This document shows, piece by piece, positions 1 to 64,000 of a stretch of DNA of 64,000 bases; the first letter of the stretch is position 1; each line of letters begins with the position of its first letter. The stretch is from Octopus vulgaris (taxonomy: Eukaryota). The notes below the pieces were generated by a model. It was not told the origin of the DNA. It did not search any database and saw nothing but the letters and a program-made list of their open reading frames with translations. Location of the stretch: positions 27,590,001 to 27,654,000 of the forward strand of contig OX597831.1 in assembly GCA_951406725.2 (NCBI GenBank). The letters are read 5' to 3'. A program made the position numbers and the translations under genes.

Positions 1-1578
1 AAGCCATCTGAATAGGAAGCAAATTTCATGGAAAGCAAACTGTATGTGTGTGTGTGTCTGTGTGTGTGACTCCATGATATCAACAACAAACTAATGAGGC
101 ATTTATAAAGGTGAGGTAGTGTGTTCATACTGTACTAAATAGAATCCAGGTGTAACATAGGACTGTGCTGTAAATAGAATCTCGTTAGTTAATTAATTGC
201 CAGAGAGTGATAATCGAGTAGTTAAAATACTTGCAGCCACTCTAAATAACCAACATAGCTGCGTGGGTGGGCATAGTGATTGTTAAAGGGTGGAGGTGGT
301 GGTAGTGGTGGGGACGTTCAATTTTTTTTTATTCTGTTTTGTTTGAATGAGAGTGGGGTCAGGGGTGAGCCAATTTTTAATAATATTTACATCTGAATGA
401 CTCCCACTGAACCGTGAAGAGAAAACCAGAAGAACCTGTTCTGAAAATACAGTCTAAACCAAATAGAATTATTTGCTTGGCCAAGGATGACACTAAAATA
501 ACTAGACAGCACTGGCTTTGAACATGAGTTGATAAGCTGAAACACTGTAAGTCTAACAAACAAACTCATCTCAGACAAATAAGCCTGTCTTCAAAGGGGG
601 TTGGGGCAGTTCTAAATGATTAAAGACATGTGACCTCCTCATTCCTACCACACGCACACAAAATGATCAAATCATAATGACAAAGCTAAGATATGAGAGG
701 TCTTGTGTTTGCTCCCCATCCACTCCATTGTTGACATTGTCACAAAGAGGTGGATTTTTTTTTCTCCTTTGTCATGATTCTATTAAATTCACTTATTTTC
801 TTTTTTTTAACTAAAAACATAAAAGAAAATTATCAAAGTGAATGACATGGTTTTTGTGTTGTATAATGGCAAATAAATATCAATGTGTGTATGTGTGTAC
901 TGTAACCCATCAGAGACAATGTACATGCAGCAACCTACATTTACATGCATACAAAACGCATGACACACAGATATACACAACAGATTAAATACACAAATAT
1001 ATACACACACACAACAGACTACACACACAGAGCCTACGATATAAGCATAAACACACACAAGCACTCACAGATACATGCCTGAGTACATGACTTACGAGCT
1101 ACATTCATTGGAGTTTTAAAATTCTTCTGGGATTTCCTTTCAGTTTAGCCTTGTAGACTATGAACTCCCACCCCCAGAATATATATATACATACACACAC
1201 ACACACACACACAAACATGAGTTGCTTTTAGTTTCTGCCTATCAAATCCACTCACAAGGATTTGGTATGCCTGGGGCTATAGTAGAAGACACTTGCCTGA
1301 AGTACCACATAATAGGGCTGAACCTAACCCATGGGGCTGGGAAGCAAAGTTCTTACCAGACAAATGCTATTCCTGAAAACAAGATAGACACAGTTGCAAT
1401 GTTTTTGATCGTAGGTCTCCTAGACCGGGACTGCCCCGAGGAGAAACCACAACCAGTAAATTATATATATATATATATACTCTTTTACTTGTTTCAGTCA
1501 TTTGACTGCGGCCATGCTGGAGCACCGCCTTTAGTCGAGCAATTCGACCCCAGAACTCATTCTTTGTAAGCCCAGTAA

Positions 1579-1624
<46 letters not shown>

Positions 1625-1744
1625 GACAGGCTTCTTTCAGTTTCCGTCTACCAAATCCACTCACAAGGCATTGGTCGGCCCGGGGCTATAGCAGAAGACA
1701 CTTGCCCAAGATGCCACGCAGTGGGACTGAACCCGGAACCATGT

Positions 1745-1790
<46 letters not shown>

Positions 1791-1977
1791 GCACATTTTA
1801 AAACTCCAATGAATGTGTCTCATAAGTCATGTACTCATGTAATAAGCTTGATTCCCATCCACTTGGTCCTAGGTTCAGTCCCACTGTGTGGTACCTTGGG
1901 CAAGTGTCTTCTACTATACCCTTGGGCTGACCAAAGTTTTGTGAGTGGATTTGGTAGACAGAAATTGAATAAACCTC

Positions 1978-2510
1978 CAGTTCTATATTTAAGAGATGAG
2001 GAATTATTTACATTTGATGTATATTTGTCGTCATCTTGTTTGCTGTTAACAACATTTTGGCTGATATACCCTTCAGCCTTCATCAAGTGTCTTGGGGAAA
2101 TTTTCAACCTGGGTTCTCATTCCTAAGGTATTTTTCGATGTTGTTGTTGTTATTATTATTATTATATTCAGGTCACTGCCTGGAATCGAACTCAGAATCT
2201 TGGGATTAGTAGCCTGCGCACTTAACCACTACGCCATATGCACGTGGGCCAACGGGCTTATGGTGTAGTGGTTAAGAGCGCAGGCTACTAATCCCAAGAT
2301 TCCGAGTCCGATTCCAGGCAGTGACCTGAATATTAATAATAATAACAACAACAGCAACAACAATAATAATAACAACAACATCGAAAAATATCTTAGGAAT
2401 GAGAACCCAGGTTCGAAATTTTCCCCAAGACACCTGATGAAGGCTGGAAGGTATATTAGCCAAAACGTTGTGTTAAGAACGAACAAGATGACAAATATCC
2501 GTCAAATATA
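1978..2510. mobile_element. Palindromic tRNA-headed, hammerhead-bearing retroposon, copy 1, inserted into a CORE-like SINE
   Basis: Arms of ~240 bp are inverted about ~2248. Each arm has an A-box (TGG(T/C)GTAGTGG) and B-box-like (GT(T/C)CGATTCC) head, (AAT/AAC)n and an HHR motif. The 10-bp direct repeat AATAAACCTC sits at 1968-1977 and 2511-2520, and the host SINE resumes after it. Confidence 0.8.
2430..2473 (+). ncRNA. Minimal type I hammerhead ribozyme motif (decayed, G12>A)
   Basis: ACAC-CTGATGA-A-GGCTG(gaaggtatat)TAGCC-AAAA-CG-TT-GTGT. Stems I and II pair. GAAA reads AAAA at a former CpG. Confidence 0.65.
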
Positions 2511-3239
2511 AATAAACCTCGTCGTGTATATGCGTGTATGGTTTTGAGTCCGTGTTTGTTCTCCCCCCACCACCATCACTTGACAACCGATATTTGTGTG
2601 GTTACATCCCCGTAACTTAGCGGATCAGCATAAATGACCGATTAAGTACTAGGCGGTGCTCCAGTCAAATGACTAAAATACGAATGTATGTGTGTGTGTG
2701 ATTGTTTTTGTACCCTGCCAATGCGACAACCAGAGTTGTTTTTTTAGTTGTTGTTGTGTTTTTACTTCTCCATGATCTAGCAGCTCGGCAAAAAGATACC
2801 GATAGAATAAGTATCAGGCTTCAATAAAATAGGTACTGGAGTGGGTTTGTTCGACTAAACTCTTCAAAGCGGTGCTCCAGCATGGCCGCAATCGATTGAG
2901 TGAAACAAGTAAAACTTAAAGAGAAAGGATGCAAAATGAGGGAGGAAACAGCTTAGAAAAGACCAAGGGTAACACAGTTATCTCCCCTAAGTGCGAGATG
3001 ACCGCTAAAATATTGATCTCCTGACCTCTATTGATATTAGAAGAGATTAAGTGACCAGAATAGTAGACAGTACATGAGGTGTTTAATTTCGGAGTAAATA
3101 CATCGAACTGGTACATGACCGCAGGTAAGTTTCTAAAACAGCATTCGATTGGTTAGAGACCAAGCATATTCAGGAAGATATCGAACCCTGGAGATTAAAA
3201 CAAGAGATGGGGTTACTGCAACATTTTTATCCTAACCTC

Positions 3240-3660
3240 CAATCACCGTACTGCGAACCAGTGACGGGCTGTGGATCATTATGTATCAGGTTGCACAGAA
3301 AGAAAATAAAACGAATTTTTTTTTATTTCTATTTTATTAACTATTGCAGTCTACGAGAGGTCTCGTTTTAAAAAAATTATCACTCCTGTCTGTACTTCTT
3401 TCCCGCAGTTATGCACTGATAAATTAACCTCACTAGTTAATTGCAAGAATAAAGAGAGCGTTAAAATCTGCTGGTGTTTGTTACAATATGATAAAAAAAA
3501 AGTGCTTAATATAGAATGTAATAAGTACATTTCCATTATATTATAGAAAAATTAAGCTATAAATTATGCAGGTTGTGTTTTATGTGATTAATCCACTGGT
3601 CCGTGGTAAATTGTCATGCATGAAATCGTTTGGTGGTGAGAAAAAAGTAGGAGAACGCTA
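3240..3660. mobile_element. Degenerate hAT/Charlie-like MITE (related partial copies ~5910-6035 and ~12590-12710)
   Basis: The GGATCATT...CACAGAAAGAA...CTATTGCAG block recurs three times. The Charlie-like terminus reads AAAAAAGTAGGAGAACGCT. Confidence 0.45.
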
Positions 3661-4395
3661 GTCTGTAGTATTTGCAAGTGCGATGTTTTACCGAATTGAA
3701 ATAGACAAAAGAGTCTCGGGTGTCCTTCAGGGAGGTAACTCTTAAGACAGAATACAGAGTTACGTCCCGTAGTTGAACCACTTGTTTTACCATAACAACA
3801 AACTGACACTTAATACATATTCAACGTTTAATAGGAGAGCTATATCATATGACACCACAGGAATAGCTAAACAGTACAGCTGTTTAGTGCTACTGTTTAA
3901 TTCTAGGTCAACTCTGACAGAGCAGAAGTACATGATCAAGGACATAACACTTCCGTTTTTTTTCTGTCACATTTTAATGCACCCACCACCACCCAATGCA
4001 TTTAGGACTATATCATTTAAAAATGTCCTTTATAATAATAAAAAATAAAAATAATAATAATAATAATAATGAAATTATCGTATACAGTGCTCAGGTGCAC
4101 CACAACTTGTCAGAAAGTGCATATAAAGTACATGCAGTAATGTAGAAATGTCTGGAAAGCGATCAATGTATGAGTCAGATACATGCTTGTGTGTGTATGG
4201 AGGGGAGAAAATCAAGTGTAGTGTTGGCGAATCTCAGGAAGCATGGAAGTTTTGAAGGATGCAGTGCTCCTTATATCAAAGTGTAACCTATGTTATGAAA
4301 CCAGGTTGCTATTTCTAACAGATCTATCGACCTCGTCGTTAAATTGTTACTACAAGGGACAAGTGCCTTAATAGAAGAATTATCTAGTTTAATAC

Positions 4396-4833
4396 AGTTC
4401 TACATTTAAGAGATGAGAAATTATACACATTATTTACATTTGATGGATATTTGTCCTCATCTTGTTTGTTGTTTGGGGAATTTTCCAGCCTGGGTTCTCA
4501 TTTCTAAGGTATTTTTCGATGTTGTTGTTGTTATTATTATTAGTACTCTGGTCACTAACTGGAATCGAACTCAGAATCTTGGGGTTATTAGCCCGCACTC
4601 TTAACCACTACGGGCATATGGTGTAGCGGTTAAGAGCGCGGGCTACTAACCCCAAGATTCCGAGTTTGATTCCAGGCAGTGACTTTAATAATATTAATAA
4701 TAATAACATCGAAAAATACCTTAGGTTCGAAATTTTCCCAAGACAACTGATGAATGCTGGACGGTATATCAGCCGAAGCGTTGTGTTAACAACAAACAAG
4801 ATGAGGACAAATATCAATCAAATGTAAATAATG
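4396..4833. mobile_element. Palindromic tRNA-headed, hammerhead-bearing retroposon, copy 2 (left-arm HHR deleted)
   Basis: Same start (CAGTTCTA.ATTTAAGAGATGAG) and same inverted arms as copy 1. Flanked by the direct repeat TATCTAGTTTA at 4381-4391 and 4837-4847. Confidence 0.75.
4742..4786 (+). ncRNA. Minimal type I hammerhead motif (decayed, GAAG)
   Basis: GACAA-CTGATGA-A-TGCTG(gacggtatat)CAGCC-GAAG-CG-TT-GTGT. Confidence 0.6.
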
Positions 4834-6164
4834 AACTATCTAGTTTATTGTGTAGGAAACTATTTTGTACAAAATAGGCGCTTGCAATCACAGGCTATTC
4901 ATGCAGACAACCGATGACTACAAAACATACACATATATACACAAACACATATACGCAACCGCGCGCGCGCACACAGTCTAGAAGGTCCAACATCCTAAAG
5001 AAGCATGTTTCTTATCTCCAGTGTTTTAATCTATATACTTTTATCTCTTCTCCACTCTCTCATATACAAGCAAGAGTTGGTCCAACAGTCTAAAGAATCA
5101 ATTATTTTTTTTTATCGTCCGGTTTCAATCTACATATTGCCTATCTCTCCCTTTCTCTCATTCTCTGCTCCCTCCCCCACAACATCTGTGCGTTTCCTTG
5201 AACTATTGCTTAAGGTCGGTTGTCGATCACCAGTGTATTTAGTTAAGAGTTCTTATGATCGACAACACGTAAAATACTGCCTTACTCCGCCCCACACACA
5301 ATGGCAGGAGATACACACGAATGCCAGATTTACATACAAATACACACAAAGACAAGACACACATGCACGCACACTTACACACACACACGCATACACACAA
5401 GTGGGCACTGTCACTTAGGAACATTTATTCAACTGGCAAGCCTACACTTCACTCTGACACAATCACACAGGAAGCCATTAAAAGAAAAACAAAAGCAAGT
5501 ATGCATGCGCGCACACACACACACACACAAACGACAGCTGGCCAACGCAGGACAAACATTGTGTTTAAAACGTTTTTCAGGGTGGAGGAGAGAGAGGCAG
5601 CAAATTTTATTTGGTGATTTTAATAACAGTTTGTTCTCTTAAGTCATTAGTGGAAAACACCGAGGGCAATAGAAAGGAATGTTTCCAGAAACCAGGAGAC
5701 TGGTAGAAGGAAATTATTCCCAAATTCTCAAACCAGAGACCTAGTCCTGGCCCCAAATAATAACAACATAGTGAACTCTATGAAAAGCACCACATATGGG
5801 CCAGTGGTTAGTTTCAGTTAAAGTATAACTATTGTTATACTACAAAGACTTGTTTTGTTTTTACCTCTTAGTCAGGCGGGAAAGCAATATTCATAACTCT
5901 TTACAGTAAGGGTGCCCGACCACCACCTGACCATAAACCAGTACCAAGCCATGGATCATTTGGTTGTGGGCCACACAGAAAGAATAATTTTTTTAAAAAA
6001 TCATTTCTATTTTATTGACTATTGCAGTCTGCAGGACGTTTTTTTTTTTTTCTTTTGCACTATATATGGGTTATAGGTTGGTGAGCTGGCATAATTGTTA
6101 CCACGTTACGTGAAACACTTAAAGGTATTTCATCTGTTTACCTGAAACGGCAGAAACGTTAGAA

Positions 6165-6530
6165 CGCTGGGCGAAATGCTTAGCAGTTTTTCATCTGCCG
6201 CTACGTTCTGAGTTCAAATTCCACCGAGGTCAACTTTACCTTTCATCCTTTCGGGGTCGATTAAATAAGTACCAGTTACGCACTGGGGTCGATGTAATCG
6301 ACTTAATCTGTTTGTTTGTCCTTGTTTGTCTTCTCTGTGTTTAGCCCCTTGTGGGTAGTAAAGAAATAGGTATTTCATCTGTTTTTGCATTGTGAGTTCA
6401 AATCCTCCTAAGGTTGACTTTGCCTGTTGTCCTTTATGGATCAATGAAATAAATACCAGTTGAACATTGGGGTCAATGTAAATGACTAGCCCCATCACCC
6501 AAAATTCCAGGCCTCATGCCTACAGTACTA
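6165..6530 (+). mobile_element. MetaSINE-like SINE (tandem units)
   Basis: GGCAGAAACGTTAG...GAGTTCAAATTCC head plus the CCTTTCATCCTTTCGGGGTCGAT..AAGTACCAG core, resembling the Meta domain. Many copies in the window. Confidence 0.7.
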
Positions 6531-6770
6531 AGGATTAAATCTAATATAAAAAATGCGAATGTCAGTGCGTCACACTTTTTCAGCTTTGAACTGAAGAAGA
6601 TAGGTAGTAGGAAATGTTTAACTATAAGAAAGTATTTAGGGCAACAACGTCTACAGTTTCTGGCAACTTGTTACTCATTGGGGTTTGTTTCGAAGGCAGA
6701 AAGAATAATTGATTCAGAGACACATATGTGTAGATGTGTGTGTGTATGTATATGCGTTTGCAAGCATGTG

Positions 6771-6811
<41 letters not shown>

Positions 6812-6973
6812 GTTTATACATATGTGCATGCATGTATGTGTGTGTGTGTGCATGTATGCATATGCATGTATGTGTGTGCGTATGAATGAGTATGTGTGTG
6901 TGAGCGTATGCATGTGTATGTGCGTGCATATGCATGCATGAGTACACGTATGTATGTATATGTGCATGTACAA

Positions 6974-7013
<40 letters not shown>

Positions 7014-7460
7014 GGGGAGGGGAGGGAGAGAGAGAGAATTTATCAGTGCAGAGCCACAGCAACAATTCAGGATCAATAAAAAAAATATTTAGTTGTGGAA
7101 ACTGATGAAAGAGAGAAGAGTGCTAAACGCAAACTGTGGCTGACCGTGTTTTGTTTATGGGTCACTGGGACATGTCTCACTGGATGAGAGAGAGAGAGCA
7201 GAGCAGTGGGGGACAGAGTGTAGTTGGCAGGAAGTACATTATTATGCTGCAATAATGAAACATTATCGTTCCCAGCCAATCATTAATGTATGAACTCCCA
7301 ACTGCAGCAGTATGGGCCACACCAGAGACAAACTGGACATGTCAACCAATCCTTAATAAAACTTTAATAACACATGGGCCTGTAACTTTATTTGACAAGA
7401 GAATTGAAGACTGGACAAGAATATATGTAATGCATGTCTTATGGCCATGTGGTAAAGTGC

Positions 7461-8969
7461 TTGGTTCCCATAAATAACATGTTTTTTTATACTTTTATTT
7501 TTCAAAATCATAGGCGCAGGAGTGGCTGTGTGGTAAGTAGCTTGCTTACCATCCACATGGTTCCGGGTTCAGTCCCACTGCGTGGTACTTTGAGCAAGTG
7601 TCTTCTACTCTAGCCTCGGGCCGACCAAAGCCTTGTGAATGGATTTGGTAGACGGAAACTGAAAGAAGCCTGTCGTGTATATATATATATATATATATAT
7701 AGATAGATATGCGTGTGTTTTTGTGTGTCTGTGTTTGTCCCCACCAACATCGCTTGACAACCGATGCTGGTGTGTTCACGTCCCTGTCACTTAGCGGTTC
7801 GGCAAAAGAGACAGATAGAATAAGTACTAGGCTTACAAAGAATAAGTCCCGGGGTCGATTTGCTCGACTAAAGGCGGTGCTCCAGCATGGCTGCAGTCAA
7901 ATGAGTGAAACAAGTAAAAGAGTATAAACAAATATGGTGGATGGGGCATCGTTTCCCATTCAAACTGCTCCAGCCTTTGGAATGTCATCCTTGCTTTATG
8001 TGGCTGAGTATTATCCGGATGGAAGAACACTTCGCATCTCGAAACCAAAGATGGTTGTTTTTCTTCAAGTGCTTGCTTAATTCGCTCAAGCTGCTCACAG
8101 TAGATCTCCTTTGTTATCCTTTGGTTTTAGTTTAAACGTTCAAAGTGGGCTAAATCTTTCATAGCCCACCATACAAACAACACCTTATATGGGTGAAAAC
8201 CTTCTTTAGGTGCCAGTGTTTCTCCTTTTCCTACCCACTGTCTTCGGCACTTGACATTTTTATAGAGAATCTATTTCTCGTCACCAGTCTCTATTCGGTC
8301 TAAAAAAGGTTCATTCATGAGACGTGACAATAAAGAAGAGCACACATTCACTCTGTGCACACAATTAGACTTGGAAAGTTTGTAAGGAATCCATTGACCC
8401 AATTTGTTAACTTTTCCGATGGCACACAGGTATTGCTGAATGGTTGAATGACTAAATCCAAGCCTCTCTGCAAGTTCCTCAACAGTTATGACAGGATTTT
8501 GTTCCACCCGGGTTTGCAGGATGTCCTCATCGAGCTCTACAGATCTTCCAGGATGAGGCTGGTCTTCTAGGCTGTAGTTTCCAGCTCAGAATTTCTGGAG
8601 CCTCAGTTGACACTGGCTTCTGTTTGTCCGATCCCCATATACTGTATTAATATTGCTCACACTTTCCATTGAATTTTTGCCTTTATTGAACTCAGAAAGC
8701 AAAATATGCTGAATATGCTCCTTTGTCATTTGCATTATAGCTCTGAAAATTTGTTAAAATCAAACTGCACTCTTCAAAACTTGCACTAAGAATAGCAACA
8801 AGGTGGTGCTCCAGCATGACCACAGCCGCATGGCTGAAACGAGTAAAAGAGTAAGGTAAAATTACTTTCTGCTTTTATAGCAAGTTGATGCAGTTAGCTT
8901 AATCTGTCCCCCCTCCAACTTTAATTCATGCAATTAAAAAAAAACACATTATTTATGGGATGACCCAAT
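7461..8969 (-). mobile_element. Decayed mariner (Mos1/SETMAR-like) transposon interrupted by a SINE
   Basis: Inverted termini TCCCATAAATAA(C/T)(A/G)TGTTTTTT at ~7466 and ~8940-8969. Transposase fragments ITVEELAERLGFSHSTI..LGQWIPYKL..FLDRIETGDEK and FHPDNTQPH..WETMPHPPY, with stops and frameshifts. Confidence 0.85.
7511..7925 (+). mobile_element. CORE-like tRNA-derived SINE with internal microsatellite (other copies at ~1480-1748, 11031-11445, 16200-16540, 18622-19010, 39558-39972, 40220-40600, 45540-45905, 47660-48155, 48875-49600, 52420-52890)
   Basis: GGCGCAGGAGTGGCTGTGTGGTAAG..GGTTCAGTCCC head, CORE-like (G)TGG(C/T)AC(C/T)TTG(G/A)GCAAGT, (TA)n(TG)n, and the tail GGCGGTGCTCCAGCATGG..TGAAACAAGTAAAAGAG. 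Confidence 0.85.
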
Positions 8970-10184
8970 GCATGGTTTTAGGTTCAGTCACAGCATGAGG
9001 TACCTTGGTCAAGTGTATTCTACTATACCCTCTGACCAACCAAAGCCTTGTGAGTGGATCTGTTGGACAGGAACTGAAAAAGTGTGATTGTGTGTATGTG
9101 TGTGTATAAGCATGTGTGTATGTGTGTGCATTACTGTCTTGTTGCCTTGACATCGTTGCTAAGGGATAGGTGAAGGTTGGTGACAGAAAGAGCATCCAGC
9201 TGTAGTTGTCTTAACAAAAAATTTCACTTGAACCATGTGAACACAGAAAAGTGGATGTCAAACTAATGATAACGACACGGGGGGTCCCATTGCTATACAG
9301 ATCGGACTCAAGTATTACCATGTTATGTGTACATTAAACGTGGGTTGTCATCTCCGCCCTCACTTCAGCTCTAACTTCAACGTTGCCATATCACTCCCTC
9401 GTAATATATTTGTACCACATGGTGGTGCCTGTTTTGGGTTTGTGGGTGGAATAACTTTTGTCATTATTAACCCTTTTGAAGGCAGCAAGCTCGCAGAATT
9501 GTTAAAGCATTGAAAAATTTCTTTGAAGTATTTCTTCCAGTTCCTTATGTTCTGAGTTCAAATGCCACCAAAAGTGATTTTGCCTTTCATTCTTTTGGGG
9601 TTGATAAAATTAAAAAGTACTGGGGTTAATGTAATCAATGTCTCCTACCCCTAAAACTGCTAGCCTAGCACCGAGATTTAAACAACCCTTTCATTACCAT
9701 ATCTCTATTGTACTGTCCTAGTTTTGATTAATTTTAAAAATAATGAAATATTTAGTTAAATAACTTCGTCATTATCAACCCTTTCGTCACTGTATTCCGG
9801 TTGAAATGCCCTACCTTTGTTTCAATAAATTTTGAAAATAAGGAAGAATGTAGGTAAATAACTGTCATACTAAATATTTTGTTACCAAATTCTAGCTGAA
9901 AATACTCTACCTTTGTTCCAGTTAATCATGAGAATGAAGAATTTAGTAAAACAATTCTGTCACTGTTAATCTGGTGTTTGGAACATAAATTAGCATGAAA
10001 TTCCTTTTGAATATGAAGTTCATACAATAGAACTAGAATTGGTTAGAGGCGGGTTGCTAACAGAAGGGTTTAAAAAGTTCAAGATCATCTTTAACTATCA
10101 AGCATGGCAATACATTTTGCCCTTCACACTCGTCCTTCAATCTTCATAGCCACCCCTGCTCCTTCTTATTTCATTCTTATTTGT

Positions 10185-10815
10185 TATTTCTTTATTGCCC
10201 ACAAGGGGCTAAACAGAAGGGACAAACAAGGACAGGTAAAGGGATTAAGTGGATTACATCGACCCCAGTGCTTAAGCTGGTACTTTATTTAATCGACCCC
10301 GAAAGGATGAAAAGCAAAGTCGACCTCGGCGGAATTTGAACTCAGAATGTAACGGCAGACGAAATACTTATTTCTTTATTACCCACAAGGGGCTAAACAC
10401 AGAGAAGACAAACATGGACAGACAAACGGATCAAGTCAATTATATCGACCCCAGTGCGCAACTGGTATTTATTTAATCGACCCCGAAAGGATGAAAGGCA
10501 AAGTCAACCTCGGCGGAATTTGAACTCAGAACGTAGCAGCAGATGAAATACTGCTAAGTATTTCACCCGGCGTGCTAACGTTTCTTATTTCTTTATTGCT
10601 CACAAAGGGCTGAGCATAGAGGGGACAAACAAGGACAGACAAAGGGATTAAGTCGATTACATTGACCCCAGTGCTTAAACTGGTACTTAATTTATCAACC
10701 CCGAAAGGATGAAGGGCAAAGTCAACCTCAGCGGAATTTGAACTCAGAATGTAACAGCAGACGAAATACCGCTAAGCATTTCACCCGGTGTGCTAATGTT
10801 TCTGCCAGCTCACTC
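10185..10815 (-). mobile_element. Trimer of MetaSINE-like units
   Basis: Three head-to-tail repeats of CGACCCCGAAAGGATGAAAGGCAAAGTC..GGAATTTGAACTCAG. Confidence 0.8.
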
Positions 10816-11824
10816 CTGTACCTTCTATGAGAAACAGAATCCTCACTAGGGAAGGAGCATAAACTGCTAGAAACACCAGCTATAAATTACCTCAAATCAT
10901 ATCCTACCACCTTAATAGTTGCTTCTAATTTAGGCATAACACAGTTTTAAGGGGAAACTTAGATGATTACATCGACCCCCCAGCATGTGGCTGATACTTT
11001 ATTCATCTCAGAAGGATAAAAGAAAAATACATAGGTGCAGGAGTGGCTGTGTGGTAAGAAGCTTGCTTCCCAATCAAATGGTTCCAGGTTCAGTCCCACT
11101 GTGTGGCACCTTGGGTAAGTGTCTTCTACTATATTCTCAGGCCAACCAAAACCTTGAGTAGATTTGGTAGACGGAAACTGAAAGAAGTCCGTCGTGTGTG
11201 TGTATGTATTTGAGTGTGTGTGTGTGTATGTATTTGTGTGTTTGTCCCCCCCCACCATTGCTTGACAACCGATGTTGGTGTGTTTAAGTCTTCATAACTT
11301 AACAGTTCAACAAAAAAAAGGGACCGATAGAGTAAGTAGTAGACATACAAAGAATAAGTCCTGGAGGCAATTTGTTCAACTAAAAGGCAGTGCTCCAGCA
11401 TGACCACAGTTAAATGACTGAAACACATAAAAGAAGTAAATAGATAAAACAGTAACGGTTGTAGTAGCTGGAATGTCTCCGATTCTAGATCTGTTGATGA
11501 ACTTCTCTAACTCAGAGTAGAACAGGAGTTAGAACTGAACCTCAATGGGTGAGAACCATCCACCATCACTACCACCACTACAACAGCCACATGCGCTACT
11601 ACTACTACTACCACCATCATCATCATCATCGTCACACCACCAATGCAATCACAACACAGCCGCTAAATATGGTAATTGTCTTCTACTTCCAGGCCAATTT
11701 TCAACAATTAACTTAATTTATTGGTTAGCCTAATTAAACATAAAACATACATGATTGTACTCACACAGACAAACAGACAGACACACACACAGAAATGATC
11801 TTTATTTTATTTCTATTCTCCCTG

Positions 11825-12057
11825 CGGCGAGCTGGCAGAAACGTTAGCACGCCGGGCGAAATGCTCAGCAGCATTTCGTCTGTCGCTACGTCCTGAGTTC
11901 AAATTCCGCCGAGGTTGACTTTGCCTTTCATCCTTTCGGGGTCGATTAAATAGGTAGTACCAGTTACGCACTGGGGTCGATATAATCGACTTAATCTGTT
12001 TGTCTGTCCTTGTTCGTCCCCCTCTGTGTTTAGCCCCTTGTGGGTAGTAAAGAAATA
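11825..12057 (+). mobile_element. Full-length MetaSINE-like copy (others at 22937-23165, 46849-47072, 51487-52005, 61385-61597)
   Basis: GGCGAGCTGGCAGAAACGTTAGC...AGCCCCTTGTGGGTAGTAAAGAAATA. Confidence 0.8.
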
Positions 12058-12890
12058 CTATATGTACTTTGTCATTGCTGTTGCTTAGTCCTAGGTTCCC
12101 CTTGACTAAACAGGCCTAGGATCTACGCTATTCCATCCATTACAATCTCATTGCCTTATTTTCAATGTATGGGAACCTAGAACCATTTTAATGATTTAAA
12201 GAAGATTTGGCTGCTGTTTCTAGCACAATGAAGAACCATGTAAAGGCTCTCCTGTTGTTTGGCTCATATCACTGGTAGAAGACAGTGACAGTGGACATTG
12301 CATGATATACAGTAACAAACATTCTAACTACATATTAGGCTTTGAGTGATGAGGAGTGGCTCTACACGTGTAGACACACACACTGGAAAACATTCATATT
12401 CCAGGTCACTACACACACACACACACACACACACTCAGGCAAAGTTGAAAGGGGGAAAAATAACCTAGAAACTTTTAAATAAAAAAGTTGAGACATAAAT
12501 GACACAAAACCTTTAGTTCTGAGTACTCCTGTTTGTGTCCACATATATCAAAGCATTTATCGTCATCATCATGGCTTATCCTTTCAACCAGGGGTTCCTA
12601 ACCACCTGACTGCAGACCACTACCAGGTCTTGGATCATTTGATACTGGGCCAAACATGAAAGAATTTTTTAATTCTATTTCTAATTTACTGACTATTGCA
12701 GATTGCAATATTATGTATGCACAGGCGTAGGAGTGGCTGTGTGGTAAGTACTTTGCTTACGAACCACATGGTTCCGGGTTCAGTCCCACTGCGTGGCACC
12801 TTGGGCAAGTGTCTTCTACTATAGCCTCAGGCCAACTAAAGCCTTGTGAGTGGATTCGGTAGACGGAAACTGAAAGAAGCCCGTCGTATA

Positions 12891-13593
12891 TCTTTATATA
12901 TATAAAACTGAGAATGTGTGTCTGTCTGTCTGTGTGTTTCCCTAAAACTCGAGAACTACACAAACAATTTCATTCAAATTTTACACATGCCTTACTTAGG
13001 GTCCATGTAGTTTCATGGGCAAAAAAAATATTCAACTTCTTGCCTAGAGCGAGCCCATAGCAATATCATATCTTCTCCAGTATTACGTGTTAAAAGTGAA
13101 ACAAAAATATTTCTCTATTTTATGTCAGATGCTTTCACTTTAACAATAAAAATAATAATAACAATTGAATTATATGTAGTAAGTAATAATTAAAATCAAA
13201 CTAAAGTATAATATAAGTAAAAATAGCAATTGGTATAAAATTGCATCAATGATTTGAACTTGAATAAGTGGTTTCACATGAATGGGAATTAAATTAAAAA
13301 TAAAATTAGCATGCAAAAATGGAATAGTTCAGATGGATAATAAAAAATTAAATTAAAGAAAAGACTATTGTCTATAAAGTATACAATGTAGAAAAAAGAG
13401 AAGAGCTAACAATTCCAGTCTGTTATATATTTTGAGTATTGTTATCACTAGCGATATCAAGATATAACTTTGTATTTTGCATTTTATGTGTAGATGTATA
13501 TATATAGATGTACTTGTAATATGTACACATATATATACACATATATACATGCACTAGCACTATGACCCGGCAACGACGGGTCTTTAATGCTAG
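12891..13593 (+). mobile_element. Non-autonomous Helitron nested in the microsatellite of a CORE-like SINE (12722-13830)
   Basis: 5' A|TCTTTATATATATAAAAC, 3' hairpin GACCCG-gcaacga-CGGGTC then CTAG|T. No TSD. The host SINE halves lie on both sides. Confidence 0.8.
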
Positions 13594-14066
13594 TATATAT
13601 ATATATGTGTGTGTGTGTGTGTTTGTGTTTGTGTGTCTATGTTCGTCCCCCCAACATGGCTTGATGACCGATGCTGCTCTGTTTATATCCCCGTAACTTA
13701 GCGGTTCAGCAAAATGGACCGATAGAATAAGTACTAGGCTTACAAAGAATAAGTCCTGGGGTCGATTTGCTCGACTAAAGGCGGTGCTCCAGCATGGCCA
13801 CAGTCAAATGACTGAAACAAGTAAAAGAGGCATATCCCGGCTCAAGTCTTTTCGATTTAAGTCGTTCTCAATTATACATTGGTTTTCAAACAATATATGG
13901 AAAAATAAAAATCAAGTTAAGTCATTTTACTCAACTTTACATCTGTCCACCACAAATATTGGAATTGTAAAATCACTAGAAAACCGTTTAAAGCACAAAA
14001 TCATGTTACCGTACAATAAATAAGAATAAAAGCATATACAATCATATTAAAATATGTACAGTAAAT

Positions 14067-14745
14067 GTTAGTTAGTTAGTTAGTTAATTTGGCTCAAAAG
14101 CAAATAGCAAGGCCATGTAGGGGGATATGGAGTTAAGTACAAGGTGGTGTTCATGTAAAGAGTTCAGGCCACTTGAGGTCCAGGGAGGCTTTGAACAAAG
14201 CGGTCGTCGGCATCTTCACCATCTCGTCTGGCAGCTTGTTCCATGGATCCGCAACCCGGACGGAGAAAGCTCCTCTCCTTCGATTGAGATGAAATCGTCG
14301 CAGGTAGAGCTTTTCGGAATGACCCCGCAGCCGACGCTCTGGAGCAGGAGTGAAGAACAGCTCTTTCGAGAGGTTACACTTTCCGCTTATGATGTTGTGG
14401 GCGAGAATGAGATCACCACGGCGGCAGCGTTTTTCAAGAGAATAAAGGTCGAGCGTCCTCAGCCTTTCTTCGTAGGACAAATTTTGAGACTATGAACCAT
14501 GCAGGTAGCCAGCTTCTGGACTCTTTCGAGATGCTGTATGTCTTTGAGGAGATAAGGAGAAGAGGCTTGAATCCCATACTCCAATATGGGTCTCACCAGT
14601 GTGACATAGAGTGGTAGGAATATGGCTGCTGTGAGCATTCCGAATGACCGTCGAATCAAGAACAGAATTCCGCGTGCTTTGTTGGCAGCATGGACGCACT
14701 GGGCTGAAGGCGAAAAGGAGGAATCCACCAAGATACCCGTTAAGA
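14067..14745 (-). mobile_element. 5'-truncated CR1/L2-clade LINE (RT C-terminus) with (TAAC)n tail
   Basis: Translation LYVTLVRPILEYGIQASSPYLLKDIQHLERVQKLAT / SYEERLRTLDLYSLEKRCRRGDLI..FSVRVADPWNKLP, with one frameshift at ~14485. Confidence 0.9.
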
Positions 14746-14949
14746 TACACACCATAAAGTAGTGTAGTTTAGTGAATGAAATCATGAAATCAGTTGTGTT
14801 GTCTTATTTATCGGTCTTTCGGAACTCATATTGCACTGTAGTTCCAATATCTACTGTTAGGCGTCATTGTTACTCGTAATTCCCACAATTGCTTTGAATT
14901 CAGATTTGTTTACATCTGTTTATCGGCTACTTTCTTATTCTCATTCATT

Positions 14950-15425
14950 TGTGACTTTATTTTTTGCCCCCCATCGCTTCTAAGAAAATTCACAGTGAAA
15001 GTGCTAAGCGTCATGCTATAATGCTGGAAGATAAACTGGCTATGATAAAATGCCCCGATAAAGGTGAAAAAGTGGTAGCAGTTGCACGATCTTTTGGGAT
15101 GAGTTGGACAACTGTATGAACGATTGTACATAATAAGGACAAGATTTTAGTACATAACAAATCTGAAGCCCCATCAATAAGAGGCGAAACCCTTTGAAGA
15201 AATGGTAAGTCTTCTTTCTCTTTGGATTGTTAGGTTGAATTGTTAGCATGCTACTATTGGTCAAGAAATCATTCAAGAGAAAGCATTGTCTTTGAGGACC
15301 TGAAGAAAAAATATCCGGATGAGAAAGATGTAGAGTTCAAGGCAAGTCAAGGATGGTCCATGAGATTTAAGAAACGAAGAAGTTATCAGTTCATCAAGGG
15401 GGAAGGTGAAAGTGCATCAGCAGTG
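14950..15425 (+). mobile_element. Tigger/pogo transposase remnant (CENP-B-type HTH region)
   Basis: DKGEKVVAVARSFGMSWTTV and EFKASQGWSMRFKKR..IKGEGESASA, broken by stops and frameshifts. Confidence 0.75.
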
Positions 15426-18400
15426 GAATTTTTTATTAATTTTGGTCTAATATTGATTGTATTTCTCAAGCAAACACAAGACTGAGCTGAGCTAATTAGA
15501 AGGTTATGCTTCACTGATGAGGTTTAAATAAGCTGAAAACATGTCCAGATTTGTATCCCTTGTTTGCTGATAACATGATATTAGTCCTTCATTGTTGTTC
15601 TTTACTTCACAGTATACTTATTTCTTTTCACATATATAAAAAAAAATGCATTTTTCAAGTATATGGTCCTGGGTTCAACCCCATTGCACCTTTGGTAAAT
15701 GTCAACCACAGCTTCAGGTTGACCTATACCTTGTCAGCAAAGTATAGTAGATAAAAGCTCTTAAGAAGATTGTCTATAACTAATAACCCTTGCTCGACTT
15801 TACAGTTTAATATCAAATAACAAAACAAAAATAAAACTAATTTAGCCCCAGGTCAACCTGAATGAAGAAACTTATGATCAAAGACATTCAGGCTGAGAAC
15901 ATGTGGTTTTTTTATCAGAGGGTATATCAAGAAAGAGGGTACTTTTAATTACCTTCTGATAATTACTGATAATTACCTTCTTTATTAAGAGAGTAGCATG
16001 TGGTTTGAAGGAGATTTGGCTGCACTTTCAAGCAGATCAAAAGACATAGAAGTTGTCATTGGCTCCAGTGAAGTATTAGAAGTAACTAAAAGAAGAGCAG
16101 GGAGGTTTTGGCTGGTACTTCTAGCAGGTTAAATGACTGCTTAGAGGCTCCTAGCTTGGCTTGTATAAGTATTTATCAAAGGTAAGTGGGTATCTTTTAT
16201 TTATTTCAGTCATTGGACTGTAGCCATCCTGAGGCACTGCCTTAAAGGGTTTTAGTTGAACAAATCAACCCCAGGATTTAATTTTTTAAAAGCCTGGTAC
16301 TTACTCTATGTTACAGGGGATGTAACCAGACCAACGCTGGTTGTCAAGTAGTGGTGGGACACACACATTTGTATGTATATGACGGACTGCTTTCAGTTTC
16401 CGTCTACTAAATCCACTCACAAGGCCTTGGTCAGTCTGTGACTATAGCAGAAGACACTTGTCCAAAGTGCGACACAGTGGAACTGTACCTGGAATCATGC
16501 GATTGGGAAACAAACTTTTTACCAAACTGCCAGGCGTGTGCCTACATTTATATATAAAAGACCAAGTCCCAAGTCGCAATTTTTGTTGGCTGGTTTGAAA
16601 CTTACTTGGCCACTAAATTAAATTCTCGTCAACCGATCAATGATTAGTAAGCTGTGATATCAAGAGGTATACCAACTAACTAAACACTGCATTACAGTCC
16701 TCAAAGCAGGGACACTCACTGATCTTTCAACACGTGTCGCTCTCACGCAGCATAGGACTTACTATATTCATGATGTCATCAACTGGATAAACTATTATCA
16801 ATATATACATTGTCATTATTGAAAAAACAAACATACATAGGTTGCTGTGTAGACAACAGTAGTTAACACCCACCAGCTTAGCTTCATTGAAAGCATATAC
16901 TTGTAGAATTGTTGTCACATCATACACTTATGTACACGATACACATTCATTTGAAGACTCACCTTCATGTCAAGACATAATACATACATACATGTCTGGA
17001 TGTGTGCACTCTAAAGTGCCTAAACAGACTTGCCTGTACACACACACGCACATCCTCATCATCGTTTAACGCCCGCTTTCGATGCTAACATGGGTTGGAT
17101 GATTTGACTGAGGACTGGCGAACCAGATGGCTGTACCAGGCTCCAATCTGATCTGGCAGAGTTTCTACAGCTGGATGCCCTTCCTAACGCCAACCACTCC
17201 GAGAGCGTAGTCGGTGCTTTTACGTGCATACATACACGTAGATATATATACACAAGGTGCAATGGGTAAATTGTCGCCATTTTATATTTAATTTCATGCA
17301 TGCATGTTGGTTGTTTTTGTTGACTACACAGTATAGTAGGGTCGGTTGGGCACTGTGAGAAAAACAGTTTAGGTGTCAGCATCATGATCGTAAGATTGTG
17401 GTTTCGATTCCTGGACCGGGTGACGCATTGTGTTCTTGAGCAAAACACTTTATTTCACGTTGCTCTAGTCCACTCAGCTGGCAAAAAGGGGTAACACTGC
17501 GATGGATTGGCGTCCCGTCCAGCTGGGGAACACATACGCCATTGAAACCGGGTCCATGAGCCTGGCTAGGTTTTAAAGGATGCATTTATTATTTTTTTAT
17601 TAATCTAAATGCTAAAGGGTGAATATAAGTTACATATCAAGGAATTAGTAAAACTGAAGATTTAATATTCTTCTCAGCACAAGTTCTTATGTTTTTGCAA
17701 TTTGTACCTCCTACGAAAAAGTTTCCTCATCCCTGTACTACAATGTCAGCACACACCATATCATGGTCAAATTTCTGTTTAACCCTTCTTAGGGTCAAAA
17801 AGAAATTTACCAAAGAACACCCTTGGTTCTCTGATACAAATTTTCTGTTTGAAAGTGGTCTGAATTAAAACCTTTCATGTTAATGTAGGTTTCAAACTCC
17901 AGCTTAATAATGGTTTCAAATTTCAGCACAAGGCCAGCAGTTTAATGGATCAATTACATCAACCCCACTGCATAACTGGTACTTATTTTATTGACCCTGG
18001 AAGGATGAAAGGCAAAGTCACACTCGGCAGAATTTGAACTCAAAAGAAAGACAGACGAAGTGCTGCTAAGCATTTTGCCTGGTGCGCAAACAATCCTGCC
18101 AGCATGCTACCTCACACCCTAGCTTAATAATGACCAAATTATTTTACAAAATTCTTCATTTTCAAAATTAATTAATTTAAGAAATGGGCATATTAGATGC
18201 ACCCCAGTTTCAGTAGTACATAGTGCTTATTGAAGGCTTAACTTTGCATGTAGGGCCCAGGGTGATTTTCTTTTCTTTCTTTTTTTTTAAAAACTTTCAA
18301 TAGAAGTATGGTGAAAAAGGTTTAATGCTCCCCCCACCCCCAACACATCTCTCAACCATCTACAAAAATAGCCACCATTAGTGAATAAGGAAACACCACA

Positions 18401-18777
18401 ACCACCACCATGTCCAGACTTCTACATTGCTCACCACACTGCACACAATGCAGATACAAACCACTCCATGTCGGAGTATGCAATTGTCCTCAACTTAAAA
18501 GAGAAGCAATGTATATCAGGAGCACAAGACCAGTGGGTCCCAACCAGACATCAAACCCAAAGGATCTCAACGACGACTAGTGTGAGTGGGGTGTCCACAA
18601 CAATCTGTTTTTAAATATTCTAGGCATAGGAGTGGTAAGTAGCTTGCTTACCAGCCACATGGTTCTGGGTTCAGTCCCACTGTGTGGCACCTTGGGCAAG
18701 AGTCTTCTACTATAGCCTCGGGCCAACCAAAGCCTTCTGAGTGGATTTGGTAGACAGAAACTCAAAGAAGCCTGTCG

Positions 18778-18829
<52 letters not shown>

Positions 18830-20285
18830 CAACATCACTTAACAACCGATGCTGGTGTGTTTACATCCCTGTAACTTAGCGGTTTAGCAAAAGAGACTGA
18901 TAGAATAAGTACTAGGCTTACAAAGAATAAGTCCTGGGGTTGATTTGCTCGACTAAAGGCAGTGCTCCAGCATGGCCACAGTCAAATGATTGAAACAAGT
19001 AAAAGAGTAACAATCATCATTATTATGGTGCAGCCATCTGGTTTGCCATCCCTCAGTCAAAATCGTCCAACCCATGCTAGCATGGAAAGCGGACGTTAAA
19101 CGATGATGATGATCATCATCATCATCAGGACAATAAGAAGTGAGAGAACTGATAAGGTGTCCTCGTGCAACATAGCTCACCCCTGAACTCTAAGTTGAAG
19201 AGGGTCGGGTAAAGAAGTACAGGTCAAGTACAGGAAGACCTATCAATTAGCTATACTCTTCTCCATCATGTCCCTACCCCAAATCTGACTAAAAAAAAAT
19301 TATTATTTTCTTCTTTCAATTTTGCTTCCATTTCTGCTGAGTATCTTCCCCAAATTATTATTTTTTAGTAATTCTAGTGATTGACAAAAAAAAACCTTCC
19401 CATGCTGTTAACCTCAATTTTTTTTGTATTTTATAAAACTAAATAGAAAGGGTGTGGGTTAGTCGGTGGGTGATTGGGTCTTTAATATATTTCCACCAGT
19501 AATTAATAACTCACTAGAAAATTAAGGTCTATAATTATCATTTCTAGTTAAAAGTGGGTCTGTGTGAATGTCAGTGTGAGTAGATGTAAGCATGTAAGTA
19601 TGAGCACAAGCGTATGTATGTGTGCGTGTATACATATGTACGCATGTGTGTGGATGCACAAGTGTGTATATATATGCATGTGTTTATGTGTGTATAATCA
19701 TGTATTTATTTTGTTACATCACAATTGGTAAACAGTAGCAATGTGCCGTATTTCTGGAGTGAAACTTCTAACCCTGCTTAGCTGTCAGAATTAACAGGTG
19801 TCATCACATCATCTGGAGAGAGGTATGGTTACCTGTGAGAGTTTAGTGCAGTTGTTGGTCCTCAATCATTTCCTGACACACCAGACATTAAAATAAAAAA
19901 TTTTAAAAATGCATGCCATGGTTACATTGAAGTCACAAGATGCAGCATGGTGGATATGAACTACAGAGCAAGTGAAAAGTAGCACCCAGTTCCTGAGAGA
20001 AGCCATGCCTTTATTTGGTTGTATTGCAGGTTATTACAGACAGTTTTTAAAGTTACTAAATCTGGATCATGTATCATGTTAATACTCTTTGATATCTTTT
20101 CTATTCTGGTGTTGGATAAATAATTTAATGAAGCAGGGGGAAAGAAAGTATTCACACGACAGACTACATTTACTGTAACATGAAGTTAAGATTGGTCAAG
20201 ATTTTGATGATCATCAAGAAATACAGGATGGTGATGATTAGACTATCTTTGAACTGGAGCTAAGTAACAACAACATAAAGGAGGA

Positions 20286-20667
20286 GGAAGCACTCCGTCG
20301 GTTACGACGACGAGGGTTCCGGTTGATCCAATCAACGGAACAGCCTGCTCGTGAAATTAACGTGTAAGTGGCTGAGCACTCCACAGACACGTGTACCCTT
20401 AACGTAGTTCTCGGGGATATTCAGCGTGACACAGAGAGTGACAAGGCCGGCCCTTTGAAATACAAGGTACAACAGAAACAGGAAGTAAGAGTGAGAGAAA
20501 GTTGTGGTGAAAGAGTACAGCAGGGATCGCCACCATCCCCTGCCGGAGCCTCGTGGAGCTTTAGGTGTTTTCGCTCAATAAACACTCACAGCGCCCGGTC
20601 TGGGAATCGAAACCGCGATCCTACGACCGCAAGTCTGCTGCCCTAACCACTGGGCCATTGCGCCTCC
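20286..20667 (-). mobile_element. Young tRNA-derived SINE, near-identical to 60424-60806
   Basis: Head GGAGGCGCAATGGCCCAGTGGTTAGGGCAGC..GGTTTCGATTCCC with CpGs intact. The 15-bp direct repeat AACAACAACATAAAG lies at 20266-20280 and 20674-20688. Confidence 0.85.
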
Positions 20668-21034
20668 ACAGACAACAACAACATAAAGCAACTTGGCTAA
20701 CCTCATCATAGCACCAGGTGACCATCCAGTATTGTTATTACAACTGGAAGACCTCAATAAAGCCAGTAAAGTACACACCTCCAAGACACATGGTAATACA
20801 GTGTAGGGGAACTATATCAACCTGTATAGTAGACATTGTATATAAGAGACATACCTATAACTGATGGTCTTGGCAGTAGCAGTGGTGTGGAGACCATGAT
20901 GATGGGAACAGGTGTGTTTCAAACATACCACACACACAGACGTTCTCAGACACACCCAGATACACACATCCATAGGCAGAAAGACATGCACGTGCATGCA
21001 CAGAAACTCATGCACAAATATGTGTGCATGTACA

Positions 21035-21105
21035 TGCACACACACACACACAACCACACAAACATACAGAAACAGAAACACATACACACAAATATATAGA
21101 AACAG

Positions 21106-21136
<31 letters not shown>

Positions 21137-21715
21137 TACAGAAACAGAAAGACACACACACAAACATACAGAAACACACACACACACACACACATACACA
21201 CAAATATACAGAAAGACACACAGACACACATACAGAAATACACAGAAATGTACATGCACACACAACCACACAGAAACATACAGAAACAAAAACACACACA
21301 CACACAAACATACAAATATACAGAAAGACACACACACACAAATATACAGAAAGACACACACACACAAATATACAGAAAGACACACACACACAAATATACA
21401 GAAAGACACACACACACAAATATACAGAAAGACACACACACACAAATATACAGAAAGACACACACATACACACAAATATACAGAAACAGAAAGACACACA
21501 CACACATACACACAAATATACAGAAACAAAGACACACACACAAATATACAGAAACAGAAAGACACACGCACACACACACAAACGTACAGAAACACGAAGA
21601 CAGACACACATGGAAATACACACACACACACAAAGACCGAAATCTATAAAAGCAAATTGACACACACGTGCATGCACACAGCAAAAACAAACACACACAC
21701 ACATACACACACACT
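21035..21715. repeat. Compound (CA)n-based minisatellite (~24-30 bp unit CACACACACAAATATACAGAAAGA)
   Basis: Visible tandem units. Source of the long spurious HT/CV-rich ORFs. Confidence 0.9.
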
Positions 21716-22172
21716 GAAACCGGCAGTAAGAAGAAACGTAAGTAAACTAGTGTTTAAGAAAAGAAGGGAAGTGATGTAATGGATGACATAGCAGTCTGGA
21801 TGTGTGGTGGTGGCAATAACTTCTCCAATTCCCACTGGATCCTTTTATGCGTAGTCATAGCAACAGTAGACTGCAGATGAGGGGAGTGTGTGTGTGTAGG
21901 GGGAATAGAAACACCAAACACACAAAATAAATAAATAAATAAAAACAGATGATACTGAGGAATCAAAGTATGATTCATACTGCACGTGTTTATAGCTGCA
22001 TCTTAACATTACTGCACCGATGAACTGGCCACAGTGCGCTAAGAACCACATCACATCAAAACAACATTGGTACAGGGGAGAACATCAGAAAGTTTATTAT
22101 ATTTCGTTTTTGGATTTGGATTTGGTTTGCAAGATTCTTTATATGAGTTCGTGTGTTGAAGCATTTTCTGTT

Positions 22173-22399
22173 GTGTCTGGGGAGAGTCATTTTCTTTTTT
22201 TTTTGTGCCTTATAATTCAACACACTCACCGTGGTAAAATTTCCACTTTTTTCTTTTTTTTTTATTGTCCTAAAATTTTTATTGTCCTAAAAGACGCAAC
22301 GAAAATTTTAGGACAATAAAAAATAAGAAAAAAGTGGAAATTTTACTGATAAGTGTGTTGAATTCTAAGGCACAAAAAGAAAACGACTCTCCCCAGACA
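22173..22399. repeat. ~230-bp foldback (inverted repeat, MITE-like)
   Basis: TGTCTGGGGAGAGTC...TTATTGTCCTAAAATTTT pairs with AAAATTTTAGGACAATAA...GACTCTCCCCAGACA. Confidence 0.85.
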
Positions 22400-24313
22400 G
22401 ATCAGAAAGTTGTTTACCTGTACTAATACTACTACTGCTAATAATAATAATAATAATTTGTTTATTGGCCACAAGGGCTAACAAAAATCAAATAAAACAT
22501 GTAAGGACAAAATACAGGGCGAAATTTACAAAAAGAGTTTTGTCCATTTGTAAAGTCCATGTAAAAATGCAAGATAACAACGAAAATATAACAAATAAAA
22601 ACTGCCAATAGGGGGAGGCGCTTCGAAAGGTTACTCGTGGAAAAACCCATAAAAGCCACGGGATAATAATAATTCTTTCTACTATAGGCACAAGGCCTGG
22701 AATTTGAGGGGAGGGTGATAGTTGATCACATCAACCCCAGTACTTGACTGGCACTTAATTTTATCGACGTCAATAGGATGAAAGTCAAAGTCAACCTTGG
22801 CAGAATTTGAACCCAGAATGTAAAGACATGAAAAGTCATGAAGCATTTTGTATGGCATGCTAATGATTCTGCCAGCTTACTGCCTTAAAAATAATGATGA
22901 TGATGGATCCATACACGTTTATAATGTTGATAGAAGGCAGCAAGCTGGCAGAAACGTTAGCACACCAGACGAAATGCTTAGCGGTATTTCGTCTGCCGTT
23001 ACGTTCTGAGTTCAAATTCTGCTGAGGTTGACTTTACCTTTCATCCTTTCGGGGTCGATAAATTAAGTACCAGTTACACACTGGGGTCGTTGTAATCGAC
23101 TAAATCACTTTGTCTGTCCTTGTTTATCCTCTCTGTGTTTAGCCCCTTGTTGGCAATAAAGAAACATATATAATGTTGATAATCAGATCCTAGATAGAGA
23201 TTTTATTACAAGTTCAATGCAGCTGTTACACTTAACCTATCTGCCCAACAATCTCCTTATCAGTGGATTCACCAGTCAGGGAGCACTAGCCTTTCTCCTT
23301 AGATATTAAACTTACCAAATAGCTCAACCAATACCTTCAACAAATTTCCTCCAACAAGCTCTTATATATAATAAAAAATACAAACCCCAAAAGATAGCAA
23401 GGCAACTTCTAAATATCAATCACTTGATTTGCTAAATCTTACAGTCAAATCTTCACCATATCTAATAGGTTTTCTTCATTTGTTTTTAAATGGGAATCAC
23501 CCACTAAATCAGAAAGATGGCGATGGTTGGAACATATATATATCATCATAGATAATAGCTCTACTAAACTAGGGTTGTCCTGGAACTAAAGCACAAAATA
23601 AACACTCACTACAAGTACTTTACCGTAGGCTACACTACTGACACATGCCGGTTTCCTACCGTCACTGTCATACATGTTCCCAATGAGACAATTACCTTTA
23701 GGAAAGTAGAATGAAGGACCTTGACTAAGGTCAATTATAGCAAACATAGACCACATTTTTCGAGAACTTGACATTGTTTTAACACCCACCACAAATATAC
23801 AAACACATAGAAAGAGAGAGACCGAGACACAAGCCCCAACATCTACACATGACAATTAATCAGGAACACGTGATTATTACAAGGACAAAAGACATCATTA
23901 AGATATTCTATAATTACTGAATAACCTTCAGCTTTTTTTTTTTTTTAAATATATTTAAAACAATTTTTTCCACTCAGTTCACATGATAACAATAGCAACA
24001 ACAACAACTGCTGAAGTCATCATCAGTTATCAGGAGAGTGAGTCGACGAACAGCAGACAACCAGATAAAATGTGATACATTTTATTTAGTTTTAGTTCAT
24101 GTTCACCCTCCACATCTCATCATGGGTCTCATGCCTTTCACCACTTCAAGGGGGAAAAAAAATCATACGCATAGGCACAGGAGTGGCTGTGTGATAAGAA
24201 GCTGGGTTCAGCCCCACTGTGTGGCACTTTGGGTGAGTGTCTTCTACTATAGCCTCGGGTTGACCAAAGCCTTGTGAGTGGATTTGGTAGACGGAAACTG
24301 AAAGAAGCTTGTC

Positions 24314-24372
<59 letters not shown>

Positions 24373-24375
<3 letters not shown>

Positions 24376-24800
24376 TCATCATCGTTTAACGTCCGCTTTC
24401 CATGCTAGCATGGGTTGGACGATTTGACTGAGGTCTGGCGAATCAGATGGCTGCACCAGACTCCAATCTGATCTGGCAGAGTTTCTGCAGCTGGATGCCC
24501 TTCCTAATGCCAACCACTCCGAGAGTGTAGTGGGTACTTTTATGTGCCACCGGCACAAGGGCCAGTTAGGTGGTACTGGCAATGGCTAAGCTCAAATGGT
24601 GCTTTTTATGTGCCACCTGCACAGGAGCCAGTCCAGCAGCACTGGCAACGACCTCGCTCGAATGTATTTTTTCACGTGCCACCACCACAAGTGCTAGTAA
24701 GGTGACACAGGTAACGATCACGCTCGAATGGCGTATTTAACATGCCATCGGCATGGAGTCCAGCTTGTTGCTCTGGCAACGATCTCACTCGTATGGTACT
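24373..24800 (-). mobile_element. RTE-tail-type SINE/retroposon with (GAT)n tail (other copies at ~17056-17225, 19030-19125, 42105-42330)
   Basis: Minus strand TTGGC(A/G)TTAGGAAGGGCATCCAGCTG..AAAGCGGACGTTAAACGATGATGATG. Confidence 0.65.
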
Positions 24801-24839
24801 CACGATGTTGATAAGAAAAAAAGAGATTTGGAAATGCTA

Positions 24840-25075
24840 CCTTGAAAGGTTGTTAAGAGAGGAAAAGGTTAAAGAGAGAAAGAGAAAGAGCATGACAATC
24901 TGTCTAATGTAACTACAACACAGGAACAAGCTAGTGAAGACAGCTACATGATCAAGATAGCTATTAAGAATATGAAAGCAGGGAAAGCAGCAGAGCCACC
25001 AGGAATGGTTTCTGTGAACCTGAAAATATAAGGTTAAGTACAAGACACCCTAGTAACTCACAGCATCAATCAGGA
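24840..25075 (+). mobile_element. RTE-like LINE reverse transcriptase fragment
   Basis: IKIAIKNMKAGKAAEPPGMVSVNLK resembles the RT N-terminal AI..MK.GKA.GPDG motif. Confidence 0.5.
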
Positions 25076-26489
25076 AGTTAGTTTAAGACTTTATGATTCT
25101 AGACTTTGCTTCCAAGAAAGAAACTTTTCTAATTATTTGACTCAGCACACAGGCCTAAGCAATCAGCATATAGAAGTTCTCACATACAACTGTCTTAAAT
25201 TCCTTTGTTCTTTAGCATCAATATATCTCATGAGACTATGGCTCCTAGAAATTCTTGATTCAGTTTTCTACCTATATAAAAGAGAAAACAAACTTGCACA
25301 CTTTGGCTTTGGTAAGGATTCAATGACACTAGATGTGCTAGGATCAAGCTGAAAATTTACACACCTATAGAAAGCGTGGTCTAGTTACGGCCAGAGTAGG
25401 TTTCAAATCTCTATCGCGATAACAAAGGCCCGAAACAATGCATTTTCTGCGAGTGAGTGGATGTCATACACTATTGCCTTGAGTTGTGTTCACGCAACAT
25501 GTTGGATTCTACACGTGACTGTGTGCGTGTTTGCGCGAATGCAACAGAAAAATGGGGCGAAAACACATTCAATTTTTGAGTTTTCTGAAAAACAAAATAT
25601 GAGCATATATGTCGATAAGTTTTCTGAATCAATTGGAGCAAGTTTGAATTCTCTAGCTTGAAAAATGCAAATTCTAGCAGTTTTGAGTGTGCCTTTTTAA
25701 AGAGTTCTCAGTTGAAAATGGTGTCAAAAGATAGCTCAAAATGAGAGAATTATTTTGAAGACCAAATCGCCTCAAAAATCGAACGGGAAGTGCTCTTAAT
25801 ATCAATGAAAATATTCGTAAAAATGATCGCGCTAAATTGTCTTATATATAAAGCTGATGTTAACTGTGTATGGCCGGTTTGATAGCCTTCAACTAACATT
25901 ATCTCCTCCGAGACCCTGCAGCGCAAGTTGACCAAATTTGAGAGTGTGATAGAAGAAGGCTTGCTCTTCATTCCGTAGAAGATAAAATTCAAATCGGACT
26001 ATGTTAAGACCAAAAATTATTTACATCAAAAGGGTGCTTTTTTTCTATGAAAATACCTATTTTTTACAACTTTTTGACTGCTGAGTCGTCATTTTTCGGT
26101 GGATTTCAACCAGAAAAATGTTCACTTAAAGAGAAAGCTACATAATGTGAAATTTTTACTTTTCAAAAATTCCAATTCTAAAGGGTCGAAACAAACCCGA
26201 ACAACACCAGTGACACAACACTGGAATGTCCTCTCTCTCAAGCACAGACCTGAGCAAAATTTTGTGGAACAGTAGCAATTGCCTATGTAGAGGTCTCCTA
26301 TTTCTGTGTTACCAATGTTCATACCCAGTTATTGGTGTAGCAGTATCATTATCATCATCATCAACAGCTATAAGAACAGAGACTGTTTCAGAGAGAAACA
26401 ACTAGAGCAGAATTTAGATCAAACAAATGGACCAAGTAAGAAAAACAAAAGAGCTGAAGCACAACTAATTAGGAAGATAATTAGCTTAA

Positions 26490-26948
26490 CCTTTTAACAT
26501 TCAGATTACTCTGTCAAACAAAATATTTATTTATATTGTTTTGAACTGATCATAAATTATCTTAAAATTCCAAGATTTTGATGAAGTGATTGTTTATTTT
26601 TAGAATGACATTATAGCACTAGCGTAGCTACAATGTGTGCCACCCGGGGTGGCCCTTCTGTTTCCCCCCCCCCAGACTCCATCAAAATGCATATTGCCTA
26701 CAGCAACAGCCTACAACAGGACGAAAAGTGCTGTCCTTTTAAAAGTGCCACCCAGGGCGGATCTACAAGATTCTACTTGTTTTATATTCAAACTTGCCAG
26801 ATTTAGCCTCTCACACCTACCCTACAATGTCATTCTAAAAATAATCATCTCATTAAAATCTCAAAACTACAAGACAATGCATGATTAGTTTAAAACAATG
26901 TGAATAAATATGCATTACATTTGACAGAATAATCTAAATGCTAAATGG
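26490..26948. mobile_element. piggyBac-like palindromic MITE with TTAA target sites and an internal insertion (~26617-26760)
   Basis: TTAA|CCTTTTAACATTCAGATTACTCTGTCAAA ... TTTGACAGAATAATCTAAATGCTAAATGG|TTAA, with ~125-bp imperfect inverted arms. Confidence 0.7.
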
Positions 26949-27998
26949 TTAAAAAGATTCAGTGCAGCTTTAAGCATTGATGGGGTACCATTGATGCCAG
27001 CTCCCCAATGAGAGGGTTCCAAGACAAATTTTTAGCTAAGAGTAAGCCACTGAATATACCCAGCATTCAATGACCTGGAGCATTTGAGAGAGTACCCTAC
27101 CCTGTAGTCTAGTGGTTGCTAAAAACACTAGGTGTAGCTAGATACCTTGTGTGATGTTGCAAGTAAAAATATATAGATGTATAGTGATGCTGTCAGTAAG
27201 GTGAGGGTTGGCCGTGAGTTCATGAGGAACTTAGTGGTTAGTTCTCAGCCCACTTCTTGTTCCTTGCAAGCAGTACTGCCACTCTAGGAGCAGTGGAAAG
27301 ATCCAGGGGGCTTGAAGAAAAGTGGGGCAATAAATGTAAAAACAACAAAATAATGGGATAAGTTAAGTTTTATTTGTGAAATACAGTTGTTTTGAAATTG
27401 CTGGGTAAAATGGTCCACATTTGTGGTGGTGAGTATGTGTGTGTTTGTGTTTGTGAAGGGGGCAGCACTAGGAATGTGGCCCAAGTGTCAAGTGGGGCAG
27501 CAACACGGAAATGTTTGAGAACCACTGTGTTAGAGTATCATTGTTTTGGTTCTTTATGTTTAGTGTTCAAATCCTGCTGAGGTCAATTAACTCATTTGTT
27601 CTCAGGTTGATGCAACGATACTGGTTCCAATTGATTAAAGAAGTACAAGCACGTTTCCGGCATCAAATTGACCATTTCCCTTACCTTATGGCTTTTACAG
27701 ACATTTCTTTTTTTTTTTACTTTCCAGAACTTTAATCCCTCCTGTGTTAATTTTTACTTTTTGTTCACCCAAAGGGGTTAAATGAATGCTAAAAATAAGT
27801 ACCAATCAACTACAGTAGTTGATTAGTCCACCTCCGTTCCTGAGAAAGTGGAGCCTTGTGACTCATAGCCATCAGCATTATCATCATCAGTAGTAGTAGT
27901 TGTAGTAGTAGTAGTAGTAACAGACTTAGTGTTATTAATAACTGAAGACAAAGTGAATAAAGAGCTAAGCAAATTGTATTGATTCTAAACTAGAGGCG

Positions 27999-28010
27999 GA
28001 TGTGTGTGTG

Positions 28011-28055
<45 letters not shown>

Positions 28056-28271
28056 ACCAACTGATAAAAGCAGTATCCTCAACTGTGTTTGTGTGTCAGG
28101 TCATCCTGTCTGTGTGTGTCATGTGTGTGTGTATATATATATATACACACACATAATATATATATCTATACACACACACACATATATATATATATACACA
28201 CATATATATATATACACACACACACACACATATATATATACACACACACACATATATATATACACACACAC

Positions 28272-28328
<57 letters not shown>

Positions 28329-28425
28329 CACACACACACACATATATATATATACACACACATATATATATATACACACACATATATATACACACACACA
28401 TATATATATGTGTGTGTGTGTGTGT

Positions 28426-28456
<31 letters not shown>

Positions 28457-28580
28457 GCAAGTGACAGGCAGACTGAATGTGAGTGTGTGCGTATGTGTAT
28501 ACACACACACATTTGTGTATATCAATGTGAGAAAGCCAAAAACAAATACACAACCCTCATACACACACACACACACACAC
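27999..28580. repeat. (TG)n/(TA)n(CA)n compound microsatellite
   Basis: Direct reading of the sequence. Confidence 0.95.
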
Positions 28581-28758
28581 CTAACACTCAATGACACAAC
28601 CATCAAAGTCCACGATGAAATCAATGAGTCGCCAAACAAAAGTGAAACTAGACCAAGTTATCATCATCATCGTCATCATCAACAATAATAGTAACACTTC
28701 AAAGAACAACAACAACGCGTATAATCACAAGATTTGAGAGAAACAATTGTGGGTAGAA

Positions 28759-28824
<66 letters not shown>

Positions 28825-29479
28825 TGGGAACTGGGTAGAATATGAGTTATGTATTCAGTGGCAAAGTGAAATCTAGCTCATAGGGGTGGGTGAGATAAAT
28901 AAGTTAAGGGTGAAGGGTTACAGAGGGGACAAAACTGAGGTTGTAATTAATAAGATGGCGATAAAGATTAGTAGTAGTAGTAGCAGTAGTAATAGTAGTA
29001 GTAGTAATATGGGAGCATCCATCGTAATGTGTTGCTGCATCAACCATTTGTTGGCGATGCCCATCTCCTAGCAGATGACACCTCTGTGCTACTCAGGCGA
29101 CAAACCTCCAACCCATGGGTCAGTTTGGGTAGTTGTTGCTGGTGAGGGTTTTACAAGCTCAGGGCGCAAAACTTACCTCTACTTCTTTTAATTGCCTTTT
29201 ATGCCATGCAGAAGGAACATTGGTGGTGGGGGGAGTCTATTCTTTGATGTACTGGTCCCCACGTAGCACTACAGCAACATGAAATGAAGTTTTTGCTCAA
29301 GAAAACACACTGCCTGAACCAGGTACTGATCCCATGATCTGGTGATCATGAGCATAACATCCCAACCACTAGGCCATGTGCCTTCAGGAGAAATCTCCTT
29401 TCTGAGTCATATAGACTCATGGGGGTTGGTTTCTTGGAGCTTTGCTGAATGTACCTCATCCTCTGGACAGGACACTGGT

Positions 29480-30530
29480 CCATCACAGGAATACTCATTT
29501 TTGCCTCCACGATAATCACAGCCATCACAGCTATAAACACCTGCACACAGAGTTACCTATACCACCACCTTTGTGTACGGTTACTCCTGTACCTGTCGTA
29601 TACCATTGTTCACAGCCAGTACAATACAAACACTGCCTGTATGTAAGTGTTTCTACAGCTCATGTAGTAGAGGTATTAATATCATGTAGCAGTACCCCGC
29701 AAACAATACCATACCAACACCATCTCAGTAGAGGGATACCCCACAACTAGTACAGTATAGACACAACTACATACAATTACCAACAGTTAGTACAGAACGG
29801 ACGCTATAGTTATGTAATGTATCCACAGACAGTAGTCCAAACACCTCTGTATAGTTACTAAAATACAGATACTAAGTCTATAAGAGTACCCACTGCTCGT
29901 ACAGTAGAGGAGCTATTATTTAAGGTTACCAACAGACAGTAGAGCTCTGCCACCCTTCAATATCCACAGTTAATATACTAGAGACTACAATTAGATAAAA
30001 GTACCTACAACTAGTACAATACACTGGAAACACTACATCTATATAGGGATATACACAACTTGTATAGTAGAGAATTTATTATTATATAGGGATACCCAAA
30101 GATATGTTCTATTAACATCAGTATAGGGGTCTCCACACTAGAGACACTATCATATAGAGGTACCCATAGGAAATTCTATATCTGTATAAGAGTACCCATA
30201 GTTTGTACAGCAGCCATATTACATCCATATAAGGTTATCCACAGTATTAATACATCTATATAGTAGTATATAATGCCAGTACGGTACAGTAGAAACAAGA
30301 CATCCATACAGGATTATCCATAGCCGTACAGTACGAGCATAATACACATATACAGGGGTGCCCACAGCTATCGTAGTATAGTAGAGACACAAGGCTATAA
30401 CAGGGTATACACAGCTAATACAGTACTAATATGACATATCTATATAAGGGTGCCCACTGCTAATGCTATAGAGTAGAAACCTATTCGTGTTGAAATATAC
30501 AAAGTTTGTACAGTAGAGACACAAACAATG
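29480..30530. repeat. Old degenerate minisatellite, ~40-43 bp unit (CCACAGCTAGTACAGTAGAGACACTACATCTATATAGGGTAC-like)
   Basis: CCACA..TAGTACAG and TAGAGACAC recur at ~41-bp spacing (e.g. 29741, 29781, 29823). Confidence 0.7.
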
Positions 30531-30719
30531 CAGATAATATATATTGACCCCCAAAAAAGGGGCTAAAGTTAACTAAATGAAAGTAAAGTAATATTTCCCC
30601 ATGGCCAGACATCTTTGCACAGAATATTGTAAACAAAGGAGGCCACACGCATAATGGTGACATTTCTTTATGACTAATATATTATGTTGAGGCAAGAAGA
30701 CAGTAACACTCACTCACAC

Positions 30720-30890
30720 AAAGCAGTGCTGTTTTGCTGAACGTGGAAGGAACCTGTGGAAGATCTAAGAAAATGTGGGACGAAGTGGTGAAGACTGAAC
30801 TCCTGATGCTGAGCCTCTCAGAGATGATGATGGGGGACTGAGATAATTGGCAATATGCTGTGTTGGGAAGACCCAGCCAACTCAGCAGAA
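30720..30890 (+). mobile_element. RTE LINE 3' fragment
   Basis: VEGTCGRSKKMWDEVVKTEL..DNWQYAV is typical of the RTE C-terminal GRP.KTW...V..D...DR..W motif. Confidence 0.55.
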
Positions 30891-31529
30891 TTGGAAGTTC
30901 TGTCAAGCCTTCCCTCATCATCTAATACACATTCTTCTATCAATCTTCTGTGTTACTCTATTTCCTTGCTTCACCTCCCCTCTGCTGAACTCATATCCTG
31001 TGTCCAATTCATTCCCTATCTCTAATTTTCTGTCACACTGTTTTCACTCAGTGTTAAAATAGTGTGACAAATCCACCTTTTCTGCTTTTCTATCCTATTC
31101 TATCTCATATTCACCTTGTACCTGTGCTTCCATCTCTTGGTTTCATTTTCCAGGTGGGCAAGCTATGTATTCACCTCTTCAGCAAGACACCTGCTCCTTG
31201 TCCCTCTATCATAGTTTCTCATCCCTCCATTTTATACCCCATTCAGCTGAGGAGTCTTGTGGTTACTTGGTGGCCTCACTGGTGCTGATACCATGCAAAA
31301 AGCATCGAACACACATTCAAGTGATTAACATTAAGAAGGGCATCCAGCTGTTGAACCATACCAAAGCAGACATAGAATCAGGTACAGCCTTCTTGCTTGT
31401 CTGTATCAAACTGTCCAACCCATGCCAGCATTGAAAAGGGGGATACTGAGTCATGATGATGATGATATATACACAATAGGCTTCTTTTGGTTTCCATCTA
31501 CCAAATCCACAGGGGATTTCATTCATTCA

Positions 31530-33833
31530 GGGTCAATGAAATAAGTACCAGTAGAGCACTGGGGTGAGTGTAATTGACTAGCACCCTCCCACAAATTTTC
31601 AGGCTTTGTGCCTAAAATAGAATTATAATCATCATTGAGATGACAAACTGGAAAAATCATTAGATCGTGGGTCAAAATTTTTGGCAGAATTTCTTAAGAC
31701 TCTTTATGTTCTGAGCTCAATTTTGTTGATCATCCTTTTGGAATCAATGCAATAAGTACCAGTTGCAAATTTTAGGCCCTATGCCTGTAGTAGAAAGGGT
31801 TAGTATTATTACTGTTATTTACACTCTTAGAGTGGTTGGCGCTAGGAAGGGCATCCAGCTGTAGAAACTGTGTCAAATAAGATTGGAACCTGGTGCAGCT
31901 CCCCAGGTTACCAGTTTTCAGTCAAACTGTCCAACCCATGCCAGGCAAAATCCTTAGCAGCATTTTATCCGTCTTAACATTCTGAATTCAAATCCTGCTG
32001 AGGTTGACTTTGTCTTTCATCCTTTTGGGGTCGACAAACTAAGTACCAGTTGCGTACTGAGGTCAATGTAATCGACTATACTCCTCCCCCAAATTTCAGG
32101 CCTTGTGCCTATTGTAGAAAGGACTATTATTATTATTATTATTATTACCTCCACCACTAAGGCAGTGGTATTGTTTTCCGTCGCGTTTCTTTGTTGGTCC
32201 GTGGACAAGATATCTCAAAAACCGCTGGATGGATTCGAATGAAACTTTCAGCGATGTTTGACCTCGTACCTGGCATGAACTGATTAGATTTTGAGATTGA
32301 TCCAGTACCGGACAAGGATTCTGGATAGTTTTTTTCAGTTTTTTACTTAATTTTTGAGAGCAGTCGGGTTCATTTTTAGTATTCTTGTTTGTGAGAACAG
32401 TTGAGTTTATTTCTAATATTTTCATTTTAAAAAAATCGTCTCTGGCTAATTGTTGAGAGGACATTGGTGTTGCCTTGGCGGAGGTTTGTGCACTCTGAGT
32501 GCTCTTCTTCTTCTTCTTCTTATTATTATTATTATAAGGGTGGTGGATTGGCAAAATCGTTAGAGAGCATCAGACAAAACATTGGTTCAGTACTGGTTCA
32601 ATGTAAATGACTAAATCCCTTTCCTCAAAACAAGAAATCGAGGGCAATAATTTGGCAGAATCAATACAGCAAATGACTAAATGCCCTGTATTTGTTCCAG
32701 CTCTTTAGGTTCAGAGTTCAAATTCTGCTGAGGTCAATTCTGCTTTTTCATCCTTTCAGCATTCATGAAGTACAGGTCAAGTAGTGGGGCTGATATAAAT
32801 AACACATTCCCCTTAAAATTGTTGCCCTTGCAGCTAAAGTAAAAATCATTATTATTATTAAGGCAGTGAGCTGGCAGAATCGTTAGCATGCCAGGCAAAA
32901 TGCTTAGAGGTATTTCATCTGCCACTATGTTCTGAGTTCAAATTCTGCCGAGGTCAAACTTTGCTTTTCATCCTTTCAGGGTCGATTAAATAAGTACCAG
33001 TTACACACTGGGGTTGATGTAATTGACTTACCCCCTCTCCCCAAATTTCAGGCCTTGTGCCTATAGTAGAAAGGATTATTATTATTATTATTATTAAGGT
33101 GGCGAGCTGGCAGAACCATTAGCATGCCAAGCAAAATGCTTAGCGGTATTTCTTCTGCTACTAACTTCTGAGTTCAAATTCTGCCGAAGTCGACTTTGCC
33201 TTTCATCCTTTCGGGGTCGATAAATTAAGTACCAGTGAGACACTGGGAGTGATATAATTGACTAGCCCCCACCCCACAAATTTGAGGTCCTGTGCCTCCA
33301 GTAGAAAGGGTTATTATTGTTGTTGCTATTATTACTAAGGTAGCCTTTAGTAGAAAGGATTGTTATTATTATTATTACTATTATTAAGGTGGCAAGCTGG
33401 CAGAATCGTTAGCATGCTGGTCAAAATGCATAGTGGTATTTCATCTGCCACTATGTTCTGAGTTCAAATTCTGCCGAAGTCACACTTTGCCTTTCATCCT
33501 TTCGGGGTCGATTAATTGAGTACCAGTTACGCACTGGGGTTGAAGTAATTGACTTACCCCCTCGCCCCAAATTTCAGGCCTTGTGCCTACAGTAGAAAAG
33601 ATTAATATTATTATTAAGGTATCAAGCTCCTAGAAAAGTTAGCATGCTGGACAAAATGCTTAGCAGTATTTCGTCTGCTGTTACATTCTGAGTTCAAATT
33701 CTGCCGAGGTCGACTTTACCTTTCATCCTTTCAGGGTCGATGAAATAAGTATCAGTTGAACACTGCGGTTGACGTAATTGATTAATCCCCCTACCCTAAA
33801 ATTGCTGCCCTTGTGGCAAAATTTGAAACCACT

Positions 33834-33865
<32 letters not shown>

Positions 33866-34350
33866 GGTGAGCTGGCAAAATCGTTATTAACACACTGGGC
33901 GAAATGCTTAGCAATATTTCGCCTGTTGCTACATTCTGAGTTCAAATTCTGCCGAGGTCGACTTTGCCTACCATCCTTTCTGAATCAATAAATTAAGTAC
34001 CAGTGAAACACGGGGTGGGGTGGGGGCAATGTAATCAACTTGTCCCCTCCCACCAAATTCCAGGCCTTGTGCTTTTTGAAGTAAGGATTATCATTATCAT
34101 CATCATCATCCTCCTCCTCCTCATCATTAAGGAAGTGAGCTGACAGAATTATTGGATTGTCAAACAAAATGCTTAGCAGCAATTCATCCAGCTCTTTATG
34201 TTTTGAGTTCAAATTCTGATGAAGTCAACTTTGCCTTTCATCTCTTTGGGACCGATAAAATAAAGCACCAGTCATGTACTGGAGTCAACGTAATTGACTT
34301 AGCCCCCCCACTCCCTAAAATCACTAGCCTCGAGCCAAAATTCAAAACAA
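31530..34350 (+). mobile_element. Array of ~10 co-oriented MetaSINE-like copies separated by (ATT)n
   Basis: Repeated GCTGGCAGAATCGTTAGC..GAGTTCAAATTCTGCCGA..GTAGAAAGGATTATTATT units. Confidence 0.85.
32143..32507 (+). mobile_element. Helentron-associated non-autonomous element (HINE/DINE-1-like)
   Basis: 5' TATTACCTCC(A)CC, subterminal inverted GGCGGAGGT and 3' hairpin GCACTC-T-GAGTGC. Inserted in a T-rich (ATT)n tail. Confidence 0.7.
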
Positions 34351-37243
34351 TTGCTGTTGTTATTCAGAGACTTTCCTCTTCAAATCAAGTTCTCATCAAC
34401 TTTCTCAAGTTCCACTTGAAAAGGAAAGTGAGGATGGAGAGAGAAGTGTTCCCCTCCAGTGAACTTATTAAATGTTGGGTGATTGTGGAGAATATCATAA
34501 GAGTAGAATATGCATCTGTAGAGTGGAGAACAACTGTCCAGTGTAAGGTTCTTTAACTGGCACCAGTTGGAGTTTCTGCTGTGTCAGGAAGACTGTATCA
34601 TCCTTATGTAATGGAGAGTAGCCATGTACCTTCTCAATGGCAAGACACTGTGCTTGTCCCTCTATTATATGTTAGCCTTTCAACACATAACAAATAGCCA
34701 CCTCCCCCTCTACTTAGGTGGTGGCTTTTTCCTGTTCTTTCCTTATGCAAATTACTTGGTGACCTCACTGGAGCTAGTAGTGCGAAAAAAAGGTCCCAGT
34801 ATAGTGGTTGGTGTAAGGAAGGGTATCCAGCTGTAGAAACCATACTAAAGCTGATGTTGGAGTTTCACACAGCCCTTTGGTTTACTGGATCTTGTCAATC
34901 CATCCACTTGATGCCAGTATGGAAAATGGAGATGGTATGCATACTTTTCATGTCATTTCTTTCCCCCTTTTTTTTAACCAAATTTTATGTAATCTCTGTC
35001 CACACAAACTGTAACTGGTCCCTGCCTTTGTAATATCCCTTTCGTCTGATGCCCCTGTGGCAAATAGAAACCATCATCATAGAAAATGAACAACAATATT
35101 GTCAATAACATGGCACACCCAAAACCAAAGACCCAGTCTTCAACCAAGCAACAGTACTGATAATTACCATTATATCATAAAGATTGGCAAGTTGTGGCCT
35201 TTATGATTTGACCCCAAAACATTTAAAATAGTGGTCATTGAATCCTTACCTAAGAAAATTGGTTTCAAATTTTGGCACAAAGCCAGCAATTTTTAAGGGG
35301 AGGATAACGCATTAACTCTAGTCTTTTATTCTTTTACTTAATTCTGTCATTTGAGTGTAGCCATGCTGGTTTATTTGTTCCTTCTCGAGCCATGCCTGGC
35401 TCATAAGGGCCGGTTTCCCAGTTTCCTTGACGTACAGGTTCCCCACCTGGACAGGACGCTGGTCCATCACAGGTGAGCTGCAAGATGCAGGAGGAAAGAG
35501 TGAGAGAGAGTTGTGGTGAAAGAGTCAGCAGAAGTTCGCCATTACCTTCTGCCAGAGCTGCGTGGAACTTAGGTGTTTCGCTCATAAACACACACATCAT
35601 CCGGTTTGAGATTTGAACCTGCAATCCCTCGACCGCGAGTCCTAGAGAGAACAGTCAAATCTTCAATTCACACTCTATTGTGAATTTAAAAAGTGGGATG
35701 GTTTAAATTATTGCTATTGAAAAGTGGTTGTTATTGAGTTCTAGGGCTAAAACATCAACCAGCATGCTTCAATAATAATAATGATCTCAGAAGCTAATGA
35801 AGTACTCAACTTAGTAGAAATAATAGCCAAAACTTCCTCAAATCCCACATGACTGTCTTCCAAAACATAAAAGGAGACATTCACCATTGCTGTCTAAGAT
35901 CCCTAGTATTAAAAAAAAGAGGAAAAACGGTGGAATGATCATAAATGGAATGTGTGTGATCATCATGTAACTAACAGATCAGGCTAACTTGGAACCTAAA
36001 CAATAAGTTCCATACATACAAAAGATCACAGCATCAATGGGGCAGGTAGGTGGTGGTGGTGTTGTTGATATAATGGACTCATTTTATAGACCAAGAGGAA
36101 GGATGAAAGGGCAGAATTTGAATTCATTCGGCGCTCTACCGATTTTTGTCATTCACCAACCTAATTTCTGTTACTGGTCCAAAGGGTGCCACGCAAAACG
36201 TTAGGGATAGTACATGAATGGAAAACAAAGTTCAAAAAGATGAGATCATTAAAAAAAAAAAAAAAAAAAAAGGCAACAAATACTTTCTAACATATGCACG
36301 AGGCCAGAAATGAAAGGATGAGGGTGGGAGGGGGACAATGGAAAGTCTATTACATATATATATATATATATACACATATCAACCCTAGTACGCAACTATG
36401 GTACTTTATTTTATCGATCCCCGAAACGATGAAAGGTTAAGTCGACCTCGGCGACATTTGAACGCAGAACAAATAGTCGGAACCAATACTGCAAGGCATT
36501 TTCACCGATACTCTAATGGTTCCGCTAATCCACACATTTCCAAAGTCCTCATGGTTATAAAGAAGGATGTAAGTGGGAGTGTGGTTTTACTTGGCCAACG
36601 CCACAGCAGAGGAAGTCTGGATTCTTCTATAGAGACCCACCCACCGAAATGAAATCAACTTCGGTTTGAATTTCTGGCTAGAATGCAGAACGACATCACT
36701 AAATGTTGTGATTTAGCACGGTCTTCCATTTCTCAAACACCAATGGCCTAACAACAAGTAACTAACACTGGACAACAGCCAATAAGATAACTTCAACGTG
36801 GTTGCTCAACCTGTCAGAAATAACCGCCAAATCTCCCTCGCCTCCCATCTTCCAAACATGTTTAAAAATGGGAACGACACATTACATAATGTAGTATTAG
36901 ACAATTTGCATCTTGTAGATGAATAGTTACAACTTTCACCGTAGATTTAGCTCGATCAGGAGAGAGCTGGAGCTAAACAACTGTTATGACACAAAGCTAC
37001 AAAAAGTAGGAAATACGATGGTTAAGAGAAGGGTATATCCCATGGAGTAGTCATTAGCACACATGTCTGGAACATACTTCCATACTGATCCAGGAAGAAG
37101 GAAAAGAAAATACGGTTTCTCTAGAATTTGGAACTAAGTACAAAGGCAGAAACTAAACTAACATTAATGAATTTATTAATCCCATGTAGTATTTCTGCAA
37201 AATCGGTCCATGTGAACAGGCTATGTCGATTCACATGGATTCA

Positions 37244-37891
<648 letters not shown>

Positions 37892-39734
37892 TTATTGTAT
37901 AGTTCACCTATAGTTGTTATATAGATAAGATATATATACAGAGGGAGGCGGATAACAAAAGGAGGAAGGAATGAAATCGAAGTATTGAAGGAAGAGAAAG
38001 GAAAAACAACTTAGAAATCGAAAGTTTTTTGTCACACACGCATTCATATATATAAACATATATAATATATATGTTTATATATACGTGTTTTATATATAAA
38101 TGTATGTATATACTGGCACACAGACACACCTTACTTCGTGAGAGTTCAAAAGCTCAAATAAACGAACAAAAACTTACTGAAAATTCCGGTTAATATACTG
38201 GGATATATTTTTGTTAAGTTTGTATAAGTTATAAACACATATGTATAGGTATTTATAGCTGAACACGGATAATATAGAGATAGGTAGGTGTTGCGTCTAT
38301 GTGTTTTTTTGTATAAATATACATGTGTATAGATACGACAGTGTATATATATGTATATTGTGTACGTGTATGTATGTATGTTGGACGTGTTTAACTAAAC
38401 TACTTTGTGTCGTGCAGTTAATGAAAACAGCAATGAAAGCAGTAGAAGTTAATACTAATTAATAATTAGGAAAATATTAAAGAACCAAAAAATAAGGGAA
38501 GAAAGAAGAAAAAGAAAACCAAAAATGACAACACCAAGAAGAAGGAACAAATAATATCAGTTAACGATTTTTCGCCGTGAATGCTCAATAGAGTAAACAA
38601 CAAAGAGGAGGGAGTAGAAACTAGACTACAGGTGGTGTGTGTTACATGTGTCTCTCTCTCTATATGTATAAAGGAGTGTTAAACTTTGTGAAAGCTGGTG
38701 GTGCGGATGATGTAACGTGTTGAGCAGCTCACCACACACAAACATATATAAATAAATATATATGTGTGTGTGTGTATGTGAGAGAGAAAACACGCAGAGG
38801 GGAGATACAAACGTGTATATATCTCTCTTCCCTTTCTATATATACACGCAAACACACACACACGGAAGACAGAATAGAAGATATAATCAACCAGGTGATC
38901 TCACCCCAATAAAAAAAAAACCACACAAGCAGAGCTACCCAACTATTCTTTACTAGTTATATACGCATCCAGTTATTACTGGAATTACCCCCCTTGATCT
39001 CCCCCTCTCTCTCTATCTTTCTTTCCTTCTCCAATCTTACTGACTTCAGCATTTGAAAGTCTTTTTATTTACATTATTTACATTGTTGTTGCTTAATTCC
39101 TAATCAACCCAGACCAAACAATAAACCCATGATCTAAAACGATCCAGCCGTGACTATTCCCCCTTGTTATTCACTATGCGCAATATGTACTCGTTCCCCA
39201 GATACATTTTTATAAAGTTTCCTTCCAATTTTCACGACAGTAAAGTTGTAAGTTTAAGGAGATTTGACTGCTATTTCTAGCACGCCGTTTTTGTTCTTGT
39301 TTAACTCTCAGGTCATCCCATGACCAAAAGCATTTCAACTATGACTATTTTGTCTTATTATTCAGGCATAGGTGTATCTAGGACTACATTATATGAATGT
39401 TTTCTTCTTGTTAGTGTTGTTTAACCCCCAAAACTTCCCTGATCCAGCAGCAAAACTGTGTCCTGCCATCCATGACCATCATATGTTTTTATTTGGACAG
39501 AGGTGTATCTAGTTGCACATCATATAAGGCATATAGCGTGTTATACATATATATATATAGGTGCAGGAGTGGCTGTGTGGTAAGTAGCTTGCTTACCAAC
39601 CACATGGTTCCAGGTTCAGTCCCACTGCATGGAACCTTGGGCAAGTGTCTTCTACTATAGCCGCGAGCCAACCAAAGCCTGGTGAGTGGATTTGGTAGAC
39701 GGAAACTGAAAGAAGCCCGTCGCATATATGTTTG

Positions 39735-39775
<41 letters not shown>

Positions 39776-41370
39776 GCATGTGTGTGTATATGTTTGTGTG
39801 TGTGTGTGTCCAACAGTTCTTGACAACCGATGCTAGTGTGTTCGACAAAAGTGACCGATAGAATAAGTACTATGCTTACAAAGAATAAATCCTGGGGTCG
39901 ATTAGCTTGACTAAAGGCAGTGCTCCAGCATGGCTGCAGTCAAAATGACTGAAACAAGTAAAAGAGAGTAAAAGCACTGAAAACGGACGTTAAACGATGA
40001 TGAGGATGATGATGATGTATGTATATATATATATTTGCTAAAGAGGACAACAAATGCTATGGCAAGGCAGGCATCTCAAGTCATATCTGTTATTGTGATT
40101 AGAAAAATTTTACGTCTCACAGCTGTTTCTGGGATATCTCAAAATATGGGATACGGTGTCATTGGAGACAAACAGGGAAAATGTGAAGGGTGTAGATTAA
40201 GGAAACGATGAAACAAAGAACTCTTTTACTTGTTTCAGTCATTTGACTGTCGCCATGCTGGAGCCCCACCTTTTTAGTCAAGCAAATCGACCCCAGGAAT
40301 TATTCTTTGGAAGCCTAGTACTTATTCTATCAGTCTCTTTTGCTGAACTGCTAAGTTATGGGGATGTAAACACACCAGCAGACGGTTGTCAAGTGATGCT
40401 GGGAGGACAAACACAGACACAAACACACACACATATACAACGGGCTTCTTTCAGTTTCCGTCTACCAAATCCATTCACAAGGTTTTTGGTCAGGTCAAAG
40501 CTATAGTAGAAGACACTTGCCCAAGGTGCCATGCAGTGGGACTGAACCCGGAAGTATGTGGCTGGTAAGCAAGCTATTTACCACACAGCCACTTCTATGT
40601 CTATAAAAGCATTTCGTCCAGTGTGCTAACGATTCTGTCAGCTCGCCGTTCTCAATCCTTCCTACTTTTAAAGGGCTGGAATTTGTGGGAAGGGGGATAG
40701 TCGATTACATCGACCCCCTACGTTTCACTAGTACTTAATTTATTGACCCTAAAAAGATGAAAGGCAAAGTTGAACTCAGTGGAATTTGAGCTCAGAACAT
40801 AAAGATGGACGAAATGCCAGTATGCATTTTGATTGGCAAAGAAATGAAGAATAAAGGAAAGAAAGAAAAAAAGAAAAGAAGAAATATGAAACATAAAAGT
40901 TAACAGTTCAACTTTCCGATTCTGTAGATGCTAATCCATAAGTCTTTAGGTACAATCCTATGTAAATCCAGGTATAATTATAGCCTTCATAGTGTAAATA
41001 TCCACAGATAAACCCAATCATATCGATGGTTCATAAGGGAGTTATATATATATATGTTTGTGTGCCTGTGTTTGTTACCCCATCATTGCTTGATGACCGA
41101 TGTTGGTGTACTTATGTCATAACTTGGCATTTTGGCAAAAGAGACTGATAGAATAAGTACTAGGCTTACAAAGAATAAGTCCTGGGGTCAATTTGTTCGA
41201 CTAAAGGTGGTGTTCCAGTGTGGCCGCAGTCGAATGACTGAAAGAAGAATATATATATATATATAAAAGCATTTATATATATATATATAAAAGCGTATTC
41301 TTTGTAGTTTGATCGTTGGTGATCTATTTCTAGCATACGGCCGACTACCTAGCGGTCTTGCCCTCTCAAT

Positions 41371-41412
<42 letters not shown>

Positions 41413-41536
41413 TGATAAAACGGTAAGATATATATATATATATGCATGTATGTGTATATATGGAGATAGATAGATTGATTGATAGACAGACAGACAGACG
41501 GACAAACAGACAGCTAGATGGATGGATGGATGGATT

Positions 41537-41572
<36 letters not shown>

Positions 41573-42959
41573 TACACATTGTTAATGTCTTTGTAGGTAT
41601 GCCTATATACACAGTGATATAATATCCCAAAAATAGCAGAAATATCAAGCTAGAATGAATATTCTAATATTATTAAAATGGATTTATAGTTCCAGCTTAT
41701 AACACAAAATTTCCTCTCCATTTTCTTTGGAAAGTCTTCAGAGGACTGGTTCATGAAACAGATTCTCCTAATGGTCGATTAGATTCAATCTGATATATAA
41801 TGTGTGTGTGTGTACAACAGTTTTCTTTTAATAAATTCATGTACAATGCTTTGGTCAGCCCAGGGCTATTGTAGCAGATACTTGCCCAAGGTTCCCCACA
41901 GTAGGAATCAAACCGATGTCATGTGGTTGGGTAACAAATCTCTTACCAGACACCCATGTCTTTCCCTTTGTGTGCATGTGTTTGTATACACACACACATG
42001 CACACACACATACACACACACATATACACATACATACACACACACACACACATACACACACACACTCTCTCATCTCAGAGATCCTTGTCTTGAGATCTCG
42101 CAGGTGCTAGTGCACCTGTGCCAGCGCTGCAGAAAAACACCTGTGCAAGTGTCACGTGAAAGCACCCAGTACATTCTGTAGGGTGGTTGGGATAAGGAAG
42201 GACATCCAACCTTAGAAACCATATCAAAACAGACAACTGGAGTCTGGCGCAGTCCCTCTGGCTTGTCAGTTCTTGTCCAACTGTCTAACCCATGCCAGCA
42301 TGGAAAACGGACGTTAAATGAAGATGATGATATGTCAGGTTTCTTTCAGTTCCCATCTACTAATCCACTCACATAGCTTTGGTTGACTTTGAACCTTGCC
42401 CAAGGTACAGCAGAGTGGGATAAATCCAAGACAATGTAGTTGGAACGCTAGTTTCTTACAGAACAGCCATGCCTTTGCACATATATATACATACATGAAT
42501 ATATATATATGTATATATAAATTAAATTAGAGATAAAACCACTATTAGGCAAATCAAACAGTGAAAAACATAAACCAAAACATAGAAATAAAATCAATTA
42601 ATATAATATACAAAATATATAAAATATAAAATTCAAAATTTAAATTATTTAAATTTAAACATTTTAAATTATTAATTTATATTTATAAATTTATATATAT
42701 ATATATATATTATTTATTTTTAAAATTTATTTTTATTTATTTATTTTTTATTAAATATATATAACTATCAAAAAATATTAAAAAGTTTAATATAAGATAA
42801 AAAGTATAATATAAGATAAATAGTATATGTATATTGTGTGTGTGTGTGTATTATACATACATACACGCATATATATATCTCATACATATATACATACATA
42901 AACACATACATACATACATATATATTTGGGGCAAATATTTCATTGAAACAAATTCCTCG

Positions 42960-42996
<37 letters not shown>

Positions 42997-43078
42997 AAGG
43001 ATGAAAAGGAACACACGAGTTAATATATATGAAAAAAACAAGTCAAGATAGAAAATGCTAAAATAATTTTATAAAGAA

Positions 43079-43125
43079 CATTTCAGTACCGGTTTCAGTC
43101 ATTTGAGACCTTTTCAACTGTAACG
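43079..43125 (-). ncRNA. Type I hammerhead motif, U3:A8 variant (minus arm)
   Basis: Reverse complement reads CGTTACAG-TTGAAAA-GGTC(tcaaat)GACT-GAAA-CCGG-TA-CTGAAATG. Confidence 0.6.
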
Positions 43126-43253
43126 ATTAAATAATTAAATTTAGAAAAATTAAAAGAAAAGTTTTTTTAAAAGAATATGTGTATAGGCGCAGGATACTAA
43201 GTGGCATTTTCCAAAAACTTTTCTTTTAATTTTTCTAAATTTAATTATTTAAT

Positions 43254-43300
43254 CATTACAGTTGAAAAGGTCTCAAATGACTGAAACCGGTACTGAAATG
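43254..43300 (+). ncRNA. Type I hammerhead motif, U3:A8 variant
   Basis: CATTACAG-TTGAAAA-GGTC(tcaaat)GACT-GAAA-CCGG-TA^CTGAAATG. Stem I pairs 7/8 and stem III is the palindrome ACCGGT. Confidence 0.65.
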
Positions 43301-43690
43301 TTCTTTATAAAATTATTTTAGCATTTTCTATCTTGACTTGTTCTTTCATACATATATATGTATATGTGTATATATGTATATATATATATATAAGTGTGTG
43401 TGTGTATGTTTATGTGTCTGTGTTTGTCCCCTAGCATTGCTTGACAACCAATGCTGGTGTGTTTACCCCGTCACTAGCGGTTCAACAAAGAGACCAATAG
43501 AATAAGTACTGGGCTTACAAAGAATAAGTCCCGGGGTCGATTGCTTGACTAAAGGCGGTGCTCCAGCATGGCTGCAGTCAAATGACTGAAACAAGTAAAA
43601 GAGTAAAAGAGAGTAAAGAGTATATGTTCAAATATTAGTGGCATTTTCCAAAAACTTTTCTTTTAATTTTTCTAAATTTAATTATTTAAT

Positions 43691-43737
43691 CATTACAGTT
43701 GAAAAGGTCTCAAATGACTGAAACCGGTACTGAAATG
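43691..43737 (+). ncRNA. Type I hammerhead motif, U3:A8 variant (duplicate)
   Basis: Identical to 43254-43300. Confidence 0.65.
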
Positions 43738-43796
43738 TTCTTTATAAAAATTATTTTAGCATTTTCTATCTTGACTTGTTCTTTCATACATATATA

Positions 43797-43848
<52 letters not shown>

Positions 43849-43853
43849 TGTGT

Positions 43854-43908
<55 letters not shown>

Positions 43909-44068
43909 CATTTTGCAACATTCCTGATATGAAATCATGTGTTGAAACAGATATTGTTGTATTTTGGGATGGTCATTTTTTTTTTTTTTTTTTTGCCAAA
44001 TAACCACACACACCTTATATTTTTTCTTCACTCGTTTATTACTGTTCTTATTCTATTATTTTAACTCA

Positions 44069-44136
44069 TGTCCATTAATAACTGATGAGGATGTCTTTTA
44101 GCCCCGGCATCTGAAACTCTGAGTATTATTAGGACA
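44069..44136 (+). ncRNA. Type I hammerhead ribozyme with canonical core
   Basis: TGTCC-AT-TAATAA-CTGATGA-GGATGTC(ttttagcccc)GGCATCT-GAAA-CTCTGAG-TA^TTATTA-GGACA. All three stems pair and the cleavage triplet is GUA. Confidence 0.75.
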
Positions 44137-44354
44137 ACTGATTGTCCTATATTATATATATGTGTGTGTGTGTGTGTGTGTATGTACGTATGTATGTATG
44201 CGTGCATGTATGTGTAGGCATGTACGTGCGTATATGTATATGTGTGTGTGTGTGTATTATACATACATATATATATATATCATACATATATACATACATA
44301 AACACATACATACATACATACATACATACATACATACATACATACATACATACA

Positions 44355-44386
<32 letters not shown>

Positions 44387-44687
44387 GATATATTTGGGGC
44401 AAATATTTCATTGAAACGAATTCCTCGTAAATTAGTATAAATTATTATGGATTTTTATAAAAAAATGTTTTCCTTCTGGTATACAAACAAACGTGTTAGA
44501 CATTAAAATACGAAATCGTGGAGAATGAAGAGAATGTAAATGTAAATATTCCTATTTGTGTCATGTTGTGGTTGGTTACATCACTTCCGGTCCCCCATTT
44601 ATGACCCGGCATTCAGAGGCGTTGTCTCTGCTGTTCACGGCACACATATATTAGGCTTTAATTCACACCTTCTCTCTCTCTCTCTCT

Positions 44688-44779
44688 CTTGGACATAGAA
44701 AGGCCGATTCTATCATCTGAGATATATATATATATATATATATATCCCGGATGATAGAATCGGCCTTTCTATGTCCAAG
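44688..44779. repeat. Near-perfect 92-bp hairpin with (AT)n centre
   Basis: Perfect 30-bp arms CTTGGACATAGAAAGGCCGATTCTATCATC / GATGATAGAATCGGCCTTTCTATGTCCAAG. Confidence 0.95.
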
Positions 44780-46399
44780 CTTTTGGAATCGTCTGCTGTT
44801 CAAGATGCTGGTTCGCTTTGCGTTGTAATACCATTCAAAGCGGCGTACTGGCAGAAAGAATCGTTAGCGCATTGGACAAAATGCTTAGCGGCATTTCGTC
44901 CGTCTTCACGTTCTGACTTCAGATTCCGTCGCGGTCGACTTTGCCTTTCACCCTTTCGGAGCTGGTAAAATAAGTACCTGTCAACTATTCCCCTCACCTC
45001 AAAAATTTCAAGCCTTTTGCCTATGGCAGAAAAGATTATATAGCATTCACATCTGCGATACCTCATAGGAATATTATAAACGACCCCTGTACATCATCAG
45101 TACTTTTATCGGCTCCCGACAGGATAGAAGGCAATGTTAAACAAAAAAAAAAAAATCGTTTATTGTTGTCATCATTTACTGTTTATAACTTTCATAGACT
45201 GACCACAGTCCTAAAACGTCTTAGATTGTCTATATTTTCTCTCCAAAACAACATCACAATAGACTTCGTTTGGCAGGTGACCTTAACCAGAATTGAATAG
45301 TCAGTTGACTTGTTGATAGTTGAAATCTGCTGCGGAAAAGTATTCTACTCGTTTTGAGAGAAATTTGGCTTAGGTCGAGAACTTCACTTCGCTAACATAT
45401 GGTTCCAGTTTCTAACCCAGTGCACAGTACTTTGGGCAAGAGTCTTATATTATTATCCTTCCTATGATTCAATAATTTTGTGAGTGGAAATTTTGGAAGA
45501 TAAAAACTTCTGAAACACGCATATGTACATCTGTTATCTCTGGTTTCAGTCATTGAACTGCGGCCATACTGGGGTACTGCCTTGAGAGGTTTAGTCGAAT
45601 AAATGGGCCTTAACATTTGTTTTTTAAAGCCTGGTACTTATTCTGTCAGTCTCTTTTGTAGAACTGCTCAGTTACGGAGACTAAACAAACCAACGTTTGT
45701 TGTCAAGCGGCAGACGATGACAACTATAAACACACACACACACAACAGGCTTCTTTCAGTTTTCGTCTACCAAATCCATTCACAAGGCTTTGGACACCCC
45801 AGGATTATAGTAGAAAGATACTTGCTCAAGATGCCACGCAGTGGACCTGAACCCGGAACCATGTGGTTAGGAAGCAAACTTCAAACTACACAGTCTCGCT
45901 TGCACCTACAAAATGATGAACAGCTTTAATCGATTTTTTCCGGAGTGCCATCGGATGTCTGTACACATATTTTTATTTTTTGATGAAAGCAATGCACAGA
46001 AATCTAGACAACTTTACAGCTAAAGAAGCAAGGATTTATAAATTTACTCTTGAAAATCGAGTTCTATTTCTATTACTTCTACCGCTATTTCTATACATAT
46101 ATAAATGTCTATACTTCGCCGATAACCCAACACAGAAACGATGAGCCGGTGTTTACTAACAAAAATACCGTGTGCTATTTATTCCGACCTATTGTTGCAA
46201 TTGACTCCTGCGTCAGTCTCATCGTTGAAAATTCAGTGAATCAGCAGCGTTATCTGTTAATAATTATTCCGCTATTTACTTGATGTGACATTATAAACAC
46301 CCTATTATTTGTTTGATTAAATTACACCAATAAAAATACTATGTATTTTTTTTTATGTTTACCAGACGCTAGTAGTTCTATAAAAAAAATAAAATACTT

Positions 46400-47170
46400 G
46401 TATAATAGTGATTAACTCGCTTCTATAATACACAGAGTACTTGTCGAAGTATAATCGGGGTATATTTGCTTCCATATAGCATATGGTACTTGTTGGGGTA
46501 TAATAGAGGTATACTTGCTTCTGTAAAACATGGGGTACTTCTCGGAGTATAACAAGGGTGTACATGTTTCTGGAGTACTTGCCGGGGTATAAGTTTAGTT
46601 TACCTGCATCTATAACGCTCTGGGTACTTGTCGGGGTATAATAGAGGTTTACCTGTTTCTATAAAACGTGTGGTAGATATCAGGATATAACAGGGGTGTA
46701 CCAGCTTTTATAAAATATGGGATACTTGTCAGGTTGTCACAGGGGTATACCTGTTTTGATAGCACATGGAGCAACTGACAGGGTATAACAGGGATATACA
46801 TGTTTCTATAACGCATTGGGTACTTCTCAGTGCACAAAAGGACTATACCTATTTCTTTATTACCCACACGGGGCTAAACACAGAGGGGACAAACAAGGAC
46901 AGACATAGGTATTAAGTCGATTACATCGACCCCAGTGCGTAACTGGTACTTAATTTATCGACCCCGAAAGGATGAAAGGCAAAGTCGACCTCGGCGGAAT
47001 TTGAACTCACAACGTAACGCAGACGAAATACCGCTAAGCATTTCACCCGGCGTGCTAACGTTTCTGCCAGCTACCATCTAATATCTCGCATGAAATATTG
47101 TCTTGGTATAATAGGGGTATATTTGTGTCATTAGAACACGAGGTTCTTGTCTGGGTACAATACGGGTATA
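46400..47170. repeat. 49-bp degenerate minisatellite interrupted by a SINE (46849-47072)
   Basis: GTACTT recurs at 46437, 46486 and 46535 (period 49). Unit ~GGGGTATAACAGGGGTATACCTGTTTCTATAAAACATGGGGTACTTGTC. Confidence 0.8.
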
Positions 47171-47805
47171 GCCATTCATCGGAATTAAGAGATAGATTAT
47201 CGAGTGGATAAGAAGATCGTGTCGCAATCATGCAGTCTTGGATTTCGGTCCGACTCTTTCATCTTCGGTAATTTCGTGTTACCATAAACATCACATCTTG
47301 GAATAAAATAAATGGAAACAGATTAGATTTGGAACTTAAAAACGTTCCGTGGCTGTGTGGTAAGAAGCTTGCTTCCCAACCACATAGTTCCGTGGTATCT
47401 TGGGCAAGTGTCTTCTATTATAGCTTCAGGCCAATGAAAGACTTTTGAGTGGATTTGGTAGACAGAAACTGAAAGAAGCCCGTCGTATATATATGTGTGC
47501 GCGTGCGCGCGTGTGTGTGAATTTAGGGGGATATATCATCCGGGCGGATGCCGTGGTGGCTCTCAGTTATGTTCCAGGTTATGGCTAACCGCATTGATCA
47601 GTATTTAATGTCTATGATTACTATTAATTGTCACTCCGATTGCTTATATATATATATATATACTTTTATTTGTTTCATTGATTTGACAGCGGCCATGTTG
47701 GAGCACCACTTTTGATCGAACAAATCGACCCCAGGAGTTATTCTTTGTAAACCTAGTACTTAGTCTATCGGTAACTTTTGCCGAATCGCTAAGTTATGGG
47801 GGACC

Positions 47806-48154
47806 AACCGTATCTGGTACAAATCTCATTTAAGAAAAGTAAAAAATGCAGTTTTCAAAAAATTATTAGGAGGCAAACATACCTGGAGTAGAAAGGTCAT
47901 GTCATTTAAGAGGAAGCGAAAATCTCGTAGGGGTGTGGGTTTGGGGAGGGACAAACACAGACACACAAACATATCCACACACACATATATACGACGGGCT
48001 TCTTTTAGCTTCCGTCTACAAAATCCACTCACAAGGCTTTGGTCGGCCCGAGGCTATAGTAGAAGACTCTTACCCAAGATGTCACGCAGTGGGACTGAAC
48101 CCAGAACCATGTGGCTGTGAAGCAAGCTACTTACAACACAGCCACCACTGCACC

Positions 48155-48234
<80 letters not shown>

Positions 48235-48602
48235 TCTCCCACCACCGTTTGACAACCGGTGTTTGTGTGTTTGCGTTCCCGTAACTTAGCAGTTCGACAA
48301 AGGAGAACGATAGAATAAGTACCAGGCTTTAATAAAAAGCACTGTGGTCGATTCAATCGACTAAAAAAAAAATCTTCAGGGCGGTGCCCCAGCATGACTG
48401 TAGTCTAATGACTGGAACAAGTATAAGAACAACAAAAAAAACTATAAATCCCCGCCCCACCCCCCATACCCCCACTTCCACCCGATTTTCGCTTCCGCTT
48501 AAATGACATGACCTATCTACTCCAGGTCTGTTTGCATCCTAGTAATTTTTTGAAAACTGCATTTTTTACTTTCCTAAAATGAGATTTGTACCAGATACGG
48601 TT
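47806..48602. mobile_element. Foldback/MITE-like element with ~125-bp inverted termini enclosing SINE pieces
   Basis: AACCGTATCTGGTACAAATCTCATTT...GGAAGCGAAAATC is the reverse complement of GATTTTCGCTTCC...AAATGAGATTTGTACCAGATACGGTT. Confidence 0.75.
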
Positions 48603-49759
48603 TTTTTTCTTGTGAGTGTAAATTATGATTAGGATGATAACATTTCACAGAAAAAAATATTTGGTGGGTGGAGCTGAGGATCCCTATCTCCCCATCTCCC
48701 TATCTCCTCACCACCTCTGCTCCCTTCTAACTCTGTTTTCTCATAACCTTCTATAATTCTCAAAACATGTACCATCATCACGTGTACAAACTGTGATACG
48801 ATTTTGAGGATTTTGAAGTACATTTTGCAGCTGATATTTCTATCCATGCGCATGCATAACTGAGTGATAATTATAGGCGTTGCCGTGGCTCTGTGGTAAG
48901 AAGTTTGCTTCCCGACCATGTGGTTCTGGGTTCAGTCCCACAGTGTAGCACCTTGAGGAAGTATCTTCTACCATAGCTTCAAACCCACAAAAGCATTTTT
49001 AATGGATTTGGTAGACGGAAACTGAAAGAAATCCGTTGTATATGTGTGTGTGTGGCGGCGTTGATTGTATGTGTGTGTGTGTGTATCTGTGTTTGTCCCC
49101 CACCACCGTTTGACAACCGGTGTTTGTGTGTTTGCGTTCCCGTAATTTAGCGGTTCGGCAAAGGAGAACGATAGAATAAGTACCAGGCTTTAATAAAAAG
49201 TACTGTGGTCGATTCATTCGTCTAAAATATTCTTCAAGGCGGTGCTCCAGCATGGCCGCAGTCTTATGAGTGGAACAATTATAAAAACAAAAAAAATAAC
49301 TATAAATCCCCGCCCTGCTCATATCCCCCACCCGATTTTCGCTTCCTCTTAAATGCGTGCGTACTTGTGTGTGCGCGCGCATGTGCATGTGTGCGTGTGA
49401 CTACAGCTTGACAACAGATGTTGGTGAGTTTATGTCCTCGTGAGTTAGCGGTTCGGCAAAAGAGGCCCAATAGAATTAGTACCAGTCTGTGAAAAAATAT
49501 GTAGCGGTTACGATTCATTCGACTAAAAATAACTCAAGCTGGTGCCCTAGCATGGCCGCTGTCGAATGGCTGAAACAAGTAAAAGATAAAAAAATACCCT
49601 GAATTAAGGCAACTTATCCCATACCAGGGGTTTCAATCACAGGGTTGCGGATTATTTTGTACCGCCGCCGCACAGACAGAATAAGTTTCTAAATTTCATT
49701 TCTAATTCGCTGATTGTCGCAGTCAGCAGGGTGTTTTTGCATTGTATATATGTTATTAG

Positions 49760-50205
49760 GGTATCACAGTATTGACCAGACCATCAAATCCTATTGCACC
49801 CCACTGATCACAATGCACTTCCAATTCTGTCTTGATTAAACCATTCTTTTCTATTTCAATCCAAAATCGTTTAACCAAATCTTCTTCCCATCGTCGAGGA
49901 GACCTTCCAAGTGGCCTTTTCCGATTTCCTGGACACCACTCGGCAACCAAGCGAGTTCACCTGATGTCTGTGAACCCTAGGACGTATCTAGCCCAGCGGA
50001 ACGGCTGCTTTCGTTGATCTGCAATAACATCTTTTGGTCTGCTCCGTTCTTGAATTATCTCAAATATGCTTTCATAATAACATTCCTACCACGATCTTCC
50101 CATGGCTCTTTGCACCGTAGCCAATCGATGCTCTATCCTCTTCATAATACTCCACATCTCATCTGCGTATAAGAGCACAGGTAGGACGGTGCTATTGAAA
50201 GTCAG
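49760..50205 (-). mobile_element. RTE LINE 3' fragment
   Basis: FNSTVLPVLLYADEMWS..RLATVQRAMGRS and VAEWCPGNRKRPLGRSPRRWEEDL. Confidence 0.85.
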
Positions 50206-50269
50206 GAACATACATACATACATACATACATACATACATAGTGTACAGTTCCGTGATGTTAAGATCAAC

Positions 50270-51210
50270 AAAAAAGTATTCCATTTGGAGAGAGATAAAT
50301 ATTATTTAATAAACACAATATATGTTTTTATGTGCTACTATTAGTTTCGTGTGATGAGAGCATGCCAGACAGTATTTTTTAACACATCTGATGTCCTAGC
50401 ACAATCATCAGGCACTGCCCACATGGCATAACAAACTAAAAATGGGAAAATAGGATGAGAGAAAAAACGAGAAAGGACTAGAATGAAGTAGATATAAAAG
50501 GTGGAAGGCTAAAAAACCGGAAAACAGGGAAAAAAGCAACAAGGGACACATGGCATTAGAGTTATTCCCCTTAGACCGTAATGTATAAGGCTGAAAAGAT
50601 AGTAGCTTAGTGAGGTACAGCTGATCAATTCGGAGAGGGTGGAACTTTCCAGTTCGTCAACATGAATTTAGCCATATGCTTAGAAGCGCTAAAAATTTCG
50701 GATCTAGAATTCATCAGTGAGTTAGAGTTCTTAGATCTGAAAAGGATCTGAGTTTTTTGAGCTATGCATAGCTTCCATTTTTCTGATCCGTTAACATATG
50801 GTGTGGATTATTCGACTACTTTCCACTTTATCGTATGTGGTATGGTGTTCGACTTTATACTCCATACTTGGTTAGCTTTACTTTTATCCCTGTGTCGGAA
50901 GGAAGATATGTGATAGCACAACAATTTTTGACTTCGCTTTAACATAGTTCTTATCGGTTGTGTTACCATCCAGCGTTGCTGTAACTTCTACCTTACATAT
51001 CACGGATTTAAGAAATTCGCCCCTCATCGAGTGGACAGGTTCCTGGGTCTCTACGTTTACAACTGGGAGTGGCTGCTAGGTGTTGTTCACATGTAATGAT
51101 GCTTTTTATATTGGGGCAGCAGCTATATGATAATTTTATCGTGCGCCTGTTAAATATTTTCCTTACCTGTAATTTTCTGGAAAATGTTTCTCTGGGAGAG
51201 ACAGGTATCT
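50270..51210 (-). mobile_element. Penelope-like element 3' remnant (GIY-YIG endonuclease C-terminus plus pLTR-like tail)
   Basis: Minus-strand fragments SSFRHRDKS..IKWK..PYVNGSEKWKLCIAQKTQILFRSKNSNSLMNSRSEIFSASKHMAKFML resemble the PLE C..C..EK..I...LN.R.E....C.H motif. Followed by an HHR. Confidence 0.75.
50332..50415 (-). ncRNA. Type I hammerhead ribozyme in the Penelope 3' region
   Basis: Reverse complement reads GTGC-CTGATGA-TTGTG...CACAC-GAAA-CTAATAG-TA^GCAC. Core intact, stem I GTGC/GCAC. Confidence 0.75.
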
Positions 51211-52662
51211 TTTACTTATGTTATTTTTTTTTACAAAAGTAATCCTCTGCACTATAGGCACAAGACCTGAAATTTGAGGGAAGGAGATAGTTGATTACAT
51301 TGGCCGCTGTATTCAACTGGTACTTATTTTGTCGATCCAGAGAGGACGAAAGGCAAAGTCAAACTCGGCGGAATTTGAAGTCAGAACGTAAAGTCGGACG
51401 AAATGCCCCTAAGCATTTTGCTCGCCATGCTAACGATTCTGCCGGCTCACCACCTAACATAGATCTAATATATGACATCCGTGAGGGCGGCGAGCTGGCA
51501 GAATAGTTAGCACGCCGGGCGAAATGCTTACCGGTATTTCGTCTGCCGCTACGTATAATCGACTTAATCCGTTTGTCTGTCCTTGTTTGTCCTCTCTGTG
51601 TTTAGCCCCTTGTAGGTAGTAAAGAAATAGGTATTTTGTCTGCCGCTACGTTCTGAGTTCAAATTCCGCCGAGGTCAACTTTGCCTTTTATTTTTTCGGG
51701 GTCGATAAATTAAGTACCAGTTACACACTGGGTTCGATGTAATCGACTTAATCCCTTTGTCTGTCCTTGTTTGTACCCCCTGTGTTCAGCCCCTTGTGGG
51801 CAATAAAGAAATAAGAAACGATAGCACGTTAGGCAAAACGCTTAACTGCATTCTGTCCATCTTAACGTTCTGAGTTCAAATTCCATCGCGGTCGACTTTA
51901 CCTTTCAGGGTCGATGAAATGAGTACCAGTTAAGCATTGAGGTCGATGTAATCAGTTATACCCGCTTCCCCGAAATTGCTGGCCTTGTACCAAAATTTGA
52001 AATCAGTATTTCATGAATTTTACCATGCATTGTTTTAACAGTAGGATGAAAATTACTTCCCTTATTCGCTTGAAGATTTATTTCCCTTCAAATTCGTAAG
52101 CGGTTATTTCCCTTCAAGGCAACGGTAGCGTTATTTAGAAAATTTGTCGTATTTTGAAGCTGACTACTGACTGACGTCATGGTTATTTGAAAAATGAATT
52201 TAGAAAAAGAATATTTTGGTACGACCAGAATAGAAAATGAAATCCAATATATAAACACGAAGTCTTTATTCGTCTATTTATATTTCCAATTTGATTTTGA
52301 CCAGTCACCTAGACAACCAAGCGCCTTATAGGTGCGAAAACAATGGTCACTCTCTGACGGGCCGCAACAAGCAACCTTTTATACACACACACGCACACAC
52401 CGATGTATATCTTTATGTCTTATTTGCTTCAGTCATTGGACTGCGGCCACGCTGGGGCACTGCGTTGCAGGGTTTTAGTCGAACAAATTGACCTCGGTAC
52501 TTACTTTAAAGAGCCTGGTACTTTTTCTATCGGTTTCTTTGGCTACTAAGTCACATGGAAATAAACAAACCTACACCGGTTGTCAACCGATGATAGAGAA
52601 CAAACACAAACTCATACACACATATATAAATATTTATATATATTTATGTGTGTGTGTGAATT

Positions 52663-52752
<90 letters not shown>

Positions 52753-53354
52753 TAAGTTTCCCCCTAGCAAGTCCACTCAGAAGGCTTTGGTCGCTCCGAG
52801 GCTATAGCAGAAGACACTTGCCCAAGTTGCTACGCAGTGGGACCGAACCCGGAAGCATATGGCTAAGATACAAACTTCTTACCACACAGACACATGGTGT
52901 CATGTTTTTACCAGAACGTGGCACCATATTTATTAATAACAAGATTCAATGGATGCTTTGAGATCTTTGAAACCAGGGATTTTCTCGGATCCAATAAAAA
53001 TGTTACACGTCATTTTCTGATTTTTTTTCCTTTTCTTTTTCAATAAGCCTTTCCCGCTACCCTGCTTTCTTTCCATCTTTTTAATTTTCCATTTAGTAAA
53101 TGTTCCGAACAGTCAAAGTTTCTGGTCATCTTCCAGACAATCGTATCATTTGCCACTATTGGTAGAGACGTCATCAAACAAAAAGAACTTTGTATTGCGC
53201 TTATTTTCACGTTCACAGTTCAAATGTCGTAGACGCTGACTATTCTTTTCTTTCTCCTAGGATAGATAAAAGCGAAACTCTAGTCACGTCTTTGTTGTCG
53301 ATAAAAAGAAGTAAGAAGGAGTTTAGTTTTGTATGTTTATTTGTTATTTAATTA

Positions 53355-53877
53355 CCGCAAATCCTCGAGTATAGTCCGCCCTTGAGTATAATACGCAGGG
53401 GATTTTTAGTGGGTTGTACCTCTGAAAAACCTAAATCTTGTGTATAATACGCACCCCTTCTCTAACTTGAGTCAAGGAGGTCTATATAACGTCCTTGGTT
53501 TGTAAAAATGTATACGGTGACGTCCTTTATTATTATATGAATATATAACATAATGCAAACGTGTAGCTTTTTTGTGCATTTTGTTTGCAGAAAATAAAGA
53601 AATAACAGTAATAACAGTAATAACGTTTAATAAATATTGCTTACTGCAAGTTATGGATGATTCTTTTATGACTTCATTGCTTTCAGGCTTAGCTTAAGGT
53701 GTTTTCGCGCCCAACATCACAAAATGCGTCTGAATAAAAATTGCCGGACAGCAAACAGAGACTCGGACATTGCTTAGAAAATGGTTTTCATTTTTAACCT
53801 CGTATATAGTACGCACTAGGGATTTTGACCGTTAAATTTTGGGCGAGGAAATGCGGATTATACTCGAGGATTTACGG
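53355..53877. mobile_element. Tc1/mariner-superfamily (pogo/Tigger-like) MITE with TA target duplication
   Basis: TA|CCGCAAATCCTCGAGTATAGTCCGC ... GCGGATTATACTCGAGGATTTACGG|TA. Confidence 0.85.
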
Positions 53878-54284
53878 TATCCTTCCGCATTAACATGTTG
53901 TCTTACATCTCATATAAATAACTATTACTAAAAGAAGGTGCGTTAGTCCAGTGGTTAAAAGTACGCTTGAGTCCTGTATTAATATTATTCGGAAGTTTGG
54001 TATGGGAATTTTGAGCCAGTGTTCAAATCTCGAAAAGCTGAACTTCCCATTAAGATTTTAAAAATGTTCCCAAGGTTGGGAGAATAAGTGCGTAGGCACG
54101 TAATTGTAAATTAGTTCAGTCATTTTCTCTACGTTAGAAACTATTCCTATGGTTTTGCAGGATGGTAGAAAGATTGGTGAGGTTGAAGGAAGGTAGGTGG
54201 TAAAAAAGGGTTGAGGCTAATGGCAAAGAAGGCTGCCAGTGGCGGCAGAGAAACTATGAGTGGGGGAGGAAAGGGTGTTGGGTG

Positions 54285-54560
54285 TTCTACTTTGGCGAAG
54301 TGTGTTGTATCTTTGTGTTCAACCTTAATCAGGTGTGCTGTATCTAGATCAGGTGTGTTGTATTTTGATGTTCAACCTTGATCAGGTGTGTTCTACACTG
54401 ACCAGGTGTGTTGTACCTAGGCCAGGTGTGTTCTATCTTGGTCAGGTGAGTTGTATCCTAGTGGTCAACTTTGATCAGGTGTGTTGTACCTTGGCCAAGT
54501 ATGTTCTGCTTTGGCTAGGTATCTACCTTGATTATGTTTACTCTACCCTGGTCTCGGGTT
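54285..54560. repeat. Degenerate ~20-bp tandem repeat (CAGGTGTGTTGTACCTTGAT-like)
   Basis: CAGGTGTG recurs about 8 times. Confidence 0.75.
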
Positions 54561-54751
54561 GACCGATGTTTTGGATACTGACCAATGCTTTGAACGTCCA
54601 GGAAGTTACTATGCCTATTAGTTTCACATGCAGGTCCTGCTATCGTTTTGTATTTCCGTATTGTTCCTTGTCAATGGAATGTTAAAAAGAGTGTAACAGT
54701 GTGGGTATACAACAAAGAGAAACTAAAAATAATCTTGCAGTGTTTTGAGCT

Positions 54752-54870
54752 ATACTCATCTGAAGAGGTGCATGTATACAGTTATTCTTGGACCATATTA
54801 ATATAATAATGTGTATAATATTTGAGACATTCAGCAATTACGAGCTGATGCACGGAAACAATTGTAAATA
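54752..54870 (+). ncRNA. Decayed hammerhead motif with long stem II insert
   Basis: CTGAAGA-G-GTGCAT...(~75 nt)...ATGCAC-G-GAAA-CAATTG-TA. Stem III is the palindrome ACAATTGT, but stem I pairs poorly. Confidence 0.45.
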
Positions 54871-54930
54871 TTTGTTACAAACTCTGTTTATTCCTTAAAA
54901 TTCTTATGTATATGTGTACGTACATGCATA

Positions 54931-54970
<40 letters not shown>

Positions 54971-55825
54971 TCTTTTACTCTACTTGTTTCAGTCATTTGA
55001 CTACGGCCATGCCGGAGCACCACCTATATATGTTTATGTATCTGTATATAAATGTTTCACTTATGTGTATATATCTATATGTAAACATACATATAAGTAA
55101 ACATATGTGCATATATGTATGTGTGTGTGTATGCATGTGTGTTTGTTTGCGTGTGTATGTGTTTGTGTGTGTGTAAAATCAACTTGATGCATATGTGTTT
55201 TTCTTTTTCCCTTTTACACCTGCTCCCACATATGTTTTACGTCCTCTTCTAACTTTTCTTTATTCTCCCACATTGTCTTTTTTACTTTCATTCCTCATCG
55301 ACTGTATTTATCAACCACCGAAGGTTTTTGCCATATATAATAGCTACCTTGTTATGTTTACATAGAAAAAAAACATGAAATAAACAAACGTCTCTGGATA
55401 GACAAAAAGAATATTAAGTATTGAATTATGAATTAATCGTTTTCAATTATTACTCAAGGATTGTACATAGAAAAACGTTTTACTTCAACTGTAGTTTTAC
55501 ATAGAAAAATACATGAATGTTTTACTGCAACTACACAAAATGTTTGTTAATTGTCATCTTCCATAACATTTATGGAATATCTTGAGTTTTTTAAAGTCTT
55601 TGGGAAACTTAATGCCCCACAAAAAGCTTAAATGCTAAACTCTGAGTAGAAAATTAAATGTACATAAAAAATATTAAATGGTATTGTCTGTCAAGTTGAT
55701 ATATGTAGATTAATTATCCCAAAGTGTAATTTTGCTCTGTAATAGCTGCTGAAAGTAAAACATACACATGCACACGCACTCACACTAACATATGCATACA
55801 CACACTCACACTCAGACGCACAGAA

Positions 55826-55877
<52 letters not shown>

Positions 55878-56020
55878 GAACATCTAGGTATTGTAGAATA
55901 CAGCGATTAATAAAATATAGTTTCAGTCAGTTTCTGATATATAATATAAAATTTATATATTTATTAGTTTTTAATGTGTGTTATGGTTTACCTGTTATAG
56001 TGTACACGCACTCACACACA

Positions 56021-56175
56021 CGCACGCGCGCACACAGACACACGCACGCGCGCACACAGACACACGCACGCGCGCACACAGACACACGCACGCGCGCACA
56101 CAGACACACGCACGCGCGCACACAGACACACGCACGCGCGCACACAGACACACGCACGCGCGCACACAGACACAC
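56021..56175. repeat. 22-bp tandem repeat (CGCACGCGCGCACACAGACACA) x7
   Basis: Perfect period-22 units. Confidence 0.95.
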
Positions 56176-56221
56176 ACATATATACATGCAGGAATACATA
56201 TACTTATATATGTATGTGTGC

Positions 56222-56270
<49 letters not shown>

Positions 56271-56488
56271 CACACACATATATATACACACGCATACTTG
56301 CATATATATATACATATACACACATGTTTATGTATATATACGCACATGTATATATCTATCTATATATATATATATATACACGTATATATATAGTGTATAT
56401 ATATCGTATATATACATACGTACATACGTGCATACATACATACATACATACATACATACATACATACATACATACATACATACATACA

Positions 56489-56524
<36 letters not shown>

Positions 56525-56534
56525 TATATCTTAT

Positions 56535-57030
56535 CAATAGATTTTTCTGTGAAATATGTTTAGCTGAAATGAAGTCCATCTACTTTGATTTTATAGAATT
56601 CCCAGCTCTTTGCACTTCAATTGAAACAGGGAACTCTATGAAACATCGGGAATATTTCTTCACTAAATGTAATCAAACAAACCATAAGGAATTAATTTCT
56701 GGGCAGTATCGATATTTCTTGGTCCCAATTATTGCCGTTTTAACCCTAGAGTTGAATTGTTGATGTAGTCATGATACTCCGGTGATCTGATGAGCTAGCT
56801 TTCAATAGAGCAAAGCTTTCATGTGGACTTCTCGCACGTCTGTCATATGAGCTTCACATAAACGTTGACCAATCAGTTTGTGCGTCAATGGATAGCGTTC
56901 TGGGGCGCACTCTCGTCTTAAAAGCTAACAACTTTTATAACAACGGCCAGAAAAAGGCATAATTCGCGACACAGCGCAGCGCCATATACCTCTTTGAAAG
57001 TCTAATGTGAAACCGGTCAAGTTTATACCT
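56535..57030 (+). mobile_element. Probable Penelope-like 3' remnant with a long-stem-II hammerhead (56787-57018)
   Basis: CEICLAEMKSIYF resembles the PLE C..CL.EK..I motif. Downstream is CTGATGA-GCTAGCTTTCAATAGAG...CTCTTTGAAAGTCTAATGT-GAAA-CCGG-TC. Confidence 0.55.
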
Positions 57031-57294
57031 ACATTTCAAAATCTAATTAAATTCTAATTAATTCTAATACATTATCTGTGCATGTTATTCAACTACATTT
57101 CTTCTATACTTCCACTTGTGTGGATCAATAGCGATATATATATATATATGTATATGTATATATGCATATATACACACATATATACATACATACATGCGTA
57201 CATACATACGTATATACATACATGCACACACACCACATTATAGTTTCTCTCTCTCTCTCTCTCACTCTTTCTTTCTTTCTTTGTCGCTCTCTTT

Positions 57295-57340
<46 letters not shown>

Positions 57341-57362
57341 TTCTCTCGCTTTTCACACTCAT

Positions 57363-57368
57363 TTTATT
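57363..57368 (-). promoter_or_regulatory. Candidate polyadenylation signal (AATAAA) for SLC28
   Basis: First AATAAA on the minus strand, ~170 nt after the predicted stop. Confidence 0.35.
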
Positions 57369-57534
57369 TGTCTGTTATTTTTTTTCTTTTTCTTGGTTTT
57401 TCTAGAAAATCCCATGAAATGGTCTGAAAATGAGTTCTTGATTCTGAACTTGATTCTGAAAATGATTCTGAAAATGAGTTCTTGGTTCTGTTTGTTTTCT
57501 GATGGACAGCATTTTGAAACTTGAGGCGTCTTCC

Positions 57535-57554
57535 CTATTGGTAGATCATTAGAC
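57535..57554 (-). CDS. SLC28: SLC28 terminal coding exon (G)-L-M-I-Y-Q-stop
   Basis: Strong acceptor TTCTTCTCTTCTTTTTAG|GT. Phase 1 matches the upstream donor and gives ACIAGLMIYQ*, like the ACIAG(I/L)L ending of CNTs. Confidence 0.7.
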
Positions 57555-57798
57555 CTAAAAAGAAGAGAAGAATGTGAGAGGGATATAATGACAGATAAAC
57601 AATGTATGTATGTATGTATGTATGTATGTATGTATGTATGTATGTATGTATGTATGTATGTATGTATGTATGTGTGCGTGTCATTATTCCCTTGTATTTC
57701 AAGATTTCTTCCCAATAGCGAAAGAGCTGGTTTCTAACCTAGATTCAAGGCTTCTTCATGTGTGTATGTATGTATGTATGTATGTATATATGTATGTA

Positions 57799-57833
<35 letters not shown>

Positions 57834-57880
57834 ACGCGCGCTTGTGTGTTTGTGCGAAGATATATAGGTTTAGGTAGACA

Positions 57881-57912
<32 letters not shown>

Positions 57913-57919
57913 GATAGAT

Positions 57920-57982
<63 letters not shown>

Positions 57983-57985
57983 TAG

Positions 57986-58019
<34 letters not shown>

Positions 58020-58080
58020 ACAGATAGATAGGTAGATAGAGAGAAAATCAGAGAGATACTTTAACAGCAAACACATAGAA

Positions 58081-58117
<37 letters not shown>

Positions 58118-58132
58118 AACATGTATATATAT

Positions 58133-58530
58133 CATAAAATACAAAATGGGACAAGAACGCAAAACATCCGGACAACTAGGTGATACAAAAAGGGAACAAC
58201 AAAACATCCAGATAGACGATACAAAAAAACAAGGACGGGTTATTCGAAGCCTTTTATCGCCAGTCAAGAACCGGATCATCCTCGCAATTTCGGCTGATTA
58301 ATCTTGAGATTGCTCCAATCTGGCCAGCCCCAAGGAAAAACTAAGCTAAGAGCATTAGATTCCTTGGAAAAAAAGCATCGAATGTATATGAAAACAAGGA
58401 CGGAAAAACAGACGATGTTACACGAATATGTCCTGTTATTATTATTATTATTATTTATTTTTATTGTATTTATATTGTATCACCTAGTTTTCCGGATGTT
58501 TTGCGTTCTTGTCCCATTTTGTATTTTATT
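58133..58530. mobile_element. Element with ~60-bp inverted termini and a hammerhead-like decayed interior
   Basis: AAAATACAAAATGGGACAAGAACGCAAAACATCCGGA..CTAGGTGATACA pairs with TGTATCACCTAG..TCCGGATGTTTTGCGTTCTTGTCCCATTTTGTATTTT. Confidence 0.7.
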
Positions 58531-58574
58531 TTATATATATGTATATATATAGCGGCGTACGCACACTTTGTTCT

Positions 58575-58613
<39 letters not shown>

Positions 58614-58876
58614 ATCGATTGATTGATTGTGAAGGCGTGTGGCTTCGTGGTTAGAGTATTCGGCTCATGACCGAGAGTTCAATTCCCAGTGACGCGTTGT
58701 GTCCTTAATTTCACTTTATTTCACATTGCTCCTGGCAAAAATGAGTAGTACCTGAGAACTACATTAAGGGCACACGTGTCTCTGGAGTGCTCAGCCACTT
58801 GCACGTTAATTTCACGAGCAGGCTGTTCTGTTGATCGGATCAACAGGAACCCTCGTCGTGGTCACCGACGGAGTGC

Positions 58877-58964
<88 letters not shown>

Positions 58965-59335
58965 TATATATATACGCACATATATAATACATATTATATA
59001 TATATCATATATATGTATATATCATATATATGTGTATATCATATACATGTATATATCATATATATGTGTATATCATATACATGTATATATCATATATATG
59101 TGTATATCATATACATGTATATATCATATATATGTGCATATCATATACATATATATATATATTTAAATATATATATATTATATATACATATTATATATAT
59201 ATTATATATATGTATATATATATATGTGTGTGTGTGTGTGTATACATATATTGGGAGAATTCATTAAAAAAACAAAAGACAGGTGGTGTAGACAATAAAT
59301 AGATGTATTAGTTTAACGCTCGGGAAGTGAAAGAG

Positions 59336-59373
59336 TCTTTAACGTTTCGAGCCTACGCTCTTCCACAGAAATA
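59336..59373 (-). ncRNA. Minimal hammerhead-like motif (A6>U variant or decayed)
   Basis: Reverse complement reads TTT-CTGTGGA-A-GAGC(gtag)GCTC-GAAA-CG-TT-AAAGAC. Confidence 0.5.
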
Positions 59374-59423
59374 AACAGGGAGAGGAAATAAAGAATGTGT
59401 AGTGGCTAGCGATCTATCCTGGC

Positions 59424-59499
<76 letters not shown>

Positions 59500-60072
59500 G
59501 AGATATACATGCATATAGATAGATAGATAGACTGGCAGGTAGAAGAGAGAGACAAATGAGAAATATAAATTATATATAAAACAAGTTTTAAACTACAAAA
59601 GCCACACACAAAAATGCTATGTTAACATCATCAAAATCCTCAATGATAACAACAGCATATTCGACAGTCTAATAGTAGTAGTAGCACCAGCAGCAGTTGT
59701 AGTAGTAGCAGAAGTAAGTCATCTGGACTTTACAGGTTTGAGTTTTAGGATTCATAGGACCGGTTACTTGGTTACCCTGGTCCATGGCGTATAAGTGACA
59801 GGGATCGCCACACTTTCCCTGAATTGGACGCCAGTTCGTCGCAGCGTTAGTCATTTACATGTGAAATGAAGTGTGTTGCTTAAGAAGGCAATGGGAATCG
59901 AAACCACTATCTCGCAGTCGTGAGTGTAATCCTCTGACCACTGGACCACGTCACGCTGTACCACGTCACGCTGTACCACGCACCGATGTCTCCTACATGT
60001 GGGAGTGGACAGTGTTTGCTGGAGTACATAAATACACTTGACAGTAGAGAGAGAGAGAGAGAGAGAGAGAGG

Positions 60073-60132
<60 letters not shown>

Positions 60133-60374
60133 AGGGACGGAGAGCACCAAATGTCAAGCATGTCGCACTGTCTCTCCAATCGATTCGTAACTGAATGTGG
60201 GAATGAACGGGGTAGCATGGTCCTCACCCAGAGAAGAACTTGGTGGTACAGTGAAGAGAAATCCGTGGGGTGTACAACATTGTTCGGCGCAACGTAGGGG
60301 CTGATCGCCCAGAGCTAACATGGGGCTAAACAACGAAGAGGACAGCAAAAGCCGCCGCGACCGCCACCCCACCG

Positions 60375-60421
<47 letters not shown>

Positions 60422-60423
60422 GT

Positions 60424-60806
60424 GGAAGCACTCCGTCGGTTACGACGACGAGGGTTCCGGTTGATCCGAATCAACGGAAACAGCCTGCTCGTGAAATTAA
60501 CGTGTAAGTGGCTGAGCACTCCACAGACACGTGTACCCTTAACGTAGTTCTCGGGGATATTCAGCGTGACACAGAGAGTGACAAGGCCGGCCCTTTGAAA
60601 TACAGGTACAACAGAAACAGGAAGTAAGAGTGAGAGAAAGTTGTGGTGAAAGAGTACAGCAGGGATCACCACCATCCCCTGCCGGAGCCTCGTGGAGCTT
60701 TAGGTGTTTTCGCTCAATAAACACTCACAACGTCCGGTCTGGGAATCGAAACCGCGATCCTATGACCGCGTGTCCGCTGCCCTAACCACTGGGCCATTGC
60801 GCCTCC
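60424..60806 (-). mobile_element. Young tRNA-derived SINE in an SLC28 intron
   Basis: Near-identical to 20286-20667. Inserted in a (CTA)n tract. Confidence 0.85.
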
Positions 60807-60869
60807 ACTCTACTACTACTACTACCACCACAACAACAACAACTTCAACAGCACCATTCTCCAACTTAC

Positions 60870-61050
60870 CTGCAATACAAGCTGTTAGGAAACAAGCGAC
60901 GTTGCCGGCTATCATTGCCCTTACCACTGTTTGTGCAATGATGTCTCTCTTTTGGGGTGCCAGAATGGTAAGTCCTCCCAGTACAATACCCATAGAACCA
61001 ATGTTGGCAAAACCACAAAGGGCATAGGTGGAGATGATCTCAGAACGGAC
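60870..61050 (-). CDS. SLC28: Concentrative nucleoside transporter (SLC28/CNT3-like) exon
   Basis: Acceptor TCTTCCACAG|, then VRSEIISTYALCGFANIGSMGIVLGGLTILAPQKRDIIAQTVVRAMIAGNVACFLTACIA-G, then donor |GTAAGT. 181 bp. Confidence 0.95.
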
Positions 61051-61597
61051 CTGTGGAAGATAATAGAAGGGTGTAAGAATTTAAGAATTGCTGGTGCAAA
61101 GGGGAGGGGTGGCTTTAATGCTTCTTGCTACTGGCACTCCGTCGATTACGACGATGACTGTTCCAGTTGATCCAATCGACAGAACAGCCCGCTCGTGAAA
61201 CTGACGTGCTGCAAGTGGCTGACTACTCCACAGATACGCGTACTCTTCCCGTAGTTCTCAAGGAAATTCGGCGTGACTTCATAACGATAAAATACAAAGT
61301 CACTCTCGGCGGAATTTGAACTCAGATCGAAAATGCATTTTGTCTGGAGTGATAACGATTCGGCCAGTTCGCCGCCTTAATAATCTTTTCTACCATAGGC
61401 ACAAAACCTGAAACGTTGGAGGAGGGGGATAGACTATTACGTCGACCCCAGTACGTAACTGGTGCTTATTTCATCGACTCCCGAACGGATGAAAGGCAAA
61501 GTCGACCTTGGCGGAATTTGAAATCAGAACGTAGCGACGCGCGAAATACCGCTAAGCATTTCGTCCAGCGTGCTAACGATTCTGCCAGCTCGCCGCC

Positions 61598-61643
<46 letters not shown>

Positions 61644-61808
61644 TAATAATAATAACGATAACGATAACGATGATAATAATAATAATAATAATAATAATAA
61701 TGGTGATGATAATAATAATGATGATAATAACAACAATAATAATTATAATAATAATGACATGATGATGATGATAATAATAATAATAATAATAATAATGATG
61801 ATATTTAC

Positions 61809-62072
61809 CTCCATAATGCCTCCTACTAATGTGGTACCTGTTTGATTTAAGAATATATCTCTACCGATCTGTGTCCAATCGTCTGTCATGTTATAATAGT
61901 TAGTGTAATTATCGAAAATTCTGCGGTTGTCCACGAACTTTTTCAGTCGACTGTAGGCGATCATTTCGTTAAGGAAGGTTTTGGTGCCAATCAGTTCAGC
62001 GACTTGCAAACAATCGTCTTGTGCTGTACCCATCAAAAAGGCAATTGGGTAGAGAACGTAAGAACAAATTTT
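61809..62072 (-). CDS. SLC28: Concentrative nucleoside transporter (SLC28/CNT3-like) exon
   Basis: Acceptor CCTTCCAG|, then KICSYVLYPIAFLMGTAQDDCLQVAELIGTKTFLNEMIAYSRL...GGIME, then donor |GTAAAT. 264 bp, in frame with the next exon. Confidence 0.93.
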
Positions 62073-62192
62073 CTGGAAGGAGAGAAAAATAAACACATAA
62101 ACACACAATAAAAACTGAATATATGTATGTGTGTGCGTTTGTACGAGATTCGCCTTCACCGGCAAAATGTCAGCACCTTATCGTCCCGTTCT

Positions 62193-62227
<35 letters not shown>

Positions 62228-62784
62228 ATGATATATGACAAAAGGCGATCTATTTTCTTTCGTTCACTTCCTTCGTAAAGACAAGACGTGCTTTTTACCT
62301 GTCCCTTCTCATAGCTCGTCTTTCTAACGTTCATAATTTTTCACATCATCTTGGCTTAACAGCCCTCACCGTTTGTTTTTACTCTCTTGTTCTCACTGTC
62401 CTGTTTTTATTACCACTTTCACCCTCCGCAAAAAATCCCAAGTTTTATTTAATTTGCTTTGCAGGAAGGACTGTTTCAACGAAGTCGCTTATTGTCCTTG
62501 CCTTCGTAACGCGGAGTAGATGAAACAGGGACAACTGATGAAGGGGAATGTTCTTTATGCTGCATGTCTCTTTTTTACTGTTTTTTTTTATTTTCGTTGT
62601 TCGAAAAAAGTTCGTTTTCTATGTTTTTGTTTTTTTATGTTTTCGTTTTCTCATTGTGTCTAAGTTTTTTCATGTCCTGTACCCATATATACACATATAT
62701 ATACAGATATATGTAGGTATGTACATATATGTATGTATATATGCATATATTTATATATTATTTATATTGTGTGTGTGTGTGTAA

Positions 62785-63949
62785 AATCATAAGTCAGTTT
62801 TTCTTTTGTTGCGAATTGAAGGAAAGAACAACAGAAGATGTCTTTAACCCGGTAAAGCAAAATGTATTGAGAGCGATGTAGTGGCAAACATGTATTAGCA
62901 TTTGCACTGATGGCACTCCATCCCTGCAGGGTCGAAAAAAAGGCTCCGTGGCTTATGTAGTACAAACAAAAGTAGAAAGTTAAAATTGTACATTGCCTGA
63001 TTCACCGCTAAGTTTTGGTGTCAAAATCTCTACCTGAAGACGATGGACAATGTTGTTAAAGTGATGAATTACATAAAATCGCATTCCCTATGATGCAGAC
63101 TTTCTGCATCCCTATGTGAAACTATGGATTCTGATTGTAAGTGTTTGCTGCTTCATACAGAAGTGCAATGGCTCTTGAAAGGAAAAGTGCTCTCTCGATC
63201 TATCTCTTTGTGAACTGATATAATCTGTTTGTTCGATGCTGAAAATTCTGGATTTGAATTTCTTAACGATTGATAATTGGTGGCTGGAAGTAGCATTTCT
63301 CTACGATCTTTTTGAGAAGCTGAACGTTTAAAATTTTGAGTCTGCAAGGAGCGAACGAAAATATTATTGCAATTACAGGCAAATGAAAGTCTTTCACCGA
63401 CAAGTTAGAACTGTGGATAAGGAAAGTTAAAAACTCGCAGCTTGACTGATTCCCAAACGTAGAGGCTTTTCTAAACGATTTTAAAATTTTGTCAGAAGTG
63501 CAGAAGACAGTAGACAACCTCTCTGTATCGTTTTCTAAGTATTTTCCATCACTTGATTATCAAATGTAGGAGCGGGTCATCAATCCTTTCGCAAGATCCG
63601 ACAGTACACACCTGCCGTTAACATTAACAGAAGTAAAAAGCTTAATAGATTTGAAAAAACGATCCTGTGCACAAAGCCTCATTTTCTGTGCTAGAATTGT
63701 CAGAATTTTGGATTTCGCTTTGGAGCCAATATCCTCGATTAGCTATTACAGCCATTAAATCACTGTTGCCCTTAGGAACATCGTATCTTTGCGAAGTAGT
63801 TATCTCTGCGCTTATGGAAATGAAGTAAAAGAAAAAAAAACGGAAACGATTAGAGACGGTAGATGAGGGGCTACGTATTTGTTTATCAAATTTAGAGCCG
63901 CGTTTCTACAAATTTATTTTCTCATATTCAATTGCATCCTTCTCATTAA
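62785..63949 (+). mobile_element. Decayed hAT (Buster/Charlie, ZBED5/8-like) transposase in an SLC28 intron
   Basis: Fragments CISICTDGTPSLQGRKKG, IVHCLIHR, LLLHTEVQWLLKGKVLSR, GTSYLCEV and QLHPSH*, with many stops and frameshifts. Confidence 0.88.
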
Positions 63950-64000
63950 AGACATTATTACTGTATTATATTACCTCTCTCTCTTACTTGTTTCAGTCAT

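What the first reader, a model, noticed from the sequence alone, without database searches (positions are those of the whole stretch)
1978..2510. Palindromic twin-tRNA-promoter, twin-hammerhead retroposon: a possible Penelope-mobilised SINE
Seen: two ~240-bp arms point away from a centre at ~2248. Each starts with a tRNA-like head (A and B boxes) and ends in a minimal type I hammerhead (right 2430-2473, left 2048-2090 on minus). The whole palindrome is flanked by a 10-bp direct repeat and splits a host SINE. Each HHR is damaged, mostly at CpGs, but combining the three arms in the window restores ACAC-CUGAUGA-A-GGCUG..CAGCC-GAAA-CG-UU-GUGU with a palindromic ACGU stem III. Established: minimal, dimer-type HHRs mark Penelope-like element pLTRs, PLE copies often carry inverted pLTRs, and Schistosoma Sm-alpha combines Pol III boxes with an HHR. 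Inference: this is a SINE-like family with a ribozyme-defined end, mobilised by Penelope RT/GIY-YIG rather than by a LINE, and inserted as a fold-back that would give long dsRNA inside the PI4K2 intron. Caveat: a T4 run just upstream of the HHR could terminate Pol III.
Basis: partly seen in the sequence, partly recalled or inferred. Interest (0 to 1): 0.8.

Follow-up and report, generated by a model that had tools for sequence, protein, structure and literature searches.

The report
tRNA-headed Penelope-type retroposon in octopus
An abundant octopus repeat joins a tRNA-like start to a hammerhead-ribozyme motif and sits in this window twice as a head-to-head pair with duplicated target sites and a one-sided tail, so it is likely a SINE copied by Penelope retroelements rather than by LINEs, a pairing I did not find described.

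Summary
The window (Octopus) has two head-to-head insertions, 1978-2510 and 4392-4832, with 10-bp and 15-bp target duplications. In both, only the left arm carries a 26-36-nt tail, as described for Penelope-like element (PLE) insertions. Public reads show a high-copy family. The same hammerhead type follows a PLE RT/GIY-YIG gene in another animal. Inversion junctions vary between copies, so the mobile unit is likely one ~270-nt arm, with the inverted partner made at insertion. Two corrections: the hammerhead does not define the end (copies run 40-85 nt past the cut site), and the two hammerheads lie on opposite strands, so they cannot pair in one transcript. Not shown: the partner PLE, Pol III transcription, cleavage. 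Non-autonomous PLE derivatives and Schistosoma Pol III-plus-hammerhead repeats are known; ten paper searches found no tRNA-headed, PLE-tailed SINE. Repbase, Dfam and SINEBase could not be checked. The scan has not reported this family before; it saw PLE fold-back end-pieces in other genomes. Verdict: new variant, interest 0.62.

The parts
1968..1977 (+). Left target-site duplication of insertion A (10 bp)
1978..2248 (-). Insertion A, left arm: full unit with tail
1978..2008 (-). One-sided 3' tail of A (26-31 nt, depending on a 5-nt microhomology at the other junction; lacks a 9-nt segment that B and many family copies have)
2049..2090 (-). Decayed minimal type I hammerhead, A-left (C3, G12 and a stem III base changed; 2-nt deletion in stem I)
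2168..2243 (-). tRNA-like head, A-left (box A 2226-2236, box B 2183-2191)
2249..2510 (+). Insertion A, right arm: unit without tail
2254..2329 (+). tRNA-like head, A-right (box A 2261-2271, box B 2306-2314)
2330..2378 (+). AAT/AAC microsatellite joining head and body (shorter in the other arms)
2430..2473 (+). Minimal type I hammerhead, A-right (G12 changed to A); predicted cut after 2469
2511..2520 (+). Right target-site duplication of insertion A
1852..1977 (+). Left part of the interrupted host SINE (abundant in the window)
2521..2654 (+). Right part of the interrupted host SINE
4377..4391 (+). Left target-site duplication of insertion B (15 bp, 14 match)
4392..4611 (-). Insertion B, left arm: 33-36-nt tail (4392-4427), hammerhead deleted, head 5'-truncated
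4609..4832 (+). Insertion B, right arm without tail: head from 4612 (box A 4619-4629, box B 4664-4672); shares 3 nt with the left arm at the junction
4743..4786 (+). Minimal type I hammerhead, B-right (three deviations)
4833..4847 (+). Right target-site duplication of insertion B
37445..37855 (-). First coding exon of PI4K type 2; both insertions lie downstream of it with no later exon in the window (intron 1 inferred)

Best explanation
This is a high-copy, non-coding octopus repeat whose ~270-nt unit runs tRNA-like head, microsatellite, minimal hammerhead motif, tail, and it is likely a Pol III-transcribed SINE that borrows the reverse transcriptase and GIY-YIG nickase of a Penelope-like element instead of a LINE. 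Step 1 (inferred): Pol III starts at or just before the tRNA-like head, reads through the hammerhead (no T4 in the family majority) and stops in flanking DNA. Step 2 (inferred): the PLE protein recognises the PLE-type 3' part, nicks the target and starts cDNA at the fixed tail end. Step 3 (inferred from the products): a second copy, starting about 25-35 nt further in, is made in the opposite orientation, and the two are joined head to head at a variable point, often with 2-3 nt of microhomology. Shown result: a palindrome with a tail on one side and a 10-15-bp duplication. The template was not cut at its hammerhead (shown by the sequence kept beyond the cut site). The motif is therefore most likely carried along from the partner's end, or acts as a recognition or RNA-RNA dimer element, and does not make the end. 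Host transcription through a palindrome would give a ~220-bp hairpin (predicted).
For: (1) Two independent insertions share the left end and the one-sided tail. Craig et al. describe an inverted 5'-truncated copy and a 30-40-bp tail at one end as PLE hallmarks (PMC8557442 passages). (2) Duplications of 10 and 15 bp; variable length is expected for GIY-YIG-primed insertion (same paper). (3): 15,393 and 10,235 contigs and 6,847 and 5,328 RNA reads lie on one arm. Loose ends run into mixed flanks at 1978 (266 and 258 contigs) and at 2003 (81 and 89). 5 of the 15 joints shown are opposite-strand, at five different junctions. (4) Family majority at the hammerhead (X1/X3/X23/X24): C3 92/94/98/97%, G12 58/83/71/72%, stem III base 78/79/56/54%. 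(5) The motif has the listed minimal-HHR traits: helix I 4-5 bp, one extra base before G10.1-C11.1, palindromic stem III (PMC4209133). (6) The same core, stem II and stem III lie about 90 nt after a broken RT/GIY-YIG ORF in L002/L003. Stem I, which was not in the search pattern, changes on both sides at 3 of 5 pairs. (7) The head starts at tRNA position 1: its 15-mer lies at position 8 in 23 of 23 real tRNAs that hold it (23 of 120 loci), and the rest of the head beats all 100 shuffles in 2 of 3 heads. (8) O. vulgaris has 190 PLE families (6.83% of the genome), 30 Penelope families recently active (PMC13282606).
Against: No autonomous PLE sharing this 3' end was found. No genome is held. The one octopus PLE hammerhead I could read (Hydra-1_Obim) is different, and L003 shares only the hammerhead. 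RNA reads are unstranded and show no sharp start or end, so neither Pol III transcription nor cleavage is seen. All hammerheads in the window are damaged, their folds are no better than shuffles (z -0.6 and -0.7), and Rfam has no hit. The 2003 boundary is partly confounded by the 9-nt segment. Of four informative columns, two group arms by insertion and two (both CpG) by side (a fifth was an alignment artefact), so the one-arm unit is not proven. Reads were cut at the microsatellite, so head-body linkage rests mainly on 4 of 4 arms in the window. One search has only six sequences, in related groups.
Confidence: 0.68

Rival explanations
1. These are ordinary 5'-truncated end-pieces of an autonomous PLE whose pLTR or 3' UTR once captured a tRNA or SINE head. 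The head is a passenger and Pol III plays no part.
For: PLEs are mostly 5'-truncated, and minimal hammerheads occur as opposite-strand pairs 100-700 bp apart (PMC4209133). The body is 3-4 times deeper than the head in DNA contigs. Short nonautonomous Penelope pieces are common elsewhere (PMC6685494 passage).
Against: Three of four arms begin within a few bases of tRNA position 1. Family depth ends at 2243-2249 and no shared upstream continuation appears among the 24 loose ends shown (595 not shown). Three of five opposite-strand joints start at 2238-2241. No PLE ORF remnant in the window.
Confidence: 0.16
2. The whole palindrome is the master unit, transcribed by read-through and copied as one piece by PLE machinery.
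For: Both window copies are palindromes. Two CpG columns group left with left and right with right, and one of them (2194) splits about evenly in the family, 41-60%. 430 and 349 RNA reads run from 2249 into an inverted head.
Against: The centres of A and B differ. Five other inversion junctions are seen. The one non-CpG informative column groups the two A arms in a state held by only 7-12% of the family. The RNA signal at 2249 may come from few loci (position 2244 differs in 67-71% of RNA reads against 8-11% in DNA).
Confidence: 0.1
3. A LINE-mobilised SINE inserted by twin priming, or a fold-back DNA element (MITE), with a chance or relic hammerhead.
For: The tRNA head and variable duplication also fit LINE-driven SINEs. 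Palindromic repeats are often DNA elements (Harbinger in Xenopus, PMC5625713 passage).
Against: No A-tail or simple-repeat end. Both arms hold the same 3' part, which twin priming does not give (own knowledge). Ends are asymmetric and duplications have two lengths, unlike TIR elements. The hammerhead core is intact in the family majority.
Confidence: 0.06

Closest known systems
[quoted passage not shown] 2021)
   Same: Inverted partner at the 5' end, tail on one side, variable duplication, minimal type I hammerhead near the 3' end with an extra base after position 9 and a palindromic stem III.
   Different: No ORF. The unit starts with a tRNA-like Pol III head. No shared sequence with any PLE I could read except the hammerhead itself.
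Metazoan non-LTR retrozymes (PMC7761336; bioRxiv 10.64898/2026.07.22.740005)
   Same: Short, non-coding, type I hammerhead, proposed non-autonomous PLE derivatives.
   Different: Retrozymes are head-to-tail tandems cut to monomers and circles. Here copies are dispersed, head to head and uncut at the hammerhead, and they carry a tRNA head, which the text I read does not mention.
Schistosoma Sm-alpha / Sj-alpha SINE-like repeats (via review PMC6765202)
   Same: Pol III promoter plus hammerhead in one short repeat.
   Different: Those are often tandem, are cleaved from multimers, and lose the promoter function as single copies. No PLE-type tail or inverted pairs are stated in the passage read.
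tRNA-derived SINEs, including octopus OK, OR1 and OR2 (Ohshima and Okada 1994, not seen)
   Same: tRNA-like head, length under 700 bp, high copy number, target duplications.
   Different: SINEBase defines SINEs as LINE-dependent with a simple-repeat tail. OR1 and OR2 are cited as CORE-SINEs. Their sequences could not be compared.
Helenus and Ajax (tRNA-bearing non-autonomous LTR elements, PMC10886601); MRC1 (non-autonomous Chlamys PLE, PMC8557442)
   Same: Precedents for small-RNA heads on non-LINE partners, and for non-autonomous PLEs.
   Different: Helenus and Ajax use LTR machinery. No tRNA head or hammerhead is stated for MRC1 in the passages read.

Membership tests
PLE-type insertion | Inverted copy adjacent to the 5' end | tested here: met
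   2 of 2 insertions; 5 of 15 joints shown are opposite-strand
PLE-type insertion | 30-40-bp tail at one end only | tested here: met
   A 26-31 nt, B 33-36 nt, left arm only; family ends at 1978 and 2003
PLE-type insertion | Target duplication of variable length | tested here: met
   10 bp and 15 bp
Autonomous PLE | RT plus GIY-YIG ORF | tested here: not met
   No ORF in the unit; no tblastn hit below E 0.4 in the window
Non-autonomous PLE derivative | 3' end shared with an autonomous PLE of the same genome | not testable with these tools
   No genome held; Hydra-1_Obim hammerhead differs; tail pattern absent from metagenome and viral contigs
Minimal type I hammerhead of PLEs | Core CUGANGA and GAAA, extra base between 9 and 10.1, G10.1-C11.1, palindromic 15.2-16.2, helix I 4-5 bp | tested here: met
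   Family majority; every copy in the window is damaged
Minimal type I hammerhead of PLEs | Self-cleavage as a dimer | not testable with these tools
   No sharp RNA ends in unstranded RNA-seq, which cannot decide it
SINE (SINEBase definition) | Under 700 bp, non-autonomous, repeated | tested here: met
   ~270-nt unit
SINE (SINEBase definition) | Head derived from a Pol III RNA with boxes A and B | tested here: met
   2 of 3 heads beat all shuffles; parent isotype not determined; no ARAGORN or Rfam hit at default settings
SINE (SINEBase definition) | Transcribed by Pol III | not testable with these tools
   one search shows family RNA but no start site or strand
SINE (SINEBase definition) | LINE partner and simple-repeat 3' tail | tested here: not met
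   Fixed complex 3' end with no A or simple-repeat tail; a LINE partner itself could not be searched
Non-LTR retrozyme | Head-to-tail tandem of hammerhead units | tested here: not met
   Both insertions are head to head; one tail-only tandem joint among 15 shown
Octopus OK/OR1/OR2 SINEs | Sequence identity to the published consensus; CORE domain for OR1/OR2 | not testable with these tools
   Original paper and SINEBase supplement not available
MITE / fold-back DNA element | Symmetric terminal inverted repeats and fixed duplication length | tested here: not met
   Asymmetric ends; 10 and 15 bp

The most novel reading that the evidence does not exclude
A new SINE-partner class: a tRNA-headed, Pol III-driven SINE that runs entirely on Penelope machinery and has not been described as such. 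Because PLE insertion makes head-to-head pairs, the family would seed the octopus genome with thousands of ready-made long hairpins, a candidate source of the unusually high dsRNA potential and A-to-I hyper-editing reported for octopus. The short leader that is complementary to the start of the head could make cDNA snap back, so that each palindrome regenerates palindromes.
Probability: 0.4. Interest if true: 0.78.

Novelty: new variant of a known kind. Interest (0 to 1): 0.62.

Why it matters
SINEs are defined as LINE-dependent. A high-copy SINE carried by Penelope RT/GIY-YIG would add a new partner class and link SINEs, retrozymes and the Schistosoma Pol III-hammerhead repeats. A short uniform passenger with many copies is also a good probe of two open PLE questions: how the inverted copy and one-sided tail arise, and what the hammerhead is for. 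Here the inserted template was not cut at it. Octopus has exceptionally high hyper-editing and dsRNA potential, and its repeats were left out of that analysis (PMC5625713 passages); this family is a concrete candidate to test.

Tried and rejected
GENOME AND DATABASES: no whole genome is held, so no genome-wide copy set or partner search was possible. Rfam gave only hairpin or microsatellite chance hits, no tRNA or hammerhead. ARAGORN found nothing at default; at lowered thresholds it called both heads and spurious regions, so I did not use it. The tail pattern found nothing in metagenome or viral contigs. Pfam did not recognise the L002/L003 fragments; the homologue search did. No RNA holder was listed in the run index, which says nothing about expression.

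CANDIDATES REJECTED: Hydra-1_Obim as partner (different hammerhead; 0 hits for three short motifs in that supplement, though line breaks could hide a match). A third hammerhead-like hit at 50369-50415 is at chance level. The 'T4 terminator' is copy-specific.

SIGNALS NOT USED: A>G excess in RNA reads as editing, because C>T, G>A, G>C and G>T sites are raised in RNA against contigs too. Copy number from contig depth, because overlapping contigs inflate it; I say only 'high-copy'. Share of full palindromes, because contigs break at palindromic centres (own knowledge).

OTHER: one search had stem I misregistered by my error and was redone. A resemblance of the head to eukaryotic tRNA-Arg is recalled only; the tRNAs available were Asp, Gly, Pro, His and Val. 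Papers not held: Lunse 2017, Albertin 2015.

Full report
SETTING. The window is octopus DNA: the exon at 37445-37855 (minus) is 98.5% identical to O. bimaculoides PI4K type 2. It ends in a GT donor, and no later exon lies in the window, so the finding probably sits in intron 1 (inferred). No whole genome is held.

OBSERVATION. The palindrome is real. Arms 1978-2248 and 2249-2510 align at 82%. A 10-bp repeat flanks them, and five host-SINE copies hold that site once. Only 1 of 1379 random boundary pairs reached 10 exact bases. Its left arm lost the hammerhead by deletion. The head occurs only in these four arms in the window.

ASYMMETRY. Both insertions share their left end (0.01 matches expected). 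The right arms stop earlier, leaving a tail on the left arm only: 26-31 nt in A and 33-36 nt in B. Craig et al. describe this for PLEs: an inverted 5'-truncated copy at the 5' end, a 30-40-bp tail often at one end only, and duplications of variable length (PMC8557442, passages).

FAMILY. I laid 4 of the 24 listed runs on the left arm of A: two DNA contig sets and two raw RNA runs. They gave 15,393 and 10,235 contigs and 6,847 and 5,328 reads. Loose ends run into mixed AT-rich flanks at 1978 (266 and 258 contigs; 1,489 and 1,335 reads) and at 2003 (81 and 89; 1,170 and 694). The second boundary is partly confounded by a 9-nt segment that A lacks. Of 15 joints shown (24 not shown), five switch strand: 2044/2241, 2103/2238, 2193/2241, 2014/2042 and 2014/2072. 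I read these as a tailed arm of variable length joined to an arm that often starts at the head. 430 and 349 RNA reads continue from 2249 into an inverted head, but they may come from few loci. The share of full palindromes cannot be measured this way.

HAMMERHEAD. A relaxed scan finds 2430-2473 with one deviation (0.05 expected) and 4743-4786 with three (0.3 expected); A-left fails. The family majority restores the core: C3 in 92/94/98/97%, G12 in 58/83/71/72%, and the stem III base in 78/79/56/54% for X1/X3/X23/X24. The anatomy matches the minimal PLE hammerhead: helix I of 4-5 bp, an extra base before G10.1-C11.1 and a palindromic stem III (PMC4209133, parts 1-2 of 4). The same core and stems occur in four metagenome loci. 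In L002/L003 (one locus) they lie about 90 nt after a broken ORF whose homologues carry RT and GIY-YIG domains. Stem I was not part of that pattern, yet it changes on both sides at 3 of 5 pairs across the six sequences (few, related sequences). Against: the window copies fold no better than shuffles, and Rfam has no hit.

THE RIBOZYME DOES NOT MAKE THE END. The predicted cut in A-right follows 2469. The arm continues about 40 nt, and tailed arms 75-85 nt, so these templates were not cut there. The two motifs of a palindrome are on opposite strands and would be buried in the long hairpin (-343 to -345 kcal/mol against about -118 for shuffles), so they are no cis-dimer. RNA reads show no sharp start or end and no strand.

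HEAD. Boxes A and B have tRNA spacing in three heads (only the strict match is above chance, and weakly). The head's 15-mer lies inside an ARAGORN tRNA in 23 of 120 viral-collection loci, always at position 8. The remaining 52 nt beat all 100 shuffles in 2 of 3 heads. So the unit starts at tRNA position 1; the parent isotype is not determined. The T4 run before the hammerhead is copy-specific: the family majority has three T (positions 2104 and 2105, 72-85%), and neither tailed arm has T4.

UNIT. The centres differ: A joins two full units with a 2-nt overlap, while B has a truncated left head and 3 nt of microhomology. Of four informative columns, two group arms by insertion, including the only non-CpG one (a state held by 7-12% of the family), and two CpG columns group by side. 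I favour a one-arm unit with the partner made at insertion, but this is not proven.

MECHANISM. Inferred: Pol III transcript from the head; capture by a PLE RT/GIY-YIG protein through the PLE-type 3' part; priming at the tail end; a second, inverted copy starting about 25-35 nt further in; joining at a variable point. Shown: the products. PLEs are plentiful in O. vulgaris (190 families, 6.83%; 30 Penelope families recently active; PMC13282606, parts 1-2 of 3 and supplement search). The partner is not identified: Hydra-1_Obim has another hammerhead, and the read tool cut reads at the microsatellite, where a partner's sequence would diverge.

KNOWN SYSTEMS. Retrozymes are non-autonomous PLE derivatives but tandem (bioRxiv 10.64898/2026.07.22.740005, parts 1-3 of 5, supplements not seen; PMC7761336 passages). 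Schistosoma repeats combine Pol III and a hammerhead (PMC6765202 passages). SINEBase defines SINEs as LINE-dependent (PMC3531059 passages; supplement unavailable). OR1 and OR2 are cited as CORE-SINEs (PMC4758252 and PMC4824008 passages); the 1994 paper was not seen. I also read passages of PMC6962438, PMC10886601, PMC5625713, PMC8969392 and PMC6685494. Ten searches found no tRNA-headed SINE with a PLE partner. Subscription papers, Repbase, Dfam and the Zenodo library were not searchable, and a family this abundant is very likely in automated libraries under some label. The scan's own notes hold no look-alike of this arm; they hold PLE fold-back pieces and a one-off SINE-PLE join in other genomes. 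Unlike that one-off, this join recurs in two insertions and four arms.

VERDICT. Real and high-copy, and it works like a PLE passenger with a SINE head. New variant of a known kind; best reading 0.68; interest 0.62.

Noticed in passing
window 2244-2253 and 4609-4611: The few bases upstream of tRNA position 1 are complementary to the start of the head. A's two leaders overlap by 2 nt and B's junction has 3 nt of microhomology. This could allow snap-back priming of cDNA.
   Followed up: partly
window 2002 and 4419-4427: A 9-nt segment in the tail is present in B and in 253 and 193 RNA reads but absent from A. It resembles a degenerate duplicate of the adjacent end motif.
   Followed up: partly
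joints 2014/2042 and 2014/2072: Mini-palindromes made of only the tail plus a 40-70-nt inverted end occur in RNA reads (47 and 36; 23 and 4 reads).
   Followed up: no
positions 2023, 2085, 2100, 2238 (A>G) and 2046 (T>C): Raised in RNA against DNA contigs. Possibly A-to-I editing, but other change types are raised too.
   Followed up: partly
L003:2379-4032 (same locus as L002): Broken Penelope-type RT/GIY-YIG gene with coral homologues, followed about 90 nt later by a minimal hammerhead with the same stem II as the octopus family.
   Followed up: yes
L001:283-692 and L004:564-969: A shared 415-nt repeat (90% alike) ends right after the same hammerhead type; probably another PLE end-piece.
   Followed up: no
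window 20604-20657, 59895-59948, 60743-60796 (minus): Three more box A/box B heads with identical boxes; probably another SINE family.
   Followed up: no
window 1852-1977 and about 20 other places: The host SINE is very abundant in the window, and inverted neighbours at 1636-1746 / 1859-1969 could also pair in intronic RNA.
   Followed up: partly
window 60760-62177 (minus): Two exons of a Na+-dependent nucleoside transporter gene (PF07662).
   Followed up: yes
window 8271-8585 (minus); 14151-14803 (minus): A helix-turn-helix fragment that resembles a mariner transposase (recalled), and a LINE-like ORF remnant (recalled; no Pfam hit).
   Followed up: partly
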